Notes under the pieces: generated by a model | Databases searched by the model: none | What the model was told of the DNA's origin: nothing | The model's input: the letters and a program-made list of their open reading frames with translations, nothing else | Program-made: the position numbers and the translations under genes | DNA from: an uncultured Methanosarcinales archaeon | GTDB taxonomy: Archaea; Nanobdellota; Nanobdellia; Woesearchaeales; CAYZNE01 | Assembly: GCA_964405295.1 (NCBI GenBank) | Contig: CAYONI010000002.1 | Location: forward strand, 59,133-123,132 | Length of the DNA: 64,000 nt | Reading direction: 5' to 3' | Shown: positions 1 to 64,000 of the stretch, piece by piece | Layout of the letters: every line of letters begins with the position of its first letter | Numbering within the stretch: the stretch's first letter is position 1

Positions 1-3
1 AAG

Positions 4-192
4 ATGGGTCAACAAGAGGTTTTTGCTTTTTTACAAACAAATAAGGGTAAATGGTTTACTAGTAGAGATATTGCTGAGGCATTAAGTATATCTATAGGTA
101 GTGTAACTATGAGCTTGAAGAAACTAAGAAAAGCAAATATAATTAAGTTCAAGAATACAGGTGTTAGAAATACCTATAAATATAAGTTGTAG
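4..192 (+). CDS. small winged-helix DNA-binding protein (hypothetical)
   Basis: 62 aa ORF with an HTH-like segment (TSRDIAEALSISIGSV); near the window edge, so the start is uncertain. Confidence 0.35.
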   Translation: MGQQEVFAFLQTNKGKWFTSRDIAEALSISIGSVTMSLKKLRKANIIKFKNTGVRNTYKYKL

Positions 193-300
193 CTTTATTC
201 AATATTGAATAATTGAGTTCTTTTTTTTTTTATTAAATTCTTTTTCTAAAAAATATTTAATTTATAGAAGTAATAAAATTAAAAAAGAAAAATAAAAAAA

Positions 301-1353
301 CTAATAATCTTTAATTATTATTGTTTTGTCAATGAATTGCCCAAAAGAATATTCTAAGTCAACATATAATGCTGTGACATAATCTTGTGTTGCATCATCT
401 GATTCTAGTGTACATGTAATTGGTCTTGGTTGTCCGCCAGAATTAATTGATATGTACCCTTCATTGTTGCCGCCGAATTCAGCACATTGTATTTCTTCTC
501 CGCCTTCTGGAAGTTCTACTATAACATATACTTTGTCTTTTTCTTGACTTGCAGGTGAGTCATCACAAACCTTGTCATTATTGGTTATAAGATCAGGATT
601 TATTTTCCTAAAAACTGTTCCTTCTTCATTAACTCTTGCTATATTAATAGTTAAAGAAAGTTTTCCATTTCCTATTGCGGTTTGGCCAATACTAATTACA
701 TGAACTGGGGCTGCACTGTTGCTTGTCTCCTTTACCCCATATGGCTCGCAAATCTTTTTCTTACTTTGTACATCTGCAATAACACAAATATTTGTAGAAG
801 ATTTTGTTTTGTAATTGTAACACATCTCAACTCCTAATGTTAATTCTGTATTTCCTTGTGCGTCATGCATATACGTTAATGTTGGAAACTGGGTACTTGC
901 AATTCCTCCTTGTAATTCTGTTCCATCAGCAGGATTTTTCTTGTAAGGCATTAAAGTTATTCCTTCTGCTTCAAAATCAATGATTGTTTCATCTGTAGTT
1001 AGTCCATAAGAACTTGCTTTTATTCCTCTTAAAGTTAATCTTCCAAAGTCTTCAAAGTCATCATTTGGTTCGTAGGTTTCATCAAATACTCCATGTTCAC
1101 CTTTATTTTTTAGCATTAGTCCTACTGCAAAGGGCATTGTTCCTTGATCAAAAATTTCCATAGGAGGTTGTCCCTCTTGGAACTCCATTGTTAATCCTTC
1201 TGTTCCTCCAATATATGGGTTTTTAGTTATACTTGTTTGATTTCCACAACCAGATAATAATAGTGCAGCAATAACAATCATGATTAAAAATAAGTTTTTG
1301 GTTTTATTCATCTTTAATGAATGATCAAAAAAGTTTTTTTTGGTTTTATTCAT
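301..1353 (-). CDS. secreted lipoprotein-like hypothetical protein
   Basis: N-terminal signal peptide with lipobox LLLSGC. The first 14 codons are a tandem duplicate of the true start region (MNKTK..), so the real start is probably the second Met. Confidence 0.5.
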   Translation of the reverse strand: MNKTKKNFFDHSLKMNKTKNLFLIMIVIAALLLSGCGNQTSITKNPYIGGTEGLTMEFQEGQPPMEIFDQGTMPFAVGLMLKNKGEHGVFDETYEPNDDFEDFGRLTLRGIKASSYGLTTDETIIDFEAEGITLMPYKKNPADGTELQGGIASTQFPTLTYMHDAQGNTELTLGVEMCYNYKTKSSTNICVIADVQSKKKICEPYGVKETSNSAAPVHVISIGQTAIGNGKLSLTINIARVNEEGTVFRKINPDLITNNDKVCDDSPASQEKDKVYVIVELPEGGEEIQCAEFGGNNEGYISINSGGQPRPITCTLESDDATQDYVTALYVDLEYSFGQFIDKTIIIKDY

Positions 1354-1370
1354 TTTATTAAATCCTCCAA

Positions 1371-2720
1371 TTAAATTTTCTTAAATAATATTGAATCAGT
1401 TTCTGTTTCTTGATATCCATACCAGAATTCTATAACTAATGGTGTTTGATAAGCTGTTTGTAGATTTTGGTATTGAACATTATATGTGCATGTAATTATT
1501 CCTTCTCCTGTGTCTTCATCTAGCCTAATAATTCCGTTTGAAGGGCTGCACTCTAATCTTTGGTTTTCAAGATTTACTAAAAATCCTTGAACAACATTCT
1601 CGTGATTTTGCATCAATGGTCCTGTATAGTAAGGGCTGCATCTTGCAATGTGCCCCCAATCTATTACTGTTCCATCACCAATGTTTTTCACGTGAATTGT
1701 AAACCTTACTCTTCTTTTGTCTCCTTCTTGTTCAATTTTTGTGACTGCAACAGGTGCTCCTTGACTAGTTAGTCGTATTGTTCCAGGTGTACAAGTTTTT
1801 CTTTGCTGACTTTCAGGCATTGGATCAATACATACCATTGGTGCAGTATATGTCGCATAACCATAGCAGTTTGTTAACATTAATGGTAGCTTATATTCTT
1901 CTCCTCCTGGTGGCCAGTATTTCATATCAACATGATAATCAATATATTCCATTCCTCCTCCTGGGAAGTATGAGTTGTCTGCAGGTAGTAAGTATTCTTT
2001 TCCAAAGTAAGTTTCAAAGTTAATTGATTCGGCCATTGCAATTGATAGTCCTGCTCCATGATATAATAAGTTAAGATCTAATCCTGTTAGGTTGTCAAAG
2101 TTAAATCCAAATCCTAATATATTATTATTTTCACCACCTAAACTTAAGTCTAAATTGTCAACCCAAGTTGGTGCATCCCAGATTCCCAATTGTCCTAGTA
2201 AGCTTCCTATATTGTTTATATTTGTCGTCCAGAAACCTTCATCTCTAGTGTATTCAAATGAAGAACCATTCATGAATGCACATGATAACAAGCCATTCCA
2301 AGTGTGTAATTCATTGAAGTTGCCAAAACTTGTTATGTCAACTACGCAGTCTCCGCCGGTTTGCCTTTGAAGATCTTGTCCGCTTACTTGTAAAAAACTT
2401 GGCCCGTACCCTGAGATAAATGTTGCACCTCTTGATAGACTTGTTCCTCTATTGTGAACTTTTACAGTAAAGTCAAAAACATTTTCACTTGCACTTCCAC
2501 CTTCGCTGTACCAAACTGTTTTTGGAAGGTTGCTAAATTCTGCTTCAACTCCAACTTTTCCTGTGTAGTATTTTGAACTTGTTCCTTGAACACCAGAATT
2601 TTCTTCTTGATTTGGCAAAAAGCATCCTGATAACATAAAAGAAACCGCTATAAAAAGAATGATGATTAATGTTAGTTTTTTTGAATTCATAATTATCCAC
2701 CTATTATAAGTGATATTCAT
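1371..2720 (-). CDS. secreted lipoprotein-like hypothetical protein
   Basis: Signal peptide ending in lipobox FMLSGC; Gly/Asn-rich. Adjacent to and co-oriented with the previous lipoprotein gene. Confidence 0.5.
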   Translation of the reverse strand: MNITYNRWIIMNSKKLTLIIILFIAVSFMLSGCFLPNQEENSGVQGTSSKYYTGKVGVEAEFSNLPKTVWYSEGGSASENVFDFTVKVHNRGTSLSRGATFISGYGPSFLQVSGQDLQRQTGGDCVVDITSFGNFNELHTWNGLLSCAFMNGSSFEYTRDEGFWTTNINNIGSLLGQLGIWDAPTWVDNLDLSLGGENNNILGFGFNFDNLTGLDLNLLYHGAGLSIAMAESINFETYFGKEYLLPADNSYFPGGGMEYIDYHVDMKYWPPGGEEYKLPLMLTNCYGYATYTAPMVCIDPMPESQQRKTCTPGTIRLTSQGAPVAVTKIEQEGDKRRVRFTIHVKNIGDGTVIDWGHIARCSPYYTGPLMQNHENVVQGFLVNLENQRLECSPSNGIIRLDEDTGEGIITCTYNVQYQNLQTAYQTPLVIEFWYGYQETETDSILFKKI

Positions 2721-2860
2721 CTTTATATTTTATAAACTTTACTAATGATTTTAGCTTTGAAACTTTTTCCTTGATTTTATTAATATTTGTCACTTTCTAG
2801 TAGTTAATAAACGAAAGATTTATAAATTAGTAGTATTTTTTACTACTTTATGGTGATACT

Positions 2861-2998
2861 TTGAAGCATAAGTTAAGTATTTCAGTGGATGAAGAAACAG
2901 TAATTTCTATAATGGAAGCCATGCGAAAAGGTAAATTTCGTAATAAATCACATGCATTCGAGTATGCAGTAAAACAAGTTCTGCGAGGTGATTTATAG
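2861..2998 (+). CDS. ribbon-helix-helix (CopG/Arc-like) small DNA-binding protein
   Basis: 45-aa ORF not in the supplied track (TTG start at 2861 or GTG at 2885). Sequence MKHKLSISVDEETVISIMEAMRKGKFRNKSHAFEYAVKQVLRGDL has a beta-strand plus two helices typical of RHH. Its stop TAG overlaps the GTG start of the kinase ORF (TAGTG). Confidence 0.45.
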   Translation: MKHKLSISVDEETVISIMEAMRKGKFRNKSHAFEYAVKQVLRGDL

Positions 2999-5028
2999 TG
3001 AGTCCGCCAGCTGAACCTGCAAGAAAACTTGAAGAAAGGGTTAATTTTAATGTGTCTGAAGATTTTCAATCTGATAAAATTTTAACTGCTGAAGAGGTTG
3101 CTTTAATTGAGAAAGAAAAGTATATTCTTGGTGAATATGTTAATTCAGGTAATACAAGGGATGTTTTTAGAGCTATTTTTGTGAAAAACGGATTACGTTT
3201 ACCAAGAGTTATTAAAATTGCTAAAAGAAAAAAGGATATTAATCTTGATTCTGTTTGCACTTTGATGAATCTTTCACGACTACCCGAAGGCAATCCTAAT
3301 GTTAACGAATTAGAGGCGCAAAACTCTATTGGTGATCATCCACATATTGCTTCTGTTACTGATAGTTTTTATGTTAATGAAAGGCATGTTGTTGTAGAAG
3401 AGTATGGTGATGGGCCGGATATACAAAGGGATGTTGAAAAAAGGCTAAAAGTTAATGATCTTTATTCTAAAGAAAAATTTATGGATATTTTTAACCAATG
3501 TCTTGATTTAATGAAGGATATGTATTCTGGTCAGGACTATAGATTACATAGAGATATTAAGCCAAGTAATATTATTATTAACAAACTTGGAAGAGTTGTG
3601 TTTACTGATTTTCAAAATGCTAAAAAAGGAGATAATATTGAATTCCAACTTTGGCCTACTAGAGGGGGAACACCTTATACTTCGCCTGATTTACTTAACT
3701 CTTTGTTTACTGGTGAAGAAGCTCATGCTTCAAGGCAAACAGAATTTTACGCTTTAGCTAATACTATGTATTTTGCTTTAACAGGTAAAGAAGCATTTAA
3801 TTATAAAATTAAATTTGATCCTGCTAATGGTAATCCTTTGGAAATAGGTGATAAAACATTTAAGGTCTCTCTTTTTGATGGTGAGAATAAGGTTGATGAA
3901 ATAACATCTGAGATACATCGATCTAATAAGAAGAAAGCTCTTAAAAAATTATCTAAGTATTATCAAAAGTTATTTTCTAAGGCACTTTCATTTGATGATA
4001 CTTTTTTGGATGTTGATGAATTTAGAGAAGAGTTGAAGCAAACTGATAAGCGTTATAAATTTAATTTAGCTGTAAAAAAATATACTAAACCTGCACTTTG
4101 GATTTTGGGTTTGGGGATACCTTTATATTTGGTTCTTAAATTTGCAACGCCTGTTGAATTAAAAGAATATGATTATTCTCCAACACTTAATGATTTGTTA
4201 AGAACTAAAACAAGGATTGTTAGTGAAGTTAATGTTGGTCCACAGGTAATTGCAGGGGGGATCCATATTCCTCTTGATATGGCTACTGATTTAAAACCAT
4301 ATTTAGAAGATGTAAAAAAAGCTTTGATTGATCCTAAATTCATTGAATATTCTAAATTATCTGATTTTATTTCCTCTAGGTCTATCCCAAATGTTAATAT
4401 TGGAAATGAGTTGAATGCAATAATATTTTCTGCTTATAATTTTAGTCAGAAAAAGAAAGTTAATTTGTTTGGTTTTAAAAGAAGTAAAAATTTTTTAGTT
4501 CCTATTGATTTTGTTAAGGCTCGTTTATACAGGGAAAATAATGGAGATAACATGCACTTAAATATGCAATTATATAAGGAACTTAATGATAATAGAATGG
4601 AAATTGTAAATGTAAAAGATTATTTGGTTATGTCTACAAACTTTATAGATTTAAAAGATGGATTTTTAAGGGTTGAAGATGTTTTTGCGAAATATTTTTG
4701 TAGTGATGAAGAAATAATGTTCGCAAAACAAAGATCAGATAATCAAAATTATTTTCCTGTTTTTAAAGAAAACGAAGATGATAAAACTACCAGTCGTTAT
4801 GATGGTTATTCAACTCATCTTCCTTCAAAGAAAAAAGAATTAATTAACCGTGCTCTTGCTTTTTATCTTACTGTTGATGATGAGGGGAATTATAAACAAC
4901 TTATTGAACCTGATTCAACAAAGGTTTATGATTATACTGTTAAAGAAACTCAGAAAAAATCTATGGATGCACAATTTTATGCAGCGGATAATAATCTCAG
5001 AAGAAAGCTGGGAATAAGAAAATTTTAA
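2998..5028 (+). CDS. membrane-anchored Hanks-type Ser/Thr protein kinase-like protein with C-terminal extracytoplasmic domain
   Basis: Gly-rich loop LGEYVNSGNTRDVF, catalytic loop HRDIKPSNIIIN, DFQ in place of DFG, and TPYTSPD (APE-like). A single TM helix (PALWILGLGIPLYLVLKF) around residue 365 is followed by a ~290 aa domain. GTG start. Confidence 0.6.
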   Translation: MSPPAEPARKLEERVNFNVSEDFQSDKILTAEEVALIEKEKYILGEYVNSGNTRDVFRAIFVKNGLRLPRVIKIAKRKKDINLDSVCTLMNLSRLPEGNPNVNELEAQNSIGDHPHIASVTDSFYVNERHVVVEEYGDGPDIQRDVEKRLKVNDLYSKEKFMDIFNQCLDLMKDMYSGQDYRLHRDIKPSNIIINKLGRVVFTDFQNAKKGDNIEFQLWPTRGGTPYTSPDLLNSLFTGEEAHASRQTEFYALANTMYFALTGKEAFNYKIKFDPANGNPLEIGDKTFKVSLFDGENKVDEITSEIHRSNKKKALKKLSKYYQKLFSKALSFDDTFLDVDEFREELKQTDKRYKFNLAVKKYTKPALWILGLGIPLYLVLKFATPVELKEYDYSPTLNDLLRTKTRIVSEVNVGPQVIAGGIHIPLDMATDLKPYLEDVKKALIDPKFIEYSKLSDFISSRSIPNVNIGNELNAIIFSAYNFSQKKKVNLFGFKRSKNFLVPIDFVKARLYRENNGDNMHLNMQLYKELNDNRMEIVNVKDYLVMSTNFIDLKDGFLRVEDVFAKYFCSDEEIMFAKQRSDNQNYFPVFKENEDDKTTSRYDGYSTHLPSKKKELINRALAFYLTVDDEGNYKQLIEPDSTKVYDYTVKETQKKSMDAQFYAADNNLRRKLGIRKF

Positions 5029-5924
5029 ATTAAAATTCCAATTAAGGGGCTAGTTGCAAGATAATATTTTCTTACAGATGAAGCAAGTCTATGTATAATC
5101 ATATAATCTTTTGTTTCTTTAAATAAAGCTTCTGTCTTTTTGTGAATTAAATCTTTTTCTAAAGCGTGTATTTCTTCAAGAATACTAATATCTTTTTTAG
5201 AATATGCTTTAATTATATCTCTAAGTATTTTTTCTACTTCCTCTACAAATAGAATTATTTTTTTGTTTGAAGCAAAGTTGTTTTTATCAAGCCATTTATT
5301 TATCATAAAAAATTCTCTTTGAGCGTGTATCATAAGAGTTAAGAATGTCCAGAACAATTGGCTATTTCTTTGAAATCTTCTCTTTGTTATTGTTCTTCTA
5401 CAGAAATTATCATATTGTTTTATTCTTTCTTCTACTTCATTATAGTCTTCTTCTATTTCTTTTTTGTTTAATCTTTTTTTAGTTATTTTAATAAGTTCTA
5501 AAGAGTTATAAAATACTTTTTGTAGTAGTACATCAAATTGTCCTGATGAAGGTTCTGTAATACTTTCAATTATGCAAGAATTTTTTTCTTTCTTAGTTAT
5601 TTCAAAGCCCAGTAGGTGTCCTCTTACTGTGTTTCTTATCATTTTAAATTGTTTATCATCATTAAAATTAACTTTTACTTTGTCATAACCTAATCTATAT
5701 GCATTTGTGATAATAGTTCTTACTGCTGATTCAGTTGATTTTTTTATATTAAGAGTTGTTTCTGGTTGTTGCAATGATGATTTTTTTGAATATATTACTA
5801 TGTCTTCTCCAAGTTCATCTACTTCGACACAATCAGTCTCTTTTAGACCTTTTTTGTCCAGCCATTTCTTTGGTAGATAAATTGTAAATCCGCCAAGCCC
5901 TTGTTTTATTAATTTACGTTGCAT
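5025..5924 (-). CDS. AbrB/SpoVT-domain regulator with PhoU-like helical domain
   Basis: N-terminus GGFTIYLPKKWLDKKGLKETDCVEVDELGEDIVI matches a swapped-hairpin AbrB/MazE domain. The rest is helical, as in archaeal AbrB-PhoU architectures. Confidence 0.45.
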   Translation of the reverse strand: MQRKLIKQGLGGFTIYLPKKWLDKKGLKETDCVEVDELGEDIVIYSKKSSLQQPETTLNIKKSTESAVRTIITNAYRLGYDKVKVNFNDDKQFKMIRNTVRGHLLGFEITKKEKNSCIIESITEPSSGQFDVLLQKVFYNSLELIKITKKRLNKKEIEEDYNEVEERIKQYDNFCRRTITKRRFQRNSQLFWTFLTLMIHAQREFFMINKWLDKNNFASNKKIILFVEEVEKILRDIIKAYSKKDISILEEIHALEKDLIHKKTEALFKETKDYMIIHRLASSVRKYYLATSPLIGILI

Positions 5925-5971
5925 AAATGATGTAAATCATTATTAATATTTAAATGTTTCGATTCATATTA

Positions 5972-5993
5972 TTAATATTAATAATATCAGTTA
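5972..5993. repeat. 22-bp direct repeat copy 1 (TTAATATTAATAATATCAGTTA)
   Basis: Exact 22-bp match with 6832-6853; lies 35 bp upstream of ORF 6028. Confidence 0.8.
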
Positions 5994-6027
5994 GATATTA
6001 ATACTCTTACTCATTCCTATTTCTTAG

Positions 6028-6819
6028 ATGTTATCACTTAAGAGTGATTTCAAAGAGGTTAAAATGAAAGAAATAAAACAAATAAAACAAACACAAGTTG
6101 AAAATTTGGTTTCAAACACCATGTTTGCTTATACTAGTTTGTTAGATCTAGATGGTGTTCAATATGAAATGTCTGAATCTTCTGAAAAATTTAAAGGAGT
6201 GGCAAAAGCAACTTTAAACACTGCAGCAGAATTAGGAACTATTGTAGATACATTAATTGGTTTAAATTTACAAACACATAGTGTTACTACAAAGTCCATA
6301 AGAAAATCAAAAGTTTATGATGCAAATGTTAGTGACGAACAAGTAGAAGAAGATTTCAAAGCTTATAAGGTTGAAGTAGAAACAGAAAGAACAAATATAA
6401 ATCAATATTTTGATGGTGAAATAAAGCAAAAGAAATCAAGTGTTGACGAATTTAAAACAGTAATGAAAGATCTTAGAGAAGCTTATACTTCACAAGAGGT
6501 TACTAAAGTTGAAGTCGCAGTTGATGCAGTAAGAAAATCTGCAATTTGGTCAAATGAGATCCAAGTTGATTCATTGTTAGGTGCTGTTAAAAGTATGCAA
6601 ACTTTGGCTACTAAAATTTATGACGGTGGTTTTGAAGATGTGGAAGATGTTAAAAATATTTTAACTGATGCAATTGAAGATTCAAAAGTTGTTGAACAAA
6701 ATTATTTCTTGGGACTTTTCAAAGCAGGGTCTAAGATGGTTGAACCGATTGGTCAAACTTACAAGGGGTCAATAGATTCTGGGGTTATTGCAGAAGAACT
6801 TATGCGGATTAACGCATAA
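6028..6819 (+). CDS. hypothetical acidic coiled-coil protein
   Basis: 263 aa, E/K/V-rich, no recognisable motif; flanked by the 22-bp direct repeat. Confidence 0.4.
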   Translation: MLSLKSDFKEVKMKEIKQIKQTQVENLVSNTMFAYTSLLDLDGVQYEMSESSEKFKGVAKATLNTAAELGTIVDTLIGLNLQTHSVTTKSIRKSKVYDANVSDEQVEEDFKAYKVEVETERTNINQYFDGEIKQKKSSVDEFKTVMKDLREAYTSQEVTKVEVAVDAVRKSAIWSNEIQVDSLLGAVKSMQTLATKIYDGGFEDVEDVKNILTDAIEDSKVVEQNYFLGLFKAGSKMVEPIGQTYKGSIDSGVIAEELMRINA

Positions 6820-6831
6820 TTTTTTATTTTT

Positions 6832-6853
6832 TTAATATTAATAATATCAGTTA
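6832..6853. repeat. 22-bp direct repeat copy 2
   Basis: Exact match to 5972-5993; 13 bp after the stop of ORF 6028..6819. Confidence 0.8.
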
Positions 6854-7140
6854 CATCCTTATAGGCGAGAATGTTACTATTATTCAATGCTTGGGGGAGT
6901 ATTAAAAATGAATTGGTTATTAGCAATAATTGTTATACTTGCAATTCCCTTGTCGATGAAATGGAATTTTGGGTTTAAGAAAAAAGGGGAGAATAGTGTG
7001 ATGAAGTTATTAAATTAGAGATTAAAATGAAAACTAAAACACTATTAATATTTATGATTGTAGGAATTATTTTTTTGAAAGCTTTTGATTTACTTAGGCA
7101 ATTTTTTATTAGAATTAAAACTTTTTAGGAGGTTAAAAAA

Positions 7141-8121
7141 ATGAAAAAAGAATTTTTAGCATTTTTAGCATTATTATTAGGAAGTGTTACAACTTCATAT
7201 GCTTTAGAAGGTAACACAGATTTTCAATTTAATAAAGATGATAAAACAACAGAAAGAACTAATTTGAGTTTAGATAACTTTTCAGCGAACTTTACGACAA
7301 TAACTAAAGATAATAAATTAGAGCTTGTTTCATTCAAGCCTAAAATAAATGCGGATCTTTTTACAGGAAAGGCATACTTGACTATGAGATTTGACAAAAA
7401 GCTTAATGCAGATAATTTACTTCACGTTTCTCCAGGATTTGGGAAATCTGGAATATATATTGAACCTGTTTTTACAACTATCGATGAATTAGGTAATATG
7501 AAAGAGGTTGATTCTTATGCAGGTTTTAATGGAAAAATAGGTAATCAAGATTTAGAAATTGCTGGTATTTATTTAAACCCTGTTGAAGGCGATAATTTAT
7601 CTGCAGGTTATGCTGCAATTAACAATGACAAAATAGGTGCTGGTGTTGTAAAAGAGTATGATGATACTGTTGGTGTGCAATTGGCACTTAATAATGGCAA
7701 GTTTACAGAACTTATGATTGCAGATTATAATTCTGAAACAAAAAAATGGCATGGAAGAGTTTATGTTGCAGAAAATGGTTGCGGCGCTTTAACAACTAAA
7801 GGGCCTTCTAAATTTGGGGCATCAAAAATTGGATGGGATCCTAATGGGCATCCTTATTTTACTTCAACTGCAAATAAATCTTCTGATGGTTTTGCTGCAC
7901 AGTTGAAAGCTCATGGAACTTCTAATACTATTGATGGTTTACTTGCAGAGTTTGGTTATAACTTTGGAAAGTTAAGAGCTTTAATTGGTCAGAAGTTTGA
8001 TGTTAACAATGAAACTTCAACTGCATATGCAACTCTAACTTATGATTTCAAGAACGGTCTTGTTGAAGTTAAGGTTGGTGATGAAGGAGTTTTAGGTGCT
8101 TATGTTAATATGAAATATTGA
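7141..8121 (+). CDS. secreted hypothetical protein
   Basis: Signal peptide MKKEFLAFLALLLGSVTTSYA; SD-like TAGGAGGT upstream. Confidence 0.5.
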   Translation: MKKEFLAFLALLLGSVTTSYALEGNTDFQFNKDDKTTERTNLSLDNFSANFTTITKDNKLELVSFKPKINADLFTGKAYLTMRFDKKLNADNLLHVSPGFGKSGIYIEPVFTTIDELGNMKEVDSYAGFNGKIGNQDLEIAGIYLNPVEGDNLSAGYAAINNDKIGAGVVKEYDDTVGVQLALNNGKFTELMIADYNSETKKWHGRVYVAENGCGALTTKGPSKFGASKIGWDPNGHPYFTSTANKSSDGFAAQLKAHGTSNTIDGLLAEFGYNFGKLRALIGQKFDVNNETSTAYATLTYDFKNGLVEVKVGDEGVLGAYVNMKY

Positions 8122-8153
8122 TTTTTTATTTTTTTATTTTAAGGTGAATAAAA

Positions 8154-8831
8154 ATGCCATACTCAAAAAAATTATTTAATAGTTATTTGAAAGCAATTAA
8201 AAATCCTTTACCTGAATTAAAAAAAACTTTTGATTCTGAATTGAGGTTGCTTAAATTTCAAGCTAGTTTTCTTAAGAATTATCATGGTTTCTCAACAATT
8301 AATGTTCTTGATGTTGGTTGTGGTGCAGGAAGACCTACTAGAGAGCTTTCATATTTTGTTGATTCTATTATAGGCATAGATAATGATCAAAGTATTGTCA
8401 ATACTGCGAAAGATAGATGTAAATATAGAAAGAATGTTGAAATTATTAATGCTGATGCATTAGATATGCCTTTTGATGATAATTCTTTTGAGTTTGTTTA
8501 TGCAACTTATAATTTACTTGGTTCTTTAGAAAAAGAAGTTCGTTCAGATTTAGTTAGAGAAATGTTAAGAGTTACTAAACCTAAAGGTTGTATAATCAAT
8601 ATTACTTGGAATAATGATAATTCTACAACCGAATTTTTAAAAAAATACTATTCTTTAATTGGTTTAGAGATTCTAAAAAGTAATAGTAGCAGAACTGTTA
8701 CAAATGAAGGAACCTTTGAAAGATTGTCTATAAAAGAATTATGTAATATTAATATCTCTGTTGGATTAGAATTAAATTATTTAGACATAGTTAGGTCTCT
8801 TTGGCATGCCGTAGTTGGTTTTAAGCTTTAA
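8154..8831 (+). CDS. class I SAM-dependent methyltransferase
   Basis: Motif I VLDVGCGAGRPT followed by an acidic post-I residue pattern. Confidence 0.65.
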   Translation: MPYSKKLFNSYLKAIKNPLPELKKTFDSELRLLKFQASFLKNYHGFSTINVLDVGCGAGRPTRELSYFVDSIIGIDNDQSIVNTAKDRCKYRKNVEIINADALDMPFDDNSFEFVYATYNLLGSLEKEVRSDLVREMLRVTKPKGCIINITWNNDNSTTEFLKKYYSLIGLEILKSNSSRTVTNEGTFERLSIKELCNINISVGLELNYLDIVRSLWHAVVGFKL

Positions 8832-8904
8832 ACCTAAATCTTTATAAATAATATATTTGTGATTCTATTAGTAATAATCGTATATTACATTTAGGGTGTG
8901 TTAA

Positions 8905-11900
8905 TTGACAATTATTAAGAAACTAGAGATGAAGGGCTTTAAGTCGTTTGCCAATAAAGTAGAAATGGACTTTGGAAATGGCTTTAATTGTGTTCTAGGG
9001 CCAAATGGGTCAGGTAAAAGTAATGTTATTGATGCTTTATGTTTTGTTCTTGGAAAATCTGGTGCAAAAGGTCTGAGAGCTGAGAAAACAGGAAATCTTG
9101 TTTATAATGGTGGAAAATCTAAATCACCTGCAAAATTTGCAGAAGTTAGCATATATTTCTCAAATCTAAAAAATGAATTTCCTGCTGAAGGTGATGAAAT
9201 AAAAATTACAAGAGTTCTAAGTCCTAAAGGAAACAGTAAATATAAGATAAATGATAAAACTGTCACAAGAACTCAAATAATTGAGTTGCTAGGAGCTGCA
9301 AGAATTAATCCTGATGGTTATAATATTATCCTGCAAGGTCAAATTACTCAAATGATTGAGATGTCTTCAGATCAAAGAAGAAAGATGATTGAAGAAATTG
9401 CAGGAATTTCTGTTTATGAAGATAAAAAAAGAAAGTCATTAAATGAGTTGGATAGAGTTGAGCAAAGAGTAAATGAAGCAGAAGTTATTCTTGCAGAAAG
9501 AGATACTTATATTAAAGAGTTAAGGAAAGATAGAAATCAAGCATTGAAGTATAAAGAACTTGATGATAAAATAAAAAGAAACAAGTTCACCTTACTTTCA
9601 TATAAAAAAGAAGATAATTCTAAGAATCTAACTAATCTTGAAAAACAATTAACAAAATTTCATGTAGATAATAAAAAGTTTCAAGAAACTATTGGCAAGG
9701 TAAAGAAAACAATTACTGAAAAGAATTCTGAGATTGCAAAAATCAATAAAGAGATTGAGTCTCGAGGAGAAAAAGATCAAGTTGCACTTCACAAACAAGT
9801 TGAAAAACTAAAAGTTGATGTTGCAGTTAATAATCAGAGAATACAAACTTTGGATACTGAAATAGAAAAGATTGCTCTAAGAAAAAAAGAGTTAGAATCA
9901 ACTAAGTCAGAAATAAAATTAAAACTTAATTTAATCGATAAGCAAAAGAAAGATAAGCAAAAGGCGATAAATACAAAAGAGCAAGAGTTAAAAAATATAG
10001 AAAAAGCTATTTCTGATTTTAGAAAAAAGAATTCTCTTGATGGTGTAGCAGGAATAGATAAAGAAATAACTAAATTAGACTCCGACTCTGATAAAATGCA
10101 AGAAGAATTGCATAAACTTCGTGAAGATCAACAAAATGTTATGAGAGAAAAAGATAGAGTCGAAATCATGCTCCAAAGTATTGATGACAAAATAGAAAAA
10201 GTTCTTGAGCTCTCAAAGAAGAATAAGGATGAACTTGAAAATCTTAAGGTGAATAAACAATCTTTCAAAAGAGCAACAAAAGAGTTAAGTACAGCTTTAT
10301 CTGAAAACTCAAGTTTAGCTCTACAATTAAATAATGCGCGTTCAAAATTATTAAGTAAAAAAGAAGAAGAATCAAAACTTAGAGCAAAATCTTCAAACAT
10401 TCGGGAATCTATTGCTGGAGGGATGGCAATACGTGGAATTATGGATAATAAAAGCCAGTTTTCTGGCCAAGTATTCGGAACTGTTTCTGATCTTGGGAAT
10501 GTAAAATCAAAATATGCATTGGCACTTGAAGTTGCAGCAGGCGGAAGGATAAAAAGTATTGTTGTTGACACTGCAAACACTGCTGCAAACTGTATTAAGT
10601 TTCTTAAAGAGAAAAGATTGGGCATTGCAACTTTTTTACCAATGGATAAAATTAATGCACCTTTGATTAAAACAGAATTAAGAACTATGAAGCGAGCAGG
10701 AGTTGAAGGTTTAGCTCTTGATCTAATTGAGTATCAACCACAATTTAAGAAAATATTCTCTTATGTTTTTGGAAATACTCTTGTTGTTGATGATATTGAT
10801 ACTGCTAGAAATATTGGTGTTGGTGGAACAAGAATGGTTACTTTAACAGGTGACTTAGTCGAGACTAGCGGTGCAATGCAAGGTGGACATAGAGTTAAGC
10901 AGAGAGGTCTTGGATTTCAGGAGAAAGAACTTTCTCAAGGTCTAGAAAAACTAGAAAAAGAAATTAATGATATTGAGATTACTATTGGTTCACTGGAAAA
11001 TAAGAGAAGTATTAATGAAGAATTAATACAAAAATTGAGAGTTGAAAAAGCAGAACTTGAAGGGGATATAATAAAATTAGAGAAAACTCTTCACATAGAT
11101 TCAGAAGATCTTGATGCAAGTAATAAAGCTAAGGAAAGGTTAAAGAAAGAGGAATCTGAATTAGAAACAAAACTTGATGCAGCTCAAGATAAGATTTCTG
11201 ACAAGACAAGAGAGTTAACTCAAATAAAAATTAAGAAACAAGAATTAAGAGAAAAAGTAAATCAGTTAAATAATCCTATAAAAATAGCAGAATTAAATAC
11301 CCTTGAAGAGAAAAGAGCAGAGTTTAAGATGTTAATTATTCAGTTGCAGGGTGATATAAAGAATCTTGAATCAGAATCTTCAAGCATTTTTAGACCTGAA
11401 ATTGATAATATAGATAAAATCTTAAAACAACATTCAAGAGAAGATGCCGATTTTACAAAAGAACAAAAAAATCTTATTTCACTTATTAAAACACAAGAAA
11501 AAGAGCTTCTAACAAAAGAAAAAGATGAGAAAAAGTTTTATGCACAGTTTAAAGGATTATTTAATGAAAGATCAAAACTATCTGAAGAAGTTTCTAAATT
11601 TGAGAATAAAGTTTTCAATAATAGTACAACAATAAAAGTTAATGAAGCAAAGATAAATGCAATCAAGCTTGATACTGCAAGAATAAAAGCAGAGATTGCA
11701 GGTCTAAAAGAAGAAATGAAACAATATAAGGATGTCCACCCATTCAAAGACAAGGAAATCTCAAAAATAGAAAGAGAAATAAAACAATTTGAGAGAATGG
11801 CAGATGACCTCGGTGCAGTAAATATGAAAGCACTTGAAATATATGATCGTGCAAAGAATGAACATAAATTATTATCTGATAAGAAGAGATCTCTTGCAAA

Positions 11901-12399
11901 AGAAAAAAAAGATGTCCTAGTTTTAATAAATGAAATTGATTCAAAGAAAAAAGAGTTATTTATGGTTACATATGAAGTTATTAATAAGAATTTTAAAAGA
12001 ATTTTTTCAGCTCTAACTACCAAGGGCGAAGGTGCAATTTATTTAGAGAATCCACAAGATATTTTTGAAGCAGGGTTAAGTATTAAAGTAAGACTAAAGG
12101 GAAAAAGATTCCTTGATATAAGATCCTTATCAGGAGGAGAAAAAACTTTAACTGCACTTTCATTTTTATTTGCAGTTCAAGAACATGAACCAGCATCATT
12201 CTATGTTTTAGACGAAGTAGATGCAGCACTTGATAAAAGAAACTCTGAAAAACTTGCGCAACTTGTTGCAGATTATTCACACAAAGCACAGTATCTTGTG
12301 ATAAGTCACAATGATTCAATAATTACAGATGCAGAGAATCTTTATGGTATTTCTATGAATGAACATGGAATAAGTAAAGTTACAACATTAAAGTTATAA
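8905..12399 (+). CDS. smc: chromosome segregation protein SMC
   Basis: Walker A GPNGSGKSN, long coiled coils, hinge, ABC signature LSGGEKTLTALSFLFA, Walker B FYVLDEVDAALD; TTG start. Confidence 0.9.
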   Translation: MTIIKKLEMKGFKSFANKVEMDFGNGFNCVLGPNGSGKSNVIDALCFVLGKSGAKGLRAEKTGNLVYNGGKSKSPAKFAEVSIYFSNLKNEFPAEGDEIKITRVLSPKGNSKYKINDKTVTRTQIIELLGAARINPDGYNIILQGQITQMIEMSSDQRRKMIEEIAGISVYEDKKRKSLNELDRVEQRVNEAEVILAERDTYIKELRKDRNQALKYKELDDKIKRNKFTLLSYKKEDNSKNLTNLEKQLTKFHVDNKKFQETIGKVKKTITEKNSEIAKINKEIESRGEKDQVALHKQVEKLKVDVAVNNQRIQTLDTEIEKIALRKKELESTKSEIKLKLNLIDKQKKDKQKAINTKEQELKNIEKAISDFRKKNSLDGVAGIDKEITKLDSDSDKMQEELHKLREDQQNVMREKDRVEIMLQSIDDKIEKVLELSKKNKDELENLKVNKQSFKRATKELSTALSENSSLALQLNNARSKLLSKKEEESKLRAKSSNIRESIAGGMAIRGIMDNKSQFSGQVFGTVSDLGNVKSKYALALEVAAGGRIKSIVVDTANTAANCIKFLKEKRLGIATFLPMDKINAPLIKTELRTMKRAGVEGLALDLIEYQPQFKKIFSYVFGNTLVVDDIDTARNIGVGGTRMVTLTGDLVETSGAMQGGHRVKQRGLGFQEKELSQGLEKLEKEINDIEITIGSLENKRSINEELIQKLRVEKAELEGDIIKLEKTLHIDSEDLDASNKAKERLKKEESELETKLDAAQDKISDKTRELTQIKIKKQELREKVNQLNNPIKIAELNTLEEKRAEFKMLIIQLQGDIKNLESESSSIFRPEIDNIDKILKQHSREDADFTKEQKNLISLIKTQEKELLTKEKDEKKFYAQFKGLFNERSKLSEEVSKFENKVFNNSTTIKVNEAKINAIKLDTARIKAEIAGLKEEMKQYKDVHPFKDKEISKIEREIKQFERMADDLGAVNMKALEIYDRAKNEHKLLSDKKRSLAKEKKDVLVLINEIDSKKKELFMVTYEVINKNFKRIFSALTTKGEGAIYLENPQDIFEAGLSIKVRLKGKRFLDIRSLSGGEKTLTALSFLFAVQEHEPASFYVLDEVDAALDKRNSEKLAQLVADYSHKAQYLVISHNDSIITDAENLYGISMNEHGISKVTTLKL

Positions 12400-12420
12400 T
12401 TGTATTGGGGGTTTAATAAA

Positions 12421-13479
12421 ATGCTAGAATTTTTATCAGGATATGTGGTGTGGAATAATAGTTTATTAAACTATATATATTTTATTCTGTTTGTTGCATT
12501 TTCCTTTTTAGTTGCAAAATTTATTGCATTTATATTCAATAAATATTTACATGCTATGGCTAAGAAAACTAAAACACAAATTGATGATATACTTGCTGAT
12601 GCTTTTGAAAAGCCAATACTTTTCACATTGTTTTTCTTAGGTATTTATTTTGCTTTTAAGTATTTGGTTTTGTCGCCTGCATTTGAGAATGTATTAAGTA
12701 AAATTTTTACTGTAATTACAACTATTCTTATCACTTGGGGTGTTACGAAATTATCACATTCTGCTCTTGAAATATATTGGATGCCAAAGGCAAAGAAATC
12801 AAAAAATACTGTTGATGATAATTTAATTCCTGTTGTTAAGTCATTGGTTTCGTGGGTAATATGGGCAATTTCTTTAATATTTATATTAAGTAATCTTGGT
12901 ATCAATGTTACTTCGTTAGTTGCAGGTCTTGGAATTGGAGGTCTTGCAATTGCATTTGCACTGCAAGGAGTATTTGTAGATATTTTTGCGTCTATATCTA
13001 TATATTTAGATAAGCCTTTTCATGTTGGAGACTATATTGTTATCGGTGCTCATTCTGGAACAGTAAAAAAAATTGGCATCAAAACAACAAGAATTGAAAC
13101 TTTACAAGGAGAAGAACTTGTTGTTTCAAATAAAGAACTTACTGAAACAAGAATTCAGAATTATAAAAAGATGAAAAAGAGAAGAGTTGTATTTAAACTA
13201 GGTGTTGAATACGGGACTTCTCCTAAAAAACTTAAAAATATCCCTATTATTATTAAAAAGATTATAGATCGAATTGGTAAAGTTGATTTTGATAGAGCAC
13301 ACTTCACAGGATTTGGTGATTTTTCTTTAGATTTTGAGATAGTTATGTTTATAGACACTCAAGATTATGCAATCTATAAAGATATTCAGCAAAAAGTAAA
13401 TCTAGGTATTGTTGAAGCATTTGCAAAAGATAAAATAGAAATGGCATTTCCTACACAAACAATTTTTGTTAAGAAGTGA
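12421..13479 (+). CDS. MscS-family mechanosensitive channel
   Basis: Pore helix plus beta domain GLGIGGLAIAFALQGVFVDIFASISIYLDKPFHVGDYIVIGAHSGTVKKIGIKTTRIETLQGEELVVSN. ATG at 12421 is preferred over the ORF-track start at 12400. Confidence 0.85.
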   Translation: MLEFLSGYVVWNNSLLNYIYFILFVAFSFLVAKFIAFIFNKYLHAMAKKTKTQIDDILADAFEKPILFTLFFLGIYFAFKYLVLSPAFENVLSKIFTVITTILITWGVTKLSHSALEIYWMPKAKKSKNTVDDNLIPVVKSLVSWVIWAISLIFILSNLGINVTSLVAGLGIGGLAIAFALQGVFVDIFASISIYLDKPFHVGDYIVIGAHSGTVKKIGIKTTRIETLQGEELVVSNKELTETRIQNYKKMKKRRVVFKLGVEYGTSPKKLKNIPIIIKKIIDRIGKVDFDRAHFTGFGDFSLDFEIVMFIDTQDYAIYKDIQQKVNLGIVEAFAKDKIEMAFPTQTIFVKK

Positions 13480-13966
13480 TTAGCTTTTTCTTTTATTTTT
13501 ATTATGAACAAAAAAATAGAAGAATTTGGTTTTTAGGTTTGGTATTAATGCATTCTTTTTTTGGTATACTGAAAATCTTTGATTTTCATTATATTCTTTA
13601 GAACACATAAGTATATAAACTTTTAAAATAAAAATATGATATAGGGGTTATTGTTCTCAAAAAAGCTATTAATCAAAGACAAAATTTTTTTTGGACGCCA
13701 TCCGTTTAAGTGTTAGAAGGATGACATTTTAGAAACTTTAGTAATAAAATTATGCAGGTGTTGCTACAATAGAAAGCGGAAGAACTCTAGAAATTATTTC
13801 TGAATTTGTTTCACCAGATACTAAGTTCGCTTATCCTAAACCAGACTATTTAAGATATTATCCTTCTGAAGTGATTAGAAGTAAGAAATACCCTGAAGGA
13901 TTCTTTAATGGGGTTGATATATGAGGAAGAATAATTTATTATCTTGATAGTGAATTAGGGATTTAT

Positions 13967-14572
13967 GTGTTGCAGAGGAAATACGAAGTAATTTCTTATC
14001 AAATTTGGAAAAGTGTTATGGTTTGTCCTAAAGAAGAATTCTTTGATGAATATAATTTGCAAGAAAAAGATAGAAAAGAAATATTTGAGAAATTTGTTGA
14101 AAATATAGGTGAAGATTATAGTCCTACAGTGAAAGAAGTAAAAAGAAAATTAAAGTTTCTTATAGGTTTTGAAAATATTAAAAATAATCTTGAAAATTAT
14201 GAAACTGTTCCTTTGTTGGAGCTATATGATAAAAAGATTAATCCTTTAAGGGTAGATATTCGGCCTTATTTAGGAGATAACATTGCTTCATTTAAAATTG
14301 CAACTTGGTTGGTATCTAGAATTGCTAAAGAAAATTTTGATGTTGTTAAAGAACAGTTACATATGAGATTGAATATATATAAGTTCATGAAACAGCTAAC
14401 AAATTTAGAATCACAATTAAAGCTTGGAAATGTCTTAAATTCTTTTAATAATATTAATCAGACTGGAAAATATGCTGTGGATCATAATAAGATTATTCCT
14501 AATTATGAAATGAGATTTAGCAATAAACCAAGATCTTTCCCTCTAAACATTCCCAATAAACACATTGCTTAG
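13967..14572 (+). CDS. hypothetical protein
   Basis: GTG-start ORF with no recognisable motif. Confidence 0.3.
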   Translation: MLQRKYEVISYQIWKSVMVCPKEEFFDEYNLQEKDRKEIFEKFVENIGEDYSPTVKEVKRKLKFLIGFENIKNNLENYETVPLLELYDKKINPLRVDIRPYLGDNIASFKIATWLVSRIAKENFDVVKEQLHMRLNIYKFMKQLTNLESQLKLGNVLNSFNNINQTGKYAVDHNKIIPNYEMRFSNKPRSFPLNIPNKHIA

Positions 14573-15460
14573 ATGCCGTTTGCAAACTTCTTGTGCAGAA
14601 TAGAGTGTAGAAATAGGTGTTGGTATTATATCTTGCATTTTATACATGGGAAATGCTCTTGATAGGTGTAGAATTGTTTCTTCACCAAGATTTTCTTTTA
14701 TCCAAATTGCAATCTTCTCAATTTCTTCAAGAGAATTATTCTTTGATTCAAGAATTAAATTAGTAACTTCAATATGAACGTTATTTTCTTTTAAGATTTT
14801 CAGAGATTCAAGAACTGGTTCAAGCTTTGCAGAGCATATTTTTTTATAAAAATCTTTGTTAAAAGATTTTAAATCAATGTTTGCAGCAGAAATATATTTA
14901 CATAATTCTTTTAGTGGTTCTGGATTAATGAACCCATTTGAAACGATTACGCACTCAATATTATTTTGTTTTGCAAGTTTTGCAATATCAATCATATATT
15001 CATAAAATACTGTTGGTTCATTATAGGTAAAGGCAATTAGGTTTAGATTTTTTTCTTTTGTTATCTTAATTACTTCTTCAGGGGCTACTGTTTCTATCTT
15101 TTCAATGAAATCAATAGCCTTACTTTGAGAAATATCATAATTTTGACAAAACTTACATTTTAGATTGCAACCAATTGTTCCAATAGATAAAATCTGTTTT
15201 CCAGAATGAAAATTAAATAATGGTTTTTTTTCAATAGGATCAACAGAGATAGAGCAAGGTTTGCCATAAGTTAAGCTGTATAGTATTCCTTTAATATTAA
15301 TTCTTGTGTTGCAAATACCTGTATTATTTTCTTTTATAATACAATTATGAGGGCATAGAGTACAGTTTACCAGAGAATTTTCGAGTTTCTCGTAAAATTT
15401 ACACTCTTTTAGTTTGTTCGGGTTTAGTTTAACCATCTTATTCATAAACTTTAAAAACAA
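14543..15460 (-). CDS. radical SAM enzyme (AmmeMemoRadiSam-system / PflA-like activase type)
   Basis: N-terminal CTLCPHNCIIKENNTGICNTR followed by CNLKCKFCQNY (CxxxCxxC). Confidence 0.7.
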   Translation of the reverse strand: MFLKFMNKMVKLNPNKLKECKFYEKLENSLVNCTLCPHNCIIKENNTGICNTRINIKGILYSLTYGKPCSISVDPIEKKPLFNFHSGKQILSIGTIGCNLKCKFCQNYDISQSKAIDFIEKIETVAPEEVIKITKEKNLNLIAFTYNEPTVFYEYMIDIAKLAKQNNIECVIVSNGFINPEPLKELCKYISAANIDLKSFNKDFYKKICSAKLEPVLESLKILKENNVHIEVTNLILESKNNSLEEIEKIAIWIKENLGEETILHLSRAFPMYKMQDIIPTPISTLYSAQEVCKRHLSNVFIGNV

Positions 15461-15509
15461 AACTATAATTTGTTATATTACTGATTATATTTATACTTAT
15501 TGATTTAAA

Positions 15510-16226
15510 ATGGCTGAAAAACTTCGAATTCCAAAACATTTGGGTATTATTCTTGATGGAAACAGGCGATTTGCAAAGAAAATATCAAAGCTTTCCTGGG
15601 AAGGCCATGCATATGGGGCTAACACTTTTAGGAATTTTTTAGACTGGTGTAAAGAGCTAGGAATGAAAGAATTAACTATATATACTCTTTCTGCACAAAA
15701 TCTTCAAAGGTCTAAGATTGAAGTTGATACTTTAATAAAGCTTGTAAAAGAGCGATTTTCATATTTTCTAACTGATAAAGGGTTTGTAGAATTAGAACAA
15801 GACCAAGTAAAAATAAATTTTATTGGAAGAACAAATCTGCTTCCTAAAGATATACAAAAAATGATTTTTGAATTAGAAGAAAAAACAAAAGATTTTAATG
15901 TATTTGTTATAAACTTTGCAATGGCTTATGGTGGAAGAGAAGAAATAGTAGATGCAGTAAAGAAAATTGTTGAGGATATTGCATCTGGAAAACTATCTAA
16001 AGAAGATATTAACACAGAATTATTTGGAGGATATTTATATCTTAATTCTGAACCAAACTTAATCATAAGACCTTCAGGCGCAATAAGAACATCTAATTTC
16101 TTACCTTGGCAATCAATATACTCTGAATGGGTATTTATTGATAAGCTTTGGCCAGAGTTCACAAAAGAAGATTTGATCTATTGTTTGCAAGAGTTTTCTT
16201 CTAGAGAACGAAGATTCGGAAAGTAA
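15510..16226 (+). CDS. uppS: tritrans,polycis-undecaprenyl-diphosphate synthase (cis-prenyltransferase)
   Basis: HLGIILDGNRRFAKK, NFAMAYGGREEI, and IRPSGAIRTSNFLPWQSIYSEW. Confidence 0.9.
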   Translation: MAEKLRIPKHLGIILDGNRRFAKKISKLSWEGHAYGANTFRNFLDWCKELGMKELTIYTLSAQNLQRSKIEVDTLIKLVKERFSYFLTDKGFVELEQDQVKINFIGRTNLLPKDIQKMIFELEEKTKDFNVFVINFAMAYGGREEIVDAVKKIVEDIASGKLSKEDINTELFGGYLYLNSEPNLIIRPSGAIRTSNFLPWQSIYSEWVFIDKLWPEFTKEDLIYCLQEFSSRERRFGK

Positions 16227-16259
16227 GCTTTTTAAAACACTGAGCGTTTTCTTATTGCT

Positions 16260-17204
16260 ATGGGAGAATTACCATTTGAGAAAATAAAAAGAGAAAGAAT
16301 TATATTTGAAGGATTCAAGTTCATTAAAGCTGCACCCCTTACTACTGATTATCTTCTACATAATGGAATCATATTAATAGACAAACCTGCAGGCCCAACA
16401 AGTCACCAGGTTAGTGACCAAATTAAGAAAATTTTAAAACTTAAAAAGGCAGGTCATTCTGGAACATTAGACCCCAATGTAACAGGATTATTACCAGTTG
16501 CACTTGACAAAGGAACTAAGGTAATCCAAGCACTTCTGAACGCAGGGAAGGAATATGTTTGTGTAATGCATGTTCATAAAGATATTGAAGAGAAAAAACT
16601 AAGAGAAGTAATAATGTCTTTTGTTGGAAAGATAAGGCAGCTACCCCCAGTAAAGAGTGCAGTTAAGAGGCAAGAAAGAACAAGAGAAGTATATTCTATT
16701 GAGATTCTTGAAATAAAAGATAGAGATGTTTTATTTTTTGTCGATTGTCAGGGCGGAACTTATATTCGAAAACTCTGTTCTGACATTGGAGAAAAATTAG
16801 GTTGTGGAGCTCACATGGCTGAACTTCGTAGAACAAAAGCAGGGCCTTTTAATGAATCTAAAATTATTAATCTTCATGATTTAGCTGATGCATTTCACGA
16901 GCATAAAAATGGCAAGGATACAGAGCTTAGAAAAATAATTTTACCCACAGAGGCAGGGGTTAAACACTTACCTAAGATTTGGGTTAAGAAGACTACAGTT
17001 AAATCCCTATCTCAAGGTGCACAACTAAAAGTTGTTGGGGTTGGAGCTTTTGAGTCAGGAATAAAAAAAGATGACATGGTTGCAGTTATGACACCTGAGA
17101 ATAAATTGTTATTAATAGGTAATTCAAAAGTTACTTCAAAAGAGCTTTCTAATAATAAGCAGGGTATTGTCGTAAAAACACTAAGAGTTTTTCTGAATAA
17201 TTAA
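16260..17204 (+). CDS. cbf5: tRNA pseudouridine synthase / H/ACA RNP catalytic subunit Cbf5
   Basis: TruB motif AGHSGTLDPNVTGLL with catalytic Asp; C-terminal PUA domain. Confidence 0.9.
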   Translation: MGELPFEKIKRERIIFEGFKFIKAAPLTTDYLLHNGIILIDKPAGPTSHQVSDQIKKILKLKKAGHSGTLDPNVTGLLPVALDKGTKVIQALLNAGKEYVCVMHVHKDIEEKKLREVIMSFVGKIRQLPPVKSAVKRQERTREVYSIEILEIKDRDVLFFVDCQGGTYIRKLCSDIGEKLGCGAHMAELRRTKAGPFNESKIINLHDLADAFHEHKNGKDTELRKIILPTEAGVKHLPKIWVKKTTVKSLSQGAQLKVVGVGAFESGIKKDDMVAVMTPENKLLLIGNSKVTSKELSNNKQGIVVKTLRVFLNN

Positions 17205-18079
17205 GCTAATGCCTTTTTTATTCTGTAAATTGTAGAATAAGAAATATTCATTCCATTGCCTTTAACATGTTCTTGAATTTCTTTATACTTCTTTTTTTGT
17301 TTTATCATTAATTGAATTTCTGAAGTTAAGCCCAATTTGCTTGCATATAATTTATCATAACGATTTCTTAATGCAACATTTTGTTTTACACCTATCTTTA
17401 TGTAAGAAATTATTTTTTCTTCAAGAGAATCTTGTTTTTTAGAAAATTCCCTGCACTCATCAATTATTGAATTAAGAGATTTTTTATTATTATAGGAATT
17501 TATTACTTTTTCATACATTTGATCAGGTGGTGTTTGGAGTATTTTCTTTTTTATTGTAGAATAAGCAACTACAGCTAAAGGAATTAAGCTTGCAAGCCCC
17601 AATAAATATTTTTTCTTTGGCTTATTATGAGAAGAAATTATTTTTTTGGGAATAACAGGTTTTCTTGCAATATCAAAAGTATATGTTATATCTGTTACTA
17701 ATTCTTGCCCAGGATGTATGATATCTACTAGTCCATCACTGCCATGAACTTGTTTACCATCAACATATTTTATTGTATCATTTTTTTTAGTCGGGTTTAG
17801 ATTCGAGAGTTCTTGTATTTTTCTAATCTTAGTTGATATGTTTTGATTTGTTGCATCATAACTTAATTTATTTTTCGCAATTTTCCATAAACTATCCCCT
17901 TTTTTTACAAAATATTTTTGTGGTTGTTCTAATTTTTTTATTGTATATTCTAATTTTGATTTTTCAGGTTTAGGAATTGTTTTTGCATTTAATCTTGCAC
18001 AGCCCAGAGTTCCAAAAAATATAGATGATATGGCCACATATGGAATAAGTACTTTTTTTAATTTGCTTAAAAAACCCAT
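17201..18079 (-). CDS. LysM-domain membrane/lipoprotein
   Basis: LysM signature YFVKKGDSLWKIAKNKL; N-terminal signal with lipobox GTLGC; internal TM. Confidence 0.5.
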   Translation of the reverse strand: MGFLSKLKKVLIPYVAISSIFFGTLGCARLNAKTIPKPEKSKLEYTIKKLEQPQKYFVKKGDSLWKIAKNKLSYDATNQNISTKIRKIQELSNLNPTKKNDTIKYVDGKQVHGSDGLVDIIHPGQELVTDITYTFDIARKPVIPKKIISSHNKPKKKYLLGLASLIPLAVVAYSTIKKKILQTPPDQMYEKVINSYNNKKSLNSIIDECREFSKKQDSLEEKIISYIKIGVKQNVALRNRYDKLYASKLGLTSEIQLMIKQKKKYKEIQEHVKGNGMNISYSTIYRIKKALA

Positions 18080-18155
18080 ATTAAAGAAGTAGTAAAATAA
18101 TTTAAAATACTTTTCTAAGAAAAAGATAAGTTATTTACGGCAAAATCCGAAAATC

Positions 18156-18578
18156 TTATTTGTTATTGTTATTTCCCTGCAGAACTTTGTGTAACAATCT
18201 CTCAATTCTTTTAAGATCTTGCTGCATATTCTCAATCTCTCTTTCAGATTTTCTGTTAATATAATAATCTCTTTCAGCTTTAGCTCGGTCTCTTTCGGCT
18301 GCCCTGTTTTGACTCATAAGGATTATAGGGGCTTGCAATGCTGCAAGACAAGATAGTACTAGGTTAAGAAGAATAAAAGGTTTTGGATCCCATGCAAAAA
18401 TAAGAATCATGCTATTTATCAGTACCCATAGAAATAAGAATCCTAAGAATGCAAGTATAAATGTCCAACTTCCTCCAAAAGAAGTTATCTTATCTGAAAT
18501 AATCTGCCCTTTAGTAAGCTTAGGCCTAGACTGTGTAGAATTTGATTTATCCTCTTTTTTAGTTACTCCAATCACCAT
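18156..18578 (-). CDS. DUF1003-family membrane protein
   Basis: Two TMs with DPKPFILLNLVLSCLAALQAPIILMSQNRAAERDR followed by a coiled coil. Confidence 0.55.
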   Translation of the reverse strand: MVIGVTKKEDKSNSTQSRPKLTKGQIISDKITSFGGSWTFILAFLGFLFLWVLINSMILIFAWDPKPFILLNLVLSCLAALQAPIILMSQNRAAERDRAKAERDYYINRKSEREIENMQQDLKRIERLLHKVLQGNNNNK

Positions 18579-18664
18579 CTTTTTACCTATAAATCAGCTT
18601 CATCATTTATATAGTTTGTTGTTAATACAAAAACAATATAAATAGTCCTTTCTTCCTTATTATT

Positions 18665-19870
18665 ATGAATATTGGGTCACAGCCATGGATAAGGAAGTAT
18701 TCTCCAGATAAGATTAAGGATATTGTTGGTCAAGATCCTGCAATAGCAAAAGTCATGAATTTTCTTGAGATTAAACCAAAAGGTAAAGCCTTACTTTTTC
18801 ATGGCCCAACAGGTTCAGGAAAAACTAGCTGTGTGCAAGCAATTGCCAGAGAAAAAGATTACGAACTTCTTGAAATAAATGCAAGTGACTCAAGAAATAA
18901 GAATGCAATTGAATCTCTTTTAGGTATGGCTGTAAAACAAAGAAGTCTTTTTGCAAAAGAAAAATTAATTCTAGTTGACGAGATAGATGGCCTTTCAGGA
19001 AGAAAAGATCGTGGTGCAGTAACTGCAATAAAAAATATTGTGAAAAAAAGTTCTTTTCCTATAATTATGACTGCAAATGATGCTTATGCAGATAAATTAA
19101 AAGTTTTAAGAAAATTATCTGTGATAATCGATTTTTCTCCTCTTGATATGGAGGTAGTGTTTTCTTATTTAAAGAAAATTTGTGATAAAGAAAAAATAAA
19201 ATATGAAGATTCAGATTTGAAAACTCTTGCAAGAAGTTGTAATGGCGATTTAAGAGCTGCAATAAATGATTTGCAAACCTTTTCAAGTGATGGAAAATTT
19301 GATTCTGCATCATTAGATTTTCTTTTGGAAAGAGAACAAAAAGAAACAATTAAAGTTGCGCTCTTTAAAATATATAAAACTCTTAAGCCAGAGATAAGTT
19401 TGGGAGGATTTGATAATGTTGATCTAAATATAGATAAAATAATGGAGTGGGTTGAATATAATACTCCTAAAGAATACACAAAAATAAAAGATTTAGCTAG
19501 AGCTTTTGACAATATAAGTTTAGCAGATGTTTACAAAGGAAGAATAAGAAGATGGCAATACTGGAGATTTCTTGTATATATCTACCAGTTATTGAGTGTA
19601 GGTATTTCTCTATCTAAAAATGAAAAGTATTCTGAAACACCAGATTATAAACGATCGAATAAAGGACTTTCTATCTGGATGTACAACATGAAAAATGCAA
19701 AAAAGAAATCTATTGCAACAAAACTTGCAGAAGTTTCTCATCTAAGTAAAAAACAGGCTTTTAAACATGTTGATACATTAAAATTTATATTGCAAAATGA
19801 TTCTATCAGAGATAAGCTTATTGAAGAATTAGATTTAGAAGATTCTGAGCTTGAATGGTTAGAGAGATAA
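18665..19870 (+). CDS. rfcL: replication factor C large subunit
   Basis: IRKYSPDKIKDIVGQD, Walker A GPTGSGKTS, NASDSR, Walker B LVDEIDG, sensor TAND; acidic C-terminus. Confidence 0.75.
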   Translation: MNIGSQPWIRKYSPDKIKDIVGQDPAIAKVMNFLEIKPKGKALLFHGPTGSGKTSCVQAIAREKDYELLEINASDSRNKNAIESLLGMAVKQRSLFAKEKLILVDEIDGLSGRKDRGAVTAIKNIVKKSSFPIIMTANDAYADKLKVLRKLSVIIDFSPLDMEVVFSYLKKICDKEKIKYEDSDLKTLARSCNGDLRAAINDLQTFSSDGKFDSASLDFLLEREQKETIKVALFKIYKTLKPEISLGGFDNVDLNIDKIMEWVEYNTPKEYTKIKDLARAFDNISLADVYKGRIRRWQYWRFLVYIYQLLSVGISLSKNEKYSETPDYKRSNKGLSIWMYNMKNAKKKSIATKLAEVSHLSKKQAFKHVDTLKFILQNDSIRDKLIEELDLEDSELEWLER

Positions 19871-20103
19871 CTTATTACCTTTCGCTGAACCGATTTATTG
19901 TTTTATTGTGCTGCAGTCCCGTAGTGCGTGAGCATACAGGAAATTTTAATTTCCCGTAGGAGCATTCCCCTGCAACGCACCCGTTATTTAGTTCTAATCA
20001 GTTCACTTGATGGTAAAAAGTTATAATATAAAAAACATTTATATATTATTAGTTCTAGAATTAATATTGTTAACTTTATTTAACTAATTGAAGGTGGTTT
20101 ATA

Positions 20104-22482
20104 ATGAAAAAAGAATTAATTATTATGATCTCATTGCTTATAATTGCAATGTTTATGGTTTCTGCGTGTTCTAGTGGGCAAGCATTTAAGGATGCTGATA
20201 AAAAAGGTTTAGATATGAAGCTTGGTGCTAAAGATGATGGTAAAGAATTTGAAGATGTAAATCCTAATTCTGCCCCTATTGAATCTGGCACTGTCGAAGA
20301 AGCTTGCACAGAAACTGATGATGGTAATGATATTTTTAATTATGGTGTTGTTAGATTCAATGGTGAAGCATACGAAGATGAATGCGGTGATTCTACAGAG
20401 ATAAAAGAGTTTTATTGTGTTAGTGATGAAGAGATGGGTGTAGAAAAACAATACTGTCCTGAAATGACTGAGTGTTATAGGGGTGCGTGTGAACATTATT
20501 GTACTGATTCTGATGGAGGACACAATTATGCTGTTCAAGGAGAAGTAACTGGCTGGAATGTTGGTCTTAATCAATTTGATACTCAAGTTGATGTATGTAA
20601 TAATGGATTTCTTGTTGAAATGTATTGTTCTGATGCAGTTATGAGTTATGAGTTTAATGTTACTTGTCCGAATGGATGTGAAAATGGTGCTTGTCTTAAT
20701 GAGACAACAAATGTTACTTGTGTAGATAGTGATGGTGGAATTAATGTATATGTAAAAGGGGAAGTAATTGCTTCTGGAGATAATTACTATGTTCAAAACT
20801 ATTTAAATTATGGAGGAGAAATTAATGGTTCATATATAATTTTTGAAGATTATTGTAGAGATAATAATATTTATGTTCCTGGTTTAGAAGGTATAGTTGA
20901 ATTTTATTGTGTAGATAATTATGGTGTAATGCCTCGTTTCCAAGATTGTCCATTTAATTGTTTAGATGGTGCTTGTTTAGAAGGTTTTGTCGTTGATATT
21001 GAGTTTGAGAATAGTGTTGATTTGGATGATCCAGGTAATTCAGGAGTAAATATTTATGATTATCAGGATGTTATTGCTTTGAAATTATCTTCTGAGACTG
21101 GTAATGTAGAAGGAGGATTTTTAATAAATAATATTTCTACTAGTAAGATTTATGTTATGTCTGATGATAATAATTTAGCCCTACTTGCATATATGGATGA
21201 TGATGGAGATATTATAGGTGTAGAAGAAATTGCATCTGGTGGTCAAGAGTTTCAAACTACTGTGAAGCTTATTGCTAGTGATGATATTTATCTTATTGAT
21301 TGGGAATATTTTGATTCTTCTAAGTTAAATATGACTTTTTCAGGTTTATTCCCTGGATTTGCACAAGAAAGTTTAATCTTTCCTAATATAGATCTTGTTA
21401 ATCAGTTTTTTGGACTTGAAGATTATCAAACTACTGATTTGCTTGTAAGAGAATATATTGATCCTAATTATCTGGCAATTGGTAGTTATGATAACAGCTA
21501 TTTTACAGGTATGGGAACAGAGATTGTAACACCTGAAGAACATTTTGATGATGAAGAAGCAAGATTAATTATTCCTTTTGAGTATTTTGGTCCAGAAACA
21601 GCAACACCTGGAGATTTAATTATTCCTGTTTTGCAGTGTAATGAAGATTATGAGAAGATTTTATCTGTAGAAATGTATTCTTTTCAAGGAGATAGTTATG
21701 AAGTAACAGAAAAGTTTGTGGCAGAAGATTGTAGATTAGTTAATGCAGGAACTTATCATGATGAAGATTTTGAACCTGGAACTTTAACTACTGGATCAAA
21801 TATTGATTTTCGTATAGAATATGTTTTTGATCCTCCCTTAGAGCATATTCATGGAGATACGATAATTGATTTTTTAGGTGAGACTATAGAGATATTTGAT
21901 ATTGATGTAAATTCAGTAACTGTTTCTGTGGCTGAAGAAAGTACTTTAAGCCCTGGCGAGCATATTAATAAGACTATTGACGGTACTATTTACATTATAA
22001 CCCTTGGTGCAGTTAATCTTAATTCTGCTGCTATAACTGTTAATAATCAAACAGAGTTTGTTAGTTTGGATGAGGTTTATCACTTTGGAGATATTGCGAT
22101 TGAGGTTAGAAACCTTCTTTATCTGCCAGATGATCCTGAAAATTCACTTGCTAAATTGGCTTATGCTCCTTTTCATACAAGGAGGACTAATTCTGATGGT
22201 GATGCAATAGTGGAATTCGGTTATGGTGATGATAATAATGATGCAGAATGGGTTTGGGATATTGAAATAGAAGGCCCTTATTGGAATTATGTTCTTCGAT
22301 CTATAGGTGCAAGATACAATCAAGATAGAGATGATTGGGATGGTAATTTTGTTCCTTTAATAGAAGGAGATCAAATAATGTTGCCTTTGACAGATAACAT
22401 GTTAAATCCAATAGATTATCCATTGTTAACCTATACTGCACTTAACCCAGATGGATCTATAACTATTGACATAACTCGATAG
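20104..22482 (+). CDS. large secreted lipoprotein with three Cys-rich modules and an acidic C-terminal region
   Basis: Signal peptide with lipobox MVSACSSG. Three repeats of C[TV]DSDGG.N..V.GEV...YC...C..GAC; SD GAAGGTGG upstream. Confidence 0.5.
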   Translation: MKKELIIMISLLIIAMFMVSACSSGQAFKDADKKGLDMKLGAKDDGKEFEDVNPNSAPIESGTVEEACTETDDGNDIFNYGVVRFNGEAYEDECGDSTEIKEFYCVSDEEMGVEKQYCPEMTECYRGACEHYCTDSDGGHNYAVQGEVTGWNVGLNQFDTQVDVCNNGFLVEMYCSDAVMSYEFNVTCPNGCENGACLNETTNVTCVDSDGGINVYVKGEVIASGDNYYVQNYLNYGGEINGSYIIFEDYCRDNNIYVPGLEGIVEFYCVDNYGVMPRFQDCPFNCLDGACLEGFVVDIEFENSVDLDDPGNSGVNIYDYQDVIALKLSSETGNVEGGFLINNISTSKIYVMSDDNNLALLAYMDDDGDIIGVEEIASGGQEFQTTVKLIASDDIYLIDWEYFDSSKLNMTFSGLFPGFAQESLIFPNIDLVNQFFGLEDYQTTDLLVREYIDPNYLAIGSYDNSYFTGMGTEIVTPEEHFDDEEARLIIPFEYFGPETATPGDLIIPVLQCNEDYEKILSVEMYSFQGDSYEVTEKFVAEDCRLVNAGTYHDEDFEPGTLTTGSNIDFRIEYVFDPPLEHIHGDTIIDFLGETIEIFDIDVNSVTVSVAEESTLSPGEHINKTIDGTIYIITLGAVNLNSAAITVNNQTEFVSLDEVYHFGDIAIEVRNLLYLPDDPENSLAKLAYAPFHTRRTNSDGDAIVEFGYGDDNNDAEWVWDIEIEGPYWNYVLRSIGARYNQDRDDWDGNFVPLIEGDQIMLPLTDNMLNPIDYPLLTYTALNPDGSITIDITR

Positions 22483-22602
22483 TTTATTTTTTTTATTTCC
22501 GCTTAGCGGTGCCAATAAACCTTTTTTTGTTTATTGAGCATTTCTTTTTCTTTCTCCTTTTTCAACAAAACATTTAAAATACAGCAACACTTATTCTAGT
22601 TT

Positions 22603-24315
22603 ATGGAAGAAAATATCAAGAATGCAATAAGAATAGACGCATTGAAGAATGCAGTGAAGTTTAATGGTAAATGTAATCCTAAAGCACTTGTTGGTGCAGT
22701 TATTAAAGACTTTCCTGAAGTAAAAGATAGTATGCAGGATTTAATGAAAGATATTAATGTTATTGCAAAACAAATTAATGCAATGACTTTAGAAAATCAG
22801 AAGTCAGAATTATTAGCTCTAGATTCTCATGCACTTGATAAAAAACCTAAACAAGAGAAAAAAGATTTATTCAGAGAATTAACTAATGTTGATAAAGATA
22901 AGGGTGTTGTGATGAGATTCGCACCCTCTCCAAGTGGGCCTATGCATATTGGCCATGCGTTTTCCGGAATCCCAACATCTATTTATGTTAAAAGATATGG
23001 TGGGAAGTTTATTCTTCGAATAGAAGACACTAATCCTGATAATATTTATCCTCAAGCCTATGAGTTATTGCCTAAAGATGCTGAATGGATATTTGGTAAT
23101 GTAACAGATGTTATAATCCAATCAGACAGATTAGAAGTTTATTATGATTATGCAAAGAAATTTATTAATGCAGGTGCAGCATATGTCTGTGATTGTGATA
23201 ATGAAGAATTTAAAAAACTTATTTTGGATAAAAAGTCTTGTCCTTGTAGAGCTTTAAGTAAGGAAGATAATTTGAAAAGATGGGAAAAAATGATTGATCC
23301 TTCTGGTTATAAACAAGGAGAAGCAGTTCTTAGATTCAAGGCAGATATAGAAAATAAAAATCCTGCACTCAGAGATTTTCCTCTTGCAAGAATTAATGAA
23401 TCAGAACATCCACGGCAGGGTAAAAAATATCGAGTTTGGCCTCTTATGAATTTATCTGTGGCTACTGATGATATTGAATCTGGAATGACCCATATTATTC
23501 GTTCAAAACACCATCAGACAAATGCAGAAAGACAGAAAATGATGTATGAATCATTGGGCATAAAAGAGTTTCCTGAATTTATGTTTCTAGGAAACTGGCA
23601 TTTTGAAGGTATGGAAATTTCTTGTTCAAAAACAAAAGCAAAAATTGAAGAAGGAAAATTAAATGGTTGGGATGATATTCGAGGACCATTCTTAATGGCT
23701 TTGAGAAGAAGAGGTTTCCAACCCGGGGCACTAAGAGAATTTTCAAGACAAGTTGGAATAACCCCCAATGATAAAAAAATGGATATCAAAGAGTTCTTTA
23801 AAGCATTGGATGCATACAATAAAGAAATTATTGATGCAACATCCAAAAGATTCTTTTTCATTACTGATCCTGTTGAGGTTACAATAAAAAATTCTCCCGG
23901 AGAAATAGTTGAACTGGACTTGCATCCTGATACTATTAAAGGTGGAAGAAAATTTGAAACATCAGATAAGTTTTTGTTAGCAAAAAAAGATGTTGACATA
24001 TTTAAAGATAATGAAACAATAAGGTTAATGGATTGTCTTAATTTTAAGAAACAAGGTACAAATTATATTTTTGATTCTCTTGACTATGATATATTCAAAG
24101 CAAATGGGAAGAAGATTATTCATTGGTTACCTAATTCTAAAGATTTGTTAAATGTAGAAATTCTTATGTCTGATAATACTATTGCAAAAGGTAAGGCTGA
24201 AGTAAATCTTAAACAAATAAAAGTTGGAGATGTTATTCAATTTGAGAGATTTGGTTTCTGTAGATTAGATTCTATTGACAAGAATGTCTATAAATTTTGG
24301 TTTGCGCATAGATAA
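22603..24315 (+). CDS. gltX: glutamyl-tRNA synthetase (archaeal type)
   Basis: HIGH motif PSGPMHIGHA; archaeal N-terminal domain and long C-terminal anticodon-binding region. Confidence 0.9.
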   Translation: MEENIKNAIRIDALKNAVKFNGKCNPKALVGAVIKDFPEVKDSMQDLMKDINVIAKQINAMTLENQKSELLALDSHALDKKPKQEKKDLFRELTNVDKDKGVVMRFAPSPSGPMHIGHAFSGIPTSIYVKRYGGKFILRIEDTNPDNIYPQAYELLPKDAEWIFGNVTDVIIQSDRLEVYYDYAKKFINAGAAYVCDCDNEEFKKLILDKKSCPCRALSKEDNLKRWEKMIDPSGYKQGEAVLRFKADIENKNPALRDFPLARINESEHPRQGKKYRVWPLMNLSVATDDIESGMTHIIRSKHHQTNAERQKMMYESLGIKEFPEFMFLGNWHFEGMEISCSKTKAKIEEGKLNGWDDIRGPFLMALRRRGFQPGALREFSRQVGITPNDKKMDIKEFFKALDAYNKEIIDATSKRFFFITDPVEVTIKNSPGEIVELDLHPDTIKGGRKFETSDKFLLAKKDVDIFKDNETIRLMDCLNFKKQGTNYIFDSLDYDIFKANGKKIIHWLPNSKDLLNVEILMSDNTIAKGKAEVNLKQIKVGDVIQFERFGFCRLDSIDKNVYKFWFAHR

Positions 24316-24316
24316 A

Positions 24317-25276
24317 ATGAAATACATCAAGCAGATTAATCAGATAGTTATTTCTAAAAAAAAGATTCTCGGAATAAAAGAAGATATTAGATCTATTAAA
24401 ATATCAATATTAGGAATAGGGGAGAATAATCAAAATTTTCTTATTAGCGTTAATGATAAGTTTAAGTTTGTATTTAGAATTGCATTGAGATCAAGTTCAA
24501 AAAGTAATACTAGGAAAGAGTTTAATTCTCTAAAAAGGATTCCCAAAGGGGTGGGGCCTGTTCCTATTTATATTGATGATTCACATAAGACAATTGATGA
24601 ACCTTATTCTATACTAAGTTATATTGAAGGAAATCATGTAAAAAAGTGGACTGATAAGAGACTAAAGTTGCATGCAACAAAGCTTGCTAAGTTGCATCAG
24701 AAAAGGTTTACCAGGCATTCCAGAGGAAAAACTTTCAGCTTATATAACCGATTATTAAATGAAATTAAAGGATATACTTCTAAAGAGTTTAATAACAAGA
24801 ACATAAAATTATTAATGCCCTTAGTTAAAGAATTTATTAAATCTAATGATCGTATATTTACTGAATTAAAATCATTTTCACGAGTTCATACAGATTTATG
24901 TTTAACAAATATATTAATCAACAATAATGATTTATTTTATATTGATTGGGAATATTCTATGATTGAAGATAATGCTTATGATATATCAAAATTATATTTC
25001 ACAGATATTGCCGTTTCTCCCTGGTCTATAAAATTGAATAAGATTAAAGAACGTATTTTTATTAATCAATACCTTAAGCAAATAAAGTTTAAGGATAATA
25101 CTCTTAGAAAAAGAGTTCATTTATGGCATATATACATTTTATTTACTGATTCTTTGTATTGTAAATGGAAACTTAATAATTATAGTAATGAGAAAGCAGC
25201 TTTTCCTAAAAAGGTTTATCAAAAGAGTTTAGATTTTATGATTGGTTCTTTAAAAAAGAAATTAATAAAGAATTAA
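24317..25276 (+). CDS. APH/choline-kinase-family phosphotransferase
   Basis: Brenner motif HTDLCLTNILI and IDWEYS; ATG at 24317 is preferred over the overlapping upstream start. Confidence 0.65.
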   Translation: MKYIKQINQIVISKKKILGIKEDIRSIKISILGIGENNQNFLISVNDKFKFVFRIALRSSSKSNTRKEFNSLKRIPKGVGPVPIYIDDSHKTIDEPYSILSYIEGNHVKKWTDKRLKLHATKLAKLHQKRFTRHSRGKTFSLYNRLLNEIKGYTSKEFNNKNIKLLMPLVKEFIKSNDRIFTELKSFSRVHTDLCLTNILINNNDLFYIDWEYSMIEDNAYDISKLYFTDIAVSPWSIKLNKIKERIFINQYLKQIKFKDNTLRKRVHLWHIYILFTDSLYCKWKLNNYSNEKAAFPKKVYQKSLDFMIGSLKKKLIKN

Positions 25277-25345
25277 AATAAAAGAAAAAATAAACTAATA
25301 TGCTCAATATTAAATAAATATTGGCATTTTAAAAATCAAAGATTT

Positions 25346-25948
25346 TTAATATTTCTTTGCTAGGTCATGAAATAATACTGCTTGAATAACTGTAGTTGCA
25401 ATCACAAGTGCAGGTGTTAATACCAGTAATACTAAAGATGCACTGAATGCTCCTGAAATTATAAACAGTATTCCTAATGCTTTAACTAAGTTACCTGCTC
25501 TTTTTTTAAGATGCATTATTCCAATTCCAAACATAACAAATACAACTCCTGTTAGCCAACTTAGGATCATAGCTAATAAGTTAGTGTTAATATTAACAAA
25601 TACTGTAGTTATATTATTTATTCCAATCATAATTGCTAGAATAATCATTGCTTTAGTCATAATTTGTACAAATTTAAATTTCCATTTTTTTGTTAATTTA
25701 CAGAATGATTGCATTACGCAAATGAATAACATTGTTGTTACTGTAATTAAAACTACCGTTATAATTTTTAACCAAGTTGTTTGAGTTGCAATTGGTGCAA
25801 CCATTAAAATAGGAAGAATTAATGTAGCATAAATAATTGCAGCGATGCTTGATCTTTTAAGTTGTTTGTGTAAATCACTAGGTTCGTCGTTTTTTATTAC
25901 TTTTGCAGGCTTTTTAGCTTTTATTTTTGATTTTGATTTTTTTACCAT
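25346..25948 (-). CDS. hypothetical polytopic membrane protein
   Basis: About 5 predicted TM helices; basic N-terminus. Confidence 0.4.
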   Translation of the reverse strand: MVKKSKSKIKAKKPAKVIKNDEPSDLHKQLKRSSIAAIIYATLILPILMVAPIATQTTWLKIITVVLITVTTMLFICVMQSFCKLTKKWKFKFVQIMTKAMIILAIMIGINNITTVFVNINTNLLAMILSWLTGVVFVMFGIGIMHLKKRAGNLVKALGILFIISGAFSASLVLLVLTPALVIATTVIQAVLFHDLAKKY

Positions 25949-26086
25949 GGTAGTTTAAATATTACTATCTTAATTTAAAAAACTTATCTTAATAATAGGT
26001 TATTCTGGCTTTAAAGTGGATTTTTTTGAGAATATTTTTAAATTAGATTTTGTCTCTATAATAAAAAGAATCACTTAGGTGTTATC

Positions 26087-27712
26087 ATGGGAAAAGAAAA
26101 CAGTAAAATAAATGAAAAATATGGTGAAATAGAAGATTTTAATAATTTGATAGCTGAGAGGCTAAAGAAACTTGAAACACTAAAGGAAAAAGAGATTGAG
26201 CCATATCCTTATTCATTTAAGAAGACTAGTGATAATAAAAGCATAAAGGAAAAGTATGCTAAATTAGAAAAAGAAGAATCAACTGAAGATAAATTTAGTG
26301 TTGCAGGAAGAATTGTTGCACTAAGAAAAATGGGTAAAGCTTCTTTCCTTGTAATATCTGATGGTGTTGATAGATTACAATTATACCTTAGACAAGACAA
26401 TGTCGGTGAAGAAAAATATGGATTACTTAAATTGATTGATCTAGGAGATTTTCTGGGTGCAACTGGAAAAGTTTTCAAAACTAAAACAGGAGAGATCACA
26501 ATTAAAGTTGAAGAGTTTGAATTGTTATGTAAATCAATAAGACCTTTACCTGAAAAATATCATGGAATTCAAGATAAAGAATTGAGATATAGAAAAAGAT
26601 ATCTCGATCTAATTATGAATCCTGAAGTGAGAGAAATTTTCAAAAAAAGAACTGCAATTATTAAGGCTGTTAGAGAATTTTTTGATAGTAGAAATTTTAT
26701 GGAAGTTGAAACTCCATTATTACAAACACTCTATGGTGGTGCAAAAGCAAAACCGTTTGTTACACACATAAATGCTTGGGATATGAAAATGTTTCTTTCA
26801 ATTAGTCCTGAACTTTACCTAAAGAGATTGCTTGTTGGAGGATTTGAAAAAGTTTACACTATTTGTAAGAATTTTCGAAATGAAGGTGTAGATAAGTCTC
26901 ATAATCCTGAGTTTACAATGTTGGAGTCTTATGAAGCATATGCAGATTACGATGCTGTAATGAAGGTTATGGAAGAATGCTGGGAATATGCTTGTAAAAA
27001 AGTTAACGGCACAACAAAAGTTAAACACAACTTAAAATCTGCAGATGGAACAGAGAAAGAAGTTGAATTAGATTTCAAAGCTCCTTGGGAAAGATTAAGT
27101 GTTACTGATGCAATAAAGAAATTTGTTGGAATTGATGTTCTTGATATGGACGATAAACAAGTAATGAATTATGTTCATGAAAAAGGTATTGAATATGAAG
27201 GTGAGCTTAATTGGGGTTATGCAGTTGAGTTAATTTTTGAAGAATATTGTGAAGATCATCTTGTTCAACCTGTACACATAATCAATCATCCAAGAGGTTC
27301 AACTCCTCTATGTAAAAAAAATAGAAATAATAATCGTCTATTAGAAAGATTTGAATCATACTGTGCAGGCATAGAGTTATGTAATGCTTATTCAGAATTA
27401 AATAATCCGATTGTGCAGAGAAGACTTCTTGAAGATCAATCCCGTGATCAAGTTAATTTTGGTGATATGCAAAAGCAAGTTGACACAGATTTTATAGAAG
27501 CAATAGAAACAGGAATGCCTCCAGCAGGTGGTCTTGGATTTGGTGTTGACAGAATGATTATGTTCCTGACTGGTGCAGAAACTTTGAGAGATGTTATTCT
27601 TTTTCCAACTATGAAGCCAGAAAAGAAGGAAGAAGAGTATAAGGTTTTGGAGCCAGGGGATAGTGAGGTTCATTCTGACGAAGCAAAATCTTCTAATAAG
27701 GCTAAAAAGTAG
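26087..27712 (+). CDS. lysS: lysyl-tRNA synthetase, class II
   Basis: OB-fold anticodon-binding domain followed by class II motifs (FRNEG, ESYCAGIELCNAYSELNNP, GLGFGVDR); K/E-rich C-terminal tail. Confidence 0.9.
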   Translation: MGKENSKINEKYGEIEDFNNLIAERLKKLETLKEKEIEPYPYSFKKTSDNKSIKEKYAKLEKEESTEDKFSVAGRIVALRKMGKASFLVISDGVDRLQLYLRQDNVGEEKYGLLKLIDLGDFLGATGKVFKTKTGEITIKVEEFELLCKSIRPLPEKYHGIQDKELRYRKRYLDLIMNPEVREIFKKRTAIIKAVREFFDSRNFMEVETPLLQTLYGGAKAKPFVTHINAWDMKMFLSISPELYLKRLLVGGFEKVYTICKNFRNEGVDKSHNPEFTMLESYEAYADYDAVMKVMEECWEYACKKVNGTTKVKHNLKSADGTEKEVELDFKAPWERLSVTDAIKKFVGIDVLDMDDKQVMNYVHEKGIEYEGELNWGYAVELIFEEYCEDHLVQPVHIINHPRGSTPLCKKNRNNNRLLERFESYCAGIELCNAYSELNNPIVQRRLLEDQSRDQVNFGDMQKQVDTDFIEAIETGMPPAGGLGFGVDRMIMFLTGAETLRDVILFPTMKPEKKEEEYKVLEPGDSEVHSDEAKSSNKAKK

Positions 27713-27814
27713 TTATTTTTTTCTTTTATTGTTTTTTTGTTTTCAAATAAATTTATAAATTAGTATTCTAGTATATTACTTTAGTTAATTATGGTATATT
27801 GAGAGGTAATATTT

Positions 27815-28333
27815 ATGGATGTAAAAAATGATAAGTATGCACTAGTTTCGGTTGTTGCTATTATTGCTATTGTTGGGATTGTTGCGATTCTTGTAGGTAG
27901 TAATAAGGTTTCTGTTGTTTCTTCTCCTGAAGAATTAGGTTATGCTAATACTGGTGGGCAAGTAATTAGAATTAGTGTGGTTGATAAGTCTGTTGAATCT
28001 GATTTTGAAGAATCTGATTTAACAAAATATTTGTTATCTGAAAATATTGTGAAGAAAGTTATGTTAAATGGTTGTGATACTCTTGAAATTTTAAATCATG
28101 ATAGATTAGTTGAAACAGGGCCTGGTGTATTTACTGTATTTGATTCTAATGGTGAACCTCTTAGTGACGAATCACATGGCTATTGGCAGTGTAGTTGTTA
28201 TATATATAATAATGCTGGGCCGTTTGGTTGTGATCCTGTTGGACCGCAGGAATGTGAAATGTGGGGTACTTGCACTGAATGTCGTGGAAGATTTGTTGGT
28301 GGTGCAAGTTCATTTGGTATTTCTCATAGATAA
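27815..28333 (+). CDS. membrane-anchored Cys-rich secreted protein
   Basis: N-terminal TM/signal; C-terminal WQCSCYIYNNAGPFGCDPVGPQECEMWGTCTEC. Confidence 0.4.
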   Translation: MDVKNDKYALVSVVAIIAIVGIVAILVGSNKVSVVSSPEELGYANTGGQVIRISVVDKSVESDFEESDLTKYLLSENIVKKVMLNGCDTLEILNHDRLVETGPGVFTVFDSNGEPLSDESHGYWQCSCYIYNNAGPFGCDPVGPQECEMWGTCTECRGRFVGGASSFGISHR

Positions 28334-28485
28334 GGCTATTTTTTAATTTTTAATTAATCTTAAAGAATAGTTGTTTTTCTTTATAGGCAAAATAGTGTTA
28401 ATAAGTTTTGTTTGGTGAGTATTTCCTTCTTTAAATCTACCAAAATTAACAAAGTTTAAATATTTCTTTATTTATATTTATTTTA

Positions 28486-28743
28486 ATGGGCAGATTAATT
28501 GATATAGTAATCGGTGCAGTTGTTTTATTTGAAGTAAACTTCTTTTCCAATATTGGAGTATATAATTATCAGATTAATTATGCTGAAACCCAAGCAGAAC
28601 TTTGGGGTAAAACCGAAATTGCTTTTTCTTCTGGTTGGGAAGAGTATGCAGAAAAGCTAAAACAAGATAAAAGATATTTTATTGCTTATTTCAGACATTC
28701 TAATATCCCAAAAGAGCATAATTCTCCCCCTTATCTGATGTAG
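28486..28743 (+). CDS. hypothetical protein
   Basis: 85-aa ORF without motifs. Confidence 0.25.
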   Translation: MGRLIDIVIGAVVLFEVNFFSNIGVYNYQINYAETQAELWGKTEIAFSSGWEEYAEKLKQDKRYFIAYFRHSNIPKEHNSPPYLM

Positions 28744-28839
28744 ATTCTTCTTAAAAGCTACCAAAAGGCTTAAATACTAAAAGAGATTAACGTTTAATAG
28801 TGAATATAATATTGATCTATATAATATAAGGGGTATAAA

Positions 28840-29472
28840 ATGCATTTAACAACAGAGGTAATATTCAGCTTTAACTTCATAATTAATATTTTAGTTTCTT
28901 TTATGGCACTGACTGTTGCATACTACAGTTATAGAGCGCATAAGATTGCAGGAACATACGATTTTGGTTATTTCTCTTTAGGGTTCCTTTCATTGTCTAC
29001 TGCATTTATTGTTAATGCTTTTTCAATGATTATTTGGGCGATGACTGCTTCGCACATACCTGGTACATTAACAGGGTATACTTATTTTGCATCTACACTA
29101 TTATTTAGATTCTTTATGATGTTAGGGTTAATTTTAATTTTATTTGCAACAAAGAATTTATCTCAAGATTTGAAAGGAAGATTAACAATTTACTTATTTA
29201 TGCTTGTTATCGTTTTATCTCTTACTTCAGGATTTTTATTTTATATAACTTCAGTAATTCTATTGTTGGTTATTGCTGAGCATTATTTTGTTAGAACTTT
29301 GAAGAAAAAGAATAATATGTCTTTATATTTGTTGATTGCAATGATTCTGCTTCTATTTGGAATAGTTCGTTTCTTTTTTATAATTCCTTACTTTTGCATG
29401 ATACAACCAATGCTATTCTTTATATCGTTCTTAATAGTGGGAATAGTTGTTATTAAATCTTATAAACAATAA
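28840..29472 (+). CDS. hypothetical polytopic membrane protein
   Basis: About 7 hydrophobic helices. Confidence 0.4.
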   Translation: MHLTTEVIFSFNFIINILVSFMALTVAYYSYRAHKIAGTYDFGYFSLGFLSLSTAFIVNAFSMIIWAMTASHIPGTLTGYTYFASTLLFRFFMMLGLILILFATKNLSQDLKGRLTIYLFMLVIVLSLTSGFLFYITSVILLLVIAEHYFVRTLKKKNNMSLYLLIAMILLLFGIVRFFFIIPYFCMIQPMLFFISFLIVGIVVIKSYKQ

Positions 29473-29474
29473 AA

Positions 29475-29747
29475 ATGGTTAGACGATCCAAGACAGATAT
29501 TATTTGGGATATGCTTGTAGCAATTCAATTAGCTGGTGGATCAATAAAGCCAACAAGACTTCTTTATAAGTCCAATTTAAGTTATAATAAGATGAAAGAA
29601 TATCTTGCAGAGTTAGATGAAAGTGATTTAATAAACATTCAGATAAAAGATGAGAGAAAACATATTTCTATAACTGATAAAGGTCATTTTTATGTTTCTG
29701 AATTAAGAAAAGCAAGAAATTTTGCAAGAACTGTCGGTTTAAGATAG
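29475..29747 (+). CDS. winged-helix (HTH_45-like) DNA-binding protein
   Basis: IIWDMLVAIQLAGGSIKPTRLLYKSNLSYNKMKEYLAEL pattern. Confidence 0.5.
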   Translation: MVRRSKTDIIWDMLVAIQLAGGSIKPTRLLYKSNLSYNKMKEYLAELDESDLINIQIKDERKHISITDKGHFYVSELRKARNFARTVGLR

Positions 29748-29752
29748 TTATT

Positions 29753-29944
29753 TCATTCTTTAATTTCTATACAAGTTACTGGGCAACTTTCTGCAGCTTC
29801 TTTTGTGCATTCTTCTAATTCTTTTGGAACACTAGAATTTTTTACAATAGCTTTATTCTCATCATCCATTTCAAAGATATCTGGGCAAGTTGCAACACAG
29901 GCGTTACAGCCAATACATGCATCTCTGTTAATAGTTACATTCAT
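29753..29944 (-). CDS. 4Fe-4S ferredoxin
   Basis: CIGCNACVATCP and C-terminal ESCPVTCI. Confidence 0.8.
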   Translation of the reverse strand: MNVTINRDACIGCNACVATCPDIFEMDDENKAIVKNSSVPKELEECTKEAAESCPVTCIEIKE

Positions 29945-30047
29945 TAATAATCACCTTATTTTAGGTGTTCATATTATTTCGTTTTTAAAGTTTGTTGTTT
30001 ACAGGTATCAATTAAATTTTTAAAGAAACTTCTATTTCATAATTTTT

Positions 30048-32261
30048 ATGGCAAAAGCAATAAAGGGTTATGAACTAATAATCGCTGAGAAGCCAAGTGC
30101 AGCAAAAAAGATTGCTGAAGCTTTGTCAACATCGAAAATCATAACAAATAAAGCTCAAGGAGTTACTGACTATTCTATTTCTCATGGTGATAAAGATATT
30201 GTTGTTGTCAATGCAGTAGGTCACCTTTATGGTTTAAAACAAATTGATGGAGCTAAAAAAGATTATCCGGTATTCAATATTGAATGGGCTCCTTCATCTC
30301 AAGTTAATAAGAATAGTACTTACACAACAAAATATCTTGCAAGAATAAAAAAACTTGCAAAAGACGCTAAAGATTTTACTGTTGCAACAGACTATGATGT
30401 AGAAGGTGAAGTTATTGGTATGAATATCATAAGGTATGCATGTAAAAAGAAAGATGCAAACAGAATGAAATTTTCTACAACAACAAAAGCAGATCTTGTT
30501 AAAGCATATGAAGGTAAATTTAAAACTCTTGATTGGGGTCAAGCTTTTGCCGGAGAAACAAGACATAAACTTGATTGGTTTTATGGAATCAACATTTCAA
30601 GAGCTTTAACTCAAGCAATAAGTGAGCAAGGAAGATTTAAGTTAATGTCTACTGGTAGAGTGCAGGGACCATTATTAAAGCTTCTTGTTGATAAAGAAAA
30701 ATCAATAAGTGCATTTATACCTGTTCCTTATTGGGAATTAAGCATTGAAGTTAATAAAAATAAAGATAAACTAATTGCTCTCCATAAAAAGGATAAGTTC
30801 TTTGATAAAGCTGAATTTACTAAAATAAAAATTAAGTTGAAGGGTGTTACAGAGGCTGTTGTTGATAAAATAGACCAGAGAGAGGTTAAACAAGTTCCCC
30901 CAAATCCGTTTGATCTTACATCTTTACAGATTGAGGCATTTAGGTGTTTTAGGATTTCACCGAAAGAAACACTTTCAATTGCACAAGAGCTCTACACAAA
31001 TTCTTATATTTCTTATCCAAGAACAAGTTCTAATCAGTTACCTAAGGAAATAGGTTATAAAAAAGTTCTTAATGCACTTGCAAAGAATATTGAATATAAG
31101 AAATTAGTTTCTGAATTATTAGCTTCACAAAAAACACTTTTGCCAAACAATGGGAAAAAGAATGATCCTGCCCATCCTGCAATTTATCCAACAGGTGAGC
31201 TTCCAAGGACTATTAAAGATAGAGAGAAAAAAGTTTACGATCTTATTGTTAAAAGATTTATTGCAACATTTTCTGATACTGCAATTAGAAAAAGTCTAAA
31301 AATTACTTTTAATGCAAAAGAAGAAAACTTCTTTTTGAAAGGAACAACTACTAAGGTTAAGGCTTGGCATAACTTCTATGCACCTTATGTTAATGTTAAA
31401 GATAAAGAGCTTCCTGTATTTAAGAAAGCAGAAGTTGTCAAGGTTTCAAAACTAATCGATGAGCAGAAGGATACTCTTCCTCCAAAAAGGTATACTCAGG
31501 CAAGTATAATTAAGGAGTTAGAGAAAAGAAATCTTGGAACAAAGGCAACAAGGGCGTCTATTATTGATACTCTTTTTCAAAGGCGATATCTTGAAGGAAA
31601 ACCAATTGCAGTTACAGAAGTGGGAATGCAAACAGCTGATATTCTTGAAAAATTTTGTCCAGAAATACTTGATGAAGAATTAACTAGAAAATTCGAAGAA
31701 GAAATGGAAGAAATACGTAGTAAAAAGAAAACTGAAGATCAAGTATTAGATAAAGCAAAAATAATTATAAAAAAAACTGTTTCTCATTTTGATGCCAAAA
31801 AAGCAAAAGTTGGAGACGCATTGATAAGTGCAGATGATGCTCAAAGAAAAGCTGAAAGTTATTATGGGCCTTGCCCTGAATGTAAAAAAGGTAATTTAAC
31901 AACAAAAAGAGGAAGATTTGGTTTGTTCTTGGGTTGTTCTACATATCCTGATTGTAAAAAAACAATGGCTTTTCCAAAAGGTGCATTAGTCAAGTATGCA
32001 GGAAGGCAATGTGAGTTATGCAATCACCCAGTTGTTATGATTATAAGAAAAGGTAAGCGCCCAATGGAAGCATGTATTAATCCCGATTGCCCTTCAAGAA
32101 AAGAAGAGCAAGATAAATTAAAAGAGCACGAGGGAGAAAAATGTCCTAAGTGTGATAAGGGAAAATTAATTCTTAGAAAAGGGGCTTTTGGTTCTTTCTT
32201 AGCTTGTGATCAATTTCCTAAGTGTAAATATATAAAGAATGATATTAAAAAGAAAGAGTAA
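30048..32261 (+). CDS. topA: DNA topoisomerase I (type IA) with C-terminal zinc ribbons
   Basis: Toprim domain at the N-terminus, active-site region with Tyr, and three C4 zinc-ribbon repeats (CPECKKG..C..C, etc.). Confidence 0.9.
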   Translation: MAKAIKGYELIIAEKPSAAKKIAEALSTSKIITNKAQGVTDYSISHGDKDIVVVNAVGHLYGLKQIDGAKKDYPVFNIEWAPSSQVNKNSTYTTKYLARIKKLAKDAKDFTVATDYDVEGEVIGMNIIRYACKKKDANRMKFSTTTKADLVKAYEGKFKTLDWGQAFAGETRHKLDWFYGINISRALTQAISEQGRFKLMSTGRVQGPLLKLLVDKEKSISAFIPVPYWELSIEVNKNKDKLIALHKKDKFFDKAEFTKIKIKLKGVTEAVVDKIDQREVKQVPPNPFDLTSLQIEAFRCFRISPKETLSIAQELYTNSYISYPRTSSNQLPKEIGYKKVLNALAKNIEYKKLVSELLASQKTLLPNNGKKNDPAHPAIYPTGELPRTIKDREKKVYDLIVKRFIATFSDTAIRKSLKITFNAKEENFFLKGTTTKVKAWHNFYAPYVNVKDKELPVFKKAEVVKVSKLIDEQKDTLPPKRYTQASIIKELEKRNLGTKATRASIIDTLFQRRYLEGKPIAVTEVGMQTADILEKFCPEILDEELTRKFEEEMEEIRSKKKTEDQVLDKAKIIIKKTVSHFDAKKAKVGDALISADDAQRKAESYYGPCPECKKGNLTTKRGRFGLFLGCSTYPDCKKTMAFPKGALVKYAGRQCELCNHPVVMIIRKGKRPMEACINPDCPSRKEEQDKLKEHEGEKCPKCDKGKLILRKGAFGSFLACDQFPKCKYIKNDIKKKE

Positions 32262-32271
32262 TCCTGTTTTA

Positions 32272-33900
32272 TCATATTAGAAAATCATCGTTGTCTTCTT
32301 TTCCTTCTTTTTCAGAAGATTCTTTTTTTTGCTCTGGTTCTTCATCCCAGAGAATATTTTTTTCTTTTGTTTCTGGTTCATCAAGTAAGCTTATCGGCTC
32401 TGAATTTGTAATATTTGACTCTTCTTGTATACTAGGTTGCTCATTTGCATTCTCTTTATGATTTTCTGTTTTTTGCTCAAATGATTGTTCTTTTTGGGGC
32501 ACAAGTTCTTCTTTGCTATTAAGTTGCTCGCTTGTATTCTCTGTTGTTTCCATTAGTTCGTTTAGAGGTTTGTTTGAATCTAATATATTTGTGTAATCTT
32601 TCTTTTCTTCTTTTCGTTGAGAAGTCGTTTCGTGTAATGTTTCTTTTTCTTCTTCAACTGCAAACTCTTTAGTTTTTTCTTCTTGATTTTCTTGTTCTAC
32701 AACCGAATTTTCTGTATTAGGATCATCTTGATTTTCTTGTTCTAATTCATTATTCAACTTTTTTGTTTCAGTCTCTATAGGGGTATTTATTATATCTACA
32801 TTTGGTTCTACTCTATCAAATTCTTCTTTTTCTTCTTCATAGTCTTCTTTCAATATTGTTTCTTCTGGTTCTTCATCTATTTCATTTGTTTCTTCTGTTT
32901 CCCCACTAAGAAAATTTATTTTTATTTTTATTTTATCAAAATAGTCTTTTTGAAGATCAATTGTGTTTGAAACGTGCATTGCTTTTATTTGACCATCTGT
33001 TATTGTAAATATCATTTGAACTTTTTTCTCTAATAAAACTCCTGCTTTTTTAGTTAATCTTGCAATTTCACCAATAATTGCGTCATTAAGAATAAAGTCA
33101 TTTATTTGGCATTCAACTCTTTTATTTTCTCCGTTTTCAGAAATATTTTTGAACTTTTGTTTGCCTGCAACACTTGAAATTAATTTTAATGTATCCCTAT
33201 CGATTATGTATTGATCTGGTTTTACTTCTTCGTCTGGATTTTCAATATCCTTTATATTAATTGTTCCAGGAAATGTAAAAACTTTTAGAGAGCTCTCTTT
33301 CTGTTGGGTTTTATTTACACAGCATAGTGCAGTTGCAGATACAGATTCTTCTTTTTGTATTATTATTGCAATTGAGAATTTTTTGTCTATATTTGAATTC
33401 AACCTATAGCTTATTTCTTCAATAGAGAAATAGTGCGCATAAATTTCTTTTATTTTTTCTTCTATAGAGCTTTTCTCTATTCCTAAGATTATTACCGGAG
33501 CAGTTACATAGTTTGTACTACCTATAAGGTTTACTTTGTGTCCTGGATTATCAAGTAAGTCATTTGCTCTAACATTTGATTTCCATGGAAGTGTTTCATA
33601 AGCATCATTTAAATTTTCTTTAAGTTTCTCAGAAAAATCGCAACTCTTTATTGCATTGGTTATTGTTTCAGAAATTTCTTTTACTTGAGTGGTATCTATT
33701 TTTTCATTTATATTTTGTAATAAAGAATCAATTCTGTTCTTGACAGTATTATCTTTAAGTAGTTCTTCATAGAAGCTGTTAAGAATAACAATTCCAAAGT
33801 TTGTATTAAATTCAAAGTTATAAATACTAGATAAATCTTTTGCAATAAAACCTACTTCTGTTGTAGGATAAGAGTTTGCTAACTTAATTGATTTAATCAT
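32272..33900 (-). CDS. PPDK_N / PEP-utilising-enzyme N-terminal (ATP-grasp-like) domain protein with long acidic low-complexity tail
   Basis: Segments IAIIIQKEESVSATALCCVNK, YIIDRDTLKLI and RLTKKAGVLLEKKVQMIFTITDGQIKAM resemble the PEP synthase/PPDK N-domain. The last ~200 aa are E/K/N/Q-rich. Confidence 0.45.
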   Translation of the reverse strand: MIKSIKLANSYPTTEVGFIAKDLSSIYNFEFNTNFGIVILNSFYEELLKDNTVKNRIDSLLQNINEKIDTTQVKEISETITNAIKSCDFSEKLKENLNDAYETLPWKSNVRANDLLDNPGHKVNLIGSTNYVTAPVIILGIEKSSIEEKIKEIYAHYFSIEEISYRLNSNIDKKFSIAIIIQKEESVSATALCCVNKTQQKESSLKVFTFPGTINIKDIENPDEEVKPDQYIIDRDTLKLISSVAGKQKFKNISENGENKRVECQINDFILNDAIIGEIARLTKKAGVLLEKKVQMIFTITDGQIKAMHVSNTIDLQKDYFDKIKIKINFLSGETEETNEIDEEPEETILKEDYEEEKEEFDRVEPNVDIINTPIETETKKLNNELEQENQDDPNTENSVVEQENQEEKTKEFAVEEEKETLHETTSQRKEEKKDYTNILDSNKPLNELMETTENTSEQLNSKEELVPQKEQSFEQKTENHKENANEQPSIQEESNITNSEPISLLDEPETKEKNILWDEEPEQKKESSEKEGKEDNDDFLI

Positions 33901-33986
33901 AATATAGAATATGTAGTTTAAGTATATAAGTTTTGTGGATTTTTAGAAGAAATTATAATAAAAAATAAAAAAAAAGAAATAAGTTA

Positions 33987-35942
33987 CTATTTCTTTGCAG
34001 GTATTAAAATAACTACGATAACTCCAATCATTACAACTATTAAAATAATCAATAGTACCAATACCGAAGTGTCACTTCCAAAGAAGCCTGACTTGATTGG
34101 TTCACCATATGCTGCATCATTTGGTAGAGGCGCAATTGGGCTTGTATTGATAGTAGTTGTTGGTGTGTTTGGAATAGTAGGTGTAGTTGTTGTAGTTGTA
34201 CCTTCAGTAACTGTTAATAAAATTGATTCAATGTCACTTTCATCATCAGTATCTGTGTAAGTTGTAACTTGTATTAAATATTCACCTGTTTCTGCATCTG
34301 AGGGAATACTTAAACTTACAGTTCTAGTAAGATCATCTCCTTCTTCAACATCAAATGGTCCAATTAATTTGACATAGTCAAGTGCATCACTTTCTATTTT
34401 GATGTAGATTTCGTCTTCATCATTTGAACCAACATTTTCAATATCAATTTCAAGTTCAGCACTTCTTCCTGCTTTAACCGAGCTAGATAAAAATACTAGA
34501 TCTTGGATTTTGATAAGATGGTTTGGTCTATCAACATTTAGTGTGAACTCAAATATGATTTCGTGTTCTGCACCATTTTCATCTTCACCAGTAACAGTGA
34601 TTACTGCATCAACTATACCATCATCTTCATCTGAAGGGATATCAAATTCAAATTCAATATCACTACCAGTATCATCTCCGTCTTCTAGGTCTTCATCATA
34701 ATCCATATCGTCTTCGATGTCAAGATCGTCAATTAATATTTCAACATTTATGTCCCCATCATCAAATTGATATTCATTACCAACATTTTCAATTTCAATT
34801 GTTAAAGTTATTTCATCTTCAACATCAACGTCAATTTCTTCTCCTTCACTAACTGTTTCATCATCACCAGAAACATCAATTTCAACTTCATTGATTTCTA
34901 AAAGTGATTCAGTTATTAAATAAATTGTTTCAGTTGTTTGTGAAACAGAGTTATAGTTGATATTTAGAGTTCCAATATCTTCATTACCTGAGTTTTGATC
35001 TTCAGGAATATAGACTCTTGCTCTAAAGCTTGTTGAAGCTCCGGGTAAAAGGCTAGATGCGGGTGTAACTTCTATTGTGAAATTATAATCACCACTGATA
35101 CCAACTGCTTCAATATTCAAACCTGTAATTGGGTCGCTTCCTGTATTAGTTATTGTAAATTGTTCTGAAGTAACTGTTTCTCTTTCTTGAGAATTACTTC
35201 CAAACTCAACATCTTCAACAGCGATATGTAACCCTTCTTGGATTGCGCTAGCTTCGAAATTTTGACTAACAGTATCAATTCCATCACTAAGACTAAAAGT
35301 TACACTTCTAGATGCAGCAGCCACAATTGGGCTCCAAGTAATATTTACAATGCTTAGGCTTGCAAGTGTTGCTGTCATTCCAGCAGGTTGATTAGTTAAA
35401 TCAAATGTTAATTCATCACCTTCAAAGTCATTAATTGTAATTAATTCTGTTTGAGTTTCTCCAACAAATAATTCAAAATCAGATATTTGTGTCATAGTTG
35501 GAACAATATTTGCAATAACATTAATTGTTACATCATGTATAACTCTAGTTGTTGAAGCACCGCCGATTGCAGGAGTTTCGTTAACTTCTACATCTGCAGT
35601 ATATGCGCCTAATGGGGCATCACTACTAACAGTGAAAGTTAAATTTGTTTGAACACTTGAGCTAACTGCTACGTTGTCTATAGATACAGGATCAAAAACA
35701 AAAGTGATTTCTCCATCTCTATCGTTGCTAGCGTAAGAGCTAGTTCCAGGTGTAACATAATTTACTATTTGAAATGTTACATTCATTGTTTGAGTATTAC
35801 TATTGCTATAAGTTAATGCTTGAACATCTGATTCTCCATTTCTTAAACTAAATTCATAAGAATCTGCACTAACAATGCTTATCATACTAAGGATAAGTAT
35901 GCTAATAAATATTCCAAGCAAAACTTTGGTTGTTTTTATCAT
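33987..35942 (-). CDS. surface protein with Thr-rich linker and C-terminal membrane anchor
   Basis: Signal peptide, highly acidic repeat modules, a TTTTTTPTIPNTPTTT linker, then a TM plus KK at the C-terminus. Confidence 0.55.
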   Translation of the reverse strand: MIKTTKVLLGIFISILILSMISIVSADSYEFSLRNGESDVQALTYSNSNTQTMNVTFQIVNYVTPGTSSYASNDRDGEITFVFDPVSIDNVAVSSSVQTNLTFTVSSDAPLGAYTADVEVNETPAIGGASTTRVIHDVTINVIANIVPTMTQISDFELFVGETQTELITINDFEGDELTFDLTNQPAGMTATLASLSIVNITWSPIVAAASRSVTFSLSDGIDTVSQNFEASAIQEGLHIAVEDVEFGSNSQERETVTSEQFTITNTGSDPITGLNIEAVGISGDYNFTIEVTPASSLLPGASTSFRARVYIPEDQNSGNEDIGTLNINYNSVSQTTETIYLITESLLEINEVEIDVSGDDETVSEGEEIDVDVEDEITLTIEIENVGNEYQFDDGDINVEILIDDLDIEDDMDYDEDLEDGDDTGSDIEFEFDIPSDEDDGIVDAVITVTGEDENGAEHEIIFEFTLNVDRPNHLIKIQDLVFLSSSVKAGRSAELEIDIENVGSNDEDEIYIKIESDALDYVKLIGPFDVEEGDDLTRTVSLSIPSDAETGEYLIQVTTYTDTDDESDIESILLTVTEGTTTTTTPTIPNTPTTTINTSPIAPLPNDAAYGEPIKSGFFGSDTSVLVLLIILIVVMIGVIVVILIPAKK

Positions 35943-36266
35943 TATTTTCCCCCCTAATTTTAATTTTAATTAATATAAAATTTAATTAAGTAATTAAAAG
36001 AATGTAGTAATATATTCTTTATAAGTTTTTCCCTTTAGAGTGGTAATAACCTTCTTTTGTTTATAAGTATTTGTATGGTGTAGTATATACTTTTTTAGTC
36101 AATTTTTGCTATTTTTTTAGGTATTGAAGAGACTTGTTTATGATTGTAGCCTTGTTTGTCCTCTAAATTGTCATAAAATAATAACAAAAATTTTATAAAC
36201 AACCTTGCTCTAGTTCTATTATATTTAAGAGGTGTTATTTAAACTTGATTAGTTGGGGGCATATTT

Positions 36267-37709
36267 ATGAAGGTTAGTTCAAAATTATTAATATTTTCAT
36301 TATTGTTTACATTAGTTCTATTTACACCTGTTTTTGCAGCAAGCACATTTGATGTAACTATAGATCCAATTAATAAAGATATTTACCCTGATGAATATGC
36401 TGAATTTTCAATTACAATTAATAATACTCTTGATTCAAGAGAAACTTTCACAGTAACTTCAACAAACACTTGGATTTACAATCTTGATGAGAAATTTGTT
36501 AATTTAGAAGTTAATGAATCAGTTACATCTACTTTTTACATAAAACCAAAAGGGGTCATTCCTGCAGGAAAGGGATATAATTTACCTTTGGAAATTGGTG
36601 CGGTTTTAAAAGGAACATCTAAAAATTTTTATTTACCAGTATATTTGAAATCTTATGATGTTGAATATAAAGAATATGTTCCATCTTTGAACCTTTATTC
36701 TGAATATATTGAAAATGTTGATCCAAATGAAGGATTTAAACTAAAATTAAGGTTAAGAAATAGAAATGCACTTGATATAACAAATATGAAAGTTGTTGTT
36801 GATGGAGAGATATTCTATAAAGAATTTCAAGAAACATTATTGCCACAACAAGAAAAATCCATTCAGGTTAATTTTGATCTAGACCCTTATCAAGAGCCAG
36901 GGCAACACCCATTAGATGTCAAATTAATCATTAATAATAGAACTTATGCTTCTTTGACAGAATCTTATAATATTAAACAAGTAAGTAATGTGCAAGTTTC
37001 ACAAGAAAAATCAAGAGAATTCCTTAGAACATTATATGCTATTAATGTAGTAAATAATGGTAATATACGTTCTACAAAGTCAATTGAAATGCAGAAAAAT
37101 TGGATTGAAAGGATATTTCTGAGAGCAGATAGTGAATATGAAGTATCTAGTAGTGATGGAAAAGCAGTTGTTAAATGGACTGTAGAATTAGATCCTAAAG
37201 AGGAATTAACAATTACAATTTCAAATAATTATAGGGTTTTATTTGCAATAATCCTTGTTATAATTATAATCATCTATCTTTATTATAATTTAAGAAGTGA
37301 GGTTGTTGTTAAGAAAAAAGCAACTGTTCTTCATAAAAAAAGTATTGAAGGTGTATCTAGGATAAAGATAAAACTGTTCATAAAAAATAGAACTTCAAAA
37401 AAACTTCATGATGTTGAAGTTCGTGAAAAGGTTTCTAAACTAACTGATTTAGTTGAAGAAAAGCATTCTCTTGGTTCATTAAGACCTTCTAAAGTAATAA
37501 AAGGGAAGAAAGCTACACTGGTAAAATGGAATCTTGAGCACCTTGAGCCTTATGAAGAAAGAATAATAACTTATAAGCTTGAATCAAAACTTAAACTTGT
37601 TGGAAGTGTCCAATTTCCAAGAACGATTATTAAGTTTAAGAATCTTGATGGAAAGATTTGTAGAACTGGGTCTAATAAGCCAACTCTTTCTTTGTCAAAG
37701 AAGTTATAG
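36267..37709 (+). CDS. type I membrane surface protein (hypothetical)
   Basis: Signal peptide, a ~330 aa ectodomain, a TM (ILVIIIIIYLYY), and a basic cytoplasmic tail. Confidence 0.45.
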   Translation: MKVSSKLLIFSLLFTLVLFTPVFAASTFDVTIDPINKDIYPDEYAEFSITINNTLDSRETFTVTSTNTWIYNLDEKFVNLEVNESVTSTFYIKPKGVIPAGKGYNLPLEIGAVLKGTSKNFYLPVYLKSYDVEYKEYVPSLNLYSEYIENVDPNEGFKLKLRLRNRNALDITNMKVVVDGEIFYKEFQETLLPQQEKSIQVNFDLDPYQEPGQHPLDVKLIINNRTYASLTESYNIKQVSNVQVSQEKSREFLRTLYAINVVNNGNIRSTKSIEMQKNWIERIFLRADSEYEVSSSDGKAVVKWTVELDPKEELTITISNNYRVLFAIILVIIIIIYLYYNLRSEVVVKKKATVLHKKSIEGVSRIKIKLFIKNRTSKKLHDVEVREKVSKLTDLVEEKHSLGSLRPSKVIKGKKATLVKWNLEHLEPYEERIITYKLESKLKLVGSVQFPRTIIKFKNLDGKICRTGSNKPTLSLSKKL

Positions 37710-37761
37710 TTTGGTTTATGGTGGATAGTAATCACGATAAAAATAGAAGATTTTTATTTTT

Positions 37762-38244
37762 CTAGTTTATTTCTTGTATTTCCCAAATGGCACTGCTTAT
37801 ACATTTAATGGGTTCTACTTCAGTAATGTTTATATTAAAGTATTTAGTTCTTACTTCTTTTAATTGTAATGCCTCATTTTTATAACCATTATTTTCTAAT
37901 TCTTGAATTAAATAGTTAAATAAAAGAGGATTTTTAATTGGGAATTTTGTAGTGCAAATCAATTGTTCGATCGGGTTGTTTCCTGATACTGCATCCATAA
38001 CATGAAAATAGAATTTTTCTAAATATTCTGTTTCTCCATTAGATAGGTTATGAAAGTTTTTAATATTCGGTACTATTTTTTTTAGCTTTTCCGGTAATCT
38101 GTTTGTTTGATTAGTTACAATAGCATAATCTATCAAACATTTGAAACATTTTGAAGTATTAGAATTTGCTTCATCTATTTTAATACCTTCAAATGTTAAA
38201 TTATTTAATGATTTTCTTTCTGTTATTATTTTTTTATTCGACAT
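37762..38244 (-). CDS. hypothetical protein
   Basis: 160 aa ORF without motifs. Confidence 0.3.
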   Translation of the reverse strand: MSNKKIITERKSLNNLTFEGIKIDEANSNTSKCFKCLIDYAIVTNQTNRLPEKLKKIVPNIKNFHNLSNGETEYLEKFYFHVMDAVSGNNPIEQLICTTKFPIKNPLLFNYLIQELENNGYKNEALQLKEVRTKYFNINITEVEPIKCISSAIWEIQEIN

Positions 38245-38337
38245 TGCAAATAATTAGATTTTAGTTTGCTATTTAAATCTTTGGTTTCTGGTTTTAACCT
38301 AATAACTTTTATAAAGCAGTTCTGTTTGGTAATTTAT

Positions 38338-39393
38338 ATGGGATTATTTGATGACATGTTGAATTCTGATGAATCTTTAATAATAGATGATAATCCTTTA
38401 GACTATGAATTTGTTCCAAAGATGATACAATATAGGGAGGACGAGCAATTTCATGTTGCAAACTCTTTTAAGCCTTTGTTTCACGGAAGATCTGGAAGAA
38501 ATCTTTTGGTTTATGGTCCGCCAGGAATTGGAAAATCTGTTGCGATAAGAAATGTTCTTAATGAATTAGAATCAGAGACAGATAACGTAAATGTTTTTTT
38601 TATTAATTGTTGGCAACATAATACCACATATAAAATCTTAATTGAAATTAGTAATCTTTTCGGGTATCATTTTACCCAGAATAAAAAAACAATTGATTTG
38701 TATAAATTATTAGAAATTAAACTTAACACTAAACCATGCATTTTTGTATTTGATGAAATTGATAGAACAACAGATATTGATTTTCTGTATTTTATTCTAG
38801 AAAAGATTTTACACAAAAGTATTGTCTTAATAACAAATTATCCTTCTTGGTTGAATGATCTTGATGAAAGAATTAAGTCAAGGCTTATGGCAGGTCTTCT
38901 CGAATTTAAAGAATATGATTTTAAAGAAACAGAAGGTATTTTACAAGATAGAATGGGCCATGCATTTTCTGTTGGTTCTTGGGAAGAGGATGCGTTTAAA
39001 TTAGTTGCAAAAAAAACCTCTGAAATAAATGATATAAGAACAGGATTATTTTTGTTAAAAGAATCTGGATTGAATGCAGAAGAAAAAGGTTCTAGAAAAA
39101 TAACTTCTTTAAATGTAGCTTCTGCATTAAATAAACTTGAAAATTTCACAATAAAAAAAGCAGATTCTCTTGATGAAGAAACAAGAAAGGTTTTTGAAAT
39201 AGTTAGAGCTAATTCTGGTTCAAAGATTGGTGATTTATTTAAGTTATACACTGATGATGGTGGTTCTTCATCTTACAAAACTTTTCAAAGAAGGATTTCA
39301 AAGCTCGGTGAAGGAAAATTTGCTTCTTTAACCAAGCAAACTGGTAAAGGTGGTAATACCACAATTGTTGAGCTTGTTGGTAAAAAACAGTAG
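38338..39393 (+). CDS. orc1: Orc1/Cdc6 replication initiator
   Basis: Walker A GPPGIGKS, Walker B FVFDEIDR, and a C-terminal winged helix; ATG at 38338. Confidence 0.85.
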   Translation: MGLFDDMLNSDESLIIDDNPLDYEFVPKMIQYREDEQFHVANSFKPLFHGRSGRNLLVYGPPGIGKSVAIRNVLNELESETDNVNVFFINCWQHNTTYKILIEISNLFGYHFTQNKKTIDLYKLLEIKLNTKPCIFVFDEIDRTTDIDFLYFILEKILHKSIVLITNYPSWLNDLDERIKSRLMAGLLEFKEYDFKETEGILQDRMGHAFSVGSWEEDAFKLVAKKTSEINDIRTGLFLLKESGLNAEEKGSRKITSLNVASALNKLENFTIKKADSLDEETRKVFEIVRANSGSKIGDLFKLYTDDGGSSSYKTFQRRISKLGEGKFASLTKQTGKGGNTTIVELVGKKQ

Positions 39394-39492
39394 TTCTTAG
39401 TCAGTATACGTTTATCGGCCATAACTCCATAGTTTTTTTAAATAATAGGGTATTGATATACAAATAGGGGAACTACTTTACACTAATATAGA

Positions 39493-39765
39493 ATGGATGG
39501 CGGATTAGATTTTAATGAAATTATGCGTATTCAGAATCTTATGGCAACTAGCATTGCTGATGAGTCTGAGGTAAACGATAAATTAAAGATAATTGATATA
39601 ATTAATCAGTTAACTGGTAAAAAGAAGTTTGTACAAGTAGAAGAAGTCATAGTTGAAGCGAATTATCAATCTATTTCTGAGAGTTCCACACTGCATTTTC
39701 TTGATGAATTAAACAGTGATAATGTTATAATTATTGTTGATGGCCGAGTTAAGATGAATTACTAA
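39493..39765 (+). CDS. hypothetical protein
   Basis: 90 aa acidic ORF. Confidence 0.3.
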   Translation: MDGGLDFNEIMRIQNLMATSIADESEVNDKLKIIDIINQLTGKKKFVQVEEVIVEANYQSISESSTLHFLDELNSDNVIIIVDGRVKMNY

Positions 39766-39806
39766 CCATTAGATTTATAAATAAATCGAGGTTCTCTGAC
39801 TATATT

Positions 39807-40082
39807 ATGGTAGCAGGCAAATTTAAATCAAGAACCTTCAGAAGAGTAAAGATTACTACTCCTGGTGGCGAGAATAAGATCTCCTATAGGCATAGAAAGC
39901 CAGCAACTCCTAAATGTGGTAGTTGTGGTGCAGTCCTAAAGGGTGTGCCGAGGGCAAGAAAGTCAGAAATAGTTAATATGCCTAAAACTGCTAAAAGACC
40001 TGAAAGGCCTTATGGTGGTGTTTTATGCAGTAAATGTATGAGGGCTAAAATTAAAGATCAAGCAAGACAAACTAAAATTTAA
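39807..40082 (+). CDS. rpl34e: 50S ribosomal protein L34e
   Basis: C4 zinc ribbon CGSCG...CSKC and conserved RTFRRVKITTPGG. Confidence 0.85.
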   Translation: MVAGKFKSRTFRRVKITTPGGENKISYRHRKPATPKCGSCGAVLKGVPRARKSEIVNMPKTAKRPERPYGGVLCSKCMRAKIKDQARQTKI

Positions 40083-40159
40083 GTCTTATAATTAGTTTGT
40101 TTCTCAGATGTGTTTGGCAACAAGCATCATTCTCATGAGAAACAAGGAGGTAAATTAAA

Positions 40160-40618
40160 ATGTTTGAACCTGGAAGATTATGCGTAAAAATTGCAGGAAG
40201 AGACGCAGGTAAAACTTGTGTTATAGTTAAAAGAGTTGATGATTTAATTGTTTTAATCGACGGTGAAACAAGAAGAAGAAAGTGTAACATTCGACATCTT
40301 GAACCATTAGAAAAAACTGTTAACTTAAATGAAGATGCTTCTCATGATGAAGTAAAAGCGGTTTTTGAAAAACTTGGCTTAGTTGCAAGAGATACAAAAC
40401 CAAAAAAAGTAACTGAAAGAGCTAAGAAACAGCATAAGAAAAAAGTTAAGCCTGTTAAAACATCTAAGGTGGAAAAGAAGAAGGCAGTGAAAAAGGTTGC
40501 TGCTAAAAAAACTGAAGCTCCTGTTGTTGAAAAAGCTCCTAAAATTGAAGAGAAAGTTGAAGCAAAAACTTCCTCAGATGCAGCTGCAGCTTATGTTAAA
40601 GACGAAGCTAAGAAGTAA
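40160..40618 (+). CDS. rpl14e: 50S ribosomal protein L14e with Lys/Ala-rich C-terminal extension
   Basis: KOW-like GRLCVKIAGRDAGKTCVIV core. About 70 extra residues of KKVKPVKTSKVEKKKAVKKVAAKK; strong SD AAGGAGGT upstream. Confidence 0.8.
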   Translation: MFEPGRLCVKIAGRDAGKTCVIVKRVDDLIVLIDGETRRRKCNIRHLEPLEKTVNLNEDASHDEVKAVFEKLGLVARDTKPKKVTERAKKQHKKKVKPVKTSKVEKKKAVKKVAAKKTEAPVVEKAPKIEEKVEAKTSSDAAAAYVKDEAKK

Positions 40619-40767
40619 TAGTTCTTTTTTTATTTTCTCTTTATTTAATTTTATTGAATAACTAAAATGTTTAATTTCATTTTTCGGCGCCAATAATAGT
40701 TGTGGATTATTGAACATTTATTTTATTTTCAATAATCTTTTTAAACTCTTATTCTAAATTCTAATGT

Positions 40768-41652
40768 ATGGTCTTAGAACATCTTGTTTCAGAGAAGATT
40801 TTAGAGAAAAAGCTTAGTTATGTGTTTTTCCTAGGAGTAATATATTCTGTTATAGGAATCTTTATTGCATCTATCTTATTTCCTGCAGATCCTTCTCTGG
40901 TGGCTGTTGCATTCACTGCAATTCTTCTTATTCCTAGTATTAGAAAAATATATCGGATTGAAGAGAAACAAGCGAAGCAAGAAAAGAAATTTTCATTCAA
41001 GGCCATATGGCGAGATGAGAATGATTTTATTAAAGTATATCTGCTTTTGATGTTGGGAATATTTTTAGTTTACTCAATTTCTGCTTTGATTCTGCCTAGT
41101 TTTCAAATTAATTCATTGTTTCGAGATCAATTAGAACTTCGGGGTGCAGGTGCTATTGATAATCTTGCAGGAAATGCGTTTTCATTTTCAAATTCTTTGT
41201 TTACGTCATTATTATTAAATAATGTTTTAGTTTTAATTGCCTGTGTAATTCTGGCTTTTTTGACAGGTGATGGCGCAATATTTCTGTTAACTTGGAACGC
41301 CAGTTTATGGGGTACCATATTTGGTGTTACTGCCAGGAATGCCAGTCTTGTTTCTAGCATAAATCCAATTGTATTATTGCTATTAATTTTAGTTATTGTT
41401 TTACCTCACGCGATTTTAGAGATGTTGGGTTATATTCTCGGTGCAATAGGTGGTGGATTAATTTCTAGCGATATAGAAGTTGACATTGGAGAGAGGAAAC
41501 GGGATAGATTTAAGAAAACTTATTGGAAGATGGCAATGTGGATCCTGATTATTGCTGTAGTTGTGATAGTTGCAGGTGTCCTTGTGGAAACTTTTGTTCT
41601 TGAGAATGTCAGTATTTATGCAAAGATAATTCAGCAGAGTTATTTAGTTTAA
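40768..41652 (+). CDS. SpoIIM/DUF95-family membrane protein
   Basis: LPHAILEMLGYILGAIGGG motif; multiple TMs. Confidence 0.5.
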   Translation: MVLEHLVSEKILEKKLSYVFFLGVIYSVIGIFIASILFPADPSLVAVAFTAILLIPSIRKIYRIEEKQAKQEKKFSFKAIWRDENDFIKVYLLLMLGIFLVYSISALILPSFQINSLFRDQLELRGAGAIDNLAGNAFSFSNSLFTSLLLNNVLVLIACVILAFLTGDGAIFLLTWNASLWGTIFGVTARNASLVSSINPIVLLLLILVIVLPHAILEMLGYILGAIGGGLISSDIEVDIGERKRDRFKKTYWKMAMWILIIAVVVIVAGVLVETFVLENVSIYAKIIQQSYLV

Positions 41653-41655
41653 TTA

Positions 41656-41952
41656 TTATCTCTTTTTTTCTGCTTTACTTACTAAACCTAGAACTGTGGA
41701 TATAAGTGTAATCCAAATTATTCCTGTAAGTATTTGTTGGAGAAAAGCATACCACCCATTAAAATGGATGTAGAATGCTGCAGCGATTATTCCAACAGTA
41801 AGTGTAAGTGGTATTAGTCTTTTAATTAGTTTTAACACAGGAGTTTTTGCTGGTTTTTTTGGTCCTAATTTATCTATTATATCTTGAAGCACTCTCTCTT
41901 TTTGTAATCTTAACTCCTTCTCTTCTGCTAATTTTTTCTTTGATTTTTTCAT
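41656..41952 (-). CDS. small membrane protein (hypothetical)
   Basis: Basic N-terminus, then two TM helices. Confidence 0.35.
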   Translation of the reverse strand: MKKSKKKLAEEKELRLQKERVLQDIIDKLGPKKPAKTPVLKLIKRLIPLTLTVGIIAAAFYIHFNGWYAFLQQILTGIIWITLISTVLGLVSKAEKKR

Positions 41953-41973
41953 TTTCTAAAATAGATAGAACAG

Positions 41974-42013
41974 TTATCTGTATGAAAGTAAAATATCCCT
42001 CCCCCCAGACTTG
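41974..42013. repeat. 40-bp direct repeat, distal copy of the tRNA-Tyr 3' end plus flank
   Basis: 39/40 identical to 42073-42112; contains the last 18 nt of tRNA-Tyr but lacks the rest of the gene. Confidence 0.8.
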
Positions 42014-42072
42014 CACTCAAACTTTGTTTGGTGCCTCGCTTTGCTTCGGAACAAGTTCCAGTCTGCGTTGGA

Positions 42073-42112
42073 TTATCTGTATGGAAGTAAAATATCCCTC
42101 CCCCCAGACTTG
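42073..42112. repeat. 40-bp direct repeat, tRNA-proximal copy
   Basis: Spans the tRNA-Tyr T-loop to the discriminator base plus 22 nt of 3' flank. Confidence 0.8.
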
Positions 42113-42220
42113 AACCGGGGACCTTTCGGTTACGGCTGGTTATGTTTCATTTCTGTCCTTTCGGGTTAAGATCGCATAACTTCTACAGCCGAACGCTCTA
42201 GCCAACTGAGCTAGGGAGGG
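42095..42220 (-). tRNA. tRNA-Tyr(GTA) with 52-nt bulge-helix-bulge intron at 37/38
   Basis: Minus-strand cloverleaf read by eye. Acceptor CCCTCCC/GGGAGGG gives C1-G72, the archaeal Tyr identity element. D arm TAGCTCAGTTGGCTAGAGCG; anticodon loop CTGTAGA. The intron 3' end CAGCCG pairs with CGGCTG of the anticodon stem-loop. T arm CCCGGTTCAAGTCTGGG; CCA is not encoded. Confidence 0.8.
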
Positions 42221-42340
42221 ATACTTCTAAGAATCTATATTTTCTTTATAAAGTTTTTTGCACTGGCACTGGACATTTGTCTGTGAGCTATATAAAGAAT
42301 TTATACTATAAAGATATTGTAATCAAAAGAGGTGATTTAG

Positions 42341-42463
42341 ATGATATCAGTACAAGCATATGGTAGAGCAAACGTTTTTAGGGCATTGTTTAGGTCAAGG
42401 AGAGGGTGGATAAGAATGTATATTCCTTTCAATAATATGGACACACATGAGGAGGAATGCTAA
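42341..42463 (+). CDS. sORF1, 40-aa Arg-rich peptide
   Basis: SD AGAGGTGA 7 nt upstream. Sequence MISVQAYGRANVFRALFRSRRGWIRMYIPFNNMDTHEEEC; a TATA-like GCTATATAAAG lies ~45 bp upstream. Confidence 0.35.
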   Translation: MISVQAYGRANVFRALFRSRRGWIRMYIPFNNMDTHEEEC

Positions 42464-42464
42464 T

Positions 42465-42527
42465 ATGGGAAAACAATTAAAAATGATTGTTTTTGCGCAT
42501 TATAATTTTGGAGGAAAATTAGAATGA
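42465..42527 (+). CDS. sORF2, 20-aa peptide
   Basis: MGKQLKMIVFAHYNFGGKLE; starts 1 nt after the sORF1 stop and contains a GGAGG SD for sORF3. Confidence 0.3.
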   Translation: MGKQLKMIVFAHYNFGGKLE

Positions 42528-42643
42528 ATACTAAGGAAACATTAAATGCAAACGTTACAGAAATAAATTCGTTATTTTTCAATCAAGTAAAAGTTATGAC
42601 ATCAAGAAATCTGAGATCTTTTGATTCTCAGTTTGTAGCATGA
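42524..42643 (+). CDS. sORF3, 39-aa peptide
   Basis: GGAGGAAAATTAGA precedes the ATG; ATGA overlap with the sORF2 stop. Confidence 0.35.
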   Translation: MNTKETLNANVTEINSLFFNQVKVMTSRNLRSFDSQFVA

Positions 42644-42652
42644 GGTGATAAA

Positions 42653-42781
42653 ATGAAGAAATATGCATCAAAAAAAGAAATTTATTCAGATGAAGTATCA
42701 AAATTATTAGTAGATTCAAACTTGATTTCAGTAGAAGAATCAAAATCTTTTAGAAATTATATTCTCAGTGCCGCGATTTAA
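42653..42781 (+). CDS. sORF4, 42-aa acidic peptide
   Basis: GAGGTGATAAA precedes the ATG. Sequence MKKYASKKEIYSDEVSKLLVDSNLISVEESKSFRNYILSAAI. Confidence 0.35.
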   Translation: MKKYASKKEIYSDEVSKLLVDSNLISVEESKSFRNYILSAAI

Positions 42782-42783
42782 AC

Positions 42784-42819
42784 ACCCCTCTCCTCTCTTT
42801 ATTGAGGGGTTAATTTTTT
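42784..42819 (+). terminator. hairpin plus oligo-T terminator after the sORF cluster
   Basis: ACCCCTC ... GAGGGGT 7-bp stem with a 13-nt loop, followed by TAATTTTTT. Confidence 0.55.
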
Positions 42820-42823
42820 AAAT

Positions 42824-42842
42824 AACGACATATGTCGCTATA
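42824..42842. promoter_or_regulatory. palindromic operator-like site CGACATATGTCG within AACGACATATGTCGCTATA
   Basis: Perfect 12-bp palindrome between a TTTAAATA TATA-like box and the ATG of the HTH_10 regulator. A second, degenerate copy lies at 43499-43517. Confidence 0.45.
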
Positions 42843-42844
42843 GT

Positions 42845-43495
42845 ATGTGGGTTGCAAAGATTCAAGCATCTAGAAGTTCAAGTATTTTTGAACCAGTTGC
42901 AAAAAAATATAATTTAACAATAACTGCTTATCCTATTACTTCTTTTAAGAAAAATAATAAACGTTATTTTATTGCTACTGCAACAGTGTTAGGTGATGAA
43001 AATTCAATTAAAAAATGTCTTATTGGTATTAGGAAGAATAAAAGAGTTAAGAAAATTGAAAGAAAAAAAGATTTTTTTATGGTTCTTTATGAACGAGATA
43101 ATTTTCTTAAAGAGCTTTATAACCCTGAATTTATAAAAGTGAAGCCAATAGTTATAAACAATAAGGGTGATGAAACTTGGGAAATAGGTTGCTTTGAGAA
43201 GAATCCGCTAATGAAATTAATCTCTTTTCTTAAAAAACAGCCAATTAAATTTAAACTCCTTAAATTAAAACAAGAAGTTCTCGAAAATATTGCAATTGTA
43301 AATGTAATTCCGGATATAACTAAAAAACAAAAAAAAGCTTTGCAGTTAGCAGTGAATAATGGTTATTATAATTACCCTAAAAAAGTGGAGTTAAAAGAAC
43401 TTGCAAAACTTATGAATATTTCTTATTCTACATATCAAGCACACCTAAAAAAGGCTGAAGGTAAACTTATACCTTTTATGTCAAAGAATATCTAA
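42845..43495 (+). CDS. HTH_10 (Bat-type) family transcriptional regulator
   Basis: C-terminal KKQKKALQLAVNNGYYNYPKKVELKELAKLMNISYSTYQAHLKKAEGKL matches the HTH_10 signature. Confidence 0.6.
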   Translation: MWVAKIQASRSSSIFEPVAKKYNLTITAYPITSFKKNNKRYFIATATVLGDENSIKKCLIGIRKNKRVKKIERKKDFFMVLYERDNFLKELYNPEFIKVKPIVINNKGDETWEIGCFEKNPLMKLISFLKKQPIKFKLLKLKQEVLENIAIVNVIPDITKKQKKALQLAVNNGYYNYPKKVELKELAKLMNISYSTYQAHLKKAEGKLIPFMSKNI

Positions 43496-43498
43496 AAG

Positions 43499-43517
43499 AA
43501 CGATATGTGTCGCTATA
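43499..43517. promoter_or_regulatory. second copy of operator-like motif (AACGATATGTGTCGCTATA)
   Basis: 16/19 identical to 42824-42842; directly downstream of the regulator gene and upstream of ORF 43526. Confidence 0.4.
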
Positions 43518-43525
43518 AAGCTTAA

Positions 43526-44278
43526 ATGCTCTTTTTGTTTTCTCTTATTTGTGATGAAAGAATGAATATCTATAAATTAATCGCAAAACGTGATTATTAT
43601 ATAACCTTAATAAGTGAAATATATACTTTACCAAATGATAAAATAGAAAAGTATCTTGCTTTTCATAAAGAAAAAGTAGTAAATTTTAGAAAAAAACCTT
43701 TTTTTAAATCGATATTTGACCCTTGTTTTTATGGAAATAAACTTTCTAATTATACTTTAAGAGAATATTTTTTCCATGAAAAAAAATTAGTTAAACAAGA
43801 CAATATTTCTGATTTGGTTTCTAAAGAAGTAACAAATGAAATAGTTTCTTCTTATAAACCTAACTTTAGGTATCTATTAACAGCAAAAATTATGGAATCT
43901 TATGCAGAAGGATTATTCTATATTAAGGATTCTAATTCTTATATCTATGATAAATTAGAACACGTAACTTTATCTCAAATGAATATGTGTTTATCTCAAT
44001 TAGCATATGTTACAGCTTATAATTGGATAAAAAATAATAAAATAAAAAACATAAATAAAACTTCTTTAGATGAATTTAAATATTTAATGAGAAAAAATAT
44101 GCTCTTTATAGAATCAAACATAAGATTTAATAAATCTATCCCATCAAATTCTTATTTTATTGCTAGAATAGACTTAAATTCCATAAAAACAATTAAAAAT
44201 TTAACATTATCTTATTTTGATTCTTCTTTTTCTGATAAAAAAGGTAATGCAAAAATAGAATTAGCTTTAACTACATAA
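43526..44278 (+). CDS. hypothetical protein
   Basis: 250 aa, N/K/Y-rich, no motif; start possibly at the internal Met (MNIYK). Confidence 0.3.
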   Translation: MLFLFSLICDERMNIYKLIAKRDYYITLISEIYTLPNDKIEKYLAFHKEKVVNFRKKPFFKSIFDPCFYGNKLSNYTLREYFFHEKKLVKQDNISDLVSKEVTNEIVSSYKPNFRYLLTAKIMESYAEGLFYIKDSNSYIYDKLEHVTLSQMNMCLSQLAYVTAYNWIKNNKIKNINKTSLDEFKYLMRKNMLFIESNIRFNKSIPSNSYFIARIDLNSIKTIKNLTLSYFDSSFSDKKGNAKIELALTT

Positions 44279-45467
44279 ATAAATAAACTTGATCATTTTT
44301 CCTACACATTTTAGTGGTTTTAATACCGATAACTTGACCTTTCTTTGCAGACTTAACAATCTTCTTTTTGTCTATTTCTATGTCTCCAATTTTTTGTTCG
44401 TGAACTCCTGTTGTTGCACCAATTATTAAAATATTATCTCCGACATTTATTTTACCTGTATCAATTCTTATTTCTGCAACACTTATTTTCTTGAAGAAAT
44501 TAGTTATTTTACCTAGGTAGACTTTCTTTTTAGTTGCTTGACTACCATAATCTTTTGTCCATTCATTGATTGGTTTTCCCAGGAAAAAACCTGAACTAAA
44601 TCCTCTATTATAAACTGTTTTTAGTTTTTCTACTAATCTCTTTTTAAGAGTTGCATTTAGTTTTTTAGAATAATATGCATCAATTGCTCGTCTATAAGCT
44701 TCAGTTGTAACTTTAACATATTCAGGACTTCTTGCTCTACCTTCAATCTTTAAACATTTAATATTTGTCTTAATTAACTTATCAATAAAAGGTAGTGTGC
44801 ATAAATCTTTTGGGCTCATAATATAATTATTTTCTAATTTTAATTCTTTATTTGTTTCCGGATCTTTGACAATATAACTTCTTCTGCATGGTTGAATACA
44901 TTTTCCTCTATTTGCAGAAGTCTTATCTCCATAAAGGAATTGTGATAAAAAACATCTACCGCTAACTGAAACACACATTGCTCCGTGTGCAAAAACTTCA
45001 ATGTCTGCAATTTTAGTTAATCCTTTAATTTGCTCCAGAGAACATTCTCTTGCAAGAACAAATCTTTTTACACCTAATTTTTTATATAATTTTATTGATT
45101 GAGAATTTGATGTTGAACCCTGAGTACTAAGATGAATTTCTAGTCCCAATTTTTTACACATAGATATAACTGCCATATCCCAGCAAATTATTGCATCGAT
45201 CTTTGCCTTCTTAGCTGCACTTAGAACGTTTTTTATTATTTTAAGTTCTTCATCAAAAATAATCGTGTTAACAGTCAGGTATACTTTAACTTTATTTTTA
45301 TGGGTGTAATCTGTAATTTTTTTAAGATCTTCAATGGAGAAGTTATTGGCTCTTTCTCTCATATTTAGGCCTTTTATGCCCAAATAAACTGCATTTGCTC
45401 CTGCCTCAACAGCTGCAACCAGCATTTCCCAGTTACCTACAGGTGCTAATAATTCAATTTTTTTCAT
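44271..45467 (-). CDS. U32-family peptidase-like protein (RlhA/TrhP-type)
   Basis: N-terminus ELLAPVGNWEMLVAAVEAGANAVYLG and Cys-rich middle region typical of peptidase U32. Confidence 0.8.
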   Translation of the reverse strand: MKKIELLAPVGNWEMLVAAVEAGANAVYLGIKGLNMRERANNFSIEDLKKITDYTHKNKVKVYLTVNTIIFDEELKIIKNVLSAAKKAKIDAIICWDMAVISMCKKLGLEIHLSTQGSTSNSQSIKLYKKLGVKRFVLARECSLEQIKGLTKIADIEVFAHGAMCVSVSGRCFLSQFLYGDKTSANRGKCIQPCRRSYIVKDPETNKELKLENNYIMSPKDLCTLPFIDKLIKTNIKCLKIEGRARSPEYVKVTTEAYRRAIDAYYSKKLNATLKKRLVEKLKTVYNRGFSSGFFLGKPINEWTKDYGSQATKKKVYLGKITNFFKKISVAEIRIDTGKINVGDNILIIGATTGVHEQKIGDIEIDKKKIVKSAKKGQVIGIKTTKMCRKNDQVYLFM

Positions 45468-45550
45468 TTTTTATAGGATATGAATATTCTTTAAAAATCT
45501 TTATTCTTACAATACCTTTAAAAAGGATTATTCAACTCTTATACTTAAAT

Positions 45551-45625
45551 GGGCCCGTGGCCTAGCTTGGATATGGCGACGGCCTTCTAAGCCGTAGATC
45601 GAGGGTTCGAATCCCCCCGGGCTCA
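45551..45625 (+). tRNA. tRNA-Arg(TCT)
   Basis: 75-nt cloverleaf: acceptor GGGCCCG/CGGGCTC, anticodon stem ACGGC/GCCGT with loop CTTCTAA, T loop TTCGAAT, discriminator A; oligo-T follows. Confidence 0.85.
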
Positions 45626-45702
45626 TTTATTTTTTTATTTTATTTGGGATTTGACAAGAGTTCCAAATACCTTTTTAAACATAATATTACTTCTGTTGAA
45701 TT

Positions 45703-45957
45703 ATGCAATATGATTTAGAGATTCCTAGGATTATAGAAGAAATCAAGAGTAATGATGCAAAGAATGTTCTTTTGCAGTTACCTGATGGTTTGAAACCTAA
45801 AGCAAAGGAAATAGTTGATTCTGTAAGAAAAGAGTTAGATGTAAATTTATTTATTTGGTCTGGTACTAATTTTGGTGCTTGTGATATCCCCTTACATTTA
45901 GAAAAGTTAGGAATTGATTTAATATTGCATTTTGGGCATTCAGAGTTTAAACGATGA
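45703..45957 (+). CDS. dph2: diphthamide synthase Dph2, N-terminal fragment (domain 1) of a split gene
   Basis: NVLLQLPDGLKPKAKEI and NFGACDIPLHLEKLGIDLILHFGHS match the Dph2 N-domain including the first cluster Cys. The stop overlaps the next start (ATGA). Confidence 0.7.
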   Translation: MQYDLEIPRIIEEIKSNDAKNVLLQLPDGLKPKAKEIVDSVRKELDVNLFIWSGTNFGACDIPLHLEKLGIDLILHFGHSEFKR

Positions 45958-46616
45958 AAATAAAATATTTTGAAACAAGATCAAGTATAAGTTTACCTAA
46001 AATAACCCAGGAGTTAATTGATTTAGTTAAAGGTAAATCTGTTGCACTCTTTACAACAGTTCAATTTCTAGAACAAAGAAATAACTTAGCTGTCGATTTA
46101 TTAAAATATTGTAAGATTATTAATATGAAACTTGCTCACTGTAAATATCCTGATCAAATTCTAGGCTGTAGTGCTTTTGATTCTGAAATTCCTGAAAAAC
46201 CTGATTTATTTATCTATCTGGGTGATGGGGTTTTTCATCCAAAATCTCTTGTATTAAAAGATGTCGTAGATGAAGTTTATTGTCTATCACCAATTGATTT
46301 TTCAATTAAGAAGATTATCAAAGAAGATGTTTCAAGTTTAATCAAAAAGAGAAATGGTGCACTAAGTGGATTTGCCATTGCAAAGAATGTTGGTGTTTTA
46401 ATAACAACAAAACCAGGGCAAAACAATTTAAAGAAAGCTTTAGAGTTAAAAACTGATAAGAATATTTATTATTTCTTAGATGATACCATTAATTTTGCAG
46501 AACTTGAAAACTTTAATTTCATAGATTGCTGGGTTAACACTGCTTGTCCAAGAATTGCATATGATGATTTTATTAAGATAGGTAAACCAATTGTTAATTT
46601 AGGTGACTTGCAATGA
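45954..46616 (+). CDS. dph2: diphthamide synthase Dph2, C-terminal fragment (domains 2-3)
   Basis: Contains the remaining conserved Cys residues (LGCSAFD, NTACPRIA). Confidence 0.7.
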   Translation: MKIKYFETRSSISLPKITQELIDLVKGKSVALFTTVQFLEQRNNLAVDLLKYCKIINMKLAHCKYPDQILGCSAFDSEIPEKPDLFIYLGDGVFHPKSLVLKDVVDEVYCLSPIDFSIKKIIKEDVSSLIKKRNGALSGFAIAKNVGVLITTKPGQNNLKKALELKTDKNIYYFLDDTINFAELENFNFIDCWVNTACPRIAYDDFIKIGKPIVNLGDLQ

Positions 46617-47578
46617 ATTTCCTAACTAAAAAGCAAATAATTGAACTTGAGAAGAAGTCTTACGGAATTGTAGGACATTCCTCAGTCCAAATTTGTGAAT
46701 GGAACAAAAAAGCAATTCTTGGTAAAGGAGTTTGCTATAAAGAGAAGTTCTATGATGCACACTGTCATAAGTGTATGCAGTTTACTCCAATAACTATGTG
46801 GTGTGATAATAATTGTATTTTTTGTTGGAGACCAATGGAGTATATGGATTTTGCTTCAGTAAAAGATGTTAAATGGCAGTTGCCTGAAGAATATGTTGAA
46901 CAATTAATAGAAAAAAGAATAAAATTATTGTCTGGGTTTGGCGGAAATGATAAAGCAGACAAAGAAAAATGGAAAGATGCATTAGAGCCAGATCACTATG
47001 CAATTTCCCTAAGTGGTGAGCCAACACTCTACCCTTATCTCCCAGAGCTTGTTAAGTATCTAAAAGAAAAGAAAAAAGCAAGAACTATTTTTATTGTTTC
47101 AAATGGTAATAATCCTGATATGATTCTAAAATTAAAAAAGGAAGATGCTTTGCCTAATCAATTTTATATTTCTGTTAATGGGCCTAATAAAGATTTATTT
47201 AATCAAATAGTTCATTCACACAGAAAAGATGCATGGGAAAGATTTCAGAGATCATTATCTCTGCTAAAAGATTTAAATTGTAGAACCGTTCTAAGAGTTA
47301 CATTAATTAAAGGAATGTCTATGGATGATAAATTAGTAGAACAATATGCTAAACTAATTGAGAATTCTCAAGCAGATTTTATAGAGGTAAAAGCTTATAT
47401 GCACATAGGAATGTCTAGACAAAGGCTTAACATGGATGCAATGCCCTATCATGAAGAAATCAGGGAATATTCAGAAAAGTTACTTAAACTACTTCCCTCA
47501 TATAAATTTGAAGACGAACAGATTGAGTCAAGAATTGTTTTGTTAATGAGAAAAGATTTTAAGACGAGGTATTTCTAA
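46613..47578 (+). CDS. taw1: tRNA 4-demethylwyosine synthase Taw1/TYW1 (radical SAM)
   Basis: GHSSVQICEWNKKAILGKGVCYKEKFY and CDNNCIFCWRP; ATGA overlap with the upstream gene. Confidence 0.8.
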   Translation: MNFLTKKQIIELEKKSYGIVGHSSVQICEWNKKAILGKGVCYKEKFYDAHCHKCMQFTPITMWCDNNCIFCWRPMEYMDFASVKDVKWQLPEEYVEQLIEKRIKLLSGFGGNDKADKEKWKDALEPDHYAISLSGEPTLYPYLPELVKYLKEKKKARTIFIVSNGNNPDMILKLKKEDALPNQFYISVNGPNKDLFNQIVHSHRKDAWERFQRSLSLLKDLNCRTVLRVTLIKGMSMDDKLVEQYAKLIENSQADFIEVKAYMHIGMSRQRLNMDAMPYHEEIREYSEKLLKLLPSYKFEDEQIESRIVLLMRKDFKTRYF

Positions 47579-47602
47579 TGTATCCATATTTTAAGAACAA
47601 AT

Positions 47603-48958
47603 TTAATTAATTTTATTTGTGATCAATCTATTTAATTTTCTTCTAACAATATATGATAAAACGAATGCTGCAATAAATGTCCCTAGCATTAGTCCAAGCC
47701 ATATCCCTATAATTCCTAGATTTAAAATTTTAATAAATAGAAAGAAAAAAGAAATAGGTATGATAAATTGTTTAAATAAAGCTAAAAACATTGGAATAAG
47801 TGGTTTTTTTAGTCCTTGCAATGTTGTTGAATTAATTTGAAATAACATGTGTCCAAAAATTGTTATTGCGCTTATTCTTAATGCAATTATTCCTATTGCT
47901 ATTACTTGAGGGTCTGCAGTAAAAAAAGTTATTAATTGTTTTGCAAAAATAATAATTAGTATTGCACCAGTTAGGATCATATATAACCCATATTTTAATG
48001 ACGTATTTAGTGCTTGTTTTATTCTAGTGTATTTTTTAGCGCCATTATTTTGTCCGCTTATGGCAAGCATTGCCATTCCTAATCCTATTGCCGGTAAACC
48101 TATTATTTGTTCAATTCTTGAGGCAACTCCCCAGGCAGCTATTGCAGCATCTCCAAATGCTTTGAGAAAATACATTAATATTATCATTCCAACTGACATG
48201 ATAATCATGTTAAGACTTGCAGGAAAACCTTGCTTTGCAATATTCTTATAAAATTTAAGGTTAGGTATAACATTTTTTATTTTATCAAAAGAAATTATTT
48301 TAGATTTTATAACTTTAATAAATAAATATATCATTGATAAAAATTGAATAATCACAGTGCATAATGCAATTCCTTTGATGCCCATTGCAGGGAAACCTAA
48401 CCATCCATACATAAAAAAAGGATCTAAAATTAAGTTTAAGAAAAATCCTATAACCAAAGCATTTCTTAAAGATTTAGTATCCCCTATTGACATTAAACCT
48501 GCATTTAAAGTATGGACTAATATGAATAAAGGAGCTCCATATAAAATAATTAATGCATAATCTTTTGCAAGAGCGATTGTTATTACTGTTGCGCCCATAA
48601 ATTTAAGTAAAGGATCAATGAAAGTGAGACCCAATATCATTAAAATAGCTGATATTATTATTGAGAATCCTATTGCTTGCCAAGCATATTTTTTTGCAAT
48701 TTCTTTTTTGTTTTCACCAAGAAAGTTGGATATGAGTGCTGCACTACCAACACTAATGCCATTACCTAAACCTATTATTAACATAAAAATAGGAAATGCC
48801 ATAGTCATTGCAGCTAGTGCTTCAGTAGAAATTAATCCTACATAAAAAGTATCTGTAACATTGAACATTGTTTGAAAGAACATCCCTATGGCTGCAGGTA
48901 TAGCCATGCTTAATATTAATTTAGAAATATTACCTTTTGTAAGATTTTTACCTTTCAT
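47603..48958 (-). CDS. MATE-family efflux transporter
   Basis: 12 TMs; N-terminus LTKGNISKLILSMAIPAAIGMFFQTMFNVTDTFYVG. Confidence 0.85.
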   Translation of the reverse strand: MKGKNLTKGNISKLILSMAIPAAIGMFFQTMFNVTDTFYVGLISTEALAAMTMAFPIFMLIIGLGNGISVGSAALISNFLGENKKEIAKKYAWQAIGFSIIISAILMILGLTFIDPLLKFMGATVITIALAKDYALIILYGAPLFILVHTLNAGLMSIGDTKSLRNALVIGFFLNLILDPFFMYGWLGFPAMGIKGIALCTVIIQFLSMIYLFIKVIKSKIISFDKIKNVIPNLKFYKNIAKQGFPASLNMIIMSVGMIILMYFLKAFGDAAIAAWGVASRIEQIIGLPAIGLGMAMLAISGQNNGAKKYTRIKQALNTSLKYGLYMILTGAILIIIFAKQLITFFTADPQVIAIGIIALRISAITIFGHMLFQINSTTLQGLKKPLIPMFLALFKQFIIPISFFFLFIKILNLGIIGIWLGLMLGTFIAAFVLSYIVRRKLNRLITNKIN

Positions 48959-49015
48959 TATTAGATTTTAGAGTGATTTATTTAAAAAGCTTATAGATTT
49001 TTGTTATGTTAAATT

Positions 49016-49202
49016 TAACATCAGGATTAAGAGAAGTTTCTGGAGCGAATTTGGGAAATTTCAGCAGGAAATTTCCTCTTAATTGCTGTTATGTGTTTTT
49101 TCTGCAAGAAAAAAAGCCGAAGGCTCAGTTATTTTCATGTTAATTAATTTCGTCTGAAGAGAGTCTATATATCCGAAGGACGAGGGGGAGTCCAGATTTT
49201 TT
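49016..49202 (+). repeat. structured intergenic repeat unit A (attC-like imperfect hairpin plus GC-rich 3' module)
   Basis: TTAACATCAGGATTAAGAGAAG ... CTCTTAATTGCTGTTATGT, then CCGAAGGACGAGGGGGAGTCC and an oligo-T; homologous to units B-F. Confidence 0.65.
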
Positions 49203-49240
49203 GTTTCTTTTATTAAAAAAAGAAAGTTTACACTAAGATA

Positions 49241-49320
49241 TTAGGGAGGGATTCGAACCCTCGAACCCACTAAGGGAGCAGATTGGTAATCTGCCGAGTT
49301 TGACCACTTCTCTACCCTCA
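49241..49320 (-). pseudogene. tRNA-like fragment (no valid acceptor stem)
   Basis: Minus strand has a D-arm-like segment and stem-loop GCAGA-TTACCAA-TCTGC. Its T arm GAGGGTTCGAATCCCTC shares a 17-mer TCGAGGGTTCGAATCCC with tRNA-Arg and an 11-mer ATCCCTCCCTA with tRNA-Tyr. The 5' and 3' ends cannot pair. Confidence 0.3.
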
Positions 49321-49348
49321 TATAAAATGTATGAGAATTAACTTGAGG

Positions 49349-49819
49349 TTATATTTTTTCTTCAAATAGTTCAATTAATAAATCATATACAGATTTGAAT
49401 TTTTTAAATCTTTTAGGTTCTTTAATTGATTTTTTTATAAACTCAATGTCCATTTCTTTTATTTTATTAATCATATCTCTACTTAAATTTGGTTTTTTAT
49501 CTTTGTATATTGGCCTGACTTTATGACATCCTAAGAAATCTTCAATTTCTTCTTCATTAAAATAAATAAATTTTTTAAGACCTTCCATTTCTGAGGTTAT
49601 AGTTTTCTCTTTTTTAAAAACATCTGAATCGAAAATAAATATAGTTTCGCTATCGATTCCCTTTAATTGTTGAAATTTTTCATCCATCTTTTGAGATTTA
49701 GTTATGGCATTATTTAAATCTCCTATTGCTTTAGGATGAAATTTTAATGTGTAATTACTGGATACAAATTTATTACCTTTTAAAGCCTTTAAAATAATTT
49801 TTTTCAGAAGGACCTTCAT
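49349..49819 (-). CDS. small partner protein of the AAA_21 ATPase (hypothetical)
   Basis: 156 aa, 20 bp downstream of the ATPase on the same strand; contains ETIFIFDSD acidic motif. Confidence 0.35.
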   Translation of the reverse strand: MKVLLKKIILKALKGNKFVSSNYTLKFHPKAIGDLNNAITKSQKMDEKFQQLKGIDSETIFIFDSDVFKKEKTITSEMEGLKKFIYFNEEEIEDFLGCHKVRPIYKDKKPNLSRDMINKIKEMDIEFIKKSIKEPKRFKKFKSVYDLLIELFEEKI

Positions 49820-49839
49820 AGAAAATGTAAATTACTTTT

Positions 49840-51045
49840 TTAATCTTCTTTATAGACATTTGGGAATCCTCCTAATACACCCTCTCTATAATAATCACCA
49901 TAGTTTTTGTTAATTTTGGGGTTATTCTTGACTATATTATGAAGATTAATTATTTTACTAACAGAATCTTCTTTTTCAATTATATTTATTTGATCACTTC
50001 TTAAATAATTAAGGATTTCTGGTTGATGAGTTGTAAATAATAATTGAGATTTATTGTCTTTTTTTGTAAAGTAATTTATAATAAATTCAACTATTTCAAT
50101 ATTAAAAGATGTTTCAATTTCATCATAAAGTATAATGGAATCCTTATTCAATTTGAATAGTGTGAAAAATAGTAATATGAACTTTTTAGTTCCACTTGAT
50201 TCTCCATTGAAATTTATTTTTAAATCTGCTTTATTGTGTTTATGTATTAAAATTAAATCTGTTACTGGCACTTTTTTTGTGGGTTGTTTTATAATTTCTT
50301 CATTATTTATTTTATATTCAATTTCTTCTCTAACTGATTTAACTAATTCTAAATCTTTTATCGAAAAATCAGCATATGTTAGAACATCTAATAATTCTTC
50401 CTTTAATCCTGAATCTTTTAACAAAGAGAAATCGGGGGGTTGATTAAATAAATTATTCGCTACAAATAGTTTAGTAAAAAAATCATATATTGGTTTTAAT
50501 GTGGCTGAGTTTAATTGCACCGCTCTTGATAACATTAAAGTTTGAGGAATGACACTTTTAGATAATATTTTTAATTCTTTTTCATATTTTCGATTGCTGA
50601 ATTCGAATTTTTTATTAGTTTTATTTTCGTTTCTTAAAAAAATTTCAGTCGGTTTTTGTGTTTGATAAACTACTGCATACTCTTTTATAATTTTTTTATT
50701 AGTATACGAGAATCCATAAATGTATTTTTTATTGTTTGAAAAAAATGTAATCTCAAATTCTGTTGGTTTATCTGGCGTGCTAATAAATGGTGAATATTTT
50801 ATATTTGTATCTATATTATGTTTTTGGGAATTTAAAACCATTTCTTTCATAAAATTTAATGCTGAAAGTAGAGATGTCTTTCCAGATCCATTAACTCCTA
50901 CGAGTCCAGATATTTTTAAAGTATCTATATTATTTTGCTGATTAATAAATTGTTCTCCTCTACTTTCTTTTGATTTTTTTTCAAATTTCAAAATTTCTTC
51001 ATTTTTATATGAATTAAAGTTTTTTAGTTTAAATTCGATTATCAT
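49840..51045 (-). CDS. AAA_21/AAA_15-type ABC-like ATPase (defence-associated family)
   Basis: Walker A GLVGVNGSGKTS, signature-like NGESSGTKKF, Walker B ILYDEIETS, H-loop LLFTTHQPE. Confidence 0.7.
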   Translation of the reverse strand: MIIEFKLKNFNSYKNEEILKFEKKSKESRGEQFINQQNNIDTLKISGLVGVNGSGKTSLLSALNFMKEMVLNSQKHNIDTNIKYSPFISTPDKPTEFEITFFSNNKKYIYGFSYTNKKIIKEYAVVYQTQKPTEIFLRNENKTNKKFEFSNRKYEKELKILSKSVIPQTLMLSRAVQLNSATLKPIYDFFTKLFVANNLFNQPPDFSLLKDSGLKEELLDVLTYADFSIKDLELVKSVREEIEYKINNEEIIKQPTKKVPVTDLILIHKHNKADLKINFNGESSGTKKFILLFFTLFKLNKDSIILYDEIETSFNIEIVEFIINYFTKKDNKSQLLFTTHQPEILNYLRSDQINIIEKEDSVSKIINLHNIVKNNPKINKNYGDYYREGVLGGFPNVYKED

Positions 51046-51261
51046 ATGGTTAAGAAATCAATCAATATATATAAATGTTGTTGTTTTTTACACTAATTTT
51101 GCTTTATCTTTTAGATATTGGCAGTAAATGAGAAAATATTGCAATTTTGTTGTGTTTCATAATTGATTTCGAATAAATTTATTGTGAGCCTAAATGTGTG
51201 TAGCACGGACTCTCCCTCTTTTGGTTCTTTTTCTAAAAGAACATAAAGTGAAAATTCGATT

Positions 51262-51433
51262 GAGTATAACATCGCGATTAAGAGAAGTTTTTGCGAAGCA
51301 AAAATTTGGATGGAAGAAACTGCAAGTTTCTGGAATCTCTTAATCGCTGTTATGTCTGTCGAAACTTGTTTCGACCAAGGGTTAGTGCAACGGTCGGCGA
51401 AGCCGAAACCCGCAGAGTTTTTCTTGAGTCCCG
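51262..51433 (+). repeat. structured intergenic repeat unit B
   Basis: GAGTATAACATCGCGATTAAGAGAAG pairs with TCTCTTAATCGCTGTTATGT (2-nt bulge). Internal hairpin TTTTTGCGAAGCAAAAA, then GTGCAACGG..GCGAAGCCGAAACCC, ending in TTTTTCTTGAGTCCC. Confidence 0.7.
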
Positions 51434-51468
51434 TTAAATATTTAAACTATTAAACTATATAGAGTTAT

Positions 51469-52251
51469 ATGGCAGATATATTATTAACAAATGATGATGG
51501 TTTCTCTTCCCAAGGATTTCTTGTTTTATTAAATGAATTAAAGAAAGAACATAAAGTAATAGGAGTTGCTCCTAAAAATGAACGAAGTTGGATTGGAAAA
51601 TCAATTAGTGCTCATAATGAAGTAATTTTAGAAAAAGTAAAGAGTAATCTTTATTCATTAACAGGAACTCCAGCAGATTGTACTCAGGTAGGAATCTATG
51701 ATGTTTTGAAGAGGAAACCTGATTTGGTTGTTTCAGGAATAAATTTAGGTTTAAATGCTGGACATGGTAGAATTTTAAGTTCAGGAACAATTGGTGCTGC
51801 AATGGAAGCTTCAATTGATGGAGTTAAATCAGTTTCAACTTCTATACATATTCCAATTGAATTGAAAAAAAGTTTAGATTTACATGATAAAAAAAATAGA
51901 AAAATATTCATTAATGCTGCAAAAATAACTTGTAAAGTGATTAAGATTTTTATGAATGCTGATTATGGAACTAGTACTGATCTTTTATCATTAAATATTC
52001 CTTTTGATGCAACAATCGATAGTCCAATTGAAATAACTGTTCCAGATAGACAACCATTAGGGCAGTTATTTTTCAAGAAAGGGAAATTTCACAAACTGAA
52101 GATTCCACCATTATTATTTGAATCTTCTTCAAAGGGAACAGATTTAAGAGCATTATATGAAAATAAAATATCCCTAACTCCTATTAGTTTAGAACTTGTA
52201 TCTAGAAATTCTTTAAAAAACCTTAAAACCATCATTAAAAAGAAGTGGTAG
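51469..52251 (+). CDS. surE: 5'/3'-nucleotidase SurE
   Basis: ILLTNDDGFSSQG N-terminus and overall SurE fold signature. Confidence 0.85.
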   Translation: MADILLTNDDGFSSQGFLVLLNELKKEHKVIGVAPKNERSWIGKSISAHNEVILEKVKSNLYSLTGTPADCTQVGIYDVLKRKPDLVVSGINLGLNAGHGRILSSGTIGAAMEASIDGVKSVSTSIHIPIELKKSLDLHDKKNRKIFINAAKITCKVIKIFMNADYGTSTDLLSLNIPFDATIDSPIEITVPDRQPLGQLFFKKGKFHKLKIPPLLFESSSKGTDLRALYENKISLTPISLELVSRNSLKNLKTIIKKKW

Positions 52252-52260
52252 GGACTCAAG

Positions 52261-52507
52261 AAAAATTAGACATAACATCAGGATTTGGAGAAGTCGTGCG
52301 TAGCACGATTTGGGTGGAGAAGTCTGCAAGACTTTGTAACCTCATAATCCTTGTTAAATCCTTCCGATAGGAACGAGGGATAACTGCAAGTGGTTTTTTG
52401 CGAAGCAAAAAAATCCTGAAGAGTAATATTTTCATTTCTATATCAATATTGAACAAAGCGAGTCTAAATGTCCTTTGGGACTGGGGCTGTTTGTTTTTTA
52501 TCAAAAT
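52261..52507 (+). repeat. structured intergenic repeat unit C
   Basis: Starts GGGACTCAAGAAAAA (inverted copy of unit B's end). CATAACATCAGGATT ... AATCCTTGTTAAAT stem, CTGCAAG boxes, hairpin TTTTTTGCGAAGCAAAAAAA; ends GGGGCTGTTTGTTTT. Confidence 0.7.
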
Positions 52508-52538
52508 CTTTTTATATATTAGATAACTCTTCAAGTTT

Positions 52539-53123
52539 ATGGTTGAATTTACAACAGAAAATCTTGGAAGAATACTTATTAATCGACTTAGAGAAAATAA
52601 TAATTTTGACGAAATATTATCAATAGTGAAAAGCAATTCCAGAGGGAATATTTATCTCGTTGGGGGAACTGTTAGTCGAACTTTAGCTAGTGAGTTATAT
52701 GGTGGAGAACAGAAAAATCAAGATTTTGATTTTGTTGTTGATGTATTAAATAGTGATTTAAAGATTCCAAAAGGTTGGGTGGTTACACACCATAAATTTG
52801 ACAATCCAACATTCAAGAAAGATGATCTTGAAATAGATCTATTTCCGTTATCTGACCACCAATATATCAAAAATAATAAACTGAAACCAACTATTGAAAA
52901 CTTTTTGGCAGGAGTTCCATTTTCAATTCAATCACTCGTTTTTGATATAAAAAATGAAAGATTAATTGGAGATGATGGAATTCAAGCTTTAAAGAATCGT
53001 AAATTCAAAGTTCATAACATAGATTCTGCAAAAGATGTTGCAAAACGTAAAGGAATTTCAATAAATGAACGAATGTTGCAAAAAGCTAAAAGTATGAACT
53101 TTGATATAATTCCATTCGATTAA
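52539..53123 (+). CDS. nucleotidyltransferase-fold (Pol beta superfamily) protein
   Basis: IYLVGGTVSR ... DFDFVVD resembles the hG[GS] ... DxD NTase motif. Confidence 0.4.
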   Translation: MVEFTTENLGRILINRLRENNNFDEILSIVKSNSRGNIYLVGGTVSRTLASELYGGEQKNQDFDFVVDVLNSDLKIPKGWVVTHHKFDNPTFKKDDLEIDLFPLSDHQYIKNNKLKPTIENFLAGVPFSIQSLVFDIKNERLIGDDGIQALKNRKFKVHNIDSAKDVAKRKGISINERMLQKAKSMNFDIIPFD

Positions 53124-53352
53124 AACAAACAGCCCCTTTTTCTAGAAATGAAAATTTTATTGTATATAACATCAGGATTAAGAGAAGTTTTTGCGTAGCA
53201 AAAATTTGGATGGAGCCTGCAAGGAGGAATCTCTAAATCCTTGTTAGTTGGGAAGACTGCAAGTCGACCGACCGAAGGGACAGTTTTTTAATTACTTAAC
53301 TTATATCAATTTCGAACGTAGTGAGTCTATTGTTTAGAAAAAGAGGGGTTTT
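53122..53352 (+). repeat. structured intergenic repeat unit D
   Basis: Starts AAAACAAACAGCCCC (inverted copy of unit C's end). TATAACATCAGGATTAAGAGAAG, hairpin TTTTTGCGTAGCAAAAA, AATCCTTGTTAGTT; ends AAAAAGAGGGGTTTT. Confidence 0.7.
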
Positions 53353-54067
53353 AATTTTTGCCTATATTCCACAACATTTTGAAATATTTTCTGAAAGTAT
53401 CTGCAAATTCTTTTCCATTAATCATTATTGAGATTATTTCGTTCTCATCAAGTTTTCCTATTATTAATTTGTTTTCATAAATTATAAATCCTACTGATGA
53501 AGAGAAATTTTCAGGAAGAAATTTATAATCAATCTTTGTGAAAAAATTTATTCGTTTAGATATTTCTTTTGTTTTTGGTTGAAGTAATTTTATATTCAAT
53601 TTTGAAAATTTATCCTGAATATATTTTGAAAATTTAAAACTTTCAACAAGATGTAAGCCACCACCAATCCAGTAAACTGTTTTATTGGTTTCGATTGCAT
53701 CTTCGAGAATTGTTTTTATTCCTTGTTTTCCCATTATAATATCAACTTTTGTATTATTGAAATTTGTATTTTGAAGGTTTTTGAGTGTGGGCATAATATT
53801 TTCTAAAGTAAATAATTTTTCATCAATTAATTGCCTTAAAGTTTTTACATTATTCGCATTAAAAAATTTAGTTCCCTTAATTATATTATATGTAACTAAT
53901 CCTTTAGTTATTAGAAGTTCTAAGTTATCATAAATAGTTCTTCTATTTATTCCTGTATTTTTTGAAAGTTTTACTGTGCTTTGTTGTGGAACTTTAAGTA
54001 ATGAGATATATATTTTTGATTCTATTTCTCTGAGACCAAGTTTTTTTAATTCGTTTTCTAGTTCCAT
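53351..54067 (-). CDS. TrmB-family transcriptional regulator
   Basis: N-terminal wHTH LGLREIESKIYISLLKVPQQSTVKLSKNTGINRRTIYDNLELLITKGLV. Confidence 0.7.
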   Translation of the reverse strand: MELENELKKLGLREIESKIYISLLKVPQQSTVKLSKNTGINRRTIYDNLELLITKGLVTYNIIKGTKFFNANNVKTLRQLIDEKLFTLENIMPTLKNLQNTNFNNTKVDIIMGKQGIKTILEDAIETNKTVYWIGGGLHLVESFKFSKYIQDKFSKLNIKLLQPKTKEISKRINFFTKIDYKFLPENFSSSVGFIIYENKLIIGKLDENEIISIMINGKEFADTFRKYFKMLWNIGKN

Positions 54068-54155
54068 GTTTATTTAGAATAGCTTTAAATATATAAAGTT
54101 TACGGGGGAATCCCCACACATTGATTTAAATTTGGTTATTAATTGCTACTTTTTA

Positions 54156-54818
54156 ATGGAAAAACATATATTATTTATGCCTGATGGAAATCGAAGATAT
54201 GCGACAAGAGAAAATATTTCTCCGGAAAAAACTTATCAAAAAGGAGCTAAATCATTAGAATTATTTAGCAATTTCTTTCTACTGGAAAATGATTGGACTC
54301 AATTAACCATGCATTTTATGTCAAAATATACCCATGAAAGAGATGATGGAAGTTTAAATCCAATCTATGGTGCTATGATAAAAGAATTTACTTATTTGCA
54401 CGATAGTAGTTATTTTGATAAAAATAAGATTAAATTTCAATGGATTGATCATTCAAGTAAATTGCCTGCTGAGGTTGTGGAAATTTGTCAATCATTAGAA
54501 GAAAAGACAAAAACCGGAGTTAAATTATCTTTAAATTTATTAGGCTATGATTTAGAAACTGACGAAAGAAATGCTTTTGAACAATCAAAGAATTATGATG
54601 AGTTTAAAGCTATTAGACTAATTTCAGATATAGATTTAGTAATTAGAACTACTGAAATGAGACCTTCAAAAGGCCCAGTTTATGCAATGGCTCAATCTCA
54701 AATGTTACTTCTTCAAAAATTAAATCCTGAATTAGAACGTACTGATTTAGAGAAGATATTGCAAGAATATAATAGTTTAGTGGAATATAGGCAAACCACA
54801 AATCCAATTCATAAATAA
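54156..54818 (+). CDS. divergent cis-prenyltransferase (UppS-like) paralog
   Basis: FMPDGNRRYATRE matches the cis-IPTase DGNRR(Y/W)A motif and an IRTT segment is retained, but the C-terminal substrate motifs are degenerate. ATG at 54156 preferred. Confidence 0.5.
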   Translation: MEKHILFMPDGNRRYATRENISPEKTYQKGAKSLELFSNFFLLENDWTQLTMHFMSKYTHERDDGSLNPIYGAMIKEFTYLHDSSYFDKNKIKFQWIDHSSKLPAEVVEICQSLEEKTKTGVKLSLNLLGYDLETDERNAFEQSKNYDEFKAIRLISDIDLVIRTTEMRPSKGPVYAMAQSQMLLLQKLNPELERTDLEKILQEYNSLVEYRQTTNPIHK

Positions 54819-55080
54819 AACCTCTCTTTTTCTTTTGTTAAGTAATTAAGAAATTGCAACTAACATCGGGCTTAAGGGAAGTTCAATTTCCTCGGAAAAA
54901 TTCTCCTCGTGAAACAGAGCTGAGAATTTTTTCAGAGCTGAAATTGAATTTGGGTGTAGTGAGGTGCAACCGAACGAAACCCTTTAAGCCCTATTAGTTT
55001 CGTCCGAATACTTGGAGGACTTGATTTTTAGTGCAACGATGCCGAAGGCAAAAAATCAAAGTCGTGTAGGGGCAAAATTA
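54817..55080 (+). repeat. structured intergenic repeat unit E
   Basis: CTAACATCGGGCTTAAGGGAAG pairs with CCTTTAAGCCCTATTAG (compensatory GGGCTT/AAGCCC relative to AGGATT/AATCCT in other units). GTGCAACCGAACG and GTGCAACGATGCCGAAGG modules; ends GGGGCAAAATTA. Confidence 0.65.
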
Positions 55081-55116
55081 GGAAGGTTTATAAAATACCT
55101 TTAATTCCACTAAATT

Positions 55117-55425
55117 ATGAGAATAGATTATCAACATAACTTGACACAAGAAGAAGCATACGGAAAAATAAATAATCTTTTAACAGATTTACAGAAACAG
55201 TATGCTGATAAAATAAGTAACCCTCAAACAAGTTGGAATTCCGAACATACAAGAATGGATTATAGTATGGAAATTATGGGATTCAAAACTAAAGGACAGG
55301 TTACTTTAAATGATAGTCAAGTTAGTTTAGAAGGAAAACTTCCATTCATGGCTAAAATGTTTAGTGGAAAAATTGAAGCAATGGTTAAAACACAACTAGA
55401 TGATTTACTTGCTTGTGATTTCTGA
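55117..55425 (+). CDS. PHA_gran_rgn-like small protein (polyhydroxyalkanoic-acid-system family)
   Basis: C-terminal VSLEGKLPFMAKMFSGKIEAMVKTQLDDLL resembles the family's conserved tail. Confidence 0.4.
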   Translation: MRIDYQHNLTQEEAYGKINNLLTDLQKQYADKISNPQTSWNSEHTRMDYSMEIMGFKTKGQVTLNDSQVSLEGKLPFMAKMFSGKIEAMVKTQLDDLLACDF

Positions 55426-55433
55426 ATATAATT

Positions 55434-55490
55434 TAATTTTGCCCCGTAACGATTGAGTATAACATATATTAGGCCTAGTTTGTTAGTGCC
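55434..55490 (+). repeat. mini repeat unit F
   Basis: TAATTTTGCCCC (inverted copy of unit E's end), then GAGTATAACAT ... TAGGCCTA ... TTGTTAG hairpin. Confidence 0.5.
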
Positions 55491-55512
55491 TAATTATAGT
55501 TAATATATGCTA

Positions 55513-55531
55513 ATTCGGAAGAATTCCGAAT
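55513..55531. promoter_or_regulatory. hairpin ATTCGGAA-GAA-TTCCGAAT 45 bp upstream of the recombinase gene
   Basis: 8-bp perfect inverted arms with a 3-nt spacer. Confidence 0.35.
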
Positions 55532-55575
55532 GGCTAGGGCTTAATATTATTAAGATTAAGTAGATAACTTCTTAT

Positions 55576-56412
55576 ATGGATTATATGTTAGATGAAGCTA
55601 AAAAACAGGATTATCTGCAGAGAATTGCTGATGAGTGTAAATTAAGGGGTTTTAGCAGGCAAACTTTGAAAGCTTATTCTTATTGGATTGCAAAATATTT
55701 GGATTTTATTATTAAAAATAGGTTTAATTTGGGAAATTCTAGTGTTAGGTATTATTTCCTAAGTTTAGATTTGAGTGTGAATTCTTCAAGATTATGCTAT
55801 GCAGCTCTAAGATTTTTCTTCGCTAATATTCTGAACAGACCTTTTACAACCGATGAAATTCCTATTAAGAAGAAAGAAAAAACTTTGCCTAAAGTATTAT
55901 CTAAGCAACAAATTAAATTAATATTAAATGAAACCAAAAATCTTAAACATAAACTAGTTATTGAGGTGCTTTATTCAACTGGGTTGAGATTGCAAGAATT
56001 AATTAATCTTAAAAGAGCTGATATTGATTTTGATAATAATACTTTGTTTGTTAGAAAAGGCAAAGGTAAGAAGGATAGACTCACAATTATTTCTGAAAAT
56101 ATTAAATTAGATTTATTAAAATATTATAGTCAATACGAATTTAAAACAAATTATGTGTTTGAAGGTAGAAAGGGTAAATATTCTAAAAAGTCTGTTCAAT
56201 TAATTCTACACAATACAAGTAAAAAACTTAAATTTAGAATTCATCCTCATATGTTAAGACACTCTTTTGCAACTCATTTATTAGAGCAGGGAACTGACAT
56301 AAGAATTATACAGAAGCTTCTTGGCCATTCTGATCTTAACACAACAGAAATTTACACAAGAGTTGCAAATAAGAATTTAAAGAAAATCAAGAATCCTCTA
56401 GATAGTATTTAA
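55576..56412 (+). CDS. tyrosine recombinase (XerA/XerC/D family)
   Basis: C-terminal catalytic region HPHMLRHSFATHLLEQGTDIRIIQKLLGHSDLNTTEIYTRV (R..H..R..Y); N-terminal core-binding domain. Confidence 0.85.
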   Translation: MDYMLDEAKKQDYLQRIADECKLRGFSRQTLKAYSYWIAKYLDFIIKNRFNLGNSSVRYYFLSLDLSVNSSRLCYAALRFFFANILNRPFTTDEIPIKKKEKTLPKVLSKQQIKLILNETKNLKHKLVIEVLYSTGLRLQELINLKRADIDFDNNTLFVRKGKGKKDRLTIISENIKLDLLKYYSQYEFKTNYVFEGRKGKYSKKSVQLILHNTSKKLKFRIHPHMLRHSFATHLLEQGTDIRIIQKLLGHSDLNTTEIYTRVANKNLKKIKNPLDSI

Positions 56413-57365
56413 TTAACTCTATCTTCAACATCTTTACCATCTACGAAAAGATTAATATTTTTGATTGTAACATCAAATAAAGAATTAACTGCTTCAACTG
56501 TGTTGAAAGCTGAGTGAGGTGTTGCAACAACTTTCTTATGAGTCATTAGCTTTCTTGATACAGAATCAGGATTTGCACAATCAAATTTTTCTTTTTCAAA
56601 TACATCTAATCCTGCAAAATCTATTTTTCCTGAATCAAGGGCTTCAAGTAAATTTTCAGAGTTGATTAATCCCCCTCTTGAAGTATTAATAATAACAACC
56701 CCTTGTTTCATAATGTTAAATTGTTCTTTATTTAAAATATATTTAGTATGTTCATTTAGCGGGATGTGCAAAGATATAATGTCGCTTTGTTTGAATAAAT
56801 CATTTAATTCAACATATTCAAAACCAACTGTCTCTGCAACATCTTCGTTCTTTTTAATATCGAAAGCAATAACTTTCATGCCAACACCTTTTGATAGACG
56901 AGCTAGGTGTAATCCTATTGAGCCAGTTCCAATTAAACCAATTGTTTTCCCTTTTAATTCAAACCCCATTAATTCTGGCATGTTCACATTGCAGTTTTCC
57001 ATTTCCTGATTACAGATATGAATTCTCTTACTTATTGTAAATAATAGTGCGAGTGCATGTTCTGCAACACTCTCGTTTGAATATGATGGGACATTTGTAA
57101 CAATAATATTTCTATTTTTGCATTCTTCTAAGTCAATGTGATCAAACCCTGTTGTCATGGTTGCAATTAATTTTAGATTAGGAAGCTTATCTAAGATTTC
57201 TTTACTTATTTTAGAAAAAACATTTGTGCAGATTATTTCCGCGGATTCATATTGAGAAGTATTGTCTAAAGTTAATGAATCTTTAACAAAAATTGCATCA
57301 GGGTATTTTATTTTATCTTTTATAATACTCTCTGGCATTAATTTTGTGTCGAAAAATACTTTCAT
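56409..57365 (-). CDS. D-isomer-specific 2-hydroxyacid dehydrogenase (NAD-dependent)
   Basis: GKTIGLIGTGSIGLHLARL Rossmann motif; catalytic His/Glu region. Confidence 0.8.
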   Translation of the reverse strand: MKVFFDTKLMPESIIKDKIKYPDAIFVKDSLTLDNTSQYESAEIICTNVFSKISKEILDKLPNLKLIATMTTGFDHIDLEECKNRNIIVTNVPSYSNESVAEHALALLFTISKRIHICNQEMENCNVNMPELMGFELKGKTIGLIGTGSIGLHLARLSKGVGMKVIAFDIKKNEDVAETVGFEYVELNDLFKQSDIISLHIPLNEHTKYILNKEQFNIMKQGVVIINTSRGGLINSENLLEALDSGKIDFAGLDVFEKEKFDCANPDSVSRKLMTHKKVVATPHSAFNTVEAVNSLFDVTIKNINLFVDGKDVEDRVN

Positions 57366-57739
57366 TTTAATTCATACTCCTTGATAGCTTTTTTTAGTGT
57401 TTCAACTGCAAGAATAGAACAATGTTCTTTTATCTGAGGTAACCCACCTAAACTTTCAGAAACATCTTTCCATTTTATTTTTTTAGCCTCTTCTATGGTT
57501 TTATCTTTTGCAATCTCTGTAATTGCTGAAGCAGTCGCAATGTTCGATGCACAGCCAAAAGATTTGAATTTAATATCCTCTATAACTTTTGTTTCAGGAT
57601 TAACTTTTAATTGCATCTGTATCTGGTCTCCGCATTGGATATTACCTTCGATCACTTCAACATCTGCATTCTTTATGTCTCCTAAATTTCTTGGATGCAA
57701 AAAGTGATCCATAACTTTATCTGAATATTTTAGTGCCAT
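57362..57739 (-). CDS. iscU: Fe-S cluster scaffold IscU/NifU-like
   Basis: GCGDQIQMQLKV, FKSFGCASNIATAS and HCSILAVETL conserved Cys motifs. Confidence 0.85.
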   Translation of the reverse strand: MALKYSDKVMDHFLHPRNLGDIKNADVEVIEGNIQCGDQIQMQLKVNPETKVIEDIKFKSFGCASNIATASAITEIAKDKTIEEAKKIKWKDVSESLGGLPQIKEHCSILAVETLKKAIKEYELK

Positions 57740-57740
57740 T

Positions 57741-58901
57741 TTAACCTAGATGACTAATTTTTCTTAGTACTTTCACTGCTTCCTTTAATTGTTCTATTGT
57801 ATAATCTAATTCTTCTTTTGTTGTAAATTTTGATAGTGAGAATCTTATTGTTCCATGTGCGTCTTCATATTTTTTTCCGAGTGCAAGAATAACGTGGCTT
57901 GCCTCTAATACTTTTGATGAACAGGCAGAACCTGTTGAAACACAAATGTTTTTTTCATTAAGCATCATCAATAATGCTTCTCCTTCAATAAAGCTAAAAG
58001 TGATATTTATATTGTTACATAATCTATCTTTAGGCCCGTTTAGTTTTGTATTGGTTATTTCGTTTAAAACTTTGTCAATAAAATATTTTTGTAGGTTTTT
58101 CATTAATTGAATGTTTTTATCTTTTTCATTCATGGCGATTTCAACTGCTTTTGCAAATCCAGCTATTGCAGGAAGGTTTTCTGTTCCAGGTCTTTTATTA
58201 AATTCTTGATGCCCGCCCTGTTCTATTTGTGTTAATAACTTTTTATTTTTTACAAATAGTGCACCAATACCTTTTGGTCCATGAATTTTGTGTGAATTAA
58301 TACTCACCAGGTCTATTCCTTCAATGGTTAAATCTGTTTTAGTGAAACTTTGGCAGGCATCAATATGAAATAGTGTTTTTGGATTTTTTTGTTTTATTAT
58401 TTCAGAAATTTCTTCTATTAACTGTATTGTTCCTATTTCATTGTTAGCATGAATAATAGAAACAATTATCGTATTTTCATCTACTTCTTTTTTTAATTGT
58501 TCTAAATCAACAAACCCTTGTTCATTAACATCAAGATAAACTATTTCTTGGTTATTTTCTAAAGATTTAAATGTATTTAGTATACTTGGATGCTCAATTT
58601 TTGTTGTAATTACTTTACCTTTTTTTCTGATAGTAGAACCTTTAATTGCTAGATTGTTGCTTTCAGTTCCCCCTGAAGTAAAAATTATTTGATCTTCATT
58701 TGCACCGATAGATTCAGCAATCAATTTTCTTGCATTGGATAATAAGTTATCTGCTTGAATTCCTAGTAAATGTAAACTAGAAGGGTTGCCATAATTATTT
58801 TCTTGAGCTTCTTTAATAGTATCAACTACTTCTTGCAAGGGTTTCGTAGTTGCTGCATTATCTAAATAAATTATCTCATTCATTTTCTTTGCATAATCCA
58901 C
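57741..58901 (-). CDS. iscS: cysteine desulfurase IscS/NifS
   Basis: PLP-Lys motif SINSHKIHGPKGIGALFV; C-terminal SACSS active-site Cys. Confidence 0.9.
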   Translation of the reverse strand: MDYAKKMNEIIYLDNAATTKPLQEVVDTIKEAQENNYGNPSSLHLLGIQADNLLSNARKLIAESIGANEDQIIFTSGGTESNNLAIKGSTIRKKGKVITTKIEHPSILNTFKSLENNQEIVYLDVNEQGFVDLEQLKKEVDENTIIVSIIHANNEIGTIQLIEEISEIIKQKNPKTLFHIDACQSFTKTDLTIEGIDLVSINSHKIHGPKGIGALFVKNKKLLTQIEQGGHQEFNKRPGTENLPAIAGFAKAVEIAMNEKDKNIQLMKNLQKYFIDKVLNEITNTKLNGPKDRLCNNINITFSFIEGEALLMMLNEKNICVSTGSACSSKVLEASHVILALGKKYEDAHGTIRFSLSKFTTKEELDYTIEQLKEAVKVLRKISHLG

Positions 58902-59226
58902 AGCAGGCGTGGATTTTTTCTATTTTTTTGTGAATTTTGCATACAAGCTTATGCATTTTTTTAAGAGTTTCCTGTAATATTTCATAATATTTTTTTGGAT
59001 CTTTCTGAATTTCACTAACTGCATTACTTATGGCGTCTTTGTCAATTTCTATATCTAGTTTCTTTGCTCTCTTATTGTGTATGTATTGTGATACTGCAGC
59101 AGGAGTTATATCCATAATCTTAGCAATATCTTTTTGACTATAACTTTCTGACTTAAGCTTCATTGCAATTTCACGTCTTATTGCAGGAAGTAAATACCAT
59201 ACTTCAATTTCTTGTGGAGTTAACAT
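58876..59226 (-). CDS. small HTH regulator with C-terminal Cys cluster (candidate Fe-S-sensing regulator of iscSU)
   Basis: HTH segment YSQKDIAKIMDITPAAVSQYI; C-terminal CKIHKKIEKIHACCGLC; overlaps the iscS start, so they are co-transcribed. Confidence 0.4.
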   Translation of the reverse strand: MLTPQEIEVWYLLPAIRREIAMKLKSESYSQKDIAKIMDITPAAVSQYIHNKRAKKLDIEIDKDAISNAVSEIQKDPKKYYEILQETLKKMHKLVCKIHKKIEKIHACCGLCKENE

Positions 59227-59417
59227 AATAATAGTTAACTATCGTTAATTTATATATTTTATGGATTTTAAGGAAAGGATGTCTTTTTAACCTTCAAAGC
59301 TAAATTATTAGAAGCATTTAAAAAGGAATGTTGTTTCTCTTATAAAATCAGAGCTTTTTGATATGTTTGTTAGATTGTTTCTGTAATGAGTAAAATAGTA
59401 AACGAGGAATTAAATAA

Positions 59418-59610
59418 AATGAATGGAACAGTAAAGTTTTTTAACGAAATGAAAGGATTTGGATTCATTTCAGCTGAAGATGGAAAAGAAATCTTTGTTC
59501 ATCAATCAGCATTAGATCAAGGCGTTGTTTTACGTGAGAATGATTCAGTTACATTTGATGTAGAAGAAGGCGACAGAGGTCTAAAAGCAGTTAACGTTAA
59601 GAAAGAATAA
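59418..59610 (+). CDS. csp: cold-shock protein CspA family
   Basis: [35 protein letters not shown]1/RNP2 motifs. Confidence 0.8.
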
Positions 59611-59711
59611 TTAATCATACTTCTCTTAAATTAAACGTATATTTTTTTATTTTTTTATTTTTTATTACTTCTAACGAAAGAAATTTAAATACCCTATTCT
59701 ATTTCTAGATT

Positions 59712-60155
59712 ATGGAAGAAAAAAAGAAGAAAATAGGTGTAGGGTTTGGGGTGATGCTTCTAAAAGATAATAAGATCCTATTAGGAAAGCGTCATGAAGA
59801 TCCTGAAAAAGCATCAAGTCTATTGGGTGGTGCAGGGACCTGGACAATGCCTGGTGGTAAACTAGAATTTGGAGAAACTTTTGAGCAAGGTGCAAAAAGA
59901 GAAGTTCTAGAAGAAGCAGGAATAATTCTGAATAAAATTGATGTTCTATGTGTTAATAATGATCAAGTTGAAACAGCACATTTCGTTACAGTCGGTATTT
60001 TTTGTGATGATTTTGAAGGAGAACCACAGGTTTTAGAACCAGATGAGATAACAGAATGGCAATGGTTCAGCTTAGATGATTTGCCTACTCCATTATATTT
60101 TCCGAGTGCAAAGTTTTTAGAGAATTATAAACAGAAAAAGTTTTATATCCCTTAG
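59712..60155 (+). CDS. NUDIX hydrolase
   Basis: Nudix box GGKLEFGETFEQGAKREVLEEAGI. Confidence 0.8.
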   Translation: MEEKKKKIGVGFGVMLLKDNKILLGKRHEDPEKASSLLGGAGTWTMPGGKLEFGETFEQGAKREVLEEAGIILNKIDVLCVNNDQVETAHFVTVGIFCDDFEGEPQVLEPDEITEWQWFSLDDLPTPLYFPSAKFLENYKQKKFYIP

Positions 60156-60156
60156 T

Positions 60157-60768
60157 TTACTTCTTCACATCTGCTTTAATCATTCTGACAAGTTCTGGGA
60201 ACCTAGAGATGTTAAAGTGTCCATTCTTGCTTTTATAAACAATTATGTTTGCATTAGGCAATTTTTTCCTATATTTCTTTGCATGTGAAATTGGGACAGC
60301 ATTGTCATCTTCAGAAAATAACAGATTAAGATTCTTAGAGTTTTTCTGCATTAATGAAAGGTCTGATTTAAGTTTGAATCCTCCAACTAAATCCTCACCA
60401 GTACAAGTATTATCAAACGGGGGTGCAATTAAGTAAGTTGCAAGTATTTTTTTTGGAAATTTGTGTTCAGAAAGGTATTTTGCAAGAAAGATTGCACCCA
60501 GAGAGCTTCCAATTAGAATTACTTTATTTTTTAAAAGAGGAATATGCCTTTCAAAATGAATCTTCCATTCGGAATACTTTGCATTGTCTTGCAAAGGCAT
60601 CCTTGGTTTGATTATGTGAAAGTTTTTGCCTATTTTTTCTTTGAAGTATGTACCATGCCACTTGTTTTTTTCTTTAATAGAAACTTTTCTCTTCTTTAAA
60701 TATTGCAGATAATCTTTTTTGTTCTTGAAGGTCATCCCTCCATGTATCATTAGTATTTGTGTTTTCAT
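60157..60768 (-). CDS. alpha/beta-fold serine hydrolase (RBBP9/YdeN-like)
   Basis: Nucleophile elbow GSSLGA; small ~200 aa fold. Confidence 0.5.
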   Translation of the reverse strand: MKTQILMIHGGMTFKNKKDYLQYLKKRKVSIKEKNKWHGTYFKEKIGKNFHIIKPRMPLQDNAKYSEWKIHFERHIPLLKNKVILIGSSLGAIFLAKYLSEHKFPKKILATYLIAPPFDNTCTGEDLVGGFKLKSDLSLMQKNSKNLNLLFSEDDNAVPISHAKKYRKKLPNANIIVYKSKNGHFNISRFPELVRMIKADVKK

Positions 60769-60770
60769 TT

Positions 60771-61748
60771 TTAATGCTCCAAAATTTTCAATTCTACTTT
60801 GTCATCAACTTTCAGACTTACAGTTCCTCCAATGGGAAATGTCATTATAGGGTTTGCATGACCAAAATTAACATTTGCAATCACAGGAATATCTGCTAAC
60901 TCTTTTTTTGTTGCAATGATTTTTTCGATTTTTTCTTCAGTCATTTCAGAATTCTTTTGAAACATTCCAATAATAATAGCTTTAACATCTTTAAAGTCAG
61001 GAAGGTGAATTAAAGATTGTAAATTTCTATCAAAATCTGGTGCTTTTGATTCATCATCATCTTCAACAAACAAAATCTTGTCTTTTAATGAAGGCATAAA
61101 TTCAGTTCCCTGTAATAAGTTCAGAGTACAAAGGTTTCCTCCAACAATTTCTCCTTGGGCTTCTCCTTTGTTAATTATTAAATAACCTTTATTTGGAATA
61201 AGATTTCTATTTTCTTGATTCATATACCACGCATCATCACTCCAAGTTGGAGAAGGTTTAATAACAAATTCTTCTTTGCTTGTTAAACATTTTTTGAAAT
61301 ATTCTAGTGTATATTCAAACTCCCTTTTCATTCCCCAGGTAGAGAAATGTGGCCCATAATATGTAATTAGGCCTGTCTTTGCTGTAATAGCATTTGTGAG
61401 TGCAGTTATATCTGAGTAACCACAGATAATTTTAGGGTTATTTTTTATTAATTTATAATCTAAGTATTTTAATACTTGATTTACATTAAATCCTCCGATA
61501 ACAGTTAGAATTGCTTTAACATTTTTATCTCTAAATGCTTCATGTAGATCATCAACTCTAGATTGAATAGATGAAGACATAAACATGTCAGACTCTTTGC
61601 AGTTTTTTGAGAATGTAACTTTGAAACCTTCTGCTTCAAGTTTATCTACTGCTAATTTAATATTTTCTTCAGAAAGCAAAGCTAAACTTCTAGATGGGGC
61701 AATAATTCTGATTTCATCTCCTGGTTGTAGTTTTGGTGGAATTATCAT
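60771..61748 (-). CDS. LD-carboxypeptidase (peptidase S66, LdcA/MccF-like)
   Basis: N-terminus LQPGDEIRIIAPSRS and overall S66 architecture. Confidence 0.7.
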   Translation of the reverse strand: MIIPPKLQPGDEIRIIAPSRSLALLSEENIKLAVDKLEAEGFKVTFSKNCKESDMFMSSSIQSRVDDLHEAFRDKNVKAILTVIGGFNVNQVLKYLDYKLIKNNPKIICGYSDITALTNAITAKTGLITYYGPHFSTWGMKREFEYTLEYFKKCLTSKEEFVIKPSPTWSDDAWYMNQENRNLIPNKGYLIINKGEAQGEIVGGNLCTLNLLQGTEFMPSLKDKILFVEDDDESKAPDFDRNLQSLIHLPDFKDVKAIIIGMFQKNSEMTEEKIEKIIATKKELADIPVIANVNFGHANPIMTFPIGGTVSLKVDDKVELKILEH

Positions 61749-61839
61749 TTTGTAAACCTTTTATGTAAAAAATAAAATATCCAATAAACACAATAATTAA
61801 AACCTAATATCTATTGGTACTGCCAAAGCGAAATAAAAT

Positions 61840-62829
61840 TTAATTAAATCTTTCTAAACATTCTGCTTTTACAGTTGCATCACTAATTTCGTTACAATAT
61901 CTTTTGTGATCTTGTGAAAATGCAATCTTCATATAACATTCATCTTTATCCTCACTCTTTGTAAGTCTTTCATCACATATATCTGTGTCTGCATTCTGTT
62001 CAGCAACTCTAAGTAAACACTTAGTTCTTTTACCTTCATCTTTTACTGCTGAACAAGCTGAAGCTTTATTTTGGTAATATCCTACCATATAATAACATTC
62101 ATCAATCTCATCTGGTATGGTTTTTGCTTGAGGCTCTTCTAATTTTTCACAAACTGAATGATCCCCTGTTTTTTCTGCAACTTCTGCTACACATCTATGA
62201 TAATAGTTTCCAGTTTTGTCTGTTATTTCATCACAAATATTTGCATCCTCTTCAGTTTGGGCAACACCCATTAAACAAGCGTTTTTTTCTTTCTCTGTTT
62301 TAAGTTTTTTACAAACCCAAGTATCTCCAACTGCAATGGCATAGTTACTTAGACATTTATCTTGGTCGTCTTCAAACTCAAGTTGTTTACATATGAATTG
62401 ATCTACTTTTTCTATTGCAATTTTTTCAAAACAATTACTTTTAGTGTATCCATCTGATTCTATTTGTTTACAAATGTTTTCATCATTTTTTGCAATTGCA
62501 ATTTTACCATAACAATCATCTGCTTCATGTCCTGCTTTAGCACACAACTTTTCATCTTCAGTTGCAACTGCAATATCTCCATAACAAGGGCCAGAATAAT
62601 CTTTATTTTCAATTTGATCACAAATACCTGTATCTTCTTGATTTACTGCGATTTTTGAGTAGCAGTTATCAATTCTATCCTGATCTACACTTCCATCTTG
62701 ATTTGTTAGTTTATCACAGTTTTTAGTATTGCCTGTTTTGACAGCTGCGTTTAATTCTTCGTCCATAAATAAGCAGCCGGATAATAGTATCATAGAAATT
62801 ATAAATATTACAATTAAAATCTTTTTCAT
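61840..62829 (-). CDS. Cys-rich repeat lipoprotein
   Basis: Signal peptide with lipobox ILLSGC; about eight ~36-aa repeats of C[YF].KIA....D...C..[IL]. Confidence 0.45.
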   Translation of the reverse strand: MKKILIVIFIISMILLSGCLFMDEELNAAVKTGNTKNCDKLTNQDGSVDQDRIDNCYSKIAVNQEDTGICDQIENKDYSGPCYGDIAVATEDEKLCAKAGHEADDCYGKIAIAKNDENICKQIESDGYTKSNCFEKIAIEKVDQFICKQLEFEDDQDKCLSNYAIAVGDTWVCKKLKTEKEKNACLMGVAQTEEDANICDEITDKTGNYYHRCVAEVAEKTGDHSVCEKLEEPQAKTIPDEIDECYYMVGYYQNKASACSAVKDEGKRTKCLLRVAEQNADTDICDERLTKSEDKDECYMKIAFSQDHKRYCNEISDATVKAECLERFN

Positions 62830-62970
62830 AATTAAAACCCCCTATGAGTTTATTCTAAGAAGTATTCTTTTTAAATATTGCTGTTTTAAAGAAATAGTTA
62901 AACTCAATAAAATTAATAATAAAAAAATATTTAAACAATAGTTATTATATCTAAATATAGAGGTAAAAAA

Positions 62971-63180
62971 ATGGGACTTATTATATTGGCAAAAAATTAT
63001 GTAAAAAAGCTTAAGTGGTATGATGTTAAACTAGCTCAGATTGCGGCGATTTTTGCAACTCTTACATTAATAACTGCATGGCCAGCATTTTTAGAAGCAG
63101 TGCAAAAGCTTGACTGGTATTGGTATTTAATTTTAGCATTTATATTTGGAATTACTTTGGTGAAAAGAATTTTTGATTAA
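62971..63180 (+). CDS. small membrane protein (hypothetical)
   Basis: 69 aa with two hydrophobic helices. Confidence 0.3.
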   Translation: MGLIILAKNYVKKLKWYDVKLAQIAAIFATLTLITAWPAFLEAVQKLDWYWYLILAFIFGITLVKRIFD

Positions 63181-63242
63181 ATGATTTTTTTCTTATAACT
63201 TAATAGAATAGTATTATATACAAAATTTTCTTTAGATAATTT

Positions 63243-63974
63243 TTAAATTAACTTAACTATAAACATCAATGCAATTCCAATAAGAAATATTAAGAAATTT
63301 ATAATTGCTTTTACGATATTAACTTCTTTTCGCAGTTCAGGTAAAAGATCTGATGCAGAAATATAAATAAATCCTCCTGCTGCGAATGGTAATAGGTACA
63401 TCATAGCATTCTCAGTGAAAGTTATTAAGAAATATCCCAGTATTCCTCCAAGAACTGCGGTTAAGGCAGTTAAGAAGTTTGCAAGAAGAGCTTTCTTTAT
63501 TGAGAACCCCCCATGAACAAGAACTGCAAAATCTCCTAATTCTTGTGGTATTTCATGTAATATTATTGCTATTGTCGAAGCAACACCTAAAGAAGTGTCA
63601 ACAACAAAGGTTACCCCAATTATAAGTCCGTCAATTAGATTATGAATTGCATCTCCCAATAAGCTCATATACGCAAAACTGTGAATTTTACAATCAACTT
63701 CATGGCAATGTCTCCAATGTAATATTTTCTCAACTAAAAAGAATACTGTGAACCCTATTAATACATATATTAGAATATTGCTGCCAAATTCTTCAATTGA
63801 TTCAGGTATTAAGTGTAGGAATGCTCCTCCCATAAGAGCACCTGCTGAAAGTGCAACAAGTCCCATCATCAATTTTTTCATTAGATTCTTCTTAATAGCT
63901 AAGGTTATAGCCCCTAATAGAGAAATTAAGCTAACTATTAGTGTTGCTAATATTATTGTTAATAAGATTGCCAT
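63243..63974 (-). CDS. zupT: ZIP-family zinc/iron permease
   Basis: HNLIDGLIIGVTF and HEIPQELGDFAVL motifs. Confidence 0.85.
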   Translation of the reverse strand: MAILLTIILATLIVSLISLLGAITLAIKKNLMKKLMMGLVALSAGALMGGAFLHLIPESIEEFGSNILIYVLIGFTVFFLVEKILHWRHCHEVDCKIHSFAYMSLLGDAIHNLIDGLIIGVTFVVDTSLGVASTIAIILHEIPQELGDFAVLVHGGFSIKKALLANFLTALTAVLGGILGYFLITFTENAMMYLLPFAAGGFIYISASDLLPELRKEVNIVKAIINFLIFLIGIALMFIVKLI

Positions 63975-64000
63975 TTATAGCCCTAATCCACAATCTTTTT

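Follow-up and report, generated by a model that had tools for sequence, protein, structure and literature searches.

A short repeat-flanked insertion behind tRNA-Tyr and tRNA-Arg genes of DPANN archaea: a candidate miniature att-type module

CIMEs of bacteria are flanked by att sites, carry no recombination genes of their own, are moved by a related element, and are kilobases long. Typical transposons duplicate 2 to 15 bp of their target. In the attP site of the CTX phage and the attC sites of integrons, inverted segments lying tens of nucleotides apart pair in single-stranded DNA and rebuild a target-like duplex. DPANN archaea have tiny genomes with single-copy tRNA genes and, to our knowledge, their mobile DNA is almost uncharted. 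In archaea generally, att sites are usually 40 to 50 bp long, lie preferentially at the 3' ends of tRNA genes, and may extend outside the gene (PMC8371274). Few archaeal tRNA genes are targeted as often as tRNA-Arg(TCT) (PMC8371274), and tRNA fragments are common as integration footprints (PMC9897764).

The locus described here lies in a 64-kb stretch of DNA from this group, referred to below as the window. An intron-containing tRNA-Tyr gene is followed by a second copy of its own 3' end and flank, and the two copies enclose a short module, designated K (Table 1). Modules of the same kind recur behind tRNA-Tyr and tRNA-Arg in related genomes, so that a very small mobile module aimed at tRNA genes seems more likely than a one-off scar.

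Table 1. Features of the tRNA-Tyr and tRNA-Arg loci in the window
Feature	Positions	Strand	Remarks
tRNA-Tyr(GUA) gene with intron, 126 nt	42095..42220	-	Rfam RF00005; mature tRNA 74 nt; CCA not encoded
5' exon, tRNA positions 1-37	42183..42220	-	Ends ...CUGUAG, i.e., anticodon GUA, then G37
Predicted 52-nt intron at 37/38	42131..42182	-	Conserved core GAUCUUAACCCGAAAGGACAGAAAUGA; internal helix GUUAUG/CAUAAC
3' exon, tRNA positions 38-73	42095..42130	-	
Proximal repeat	42073..42115	-	Spans T-loop (G53/C56) to A73, followed by 22 nt of native 3' flank with a T-run; same flank present once in empty-site relatives
Inserted module K, 56 nt	42017..42072	-	Absent from empty-site relatives; homologous to modules in L034, L026, L004, and L015
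Inverted, degenerate copy of tRNA-Tyr T-loop/T-stem 3' strand	42055..42072	-	TCCAACGCAGACTGGAAC
Hairpin GGAAC-TT-GTTCC	42048..42059	-	GAAC/GTTC stem invariant in the K family
Conserved core block	42028..42038	-	CGAGGCACCAA; family consensus CGAGGCRCCAA
Hairpin CAAAC-AAA-GTTTG	42018..42030	-	
Distal repeat	41974..42016	-	41/43 identical to proximal copy
Gene for 98-aa predicted membrane protein	41656..41952	-	Directly downstream; used to recover empty-site relatives
tRNA-Arg(TCT)	45551..45625	+	Second target type of the K family; without the recent insertion seen in L034
Probable old truncated K remnant behind tRNA-Arg	45646..45664	+	GGGATTTGACAAGAGTTCC versus GGGATTCGAACGAAGTTCC in L004; likeness judged by eye and from alignment

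The tRNA-Tyr gene matches Rfam family RF00005 from 42220 to 42095 on the minus strand (47.4 bits versus a gathering score of 29), with a 55-nt insertion within the anticodon loop of the alignment. Its cloverleaf is invariant in eight relatives, and all four stems are 100% paired. The archaeal identity rules for Tyr, as known from the M. jannaschii tRNA-Tyr, are C1-G72 and A73, both of which can be read from this gene. Default ARAGORN does not detect the tRNA-Tyr gene; with introns enabled, it does, but a 2-nt ambiguity in the splice register leads it to type the gene as Asn(gtt) at some loci and as Tyr(gta) at others. The C1-G72 pair, A73, the mature loop CUGUAGA, the canonical 37/38 intron position, and the variable last nucleotide of the intron all favor Tyr over Asn. 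This final nucleotide, which would become position 37 if the Asn reading held, is A, C, or T among the relatives. An Asn(GUU) tRNA is the less favored reading, as it would place the intron at the non-canonical 35/36 position and leave L019 and L030 with a pyrimidine at position 37. The lesson for annotation is that an intron-containing tRNA-Tyr may be invisible at default settings and mistyped as Asn once introns are allowed.

The intron is kept in the eight relatives, and its core is conserved across their alignment. Three pairs of its internal helix are altered on both sides among the eight sequences, i.e., in a compensatory manner. As in archaeal tRNA introns spliced at a bulge-helix-bulge (BHB) motif, the intron occupies the 37/38 site, has a conserved internal helix, and contains the pair between its nucleotide n-2 and C32. 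The intron ends in CAGCC, a complement of G30-G34. Placed in the canonical register, the 4-bp central helix reads C-G, UxC, G-C, U.G, so that three of its four positions are paired, and the UxC mismatch is invariant in all eight sequences. Strict archaeal BHB motifs consist of two 3-nt bulges 4 bp apart. The 3' bulge (U/A/A38) conforms to this pattern, whereas the 5' side, where a strict motif has a 3-nt bulge, is predicted to form a 4x2 loop in six of the eight sequences (including the window) and a 3x1 loop in the other two. Because of the invariant UxC in the central helix and the enlarged 5' bulge in most relatives, the predicted BHB is a relaxed motif, not a strict hBHBh'. The Rfam match and the reading of the sequence thus bear out the original prediction of an archaeal tRNA-Tyr that has a C1-G72 pair and is interrupted at the canonical 37/38 position by a 52-nt intron. 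Its description of a BHB holds for the complementarity of the intron 3' end to the anticodon stem-loop and fails in detail, the central helix having three of four pairs and the 5' side lacking a clean 3-nt bulge.

The direct repeat comprises 43 nt with two mismatches (41/43 identical) and a 56-nt spacer between the copies. Each copy includes 21 nt corresponding to the tRNA, from the T-loop to A73, and 22 nt of 3' flank. Within the window, a 28-nt core of the repeat is present in exactly two places, versus 0.00 occurrences expected from shuffles. The duplication had been described as 40 nt with one mismatch, made of 18 nt of tRNA and 22 nt of flank, with a 59-bp gap; it is real, and so is the 22-nt flank, but the claimed repeat is the inner part of a longer one with 21 tRNA nucleotides and a shorter spacer. 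A distance of 21 nt separates the distal copy from the start codon (41952) of the downstream gene for the 98-aa protein, which has no Pfam match. This copy is not a tRNA, because the 5' strand of the T-stem is absent; a split or alternative tRNA 3' half was rejected on the same reading of the sequence, since the spacer supplies no such strand either. For annotation, a distal tRNA fragment of this kind is not a gene. TRF finds no 99-nt period at the locus, and a simple tandem duplication was rejected, as the spacer is unlike the tRNA in the forward orientation and is missing from empty sites. The assemblies ENA ERZ27316756 and Logan SRR8862237, which are independent of each other, show 100% identity over this region. 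Metagenome contigs L002, L017, L020, L023, L024, and L027 are broken inside or beside tRNA-Tyr.

Filled and empty sites coexist among the relatives. The repeat-K-repeat arrangement at tRNA-Tyr is carried by the window, by L001 and L002, which are identical, and by L012/L034/L035. An empty site is found in L015, L016, L018, L021, L022, L025, and L019, where the sequence equals that of the window minus exactly 99 bp, i.e., minus the 56-nt module and the second copy of 43 bp. It consists of the tRNA, TATTTTACTTCCATACAGATAA, and CTAC..ATG, in a single occurrence. Exact empty sites in close relatives thus show that the locus gained a genuine insertion along with a duplicated target and is no local tandem repeat. 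The att-like duplication that had been proposed is thus confirmed as an insertion-type one that starts from the T-loop and has an unduplicated counterpart in close relatives. Comparison with related genomes had been suggested as a way to find either an unduplicated locus or one with an integrated element; the former was found, and none of the genomes found has an element between the repeats. According to the original prediction, relatives with the same arrangement and no element ever present would point to a simple local duplication. In form, L012/L034/L035 do show such a shared arrangement, yet it gives no sign of a simple local duplication, as the spacer does not come from this locus and is seen again at other sites. 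A search for an empty site in the L026 lineage through its 356-aa neighbor yielded the same contig only. Distant relatives reached through HTH_10 homologues (P0012 and P0014) have lost the tRNA synteny and show neither the tRNA nor K, and neither is found in L060-L062 (genome beyond the window).

Module K has a G+C content of 48%, versus ~30% for the genome and the neighboring intergenic DNA. The reverse complement of its inverted piece, GTTCcAGTCTG, matches GTTCaAGTCTG of the tRNA, and in the consensus fold the start of the distal repeat is its pairing partner. The hairpin next to the distal repeat covaries in other copies, where it reads CAATAATT/AATTATTG, CAACAAT/ATTGTTG, or CAAAA/TTTTG. 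Several identities for the spacer were considered and rejected. It is not a decayed second tRNA, as shuffled sequences align to the tRNA just as well in forward orientation (p = 0.6-1.0), nor a known RNA family, as Rfam scans of both strands at the gathering threshold and at lax E-values produced noise only. A retroelement primer-binding site would not explain the inverted piece, which, as read from the sequence, is without a TGG to pair with CCA and matches the gene rather than the mature tRNA.

Two other lineages have homologues of K on the 3' side of tRNA-Tyr, and at least three have them on the 3' side of tRNA-Arg(TCT); there are six lineage-by-locus combinations, with both filled and empty sites present. 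The family consists of about six copies from one narrow clade and therefore rests on few sequences. Its members share, in this order, an inverted copy of the host T-arm, the GAAC/GTTC hairpin, two covarying hairpins, the motif TTGAGTG, and a direct copy running from the T-loop into the 3' flank. The duplications around each K are made of the flank of its own lineage. Thus, at tRNA-Tyr of L026, a 31-nt repeat (GAATCTGGGGGGAGGGACTTTTTAATTCTAA), with copies 100% identical to each other and carrying that lineage's own T-loop variant and own flank, surrounds an 82-nt module that has TCYAACSCAGA, GAACTTGTTCCG, and CGAGGCRCCAA in common with K of the window. Behind tRNA-Arg(TCT), nhmmer searches detect the family in L034, L004, and L015 (E = 1e-15 to 3.5e-4). 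This locus, too, provides a filled/empty pair: it is filled in L034 and empty in the window, and the duplicated flank is L034's own. Counted from alignments, the Arg copy of L034 is ~90% identical to that of L004, whereas the two hosts are only ~71% identical in the SpoIIM protein and their tRNA flanks do not align, which suggests recent spread or selection.

The inverted piece matches its cognate tRNA better than the non-cognate one in 6/6 copies compared. In single lineages, this match is not significant (p = 0.06-0.18), and it becomes convincing only through its target-specific recurrence. The consensus fold of K has a closing stem and three hairpins in a cloverleaf-like arrangement, with six pairs changed on both sides; covariation of this kind in hairpins could also be mutational (palindrome correction) rather than selected. 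Folded as single-stranded DNA, four of the five copies have z-scores of -1.8 to -3.4. The duplications measure 43, 31, ~29, ~26, and ~21 bp and include, as read from the sequences, 22, 14, 13, ~9, and ~4 nt of flank.

No recombinase domain is encoded by the genes neighboring the repeats, and none is linked to any K copy. Among the open reading frames of at least 120 aa in the 64-kb window, the only integrase or transposase domain belongs to a XerA-like recombinase of the housekeeping type (55576-56412), the sole tyrosine recombinase in the window, located 13 kb from tRNA-Tyr. Scans of viral contigs in IMG/VR with exact patterns gave no real match for the repeat or the spacer and no full-length element carrying K or the repeat. 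A viral attP was rejected as well: the 17 IMG/VR matches of the loosest pattern cover only the searched part of the K profile, come from contigs with 44-65% G+C, and were taken as chance. On the attB side, a natural T-arm dyad is present. To the left of the distal copy (..TTTGAGTG), there is no matching half-site; instead, the opposite end of the module has an inverted one. A casposon was rejected, as the duplication is far above ~14-15 bp, there is no Cas1, and no terminal inverted repeats of that kind are seen. A transposon or MITE was rejected because the inverted piece varies with the target tRNA and the length of the duplication is not constant.

K is best interpreted as a miniature non-autonomous att-type insertion module that is moved in trans, a reading to which we assign a probability of about one half. 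A working tRNA-Tyr gene has received the 99-bp insertion on its 3' side as K plus the second 43-bp copy, the latter beginning in the T-loop (position 56/57), taking in the 3' end of the tRNA, and finishing after 22 nt of native flank. The tRNA therefore remains intact, with a non-functional 3' fragment 56 nt downstream. On this interpretation, K would be one of a family of non-coding miniature modules that insert behind tRNA-Tyr and tRNA-Arg(TCT) in this DPANN group. Each event would begin in the T-loop and copy the target's own 3' end and flank, giving attL-K-attR, most likely by site-specific att-type recombination. The putative tyrosine-type recombinase might come in trans from an unseen element or virus or, conceivably, from the host itself. 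Precise removal of K, through recombination between the 43-bp copies or through replication slippage, may restore the empty site.

Several points bear against this picture. Besides the lack of a linked recombinase and of a full-length element in the viral scans, the small number of copies, and the possibly mutational origin of the hairpin covariation, the lineage-specific flank in the duplications varies in length, which a conservative integrase alone would not explain. No recognizable core dyad is seen immediately to the left of the distal copy, and a free 99-bp circle would be a physically awkward intermediate.

A bolder version, which we regard as quite improbable, would make K part of an undescribed class of tiny (~55-80 nt) T-loop-targeting mobile modules in DPANN archaea. 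Inverted and direct T-arm copies would form the ends of such a module, and its single-stranded DNA would adopt a cloverleaf-like four-way junction in which the closing stem recreates the duplex of the target. Insertion would resemble that of CTX attP and attC, possibly through a host XerA-type recombinase, and swapping of the end pieces would allow retargeting from tRNA-Arg to tRNA-Tyr.

The succession of a direct, an inverted, and again a direct copy of one tRNA segment might also arise with no mobile element at all, if replication forks switch templates or synthesis folds back where tRNA genes are highly transcribed. The universal T-loop sequence GTTCRANTC would provide the microhomology, and the K core would be spread by template switching or ectopic gene conversion. 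In line with such a process, the proximal copy, its flank, and the inverted piece form a hairpin (z = -2.75), the right limit of the duplication varies, the duplicated DNA is local flank, and all K junctions fall at GTTC / RA(A/G)TC of the T-loop. The Arg-locus copy of L015, with its Tyr-like distal piece, resembles a product of interlocus conversion, and the spacers between tRNA-Arg and tRNA-Cys in L019 and L026 contain many decayed T-arm fragments in both orientations. The loci are also mosaic in their relatedness, so that recombination must be frequent. This explanation is nevertheless doubtful: the same multistep switch would have to recur, and it accounts neither for the origin of the non-tRNA core (CGAGGCRCCAA and the AT hairpin) nor for the ~90% core identity between distant hosts.

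The original prediction saw the repeats as the remnant of an integrated and later deleted element. The att-like insertion survives from this proposal; the remnant does not fare as well, as the spacer belongs to a recurring family of short modules, with no integrase nearby and no element between the repeats. In explicit terms, a large integrase-carrying element in tRNA-Tyr would have been deleted to 56 bp, leaving attL and attR as a one-off scar. The recurrence of the module weakens this explanation and makes it unlikely, since random deletion would hardly leave the same ~55-nt module with the same blocks and boundaries in three lineages at tRNA-Tyr and in another three cases at tRNA-Arg; moreover, searches of the window and of IMG/VR for an integrase, an element, or an attP-bearing contig found none. 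It does account for direct repeats that overlap the tRNA 3' end, for their length, typical for archaeal att sites (PMC8371274), and for the empty site in relatives. The region between tRNA-Tyr and the SpoIIM-family gene also varies in content, encoding 98 aa, 98+180 aa, 405 aa, 356 aa, or 96+161 aa, as expected of an integration hot spot.

Selection could maintain K as a functional element, such as a structured 3' trailer, a small RNA, a terminator, or a protein-binding DNA signal, with the repeats upheld by gene conversion. Its blocks are indeed conserved between hosts with otherwise unalignable intergenic DNA, its consensus fold is cloverleaf-like with covariation, and its G+C content exceeds that of nearby intergenic DNA. 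In the Tyr copy of L034, furthermore, the tRNA part of the distal repeat has decayed, but its flank is identical to the proximal one at 22/22 positions and shares a lineage-specific change with it. That the nearest relatives live without K makes such a function quite improbable, as does the decay of individual copies: the Tyr module of L034 is drifting to A+T with its first hairpin broken, and the Arg copy in the window is truncated. Rfam gives no match to K even at lax thresholds, and no promoter was identified. An assembly artefact or a chance repeat, suggested by the several metagenome contigs that end in or beside tRNA-Tyr, can be dismissed almost entirely, as three independent assemblies of the strain and three of a sister species agree on the structure and shuffles expect 0.00 matches.

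If K moves, it would be among the smallest site-specific insertion units known and would show how a parasite can be seated in an essential tRNA gene without breaking it. Filled and empty sites behind tRNA-Tyr and tRNA-Arg would then offer a marker for strain-level recombination in natural populations. If template switching is responsible instead, these loci would document a recurrent mutational process at archaeal sites of transcription-replication conflict.

Among known systems, the attL/attR sites of archaeal tyrosine-integrase elements (SSV-, pNOB8-, and pT26-2/pTN3-type; PMC8371274) likewise have a repeat over the 3' part of the tRNA and leave the tRNA intact. The 43-bp repeat falls within the usual 40-50 bp of archaeal att sites, has its 5' boundary within a tRNA loop, and runs beyond the gene; a favored target is tRNA-Arg(TCT), and relatives provide an empty site. 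In contrast to integrated archaeal elements, only 56 nt lie between the repeats, with no integrase or cargo; the same short insert occurs at different tRNAs and in different lineages, each time with lineage-specific flank, and contains an inverted T-arm copy. Arrays of partial tRNAs at hot spots (PMC9897764) similarly place 3' fragments downstream of an intact gene, including older decayed ones left by repeated events at one tRNA, as in the tRNA-Arg flanks. The islands formed by tycheposons (bioRxiv 10.1101/2020.12.28.424599) also show partial 3' tRNA fragments beyond an intact gene. The fragments in arrays and tycheposons flank, or once flanked, multikilobase islands, whereas a conserved mini-module lies between them here.

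Like MITEs and casposons, K is small and multicopy, shows insertion polymorphism, and is accompanied by a duplicated target; casposons also favor tRNA 3' ends. However, the duplication made by the Methanosarcina mazei casposon is ~14 nt, as opposed to a variable 21-43 bp here, and neither Cas1 nor a transposase is present. K also differs in that its inverted piece changes with the target tRNA, so that terminal inverted repeats are not fixed. As in CTX attP and attC, two separated inverted segments of K could pair, and the sole tyrosine recombinase of the window is of the Xer type; the target of K is the tRNA T-arm, not dif or attI. CIMEs resemble K in being att-flanked, in having no recombinase of their own, in their presumed movement in trans, and in the accumulation of copies beside the same tRNA. 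Unlike CIMEs, K modules are archaeal and only 56-82 nt long.

A short, recurrent module is the robustly supported cause of an insertion polymorphism with target duplication at the tRNA-Tyr gene of the window. The direct repeat found there is 43 nt long with two mismatches and consists of 21 nt of the tRNA (T-loop to A73) and 22 nt of flank; a 56-nt gap between its copies holds the hairpin-rich module K. Zero copies of this repeat are expected by chance, TRF detects no tandem array at the repeat, and the region is identical in both independent assemblies of the same strain (n=2). The original prediction read the repeat as the att-like remnant of a deleted integrated element. The unduplicated locus was indeed found in related genomes: a single-copy segment is present in L015, L016, L018, L021, L022, L025, and L019 (L numbers denote public genome or metagenome loci), where empty-site contigs were recognized by their version of the 98-aa gene downstream, 90% identical to that of the window. 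In these, the tRNA 3' end is followed by TATTTTACTTCCATACAGATAA and then CTACTCTATCTATTTTAGAAAATG, which equals the window minus exactly 99 bp. Therefore, the 22-nt flank is native chromosomal sequence and the window bears an insertion.

Coordinates of the features in the window
Feature	Position	Strand	Remarks
Distal repeat copy	41974-42016		
K module	42017-42072	-	
Proximal repeat copy	42073-42115		overlaps the tRNA 3' end
tRNA-Tyr	42220..42095	-	Rfam, 47.4 bits; 55-nt insertion in anticodon loop
Predicted tRNA-Tyr intron	42131-42182	-	52 nt between CUGUAG and ACCGAA
Conserved upstream block	42244-42276	-	ATGTCCAGTG-N5-GTGCAAAAAAC-TTTATAAA (minus-strand reading)
Tiny ORFs	42341-42463, 42524-42643, 42653-42781	+	40, 39, and 42 aa; between tRNA-Tyr and the HTH_10 gene
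tRNA-Arg	45551-45625		
Module-like remnant GGGATTTGACAAGAGTTCC	45646-45664	+	3' of tRNA-Arg; resembles the K start intact in L004 and L015
Split Dph2 (PF01866)	45703-45957, 45954-46616	+	overlapping ORFs, 84 + 220 aa
tRNA-like gene	49239-49321	-	Rfam, 38.8 bits; ARAGORN "Gly(acc)"
AAA_21 (AbiEii-like) ATPase	49840-51045		
XerA-like recombinase	55576-56412	+	NCBIfam NF040815 (archaeal XerA), 217.3 bits; cutoff of 220 just missed

The sister species (L012 = L034 = L035) has a repeat-spacer-repeat arrangement with the same boundaries and a spacer ~80% identical to that of the window. Its distal copy shows decay in the tRNA part (5 differences), but in the flank part it matches the proximal copy of the same species at 22/22 positions. 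L026, from a more distant lineage, carries its own version of the module behind tRNA-Tyr, with a perfect 31-nt repeat whose sequence comes from the T-loop variant and flank of L026 itself, and an 82-nt spacer that has three blocks in common with the window spacer.

A block search followed by a profile search of the compared loci shows that K is also found behind tRNA-Arg(TCT) in L034, L004, and L015. In L034, the module and a duplicate of GAATCC..CTCATTTATTTTTAATT are inserted at a site where the window has no insertion. This copy is ~90% identical to the L004 copy (counted from alignments), and the two hosts are only ~71% identical in SpoIIM, with different flanks around the Arg-locus copies. 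L034 also contains an older-looking remnant at the same place, with the fresh full copy upstream of it. The remnant behind tRNA-Arg in the window resembles K in its inverted T-arm piece and GAAC..GTTCC hairpin and probably represents an old copy that has been truncated. More decayed pieces of the T-arm, some direct and some inverted, are found in the spacers between tRNA-Arg and tRNA-Cys in L019 and L026, which suggests repeated events at tRNA-Arg. Several of these inverted and direct fragments, with small hairpins, lie in L019 (3500-3830, -) and L026 (10600-10940, +), and the L019 spacer also holds a different 117-nt insert with a perfect flanking duplicate, CGAATCCCTCTGGGCTCAT. The L015 copy behind tRNA-Arg (4748-4830, -) combines an Arg-type inverted piece with a Tyr-like distal piece (CAAATCTGAGCATTGGTTTTTTTAC); the tRNA-Tyr site of this genome is empty. 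Such a hybrid may have arisen by conversion between the Arg and Tyr loci or by movement from one to the other.

All copies of the module share the same architecture. An intact tRNA is followed by a few to 30 nt of flank and by an inverted copy of its T-loop and T-stem 3' strand, with GAAC at the end; 2 to 3 nt further come GTTCYG(T/A)AG, a variable hairpin, CGAGGCRCC, an AT-rich hairpin, TTGAGTG, and the direct copy, which spans T-loop position ~57 to the tRNA end and extends into the flank. The inverted piece copies the T-arm of its own tRNA and is target-specific, its match being not significant alone within single lineages. RNAalifold predicts three hairpins and a closing stem, in which the inverted piece pairs with the beginning of the distal copy; six base pairs have changes in both strands. 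Folding as single-stranded DNA gives z-scores of -1.8 to -3.4 in 4/5 copies. The module has no matches in Rfam, and no coding capacity withstands the differences in its length (56, 58, and 82 nt).

In the flanking SpoIIM and Orc1 proteins, the window is 95% identical to the empty-site lineage L015 and 90-92% identical to L034, whereas its tRNA-Tyr gene groups with that of L034 (common A57 and intron positions). The locus is therefore a mosaic; either L015 may have lost the insertion precisely, or the filled allele may have moved by recombination. The tRNA-Tyr gene sits at a gene-turnover hot spot. Between its 3' side and the SpoIIM-family gene (40768-41652 in the window), nearly every lineage has a different gene content (98 aa; 180+98 aa; 405 aa; 356 aa; 96+161 aa; 83+94+227 aa), and some lineages have an inserted nucleotidyltransferase (NTP_transf_2) gene with an adjoining 134-aa gene on the 5' side. 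Many metagenome contigs stop in or beside this tRNA (L002, L017, L020, L023, L024, L027). L019 and L015 are identical downstream of the T-loop and only ~80% identical upstream, with different gene content, indicating either a real recombination breakpoint within tRNA-Tyr or a chimeric assembly.

The tRNA gene itself, with a C1-G72 pair and discriminator A73, is not called by ARAGORN at default settings. With introns allowed, the ARAGORN call varies among relatives between Asn(gtt) and Tyr(gta) because the exon/intron junctions allow two registers 2 nt apart. Judged from sequence, Tyr is favored: in this register the intron takes the canonical 37/38 position and the loop reads CUGUAGA, the archaeal Tyr identity set is present at the acceptor end, and the last intron nucleotide, which varies among A, C, and T in the relatives, would be position 37 in tRNA-Asn. 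Among the eight distinct gene versions of the relatives, the exons are nearly invariant, differing only in the D-loop and at T-loop positions 57, 59, and 60; in the intron, a 27-nt core is conserved and three pairs of the internal helix i3-i8/i39-i44 carry changes in both strands. The BHB-type helix of the original prediction is broadly correct, but in a relaxed form: when C32 is paired to intron nucleotide n-2, as in the canonical register, an invariant UxC lies within the central 4-bp helix, and most sequences have a 4x2 loop as their 5' bulge. All relatives share the intron core GAUC-UUAA-CC[GAAA]GG-ACAGAA-AUGA, whose tetraloop changes from GAAA to UAAU with the stem retained. Its GAUC and AUGA could form candidate tandem sheared G.A pairs plus U.U, a kink-turn-like putative L7Ae site.

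The block upstream of tRNA-Tyr is kept in all relatives, even where the neighboring DNA has diverged; TTTATAAA probably serves as the TATA box of the tRNA gene, and TCCAGTG is taken here to recall archaeal origin-recognition boxes. The orc1/cdc6 gene is 2.8 kb away. The three tiny ORFs have no matches in Pfam and are called, in the same order, in most locus-carrying relatives (L015, L022, L026, L028, L030, and others). The window (G+C, ~30%) encodes a set of core archaeal proteins, namely Orc1/Cdc6, ribosomal protein L34e, split Dph2, TYW1, SMC, topoisomerase, and aminoacyl-tRNA synthetases. Its relatives in public genomes bear the labels Woesearchaeota, Nanobdellati, or "uncultured archaeon," so that it belongs to an archaeal chromosome of DPANN type. 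The Dph2 split also occurs in relatives. The odd tRNA-like gene, which has an extra arm of 13 nt and whose acceptor stem contains a GxA mismatch, adjoins an unknown 156-aa ORF and the AAA_21 ATPase.

Genes neighboring the tRNA-Tyr locus contain no recombinase domains, and window ORFs of at least 120 aa contain no transposase or integrase domain apart from that of the XerA-like protein, the sole tyrosine recombinase in the window. Scans of viral contigs found no carrier of K or of the repeat. Archaeal att sites have been described as having a left limit in the T-loop, a length (usually 40-50 bp) that the 43-bp repeat fits, extension beyond the gene, and a preference for tRNA-Arg(TCT) (PMC8371274). 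The window repeat is like them in the first three respects and the K family in the last. Since these features fit and partial tRNA genes are well-known integration footprints (PMC9897764), the most economical reading, with a probability of about 0.5, is that K might be a miniature non-autonomous unit of att-type, recombinase-mediated origin. Three features fit a conservative integrase poorly: the duplicated flank is lineage-specific and variable in length, a half-site is absent beside the distal copy, and the module includes an inverted copy of its target. These departures keep alive a replication-based template switch with gene conversion, a clearly less probable origin. Because the module recurs, a simple scar left by one deletion event is unlikely. 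A selected RNA or DNA element has a slightly smaller chance, as the ease with which the module is lost and its visible decay speak against it, and there is a similarly slim prospect that K is a tRNA-T-arm-mimicking module integrating via a single-strand-folded form.

Intron-containing tRNA-Tyr genes and tRNA-fragment footprints are already known. A limited literature search, not specific to the module, found no description of a conserved mini-module of ~56-80 nt behind different tRNA genes. What appears to be new is a mini-module that recurs behind different tRNA genes and matches each target at both its inverted and its direct ends.

Follow-up and report, generated by a model that had tools for sequence, protein, structure and literature searches.

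A chromosomal cassette array with folded repeat units and a linked XerA-family recombinase that looks like an archaeal counterpart of the integron

Overview

The locus between positions 49002 and 56412 of the 64-kb window (the whole stretch of DNA analysed) is best read as a chromosomal cassette platform, integron-like in its working and made of other parts. The chromosome is AT-rich. Its array has a layout that is repeated across hundreds of related archaea and that resembles a bacterial integron, of which it would be an archaeal counterpart not described before. It is neither a true integron nor a pdif system, and it is probably not a small-RNA family. Cassettes are probably recombined, as we infer, by a XerA-family recombinase at sites that are folded single-stranded DNA. 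A preliminary description had proposed a cassette array with a linked tyrosine recombinase. That proposal is borne out by co-oriented units, by the geometry of the recombinase gene and by TAAC-bounded cassettes common to species, while the labels attached to it (integron or CALIN, pdif-like modules, small RNAs) are not.

Structure of the repeat units

Covariance model R1 finds five units (A to E) on the + strand of the window, scoring 57-88 bits with E-values from 1e-10 to 1e-17; reverse-strand scores are only 15-21 bits, and the window holds no other comparable match. The element TAACATCRSGMTTWRGRGAAGT occurs five times (49016, 51267, 52273, 53167 and 54861), always on the + strand, where 0.02 occurrences are expected. 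Every unit is closed by a TAACA/TGTTA box and contains a bulge of 2 nt, a stem of 10 bp and a three-way junction that is fully paired; small hairpins come after it. The sites measure 90-150 nt, to which leader hairpins add 60-120 nt, and in duplex form the arms lie 70-190 bp apart. Among 150 R1-aligned units the pairing is 95.5%, with compensatory changes in 19 of 24 pairs; none of 500 shuffles reaches the observed score, and slid controls are 28-56% paired. T-runs stand at the end of some units.

The single repeat family of the preliminary description is thus real, and its TAACA...TGTTA tips, internal TTTTTGCGAAGCAAAAA hairpin and CTGCAAG, GTGCAAC and CCGAAGG boxes can all be read in the units. 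That observation stood only in part, since a sixth unit, F (55452-55502), fails R1 and shares only an ATTG-N4/5-TAAC box and a simple hairpin, and the spacers at 49323-49348, 49820-49839 and 54068-54131 hold no unit.

The fold is strand specific. In the P1 stem G.T pairs account for 9.7% and A.C pairs for 0.85%, and permitting G.T lengthens the long-range helix P0 (described below) in 27 cases against 2 for A.C, which shows that the fold of one strand only is under selection. The unit strand is the more stable one in 101 of 107 units, and 89 of 139 flanks are G-rich on the folded strand. Hairpin loops include 141 GNA triloops, a loop type of DNA, among 351 (40%) and 2 GNRA tetraloops. The DNA heptamer d(GCGAAGC) melts at 76.5 C and r(GCGAAAGC) at 39 C, and CCGAAGG is part of a single-strand initiation signal (PMC13037366). 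A G.U wobble (AAGU/AUUU) at the base of P2 is nearly invariant (144/150 units), as is another (AGU/AUU) at the base of P0.

The long-range helix and the cassettes of the window

The preliminary description overlooked P0, a unique long-range helix of 12-20 bp that encloses the gene or genes between two units. Measured against mismatched controls, P0 lies above their 95th percentile in 76% of 139 consecutive unit pairs. The helices span 0.6-4.8 kb, and in 60 of the 105 significant cases the 3' strand ends 4-5 nt ahead of TAAC. Read along the folded strand, a cassette begins with C-ATC, the unit interior, TGTTA, leader hairpins, AGT and the 5' strand of P0; it continues with its own promoter and gene(s) in either orientation, the 3' strand of P0 and ATT-G-N4-TAA. 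Enclosed genes lie on both strands with no orientation bias, over half of the ORFs inside run antisense to the units, and promoter-like boxes of the cassettes' own lie inside the P0 loops. Stop codons adjoin one P0 strand, rather than the unit hairpin as previously described.

At the 5' edge of the array (49002-49015, +), two TGTTA boxes (TTGTTATGTTAAAT) abut the TTTAAC of unit A with no cassette between. Judging by collapsed sites in other loci, these boxes are probably remnants of such sites. Module 1 of unit A (49007-49094, +; 69.5 bits, E 5e-13), supported also by its fold, runs ATT-box, TAACA, TC bulge, P1, three-way junction, TGTTA. Its leader hairpins (49095-49126, +), recognised from the sequence and the GNA-triloop census, comprise CTGCAAG and GCCGAAGGC mini-hairpins. 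The P0 of cassette 1 is double. Its 5' strands (49127-49193, +) are the outer AGTTATTTTCA (49127-49137) and the inner GAGGGGGAGTCC (49182-49193), with a conserved "module 2" (AATTTCG..GAGTCTA) between them. The 3' strands (51207-51261, +) are the inner GGACTCTCCCTC (51207-51218) and the outer TGAAAATTCGATT (51249-51261), which ends in ATT 5 nt ahead of TAAC. The inner helix was found by script and the outer one, which has a 2-nt bulge, by eye. The cargo (49237-51045, -) is a tRNA-like gene (49237-49322), a 156-aa ORF and a 401-aa AAA_21 ATPase.

Unit B (module 1, 51258-51355, +; 87.8 bits, E 4e-17; fold z -5.35) has a leader (51356-51415, +) that comprises the hairpin GTCGAAAC..GTTTCGAC together with another small junction, which carries GTGCAAC and CGGCGAAGCCG mini-hairpins and ends in GCAG; by eye, it looks near-identical to the unit at 2148 of locus L067. 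In cassette 2 the 5' strand AGTTTTTCTTGAGTCC (51416-51431, +) forms a helix of 16-17 bp with 52252-52267. The 3' strand GGGACTCAAGAAAAATT (52251-52267, +) overlaps the final base of the stop codon of SurE (51469-52251, +), which has a TATA-like box about 25 nt upstream of its ATG, within the loop. Unit C (module 1, 52264-52359, +; 74.2 bits) is followed by the P0 5' strands of cassette 3 (52421-52497, +): AGT at 52421, the outer strand at 52428-52440, module 2 and the inner strand GGGGCTGTTTGTTTT at 52483-52497. Of the corresponding 3' strands (53122-53155, +), the inner AAAACAAACAGCCCC (53122-53136) overlaps the stop codon and the outer lies at 53143-53155. The enclosed 194-aa protein (52539-53123, +), previously called NTase-fold, has no Pfam or NCBIfam match.

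Unit D (module 1, 53158-53249, +; 85.1 bits) precedes cassette 4, whose P0 5' strands (53281-53350, +) are an outer strand at 53281-53300 (CAGT...), module 2 and an inner strand at 53336-53350 adjoining the TrmB stop codon. A divergent promoter region separates the two genes of its cargo (53351-54818, both strands), a TrmB-family regulator (53351-54067, -) and a UppS-like prenyltransferase (54132-54818, +); the 3' strands (54819-54856, +) lie at 54819-54833 (inner) and 54837-54856 (outer). Unit E (module 1, 54852-54999, +; 57.5 bits, fold z -5.8) has a long P2 arm and by eye looks near-identical to the unit at 3946 of L067. In cassette 5 the 5' strand (55061-55082, +; AGT at 55061, core GGGGCAAAATTAGG at 55069-55082) and the 3' strand TTTAATTTTGCCCC...ATT (55432-55454, +) enclose a PHA_gran_rgn-like protein of 102 aa (55117-55425, +).

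Recombinase and terminal site

The array ends at the terminal site (55452-55502, +; the former unit F), which has the ATTG-N4/5-TAAC box, a hairpin TATTAGGC/GCCTAATTA and GTTA, and is without a three-way junction. It is a candidate attI-like or primary recombination site. Similar sites lie upstream of recombinase homologues in other loci: an ATT-N(4-6)-TAAC box is present in 26 of 27, the hairpin is statistically clear in part of the loci only, and some sites show a 12+6+12 geometry. The adjoining gene (55576-56412, +) encodes a tyrosine recombinase of 278 aa, and this call holds, as do those of SurE, UppS-like, PHA_gran_rgn and the AAA_21 ATPase. Its nearest protein family is XerA (E 1e-47 to Pyrococcus abyssi XerA; 217 bits to NCBIfam XerA_Arch, cutoff 220). 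The enzyme is XerA-like: it scores 186 bits against TIGR02249 (cutoff 265) and has no IntI-specific insertion, with 45 residues in place of the 90 of IntI4. The recombinase is the sole recurrent neighbouring protein across loci; its homologues lie on the unit strand in 27 of 27 cases and 3' of all units in 26. Near 56 kb in the window both the skew and the orientation of genes flip; in 13 other loci no such switch at the recombinase is seen.

Distribution and exchange between species

The element is present in more than 240 public contigs, which is a lower bound, and among the matches listed nearly all host labels are DPANN. R1 identifies 154 units spread over 100 loci, and wherever a locus has two or more they all point the same way. 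The cargo is diverse and accessory: the 91 ORFs represent 96 Pfam families, with methylases, ParE, AAA_21 and GmrSD among them. One whole cassette, delimited by TAAC at either end, is common to L055 and L211 at 86% identity; in L055 the terminal site and recombinase come next, in L211 further units do. L005, L012 and L245 likewise have a TAAC-to-TAAC module in common. Break points bunch at the TAAC edge of the unit, where 16 right ends of high-identity blocks fall. In L041/L108, and partly in L005/L012, the unit interior is far more diverged than the remainder of the module. The evidence for mobility amounts to about six independent between-species mosaics. Public contigs of the source population all have the same array.

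Under the cassette-platform reading, the units would fold as single-stranded DNA, for example as lagging-strand template, and the recombinase would recognise the folded units and exchange strands at TAA|C. P0 would pinch off the gene(s) and juxtapose the sites on either side of a cassette; once a cassette is excised as a single-stranded circle, with the predicted junction ...ATTGNNNNTAA|CATC..., the helix would make the site a closed, compact fold. New cassettes may enter at the terminal site beside the recombinase. Several points count against this reading, among them the uniform array of the source population, the number of mosaics (about six), the diverged unit interiors in L041/L108 and L005/L012 and terminal hairpins that are statistically clear in part of the loci only. 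The recombinase might also be the only Xer protein of the cell, and hence a housekeeping enzyme. The nearly invariant G.U wobbles at the bases of P2 and P0 are a pattern typical of RNA. Archaeal Okazaki fragments, moreover, are short, so that kilobase helices are harder to imagine in the replication intermediates of Archaea than in RNA.

Alternative explanations

The units might instead be a structured non-coding RNA family or parts of one long processed transcript, with P0 looping out genes as rRNA processing stems or the complementary leaders of Nanoarchaeum split tRNAs do, and with the recombinase incidental or secondary. A strand-specific fold in which G.U pairs are conserved and the junction is fully paired, the helices over kilobases, the strong conservation between species and the T-runs that end some units would suit such RNAs. 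This explanation is nevertheless unlikely. The units have no Rfam match even at E = 5, the 30 nt upstream of TAAC hold no conserved promoter-like element, and no bulge-helix-bulge motif is visible in P0 on reading the window sequence. Gene promoters lie within the loops with many ORFs antisense, and GNRA tetraloops are scarce beside GNA triloops. Modular exchange exactly at TAAC and the constant geometry of the recombinase are also unfavourable to it. The oligo-T small RNAs suggested earlier are disfavoured on the same promoter, triloop and exchange evidence.

A view of the units as passive repeats, whether dispersed MITE- or REP-like sequences or decayed dif-like sites clustered beside xerA, is also unlikely. 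Cassettes would then be shuffled by ordinary homologous recombination between conserved blocks of about 200 nt. Units would indeed serve as long, conserved, portable regions of homology; some unit interiors in other loci are chimeric or collapsed, and assemblies break at units. However, the break points lie at the TAAC edge and are not spread over the conserved block, the arrays are single and co-oriented with a fixed recombinase position, and no transposase, Y1/HUH included, recurs near them. Strong selection for pairing, extending to the cassette-specific P0, is unexpected for passive repeats.

A Xer/dif system acting on double-stranded sites, with IMEX- or pdif-module-like cassettes in tandem at the chromosomal dif next to xerA, is improbable. 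Xer would bind TAACAT and TGTTA as its two arms, with the folded insert as an accessory. It can draw on the XerA-like recombinase, the 12+6+12 terminal sites, the flip near 56 kb and collapsed sites such as TTTAACATCAGGATCCTTGTTATA, which resemble an 11-6-11 dif site. To these may be added TTATGTTAAAT at 49004, which is identical to the XerD arm of E. coli dif. Against it stand the selection of one strand's fold (G.T versus A.C), the wide spacing of the arms in duplex and the failure of the flip to recur. The pdif-like modules proposed earlier require alternating site orientation, and all units are co-oriented. In Thermococcales, moreover, dif and xerA do not lie next to each other (PMC2958812).

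A genuine integron or CALIN with classical attC sites, such as Archaea are already reported to have and such as the AAC...GTT tips, hairpins, array layout, tyrosine recombinase and integrons of Nanoarchaeota MAGs (PMC9668308) might suggest, is highly improbable, given a recombinase without the IntI insertion and below the TIGR02249 cutoff, sites much larger and more conserved than attC, a tested Nanoarchaeota attC that is a simple 60-nt hairpin of unrelated sequence, 12 older element-bearing contigs absent from the published archaeal IntegronFinder table (PMC9668308), and cassettes that bear promoters and are bidirectional.

Comparison with known systems

IS200/IS605 elements and REP/BIME sequences with RAYT resemble the present system in their strand-specific DNA hairpins and in the short sequences at the hairpin foot that mark the break point; here, no Y1/HUH transposase recurs and the units form one ordered array rather than being dispersed. 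Archaeal XerA/dif dimer resolution has the protein family nearest to this recombinase, but dif in its canonical form is one duplex site of 28 bp, whereas here the gene is preceded by a TAAC-hairpin site (TAAC box in 26/27) and an array of folded units.

Elements that exploit Xer (IMEX and the pdif modules of Acinetobacter plasmids) likewise accumulate in tandem beside one site, and the TAACAT/TGTTA boxes resemble Xer arms. As with the single-stranded attP hairpin of CTX-phi and other IMEX, the substrate of a Xer-family recombinase would be a folded single strand that mimics a core site. Unlike in those elements, the cargo consists of single gene cassettes in place of phages or islands, the array and the recombinase gene are physically linked, and the sites contain a large conserved junction domain; they are co-oriented, whereas pdif sites alternate.

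The closest likeness is to integrons, including sedentary chromosomal ones and those of Archaea (Ghaly et al. 2022): one chromosomal array in which co-oriented, structure-conserved hairpin sites with AAC...GTT tips stand between unrelated accessory genes. In both, the fold of only one strand is selected, and cassettes are common to species at differing array positions. In integrons the folded strand is reportedly cut at AA|C within its 5' box, and the integrase gene lies 3' of the array on that strand (Bouvier 2005; MacDonald 2006). The present locus matches integrons on both points, with an inferred crossover at AA|C and with a tyrosine recombinase gene and distinct primary site 3' of the array. 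It differs in its XerA-like recombinase without the IntI insertion and in sites that have a three-way junction and a sequence conserved over a phylum-level group, where attC is short and variable. Every cassette here has a private long-range inverted repeat (P0) and its own promoter-like boxes, shows no orientation bias, and can carry several genes or a tRNA-like gene.

Structure of the repeat unit

The TAACATCRSGMTTWRGRGAAGT motif occurs five times in the window, where 0.02 copies are expected, and all five copies lie on the plus strand, within the segment from 49.0 to 54.9 kb. Fifty-three diverse copies of the unit, taken from other organisms as well as the window, were used to build a covariance model. 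It gives the five units (A to E) 57-88 bits and their reverse complements 15-21 bits, and no other comparable score is found in the window. This bears out the repeat family of the preliminary description, whose protein calls were also correct. Its sixth member (unit F, 55452-55502) is not matched by the model and has only an ATTG-N4-TAAC box and a simple hairpin in common with the family; it is referred to here as the terminal site. A unit had also been placed in every spacer, but three spacers are without one.

RNAalifold and explicit pair counts agree on a single structure for the unit. It is closed by a TAACA/TGTTA box of 4-5 bp, followed by a 2-nt TC bulge and then by stem P1, 10 bp long, in which the arms vary in sequence while their complementarity is kept. 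P1 leads into a three-way junction essentially without unpaired bases, from which two further arms extend: P2, with a conserved AAGU/AUUU base that includes a G.U pair in 144 of 150 copies, and P3, with a GG/CC base. Across the 150 model-aligned copies 95.5% of cells are paired, 19 of the 24 pairs show double changes, and the observed covariation score was reached by none of 500 shuffles. When one partner is slid by 1-3 columns, pairing falls to 28-56%. The AAC/GTT tips, the hairpin and the 2-nt bulge are all found in the units, and the CTGCAAG, GTGCAAC and CCGAAGG boxes noted earlier make up 60-120 nt of small hairpins 3' of TGTTA. In Rfam 15 the units have no match at gathering scores or at E values up to 5, and tRNAs alone were matched.

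The P0 helix and cassette anatomy

Each unit can pair, through its 3' end, with the DNA immediately 5' of the unit that follows, so that a long-range helix, P0, spans the intervening genes. This feature was overlooked in the preliminary description. In the window, P0 pairs 49182-49193 with 51207-51218 in cassette 1, 51416-51431 with 52252-52267 in cassette 2, 52483-52497 with 53122-53136 and 52428-52440 with 53143-53155 in cassette 3, 53336-53350 with 54819-54833 and 53281-53300 with 54837-54856 in cassette 4, and 55069-55082 with 55432-55445 in cassette 5, each with its own distinct sequence. In other organisms, 139 pairs of consecutive units were compared: their best helix is 15 bp long at the median, versus 10 bp for mismatched partners, and lies above the control's 95th percentile in 76%. 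The 5' strand often starts with AGT and the 3' strand ends in ATT, 4-5 nt 5' of TAAC; P0 therefore closes with A-T, G.T and T-A. This ATT is 90-93% conserved, though it was absent from the search pattern. To our knowledge, a helix private to each cassette has no counterpart in described cassette systems.

In the layout proposed earlier, as in integron cassettes, an ORF is followed by a hairpin. Here the stop codons are abutted or overlapped by P0 strands and not by the unit hairpin, and half of the enclosed genes are on the minus strand; relative to the unit strand there is no orientation bias (25 ORFs minus, 19 plus). Start codons lie 26-80 nt inside the loop and are preceded by TATA-like boxes, and six loops hold no ORF of at least 60 aa. 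A further conserved motif, module 2 (ATCAATTTCGAAC..AGTGAGTCTA), occurs at 49138-49181, 51170-51206, 52441-52482 and 53301-53335, and at 2320-2350 of another unit-carrying contig, L067. In some cassettes it separates the outer from the inner part of P0 as an internal loop, and a related GAACGNAGTGAG sequence forms the P2 arm of some units.

Ninety-one array ORFs match 96 Pfam families, a diversity in line with mobile cassettes, and the cargo includes DNA methylases, AAA_21 ATPases, ParE toxins, nucleotidyltransferases, GmrSD, NUDIX and transporters. The AAA_21 ATPase of the window (49840-51045, minus strand) has weak matches to MADS MAD3 and is followed by a 156-aa protein without a family match (49349-49819, minus strand), a layout like that of a two-gene defence module. 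AAA_21 and AriA-like ATPases are also recurrent cassette cargo in other loci. The first cassette further contains a tRNA-like gene (49237-49322, minus strand) for which the ARAGORN call is tRNA-Gly and the anticodon, ACC, is unusual. Its variable arm is long, its acceptor stem is mismatched, and it reaches only 38.8 bits on the Rfam tRNA model; this piece of cargo may be a pseudo-tRNA or a non-canonical one.

Distribution of the arrays

Scans of species-representative genomes and of metagenomes gave at least 120 matches each. Among the matches listed, labelled hosts are nearly all Woese-, Pace- or Nanoarchaeota, and the odd host labels are probably mis-binned contigs; many of these matches lie at contig ends. 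In the same set the covariance model recovers 154 units in 100 loci, and the units are co-oriented in every locus that has two or more. There is roughly one array per MAG, and viral contigs gave no unit matches. The densest array, at 9922-14585 of contig L211, packs at least eight units into 4.7 kb, with one unit type present twice (13335 and 14460). The window itself has an archaeal look, given its G+C content of ~29% and an intron-containing tRNA; this tRNA gene (42095-42220, minus strand), with a 55-nt anticodon-loop intron, supports the archaeal origin.

The recombinase and the terminal site

The recombinase gene (55576-56412, plus strand) encodes a XerA-like protein of 278 aa; P. abyssi XerA is its top match in the PDB (E 1.2e-47, full length). 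It scores 217.3 bits against NF040815 (NCBIfam XerA_Arch), just below the cutoff of 220, and reaches 186.4 bits against TIGR02249 (cutoff 265) and 123 against NF011946 (cutoff 435). Its residues 176-221 (45 aa) stand opposite residues 173-263 (90 aa) of V. cholerae IntI4, the segment with the integron-specific insertion. The protein is without the IntI-specific insertion, which is described as something that integrons need in order to function (PMC8138268).

A homologue of the recombinase is found in 27 of the 240 loci listed. All 27 homologues share the strand of the units. All but one (26) lie 3' of the whole set of units, and an ATT-N(4-6)-TAAC box stands no more than 260 nt upstream of 26. 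In many loci, the window included, a private palindrome stands directly 3' of this box. A contiguous-stem test of the terminal hairpin was significant at 4 of 14 scorable sites, some boxes having been mis-picked by the regex. The tyrosine recombinase forms the largest recurrent neighbour family of the arrays in the loci listed and the cargo genes of the window almost never recur there; no recurrent neighbour family was recognised as a transposase, and the next-largest cluster (11 loci) is without annotation. Assemblies of the window's own population from several samples (L121-L127) break in the 150-nt stretch that separates the PHA-like gene from the recombinase, with contigs that overlap by ~265 nt. 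These breaks could reflect unresolved variation at the terminal site.

Evidence for exchange of cassettes

Contigs L055 and L211 have one complete cassette in common, with 86% identity from ATTG..TAAC to the next TAAC. Past the TAAC of this cassette, L055 continues into a terminal hairpin and the recombinase, and L211 into at least two further units. Three other contigs (L005, L012 and L245) have a common module bounded exactly TAAC to TAAC, and L045, L102 and L107 have a common two-gene module that ends exactly after TAACAT and is followed by three different right-hand sequences. Sixteen right ends of blocks with at least 88% identity fall at TAAC. Comparison of these contigs suggests that cassettes are discrete units bounded at one point of the site, the L055/L211 cassette being terminal in one array and internal in the other.

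Some units are collapsed. The sequences CATAA|ATCCTTGTTA, TATAA|TCGCTGTTCA, TTAA|GCCCTGTTAG and TAACATCAGGAT|CCTTGTTA look like hairpin deletions at short TAA homologies. Collapsed units without the three-way junction, such as TTTAACATCAGG|ATCCTTGTTATA, are found in L102 (~2290-2320 and ~2945-2975), L041 (~6150-6175), L045 (reverse complement, near 3870) and L218 (~4615). They resemble 28-bp dif-like palindromes and could be hairpin-deletion scars or minimal functional sites. TAACAT and TGTTA were at one stage both taken as crossover points, but in a larger sample the TGTTA boundaries were mostly collapsed units, which explain the earlier appearance of TGTTA as a second point, and a single TAA|C point was adopted instead. 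An exception to the single point is the pair L041/L108, where a nearly identical module is preceded by two full, different unit interiors. No polymorphism was found within the population of the window itself, as exact-protein look-ups (recombinase, PHA-like protein and a 194-aa protein) gave the same array only.

DNA or RNA

With either parameter set, the unit strand folds more stably than its complement in 101 of 107 units. P1 pairs are G.T in 9.7% and A.C in 0.85%, and P0 is lengthened by allowing G.T in 27 cases versus 2 for A.C. The fold of one strand alone is under selection, which counts against a symmetric duplex site or a cruciform. The preliminary description had also raised small RNAs, and a function as RNA would suit the G.U pairs that hardly vary and the span of P0 over kilobases. 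The loops, however, point to single-stranded DNA: an MFE-based census of 351 hairpin loops counts 141 GNA triloops, with C-G or T-A as the closing pair, and two GNRA tetraloops. Such DNA mini-hairpins are unusually stable, with d(GCGAAGC) melting at 76.5 C versus 39 C for r(GCGAAAGC), and such mini-hairpins, CCGAAGG included, are found at single-strand initiation sites (PMC13037366). In addition, no conserved promoter-like element is kept upstream of the units, many of the enclosed genes would be antisense to such an RNA, and modular exchange at TAAC with a linked recombinase speaks for DNA as well. A function as RNA is improbable.

A replication terminus or dif site at the recombinase was also considered. 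In the window GC skew is positive from ~2000 to 56000 and then flat or negative to 64000, and gene orientation changes from mostly plus to mostly minus right at the recombinase, at ~56 kb. This explanation was rejected, as the terminus-like flip is absent at the recombinase in 13 other loci. No dif-like TAACA palindrome, or other dif-like site with TAACA arms, occurs elsewhere in the 64 kb; a second TTATGTTAAAT at 28059 is within an ORF, has no inverted partner and was discarded as a canonical dif. Ribozyme and splicing functions were dropped, as by eye the junction contains no hammerhead core and P0 no bulge-helix-bulge.

Proposed mechanism

The anatomy, conservation, geometry and mosaic boundaries are read directly from the computational comparisons, and the mechanism that we infer from them is provisional. 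The unit strand would fold when single-stranded, and the XerA-like enzyme would bind the TAACA/TGTTA-P1 stem and exchange strands at TAA|C. Cassettes would enter at the terminal site. P0 would loop out the gene or genes and so bring the flanking sites of a cassette to within ~100 nt of each other. In a circle produced by excision, P0 would close the site as a compact fold of several helices. Excision at TAA|C predicts a cassette-circle junction of the form P0 3' strand-ATTGNNNNTAA|CATC-unit, all from the same cassette. The GNA mini-hairpins may exclude single-strand-binding protein from the region or prime second-strand synthesis. In 89 of 139 flanks (p ~0.001) the chromosome is G-rich on the folded strand, a modest excess that fits frequent placement on the lagging-strand template, with gene orientation as a possible confounder.

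We consider the chances about even that Woese-, Pace- and Nanoarchaeota carry an undescribed integron analogue, in which a XerA-family enzyme without the IntI insertion captures and shuffles promoter-bearing cassettes via large, conserved, strand-specific folds of single-stranded DNA and a private P0 draws neighbouring sites together. In a more radical variant, unit transcripts may use the P0 strand as a guide that pairs both cassette ends. Integrons are the classic case of site-specific recombination that depends on structure and acts on single strands, and how they arose from Xer-like enzymes is not settled. If the proposal is true, integron-type gene capture was invented independently, or the archaeal system is a relative of the Xer-like ancestor of integrons. 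The IntI insertion would then be dispensable for the integron lifestyle, or that lifestyle evolved twice, here with a plain XerA-type enzyme and a very different, highly conserved site. Such arrays would also help explain how ultra-small DPANN genomes gain and exchange accessory and defence genes, and they would offer a compact new recombinase-site pair for biochemistry.

Comparison with known systems

No account of a Xer-linked cassette array in DPANN came up in full-text literature searches. IS200/IS605 and REP-RAYT elements combine a Y1 (HUH) transposase with dispersed copies, whereas here there is one array per locus and no recurrent neighbour family was recognised as a transposase. pdif modules carry Xer sites in alternating (inverted) orientation; the co-orientation of units in every locus with at least two thus speaks against the pdif-module-like system suggested earlier. 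Archaeal XerA acts at a single 28-bp duplex dif (11-6-11) in the terminus region, unlinked to xerA, whereas here the gene is linked to a TAAC-hairpin site and an array. Like CTX-phi, the array would employ a Xer-type enzyme on single-stranded DNA that is folded, and it has tandem accumulation in common with IMEX elements. The motif strings and 12 older unit-carrying contigs are absent from the supplements and IntegronFinder table of the archaeal survey of Ghaly et al. 2022, and the Nanoarchaeota attC tested in that survey is a simple hairpin unrelated to the units.

The attC site is an imperfect hairpin of 57-141 nt with R''/R' (RYYYAAC/GTTRRRY) and L''/L' boxes and extrahelical bases; the sites of the array exceed it by far in size and conservation. 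Viewed from the bottom strand of attC, an integron is cleaved at AA|C in the 5' box and has its primary site and integrase 3' of the array on that strand, and the proposed topology here, on the folded strand, is the same. Integron cassettes are discrete mobile units that are bounded at one point in the site and inserted next to the integrase, and comparison among contigs suggests the same here. Integrons require the IntI-specific insertion and express mostly promoterless, co-oriented cassettes from Pc, beside attI, whereas the array's recombinase is without the insertion and its cassettes have TATA-like boxes and ORFs in both orientations. The locus works like an integron and stands apart from integrons in both of these features.

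Follow-up and report, generated by a model that had tools for sequence, protein, structure and literature searches.

In bacterial integrons (IntI/attI/attC), the crossover falls inside the R-box stem, and the first 6 nt of each cassette (TTRRRY) can therefore pair with the inverse core close to the 3' end of that cassette. A folded single-stranded hairpin is the substrate when IMEX such as CTX-phi integrate at dif via Xer recombination; we know of no description of complementarity bracketing the cargo of these elements. Integrated integron cassettes are bounded by GTTRRRY core sequences, and attC sites are defined by the pair RYYYAAC/GTTRRRY (PMC3053210). The pdif modules of Acinetobacter are genes between inverted-repeat brackets, presumably mobilised by Xer recombinases, and the brackets are conserved 28-bp XerC/D sites in alternating orientation (PMC6449649, PMC11705084). 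From archaeal metagenome-assembled genomes, including those of Pacearchaeales and Woesearchaeales, attC clusters have been reported with two to four attCs and no IntI (Ghaly et al. 2022, PMC9668308). The parts of that text and supplement covered here describe neither a XerA-type partner nor extended complementarity of cassette ends.

The window, by which we mean the whole stretch of 64,000 nt that was analysed, probably holds an integron-like array between 49.0 and 56.4 kb, with six hairpin recombination units in direct orientation (U0–U5). These units set apart five gene cassettes, and the array ends in a short variant hairpin and a recombinase gene:

49016–49091, + strand: U0, attC-like hairpin, measured from core TAAC to core GTTA
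51267–51352, + strand: U1 hairpin, with R box TAACA/TGTTA, TC bulge and L stem GCGATTAAGAG/CTCTTAATCGC
52273–52356, + strand: U2 hairpin
53167–53246, + strand: U3 hairpin
54861–54996, + strand: U4 hairpin, with a long loop insert and compensatory L-stem changes GGGCTTAAG/CTTAAGCCC
55460–55502, + strand: U5, short variant hairpin TAACATATATTAGGC...GCCTAATTATAGTTA, adjoining the recombinase gene
55576–56412, + strand: gene for a XerA-type tyrosine recombinase (278 aa) without the IntI-specific insert

Across 41 units compared, the TAACA/TGTTA core and the 2-nt TC bulge are invariant, and compensatory changes were found at 6 of 11 L-stem pairs, which identifies the units as hairpins whose stems covary. 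The window array was compared with loci on other metagenome contigs (L-numbers below), and in all 15 loci with both an array and the recombinase gene, the gene follows on the 3' side of the array, in the same strand; the position of the XerA-type recombinase is thus fixed. U5 is the putative attI-like insertion site, and short TAAC...GTTA hairpins also precede the recombinase gene at several other loci (e.g. L050 and L044). Integron integrases need their specific insert for attC recognition, and its absence from the window recombinase counts against the model developed below.

The array shares with integrons short accessory-gene cassettes between imperfect hairpin sites, conserved inverse-core and core motifs (TAAC and GTTA here), bulged bases, a variable and covarying stem, a tyrosine recombinase at one end beside a distinct insertion site, ORF-less cassettes and, on the proposed model, a crossover that would fall within the R-box stem. 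The cassette cargo is made up of accessory genes, the types including an AbiLi-like ATPase, GNAT, methyltransferases, CYTH and many unknowns. Unlike in integrons, the cargo is of mixed orientation (109 ORFs on the minus and 56 on the plus strand relative to the units) and, to judge from TATA-like boxes picked out by eye, seems to bring its own promoters; the sequence of the units is strongly conserved; and the bulge and the AAC motif share one arm. The recombinase also differs, both from integron integrases and from the IntIs in the parts of Ghaly et al. (2022, PMC9668308) covered here, in that these have the IntI-specific domain. The complementarity below the crossover is 6 bp in integrons, whereas in the window array it extends over tens of bp, is nested and is specific to each cassette, and the predicted site is multi-branched, 250–330 nt long and equipped with leader hairpins. 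On the proposed reading, the attC geometry of integrons takes a new form here. With IMEX the array has in common a Xer-family recombinase, a folded single-stranded DNA hairpin that would mimic a duplex site, tandem arrays that successive integrations would build beside a chromosomal site and, by analogy only, one-strand exchange. However, IMEX are several-kb genomes of phages or plasmids that encode replication functions, whereas the cassettes measure 0.4–2 kb, and no dif-like 11-6-11 site was identified here. Modules bracketed by inverted repeats, with Xer recombinases as presumed movers, are also found in pdif, but in the window each cassette has brackets of its own, and every conserved site has the same direct orientation.

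These brackets had been described in an earlier note on this DNA as five inverted-repeat pairs, and all ten arms were found. Pairs 1, 4 and 5 and the right arm of pair 3 lie exactly where they had been placed, while three arms were off by 1–10 nt: pair 2 holds at 15/15 but had been put at 51419–51433/52261–52275 (off by 1 and 10 nt), and the left arm of the 15/15 pair 3 at 52493–52507 (off by 10 nt). Further nested pairs, namely the outer pair of cassette 3 and the outer and inner pairs of cassette 4, add to the first five (no strand is assigned to these features):

49182–49193: cassette 1 left arm GAGGGGGAGTCC, weak alone
51207–51218: cassette 1 right arm GGACTCTCCCTC, 11/12, the single mismatch being G.T on the + strand
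51353–51357: cassette 2 3'-extension TGTCT, directly past the GTTA of U1, pairing with AGACA at 52268–52272
51418–51432: cassette 2 left arm TTTTTCTTGAGTCCC
52251–52265: cassette 2 right arm GGGACTCAAGAAAAA, 15/15
52268–52272: cassette 2 5'-extension AGACA, directly ahead of the TAAC of U2
52428–52440: cassette 3 outer left arm ATTTTCATTTCTA
52483–52497: cassette 3 inner left arm GGGGCTGTTTGTTTT
53122–53136: cassette 3 inner right arm AAAACAAACAGCCCC, 15/15
53143–53155: cassette 3 outer right arm TAGAAATGAAAAT, 13/13
53288–53300: cassette 4 outer left arm TTAATTACTTAAC
53338–53352: cassette 4 middle left arm AAAAAGAGGGGTTTT
53357–53372: cassette 4 inner left arm TTTGCCTATATTCCAC, within the last codons of the TrmB-like ORF
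54780–54795: cassette 4 inner right arm GTGGAATATAGGCAAA, 16/16, within the last codons of the UppS-like ORF
54817–54831: cassette 4 middle right arm AAAACCTCTCTTTTT, 14/15, the mismatch being G.T on the + strand
54837–54849: cassette 4 outer right arm GTTAAGTAATTAA, 13/13
55069–55080: cassette 5 left arm GGGGCAAAATTA
55434–55445: cassette 5 right arm TAATTTTGCCCC, 12/12

The arms had been said to sit exactly at gene boundaries, which holds approximately (median distance to the nearest ORF end, -2 and +9 nt), but they often reach into ORF ends (44% of left and 26% of right arms). They are mostly perfect and sharp-edged, and some lie within ORF ends in differing reading frames, as the inner arms of cassette 4 do at the ends of the TrmB-like and UppS-like ORFs; this looks more like templated copying than like slow selection for pairing and is a further point against the model. 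An edge of the form (A)GGGGC.../...GCCCC(T) is common to many arms. The left arm of cassette 1 is part of a conserved leader element that also occurs in L004, L077, L097 and L136, and in L077 the same arm has a perfect 14-nt partner.

When each left zone of the window was scored against each right zone in a 5x5 matrix, the scores for cassettes 1–5 with their own partners were 9, 15, 15, 16 and 12, against an off-diagonal maximum of 12. Pairs 2–5 thus stand out, with pair 5 only level with that maximum, and the verdict that the repeats cannot be chance stands for these pairs, while pair 1 taken alone is within background. A family-wide test covered 127 inter-repeat segments on about 120 unrelated metagenome contigs, where the best score had a median of 13 and reached at least 12 in 68% of segments; in 499 mismatched pairings, which set a left zone against the right zone of a different cassette, the median was 8, the maximum 13, and only 0.8% scored at least 12. 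Right arms scored over one unit, against the left arm of the cassette that follows, resembled this null (median 8, 2% at least 12). The arms are real and specific to each cassette. A segment-specific repeat scoring at least 12 is missing in 32% of cassettes, and the array of L006 has no inverted repeats of this kind among its cassettes; both points weigh against the model.

The complementarity begins at the recombination core itself. Bases 5' of the TAAC of a given unit pair with bases 3' of the GTTA of the preceding unit, and not with those of their own or the next unit: the mean run is 3.2, with 60% of comparisons having a run of at least 4 (n=87), as against 0.87 and 8% for the same unit, 0.82 and 7% for the next unit and 0.74 and 5% for random pairings (P ~1e-16 to 1e-26). 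Gapped alignments place the outer and inner pairs nested at fixed positions, the outer right arm adjoining the next unit and the outer left arm lying about 55–60 nt past GTTA. Outward from the core there are an extension of 3–10 bp, an outer pair of 12–16 bp and often an inner pair of 12–16 bp, which adjoins the cargo genes where present. In DNA folds of the circularised junctions of cassettes 2–5, closing stems are predicted beneath the R box (-52 to -59 kcal/mol), with the leader hairpins as side branches and the basal stem running almost straight into the unit hairpin (a 1-nt bulge intervenes in cassette 2). On the + strand, unit stems contain 19–20 G.T against 2 A.C, and mismatches in the long arms are 9 G.T against 1 A.C (p=0.02). 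This excess in the arms argues for single-strand pairing rather than duplex recombination, and the counts for stems and arms together indicate that one strand, probably the + strand, folds.

Because the arms move with the cargo, differ between cassettes and start at TAAC/GTTA, they would be part of the cassette's own hairpin site, and in our judgement they are likely to be the two halves of its lower stem, split upon insertion into a Xer-run array. A cassette would then run from the GTTA core of one unit to the TAAC core of the next, with mutually complementary ends, and in circular form would carry the conserved top (repeat unit and leader hairpins) between its arms. In a circle, or in a folded + strand with the cargo looped out, the blocks would zip into a basal stem under the unit hairpin, the small leader hairpins bulging out on its 3' side; we infer that the DNA takes such circular or folded single-stranded forms. 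The strands would be exchanged in the conserved core, probably at TAA|C of the + strand as the presumed counterpart of G|TT in integron attC, and this would open the circle inside the stem, so that the lower-stem halves would land at opposite cassette ends and read as inverted repeats around genes. Excision would take both arms and leave one unit and no 30-bp palindrome. The stem may start off the folding of the site or insulate it, or may bring flanking units together for excision. The earlier reading of the arms as halves of one palindromic element parted by recombination is supported.

Comparison between loci bears on this model in several ways. Orthologous cassettes in L019 and L118 have in common the block from the TAAC of the upstream unit to the next TAAC; their arms move together with the cargo, and an extension pair AAT/ATT in one is changed to GTTG/CAAC in the other, which is covariation. 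L069 and L071 have leader and cargo in common; their outer arms differ on both sides, which also fits covariation, but their upstream units differ too, which counts against the model. For near-identical units, the downstream 60 nt are common in 13% of pairs and the upstream 60 nt in at most 1%. Unit-plus-leader modules recur at 91–97% identity beside cargo that is unrelated on both sides (U1 and its leader are 92.7% identical to L111 and 91% to L103; U4 and its leader, 93.5% to L129), with homology ending at the outer left arm, and this recurrence is not predicted by a single TAA|C crossover. Array content varies between close relatives (L004). Gene order and orientation are identical in all assemblies of the source organism, and no circular junction, deletion allele or alternative position of any window cassette was seen, which also counts against the model. 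ORF-less cassettes (L097, L107) retain the arms with the stem halves close together and are the nearest counterpart of the predicted empty site; L107 holds a perfect palindrome, GGGGGATATCCCCC.

It had been suggested that the genes were inserted into resident palindromes or that the segments invert, and neither proposal fares well. If a gene had entered the centre of a position-specific, terminator-like palindrome, cargo would move while the arms stayed, which agrees with the different outer arms around the same cargo in L069 and L071, with the modules common to arrays of differing cargo whose homology ends at the outer left arm, with the common arm edge, with the nearness of the two halves in ORF-less cassettes and with the palindrome in L107. 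We nevertheless consider it unlikely, given that arms accompany cargo in L019/L118, that pairing begins at the recombination core with no separate site, that inner arms are cargo-specific and sometimes lie inside ORFs, and that a narrow search of 142 loci and IMG/VR found none of the empty palindromes of about 30 bp expected for the window. We know of no enzyme that can place DNA in the middle of just any palindrome, and this too counts against it. The proposal may, however, still describe how cassettes originate, with DNA entering the loop of an ORF-less one. A segment between inverted repeats is the classic layout for inversion, and shufflon- or phase-variation-style flipping of the cargo, with the arms as sites or short homologies, would suit the adjoining tyrosine recombinase and the occurrence of cargo ORFs in both orientations (109 against 56). 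It is very improbable: arms that differ in every cassette cannot be binding sites of one recombinase, all assemblies of the source organism show a single orientation, contiguity with the unit core is not required by inversion, and the G.T over A.C asymmetry marks within-strand pairing. The TATA-like boxes of +-strand genes (by eye) lie inside the arms, so a flip would not switch expression.

Pairing could instead act in a + strand transcript, the arms being long-range processing or stabilising stems (rRNA-like) or terminator halves. G.U pairs in such an RNA would give the same wobble asymmetry, T-runs follow many right arms, and right arms come directly after stop codons. This is very doubtful all the same, since about two-thirds of cargo ORFs run antisense to the + strand, the left arms precede the TATA-like boxes (by eye) of +-strand genes and so would be absent from their mRNA, a bulge-helix-bulge motif is missing from the perfect arms, the stems join directly onto a recombination core beside a recombinase gene, and relatives differ in their cassette content. 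The region has no match to any Rfam family, the only matches in the window being tRNAs. C-GNA-G triloop mini-hairpins have exceptional stability in DNA, and the mini-hairpins here are of this DNA-favoured type. The earlier statement that the arms are not shared bidirectional terminators is upheld. Least probable is that the modules of about 230 bp are MITE-like mobile elements among ordinary chromosomal genes, with incidental or chance repeats. Modules more than 90% identical do occur on other contigs with different neighbours, some cargo is housekeeping-like (SurE, UppS-like), and a peptidase_S66 gene is cargo in L129 and lies outside the array in the window. Such elements, however, predict complementary halves around the module, where across-unit pairing is at the null level; the modules are always directly oriented, in tight arrays ending at the recombinase gene; and chance is excluded by the family-wide test and the core-adjacent pairing test.

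Returning to the proposed split lower stem of an integron-like hairpin site, the attC clusters of Pacearchaeales and Woesearchaeales may belong to the same family as the window units, scored as CALINs.

Six hairpin repeat units, referred to as U0 to U5, occupy positions 49016–55502 of the window in direct orientation. U5 is a short variant, and the other five are ~80–135 nt long. When 41 non-redundant units drawn from many contigs were aligned, the 5-bp R box (TAACA/TGTTA) and a 2-nt TC bulge proved invariant, and the 11-bp L stem showed compensatory changes at 6 pairs. Judged from sequence, the units are attC-like in anatomy, each being an imperfect hairpin with inverse-core and core motifs and a bulge, although they are far more conserved in sequence than typical attCs. 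The segments between consecutive units (cassettes 1–5) are 0.4–2.2 kb long and hold one to three genes each, with replication genes absent. The cargo and the adjoining recombinase gene are as follows:

49237–49322: tRNA-like gene, cassette 1 (Rfam, 38.8 bits; ARAGORN, tRNA-Gly(acc), 86 nt)
49349–51045: AbiLi-like AAA ATPase (PADLOC, 1.5e-62) and its 156-aa partner, cassette 1, probably an abortive-infection defence pair
SurE, cargo gene
194-aa protein, function not known, cargo gene
TrmB-like regulator with UppS-like protein, cargo of cassette 4
PHA-granule-like protein, cargo gene
55576–56412, same strand as the units: tyrosine recombinase, 278 aa, directly after U5

TATA-like boxes were read by eye 25–30 nt 5′ of ATG codons within cassettes. 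A scan with bacterial promoter and terminator models gave background levels, which are uninformative for an archaeon. On the array's far border, an R′-like TGTTA meets the TAACA of U0 without a gap, in a palindrome of 14 bp (TGTTAAATTTAACA, 49007–49020) that is perfect and resembles a junction scar or a cassette of zero length. Outside the array, a 126-nt tRNA match at 42095–42220 implies a long intron, consistent with an archaeal host.

An earlier note had described five segments of this region as each bracketed by its own inverted repeat (IR), lying exactly at gene boundaries and beyond chance. All five IR pairs are present in the window sequence. The positions reported for pairs 1, 4 and 5 were correct (11/12, 14/15 and 12/12 matches), while pair 2 and the left arm of pair 3 were shifted: pair 2 lies at 51418–51432 / 52251–52265 (15/15), and the left arm of pair 3 at 52483–52497 (15/15 with 53122–53136). 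When each cassette's left zone was scored against every cassette's right zone, the matched combinations for cassettes 1–5 scored 9, 15, 15, 16 and 12, with an off-diagonal maximum of 12. Pairs 2–5 stand out from chance in the window, pair 5 with a score equal to the off-diagonal maximum, but pair 1 alone does not. The left arm of pair 1 is part of a conserved element of the leader, the stretch 3′ of a unit's GTTA, and is also found at L004, L077, L097 and L136 (L numbers denote loci on other contigs). Placement at gene boundaries was likewise borne out in part: across the family, the median distances between the strongest arms and ORF ends are −2 and +9 nt, but many of the arms overlap the ORFs (44% on the left, 26% on the right). 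The IRs can also be nested, with an outer and an inner pair in cassette 3 and three pairs in cassette 4. The innermost pair of cassette 4 falls inside the last codons of both divergent ORFs; the idea that the two proteins share a C-terminal peptide proved wrong, as the arms are read in different frames. Two further repeats were seen here. One is a 14/15 inverted repeat across U4 (55104–55118 / 54772–54786), with one arm 5′ of the ATG of the PHA-like gene and the other inside the UppS-like ORF at its 3′ end; it overlaps cassette 4's inner right arm and could be chance. The other is a T-run with a small hairpin (TTTTTGTTTCTTTT..AAAAGAA), which stands after each of the two arms of cassette 1 as a direct repeat (49194–49226 and 51219–51242), recurs in other arrays (L004, L074, L082, L097) and may be a bidirectional archaeal terminator.

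A metagenome scan with the unit pattern identified at least 120 contigs, and the family counts that follow are drawn from the matches listed. Among these, a profile built from the scan hits found 265 units, many of them in arrays. For 127 distinct inter-unit segments among the matches listed, the first 200 nt were compared with the last 100 nt and the best ungapped score was recorded. The same-cassette score had a median of 13 and reached at least 12 in 68% of segments. On the other hand, 499 mismatched left/right pairings from the same set had a median of 8 and a maximum of 13, with only 0.8% at 12 or above. Chance is excluded for the family. Across one unit, that is, between a right zone and the next cassette's left zone, the median was again 8 (at least 12 in 2%, among the matches listed), and because this pairing is at the null level, the repeats bracket the cargo and not the unit. 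About a third of the cassettes lack a strong IR, and the L006 array has none. Gapped alignments show that the outer right arm abuts the next unit, that ~55–60 nt, with one or two small leader hairpins, separate the outer left arm from the preceding GTTA, and that the inner pair is often close against the genes, sometimes with an extra hairpin element between the outer and inner left arms. Between these two left arms, a conserved "type A" element (..TTTCGAnCGTAGnGAGTCTAnnnGTCCGAAGGACT) was noted in several cassettes of the window (52441–52482, 53301–53335 and 49140–49181) and of other contigs. Some cassettes of ~100–114 nt between consecutive units have no ORF at all and consist of short arms flanking an A-rich spacer (L097, 682–785 and 894–995; L107, 10714–10827 and 10966–11079); those of L107 hold the perfect palindrome GGGGGATATCCCCC.

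The complementarity between cassette ends could be followed right up to the conserved core. The bases directly 5′ of TAAC in unit k are complementary to those directly 3′ of GTTA in unit k−1, and only this combination of flanks pairs (P ~1e-16 to 1e-26 against the controls), so that the cassette-specific complementarity starts at the core and runs outward.

Watson–Crick complementarity between unit flanks (mean run; proportion with a run of at least 4)
5′ flank of unit k with 3′ flank of unit k−1 (n = 87): 3.2; 60%
Flanks of the same unit: 0.87; 8%
Flanks of the next unit: 0.82; 7%
Random flank pairs: 0.74; 5%

On a circularised cassette, the arms are thus predicted to continue the unit hairpin downward. 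When the circular junctions predicted for cassettes 2–5 are folded as DNA (−52 to −59 kcal/mol), a closing stem forms under the R box, with the leader hairpins as side branches. Comparisons between contigs are evidence for a cassette composed of unit, then leader, then cargo along the + strand. For example, orthologous cassettes of L019 and L118 (89% identical) share a block from the upstream unit's TAAC to the next TAAC, and their 3′ and 5′ extensions, the bases abutting the core, have changed together (AAT/ATT versus GTTG/CAAC). In 212 near-identical unit pairs from different contigs, the downstream 60 nt were alike in 13% and the upstream 60 nt in at most 1%. An alternative layout would place the attC after its gene and the + strand crossover in R′, at G|TT. 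It was rejected because the linkage of units is to the flank downstream of them and not to the one upstream; it would also conflict with folding of the + strand. A tandem duplication in L061 was uninformative for breakpoints.

The strand that folds was indicated by the non-Watson–Crick pairs. In the unit stems, 19–20 are G·T and 2 are A·C, and at isolated mismatches of the long arms (stringent count) the numbers are 9 and 1 (p = 0.02), with G·T on the + strand in both cases. A looser extension of the arms had given 32 versus 40, which was not significant, the signal being swamped by random AT-rich flanks. Because of the G·T excess in stems and arms, the + strand would be the one that folds, with the arms pairing on the unit's strand, and the asymmetry points to pairing within a single strand. 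The crossover would probably lie at TAA|C, the counterpart of G|TT; the predicted circle junction of cassette 2 would then read ...GGGACTCAAGAAAAATTAGACATAA|CATCGCGATTAAGAG....

The recombinase encoded directly after U5 is colinear from end to end with XerA of Pyrococcus abyssi (4a8e, 1e-47), and its best NCBIfam model is archaeal XerA (217 bits, cutoff 220). Integron-integrase models match it in two pieces only and under their cutoffs. Against VchIntIA (2a3v), residues 13–176 and 221–276 alone align, and 44 residues stand where VchIntIA has 89, so that the IntI-specific insert, the additional domain around patch III that is a criterion for integrons, is missing. By homology, the enzyme is a XerA-type member of the Xer family and not an integron integrase. 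In 15 of 15 loci, its gene is found on the strand of the units and 3′ of them, and the homologues at these loci (37–88% identity) keep this position and orientation behind the unit arrays. In several of the 15, a short TAAC...GTTA hairpin precedes the gene on its 5′ side. A review reports that P. abyssi XerA binds stem-loop structures and describes the dif site as a pair of inverted 11-nt arms separated by a 6-nt spacer (PMC8371274). Inspection of U5 and of the unit stems by eye revealed no such 11-6-11 duplex site.

Taken with the units, this makes the locus a cassette array that resembles an integron but has a Xer-type recombinase. The crossover of integrons falls within the stem of the R box, such that 6 nt at the cassette start pair with the inverse core near its end, and integron cassettes are mostly promoterless, co-oriented and expressed from Pc. 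In the array, the cassette limits likewise lie at the core, every cassette begins with bases that can pair with the inverse core where the same cassette ends, and the array's neighbour on the insertion (attI) side is the recombinase gene. When the + strand is equated with the integron bottom strand, the AAC motif on the 5′ arm and the position of the recombinase match the classical layout (for cassette boundaries and attC site structure, see PMC3053210), as does a ~2:1 excess of cargo ORFs on the opposite strand (109 minus and 56 plus relative to the units among family cassettes). The array differs in its mixed ORF strands, its TATA-like boxes and its recombinase. IMEX integrated units are phage or plasmid genomes. 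The array shares with IMEX and Xer/dif systems a Xer-family recombinase, but its small cassettes are no such genomes; the family is absent from IMG/VR, where the unit pattern had seven matches, all by chance and none confirmed by the unit profile. pdif modules are bracketed by conserved Xer sites in inverted orientation, whereas here the brackets are cassette-specific and the conserved units are all in direct orientation. Archaeal integrons are known, and PMC9668308 reports attC clusters without IntI in Pacearchaeales and Woesearchaeales, which may be the same family. We found no description in the literature of Xer-associated cassette arrays in DPANN archaea, nor of a XerA-type partner or extended cassette-end complementarity.

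Other explanations of the IRs fit these observations less well. The earlier note proposed that a gene had been inserted into the centre of a palindrome, or that the bracketed segments invert. The former does not describe the present arrangement, and the empty palindrome that it predicts was not found (CTTGAGTCCCGGGACTCAAG is absent from 142 loci, and the 30-mer of cassette 3 from IMG/VR). It may, however, describe the birth of a cassette, because ORF-less cassettes with a palindrome exist. Inversion of the cargo between its arms has no support: the arms are unique to each cassette, whereas a shufflon-type system needs conserved inverted recombinase sites, with both orientations occurring in a population; every assembly of the organism recovered has a single orientation; and the mismatch asymmetry argues for single-strand pairing instead. 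A role of the arms as RNA processing stems is unlikely, since most cargo is antisense to the + strand and left arms lie upstream of the TATA-like boxes read by eye. Mini-hairpins with a C-GNA-G triloop, a motif of extreme stability in single-stranded DNA, are dense in units and leaders (TTTTTGCGAAGCAAAAA, GCGAAGC, GCGTAGC, CCGAAGG; for example at 51288–51304, 52395–52411 and 53188–53204), and they favour DNA folding over RNA folding. That the repeat modules are themselves mobile, MITE-like elements jumping into palindromes is excluded by the across-unit control, as the IRs bracket cargo and not the unit.

The IRs are best read as the split basal stems of the cassettes' own hairpin recombination sites. 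The stem would continue far below the crossover, for tens of bp and in a cassette-specific manner, and integration would for this reason leave a conspicuous IR around the genes. Such a stem would probably serve one or more of three roles: it may nucleate the folding of a single-stranded site that is large, AT-rich and multi-branched, and insulate this folding; it may loop out the cargo; or it may draw the two flanking units together for excision. For this organism there is no mobility evidence: the SurE, 194-aa and PHA-like proteins of the window were found in other assemblies only in the same array order or on single-gene fragments, and no circular junction or deletion allele was seen in assemblies. 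Elsewhere in the family, unit-plus-leader modules recur at 91–97% identity on other contigs with unrelated cargo on both sides, their homology ending at the outer left arm. L069 and L071 have leader and cargo in common (90–95% identity) and differ in their upstream units, and the shared cassette is internal in L069 and recombinase-proximal in L071. The outer arms of the two loci are unlike on either side, in patches and with compensation between partner arms (14/15 in L071, 11/15 in L069). Together with the unchanged array, these modules and arms, and the sharp edges of mostly perfect arms, hint that arms may have been written by copying or inherited from ORF-less progenitor cassettes such as those of L097 and L107. 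Copying could occur when a conserved unit-plus-leader module captures new cargo; the mechanism might be gene conversion within the strand, repair of the folded stem or synthesis primed by a hairpin. Hints in this direction are the perfection and sharp edges of the arms, the position of some arms inside ORF ends in different reading frames, the patch-wise replacement of both arms (L069/L071) and of both extensions (L019/L118), and the identical modules on unrelated cargo. It is a speculative and rather improbable proposal that the arms, beyond being kept by selection, are the scar of cassette birth, written by templated copying, in a system where a Xer-type recombinase replaces the integron integrase and which is an evolutionary intermediate between Xer/dif-IMEX elements and integrons.

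Cassette boundaries, polarity and folding strand are now located for a large and widespread family of integron-like arrays, whose hosts are AT-rich archaea, probably DPANN, and which has at most been listed as clusters of attC sites lacking an integrase. Two suggestions bear on the evolution of integrons from Xer systems: a hairpin used for recombination may have a long basal stem specific to its cargo, and its constant partner may be a XerA-type enzyme that lacks the IntI insert. Cassettes can be delimited by the complementarity of their ends, a signature that is simple to compute, and if the arms are made by copying, this signature would help to approach the unsolved problem of cassette creation. 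One cargo gene has a counterpart outside an array: the peptidase_S66 gene carried as a cassette in L129 (9901–11066) is 73% identical in nucleotide sequence to window positions 60783–61748, and it is possibly a chromosomal gene captured as a cassette.
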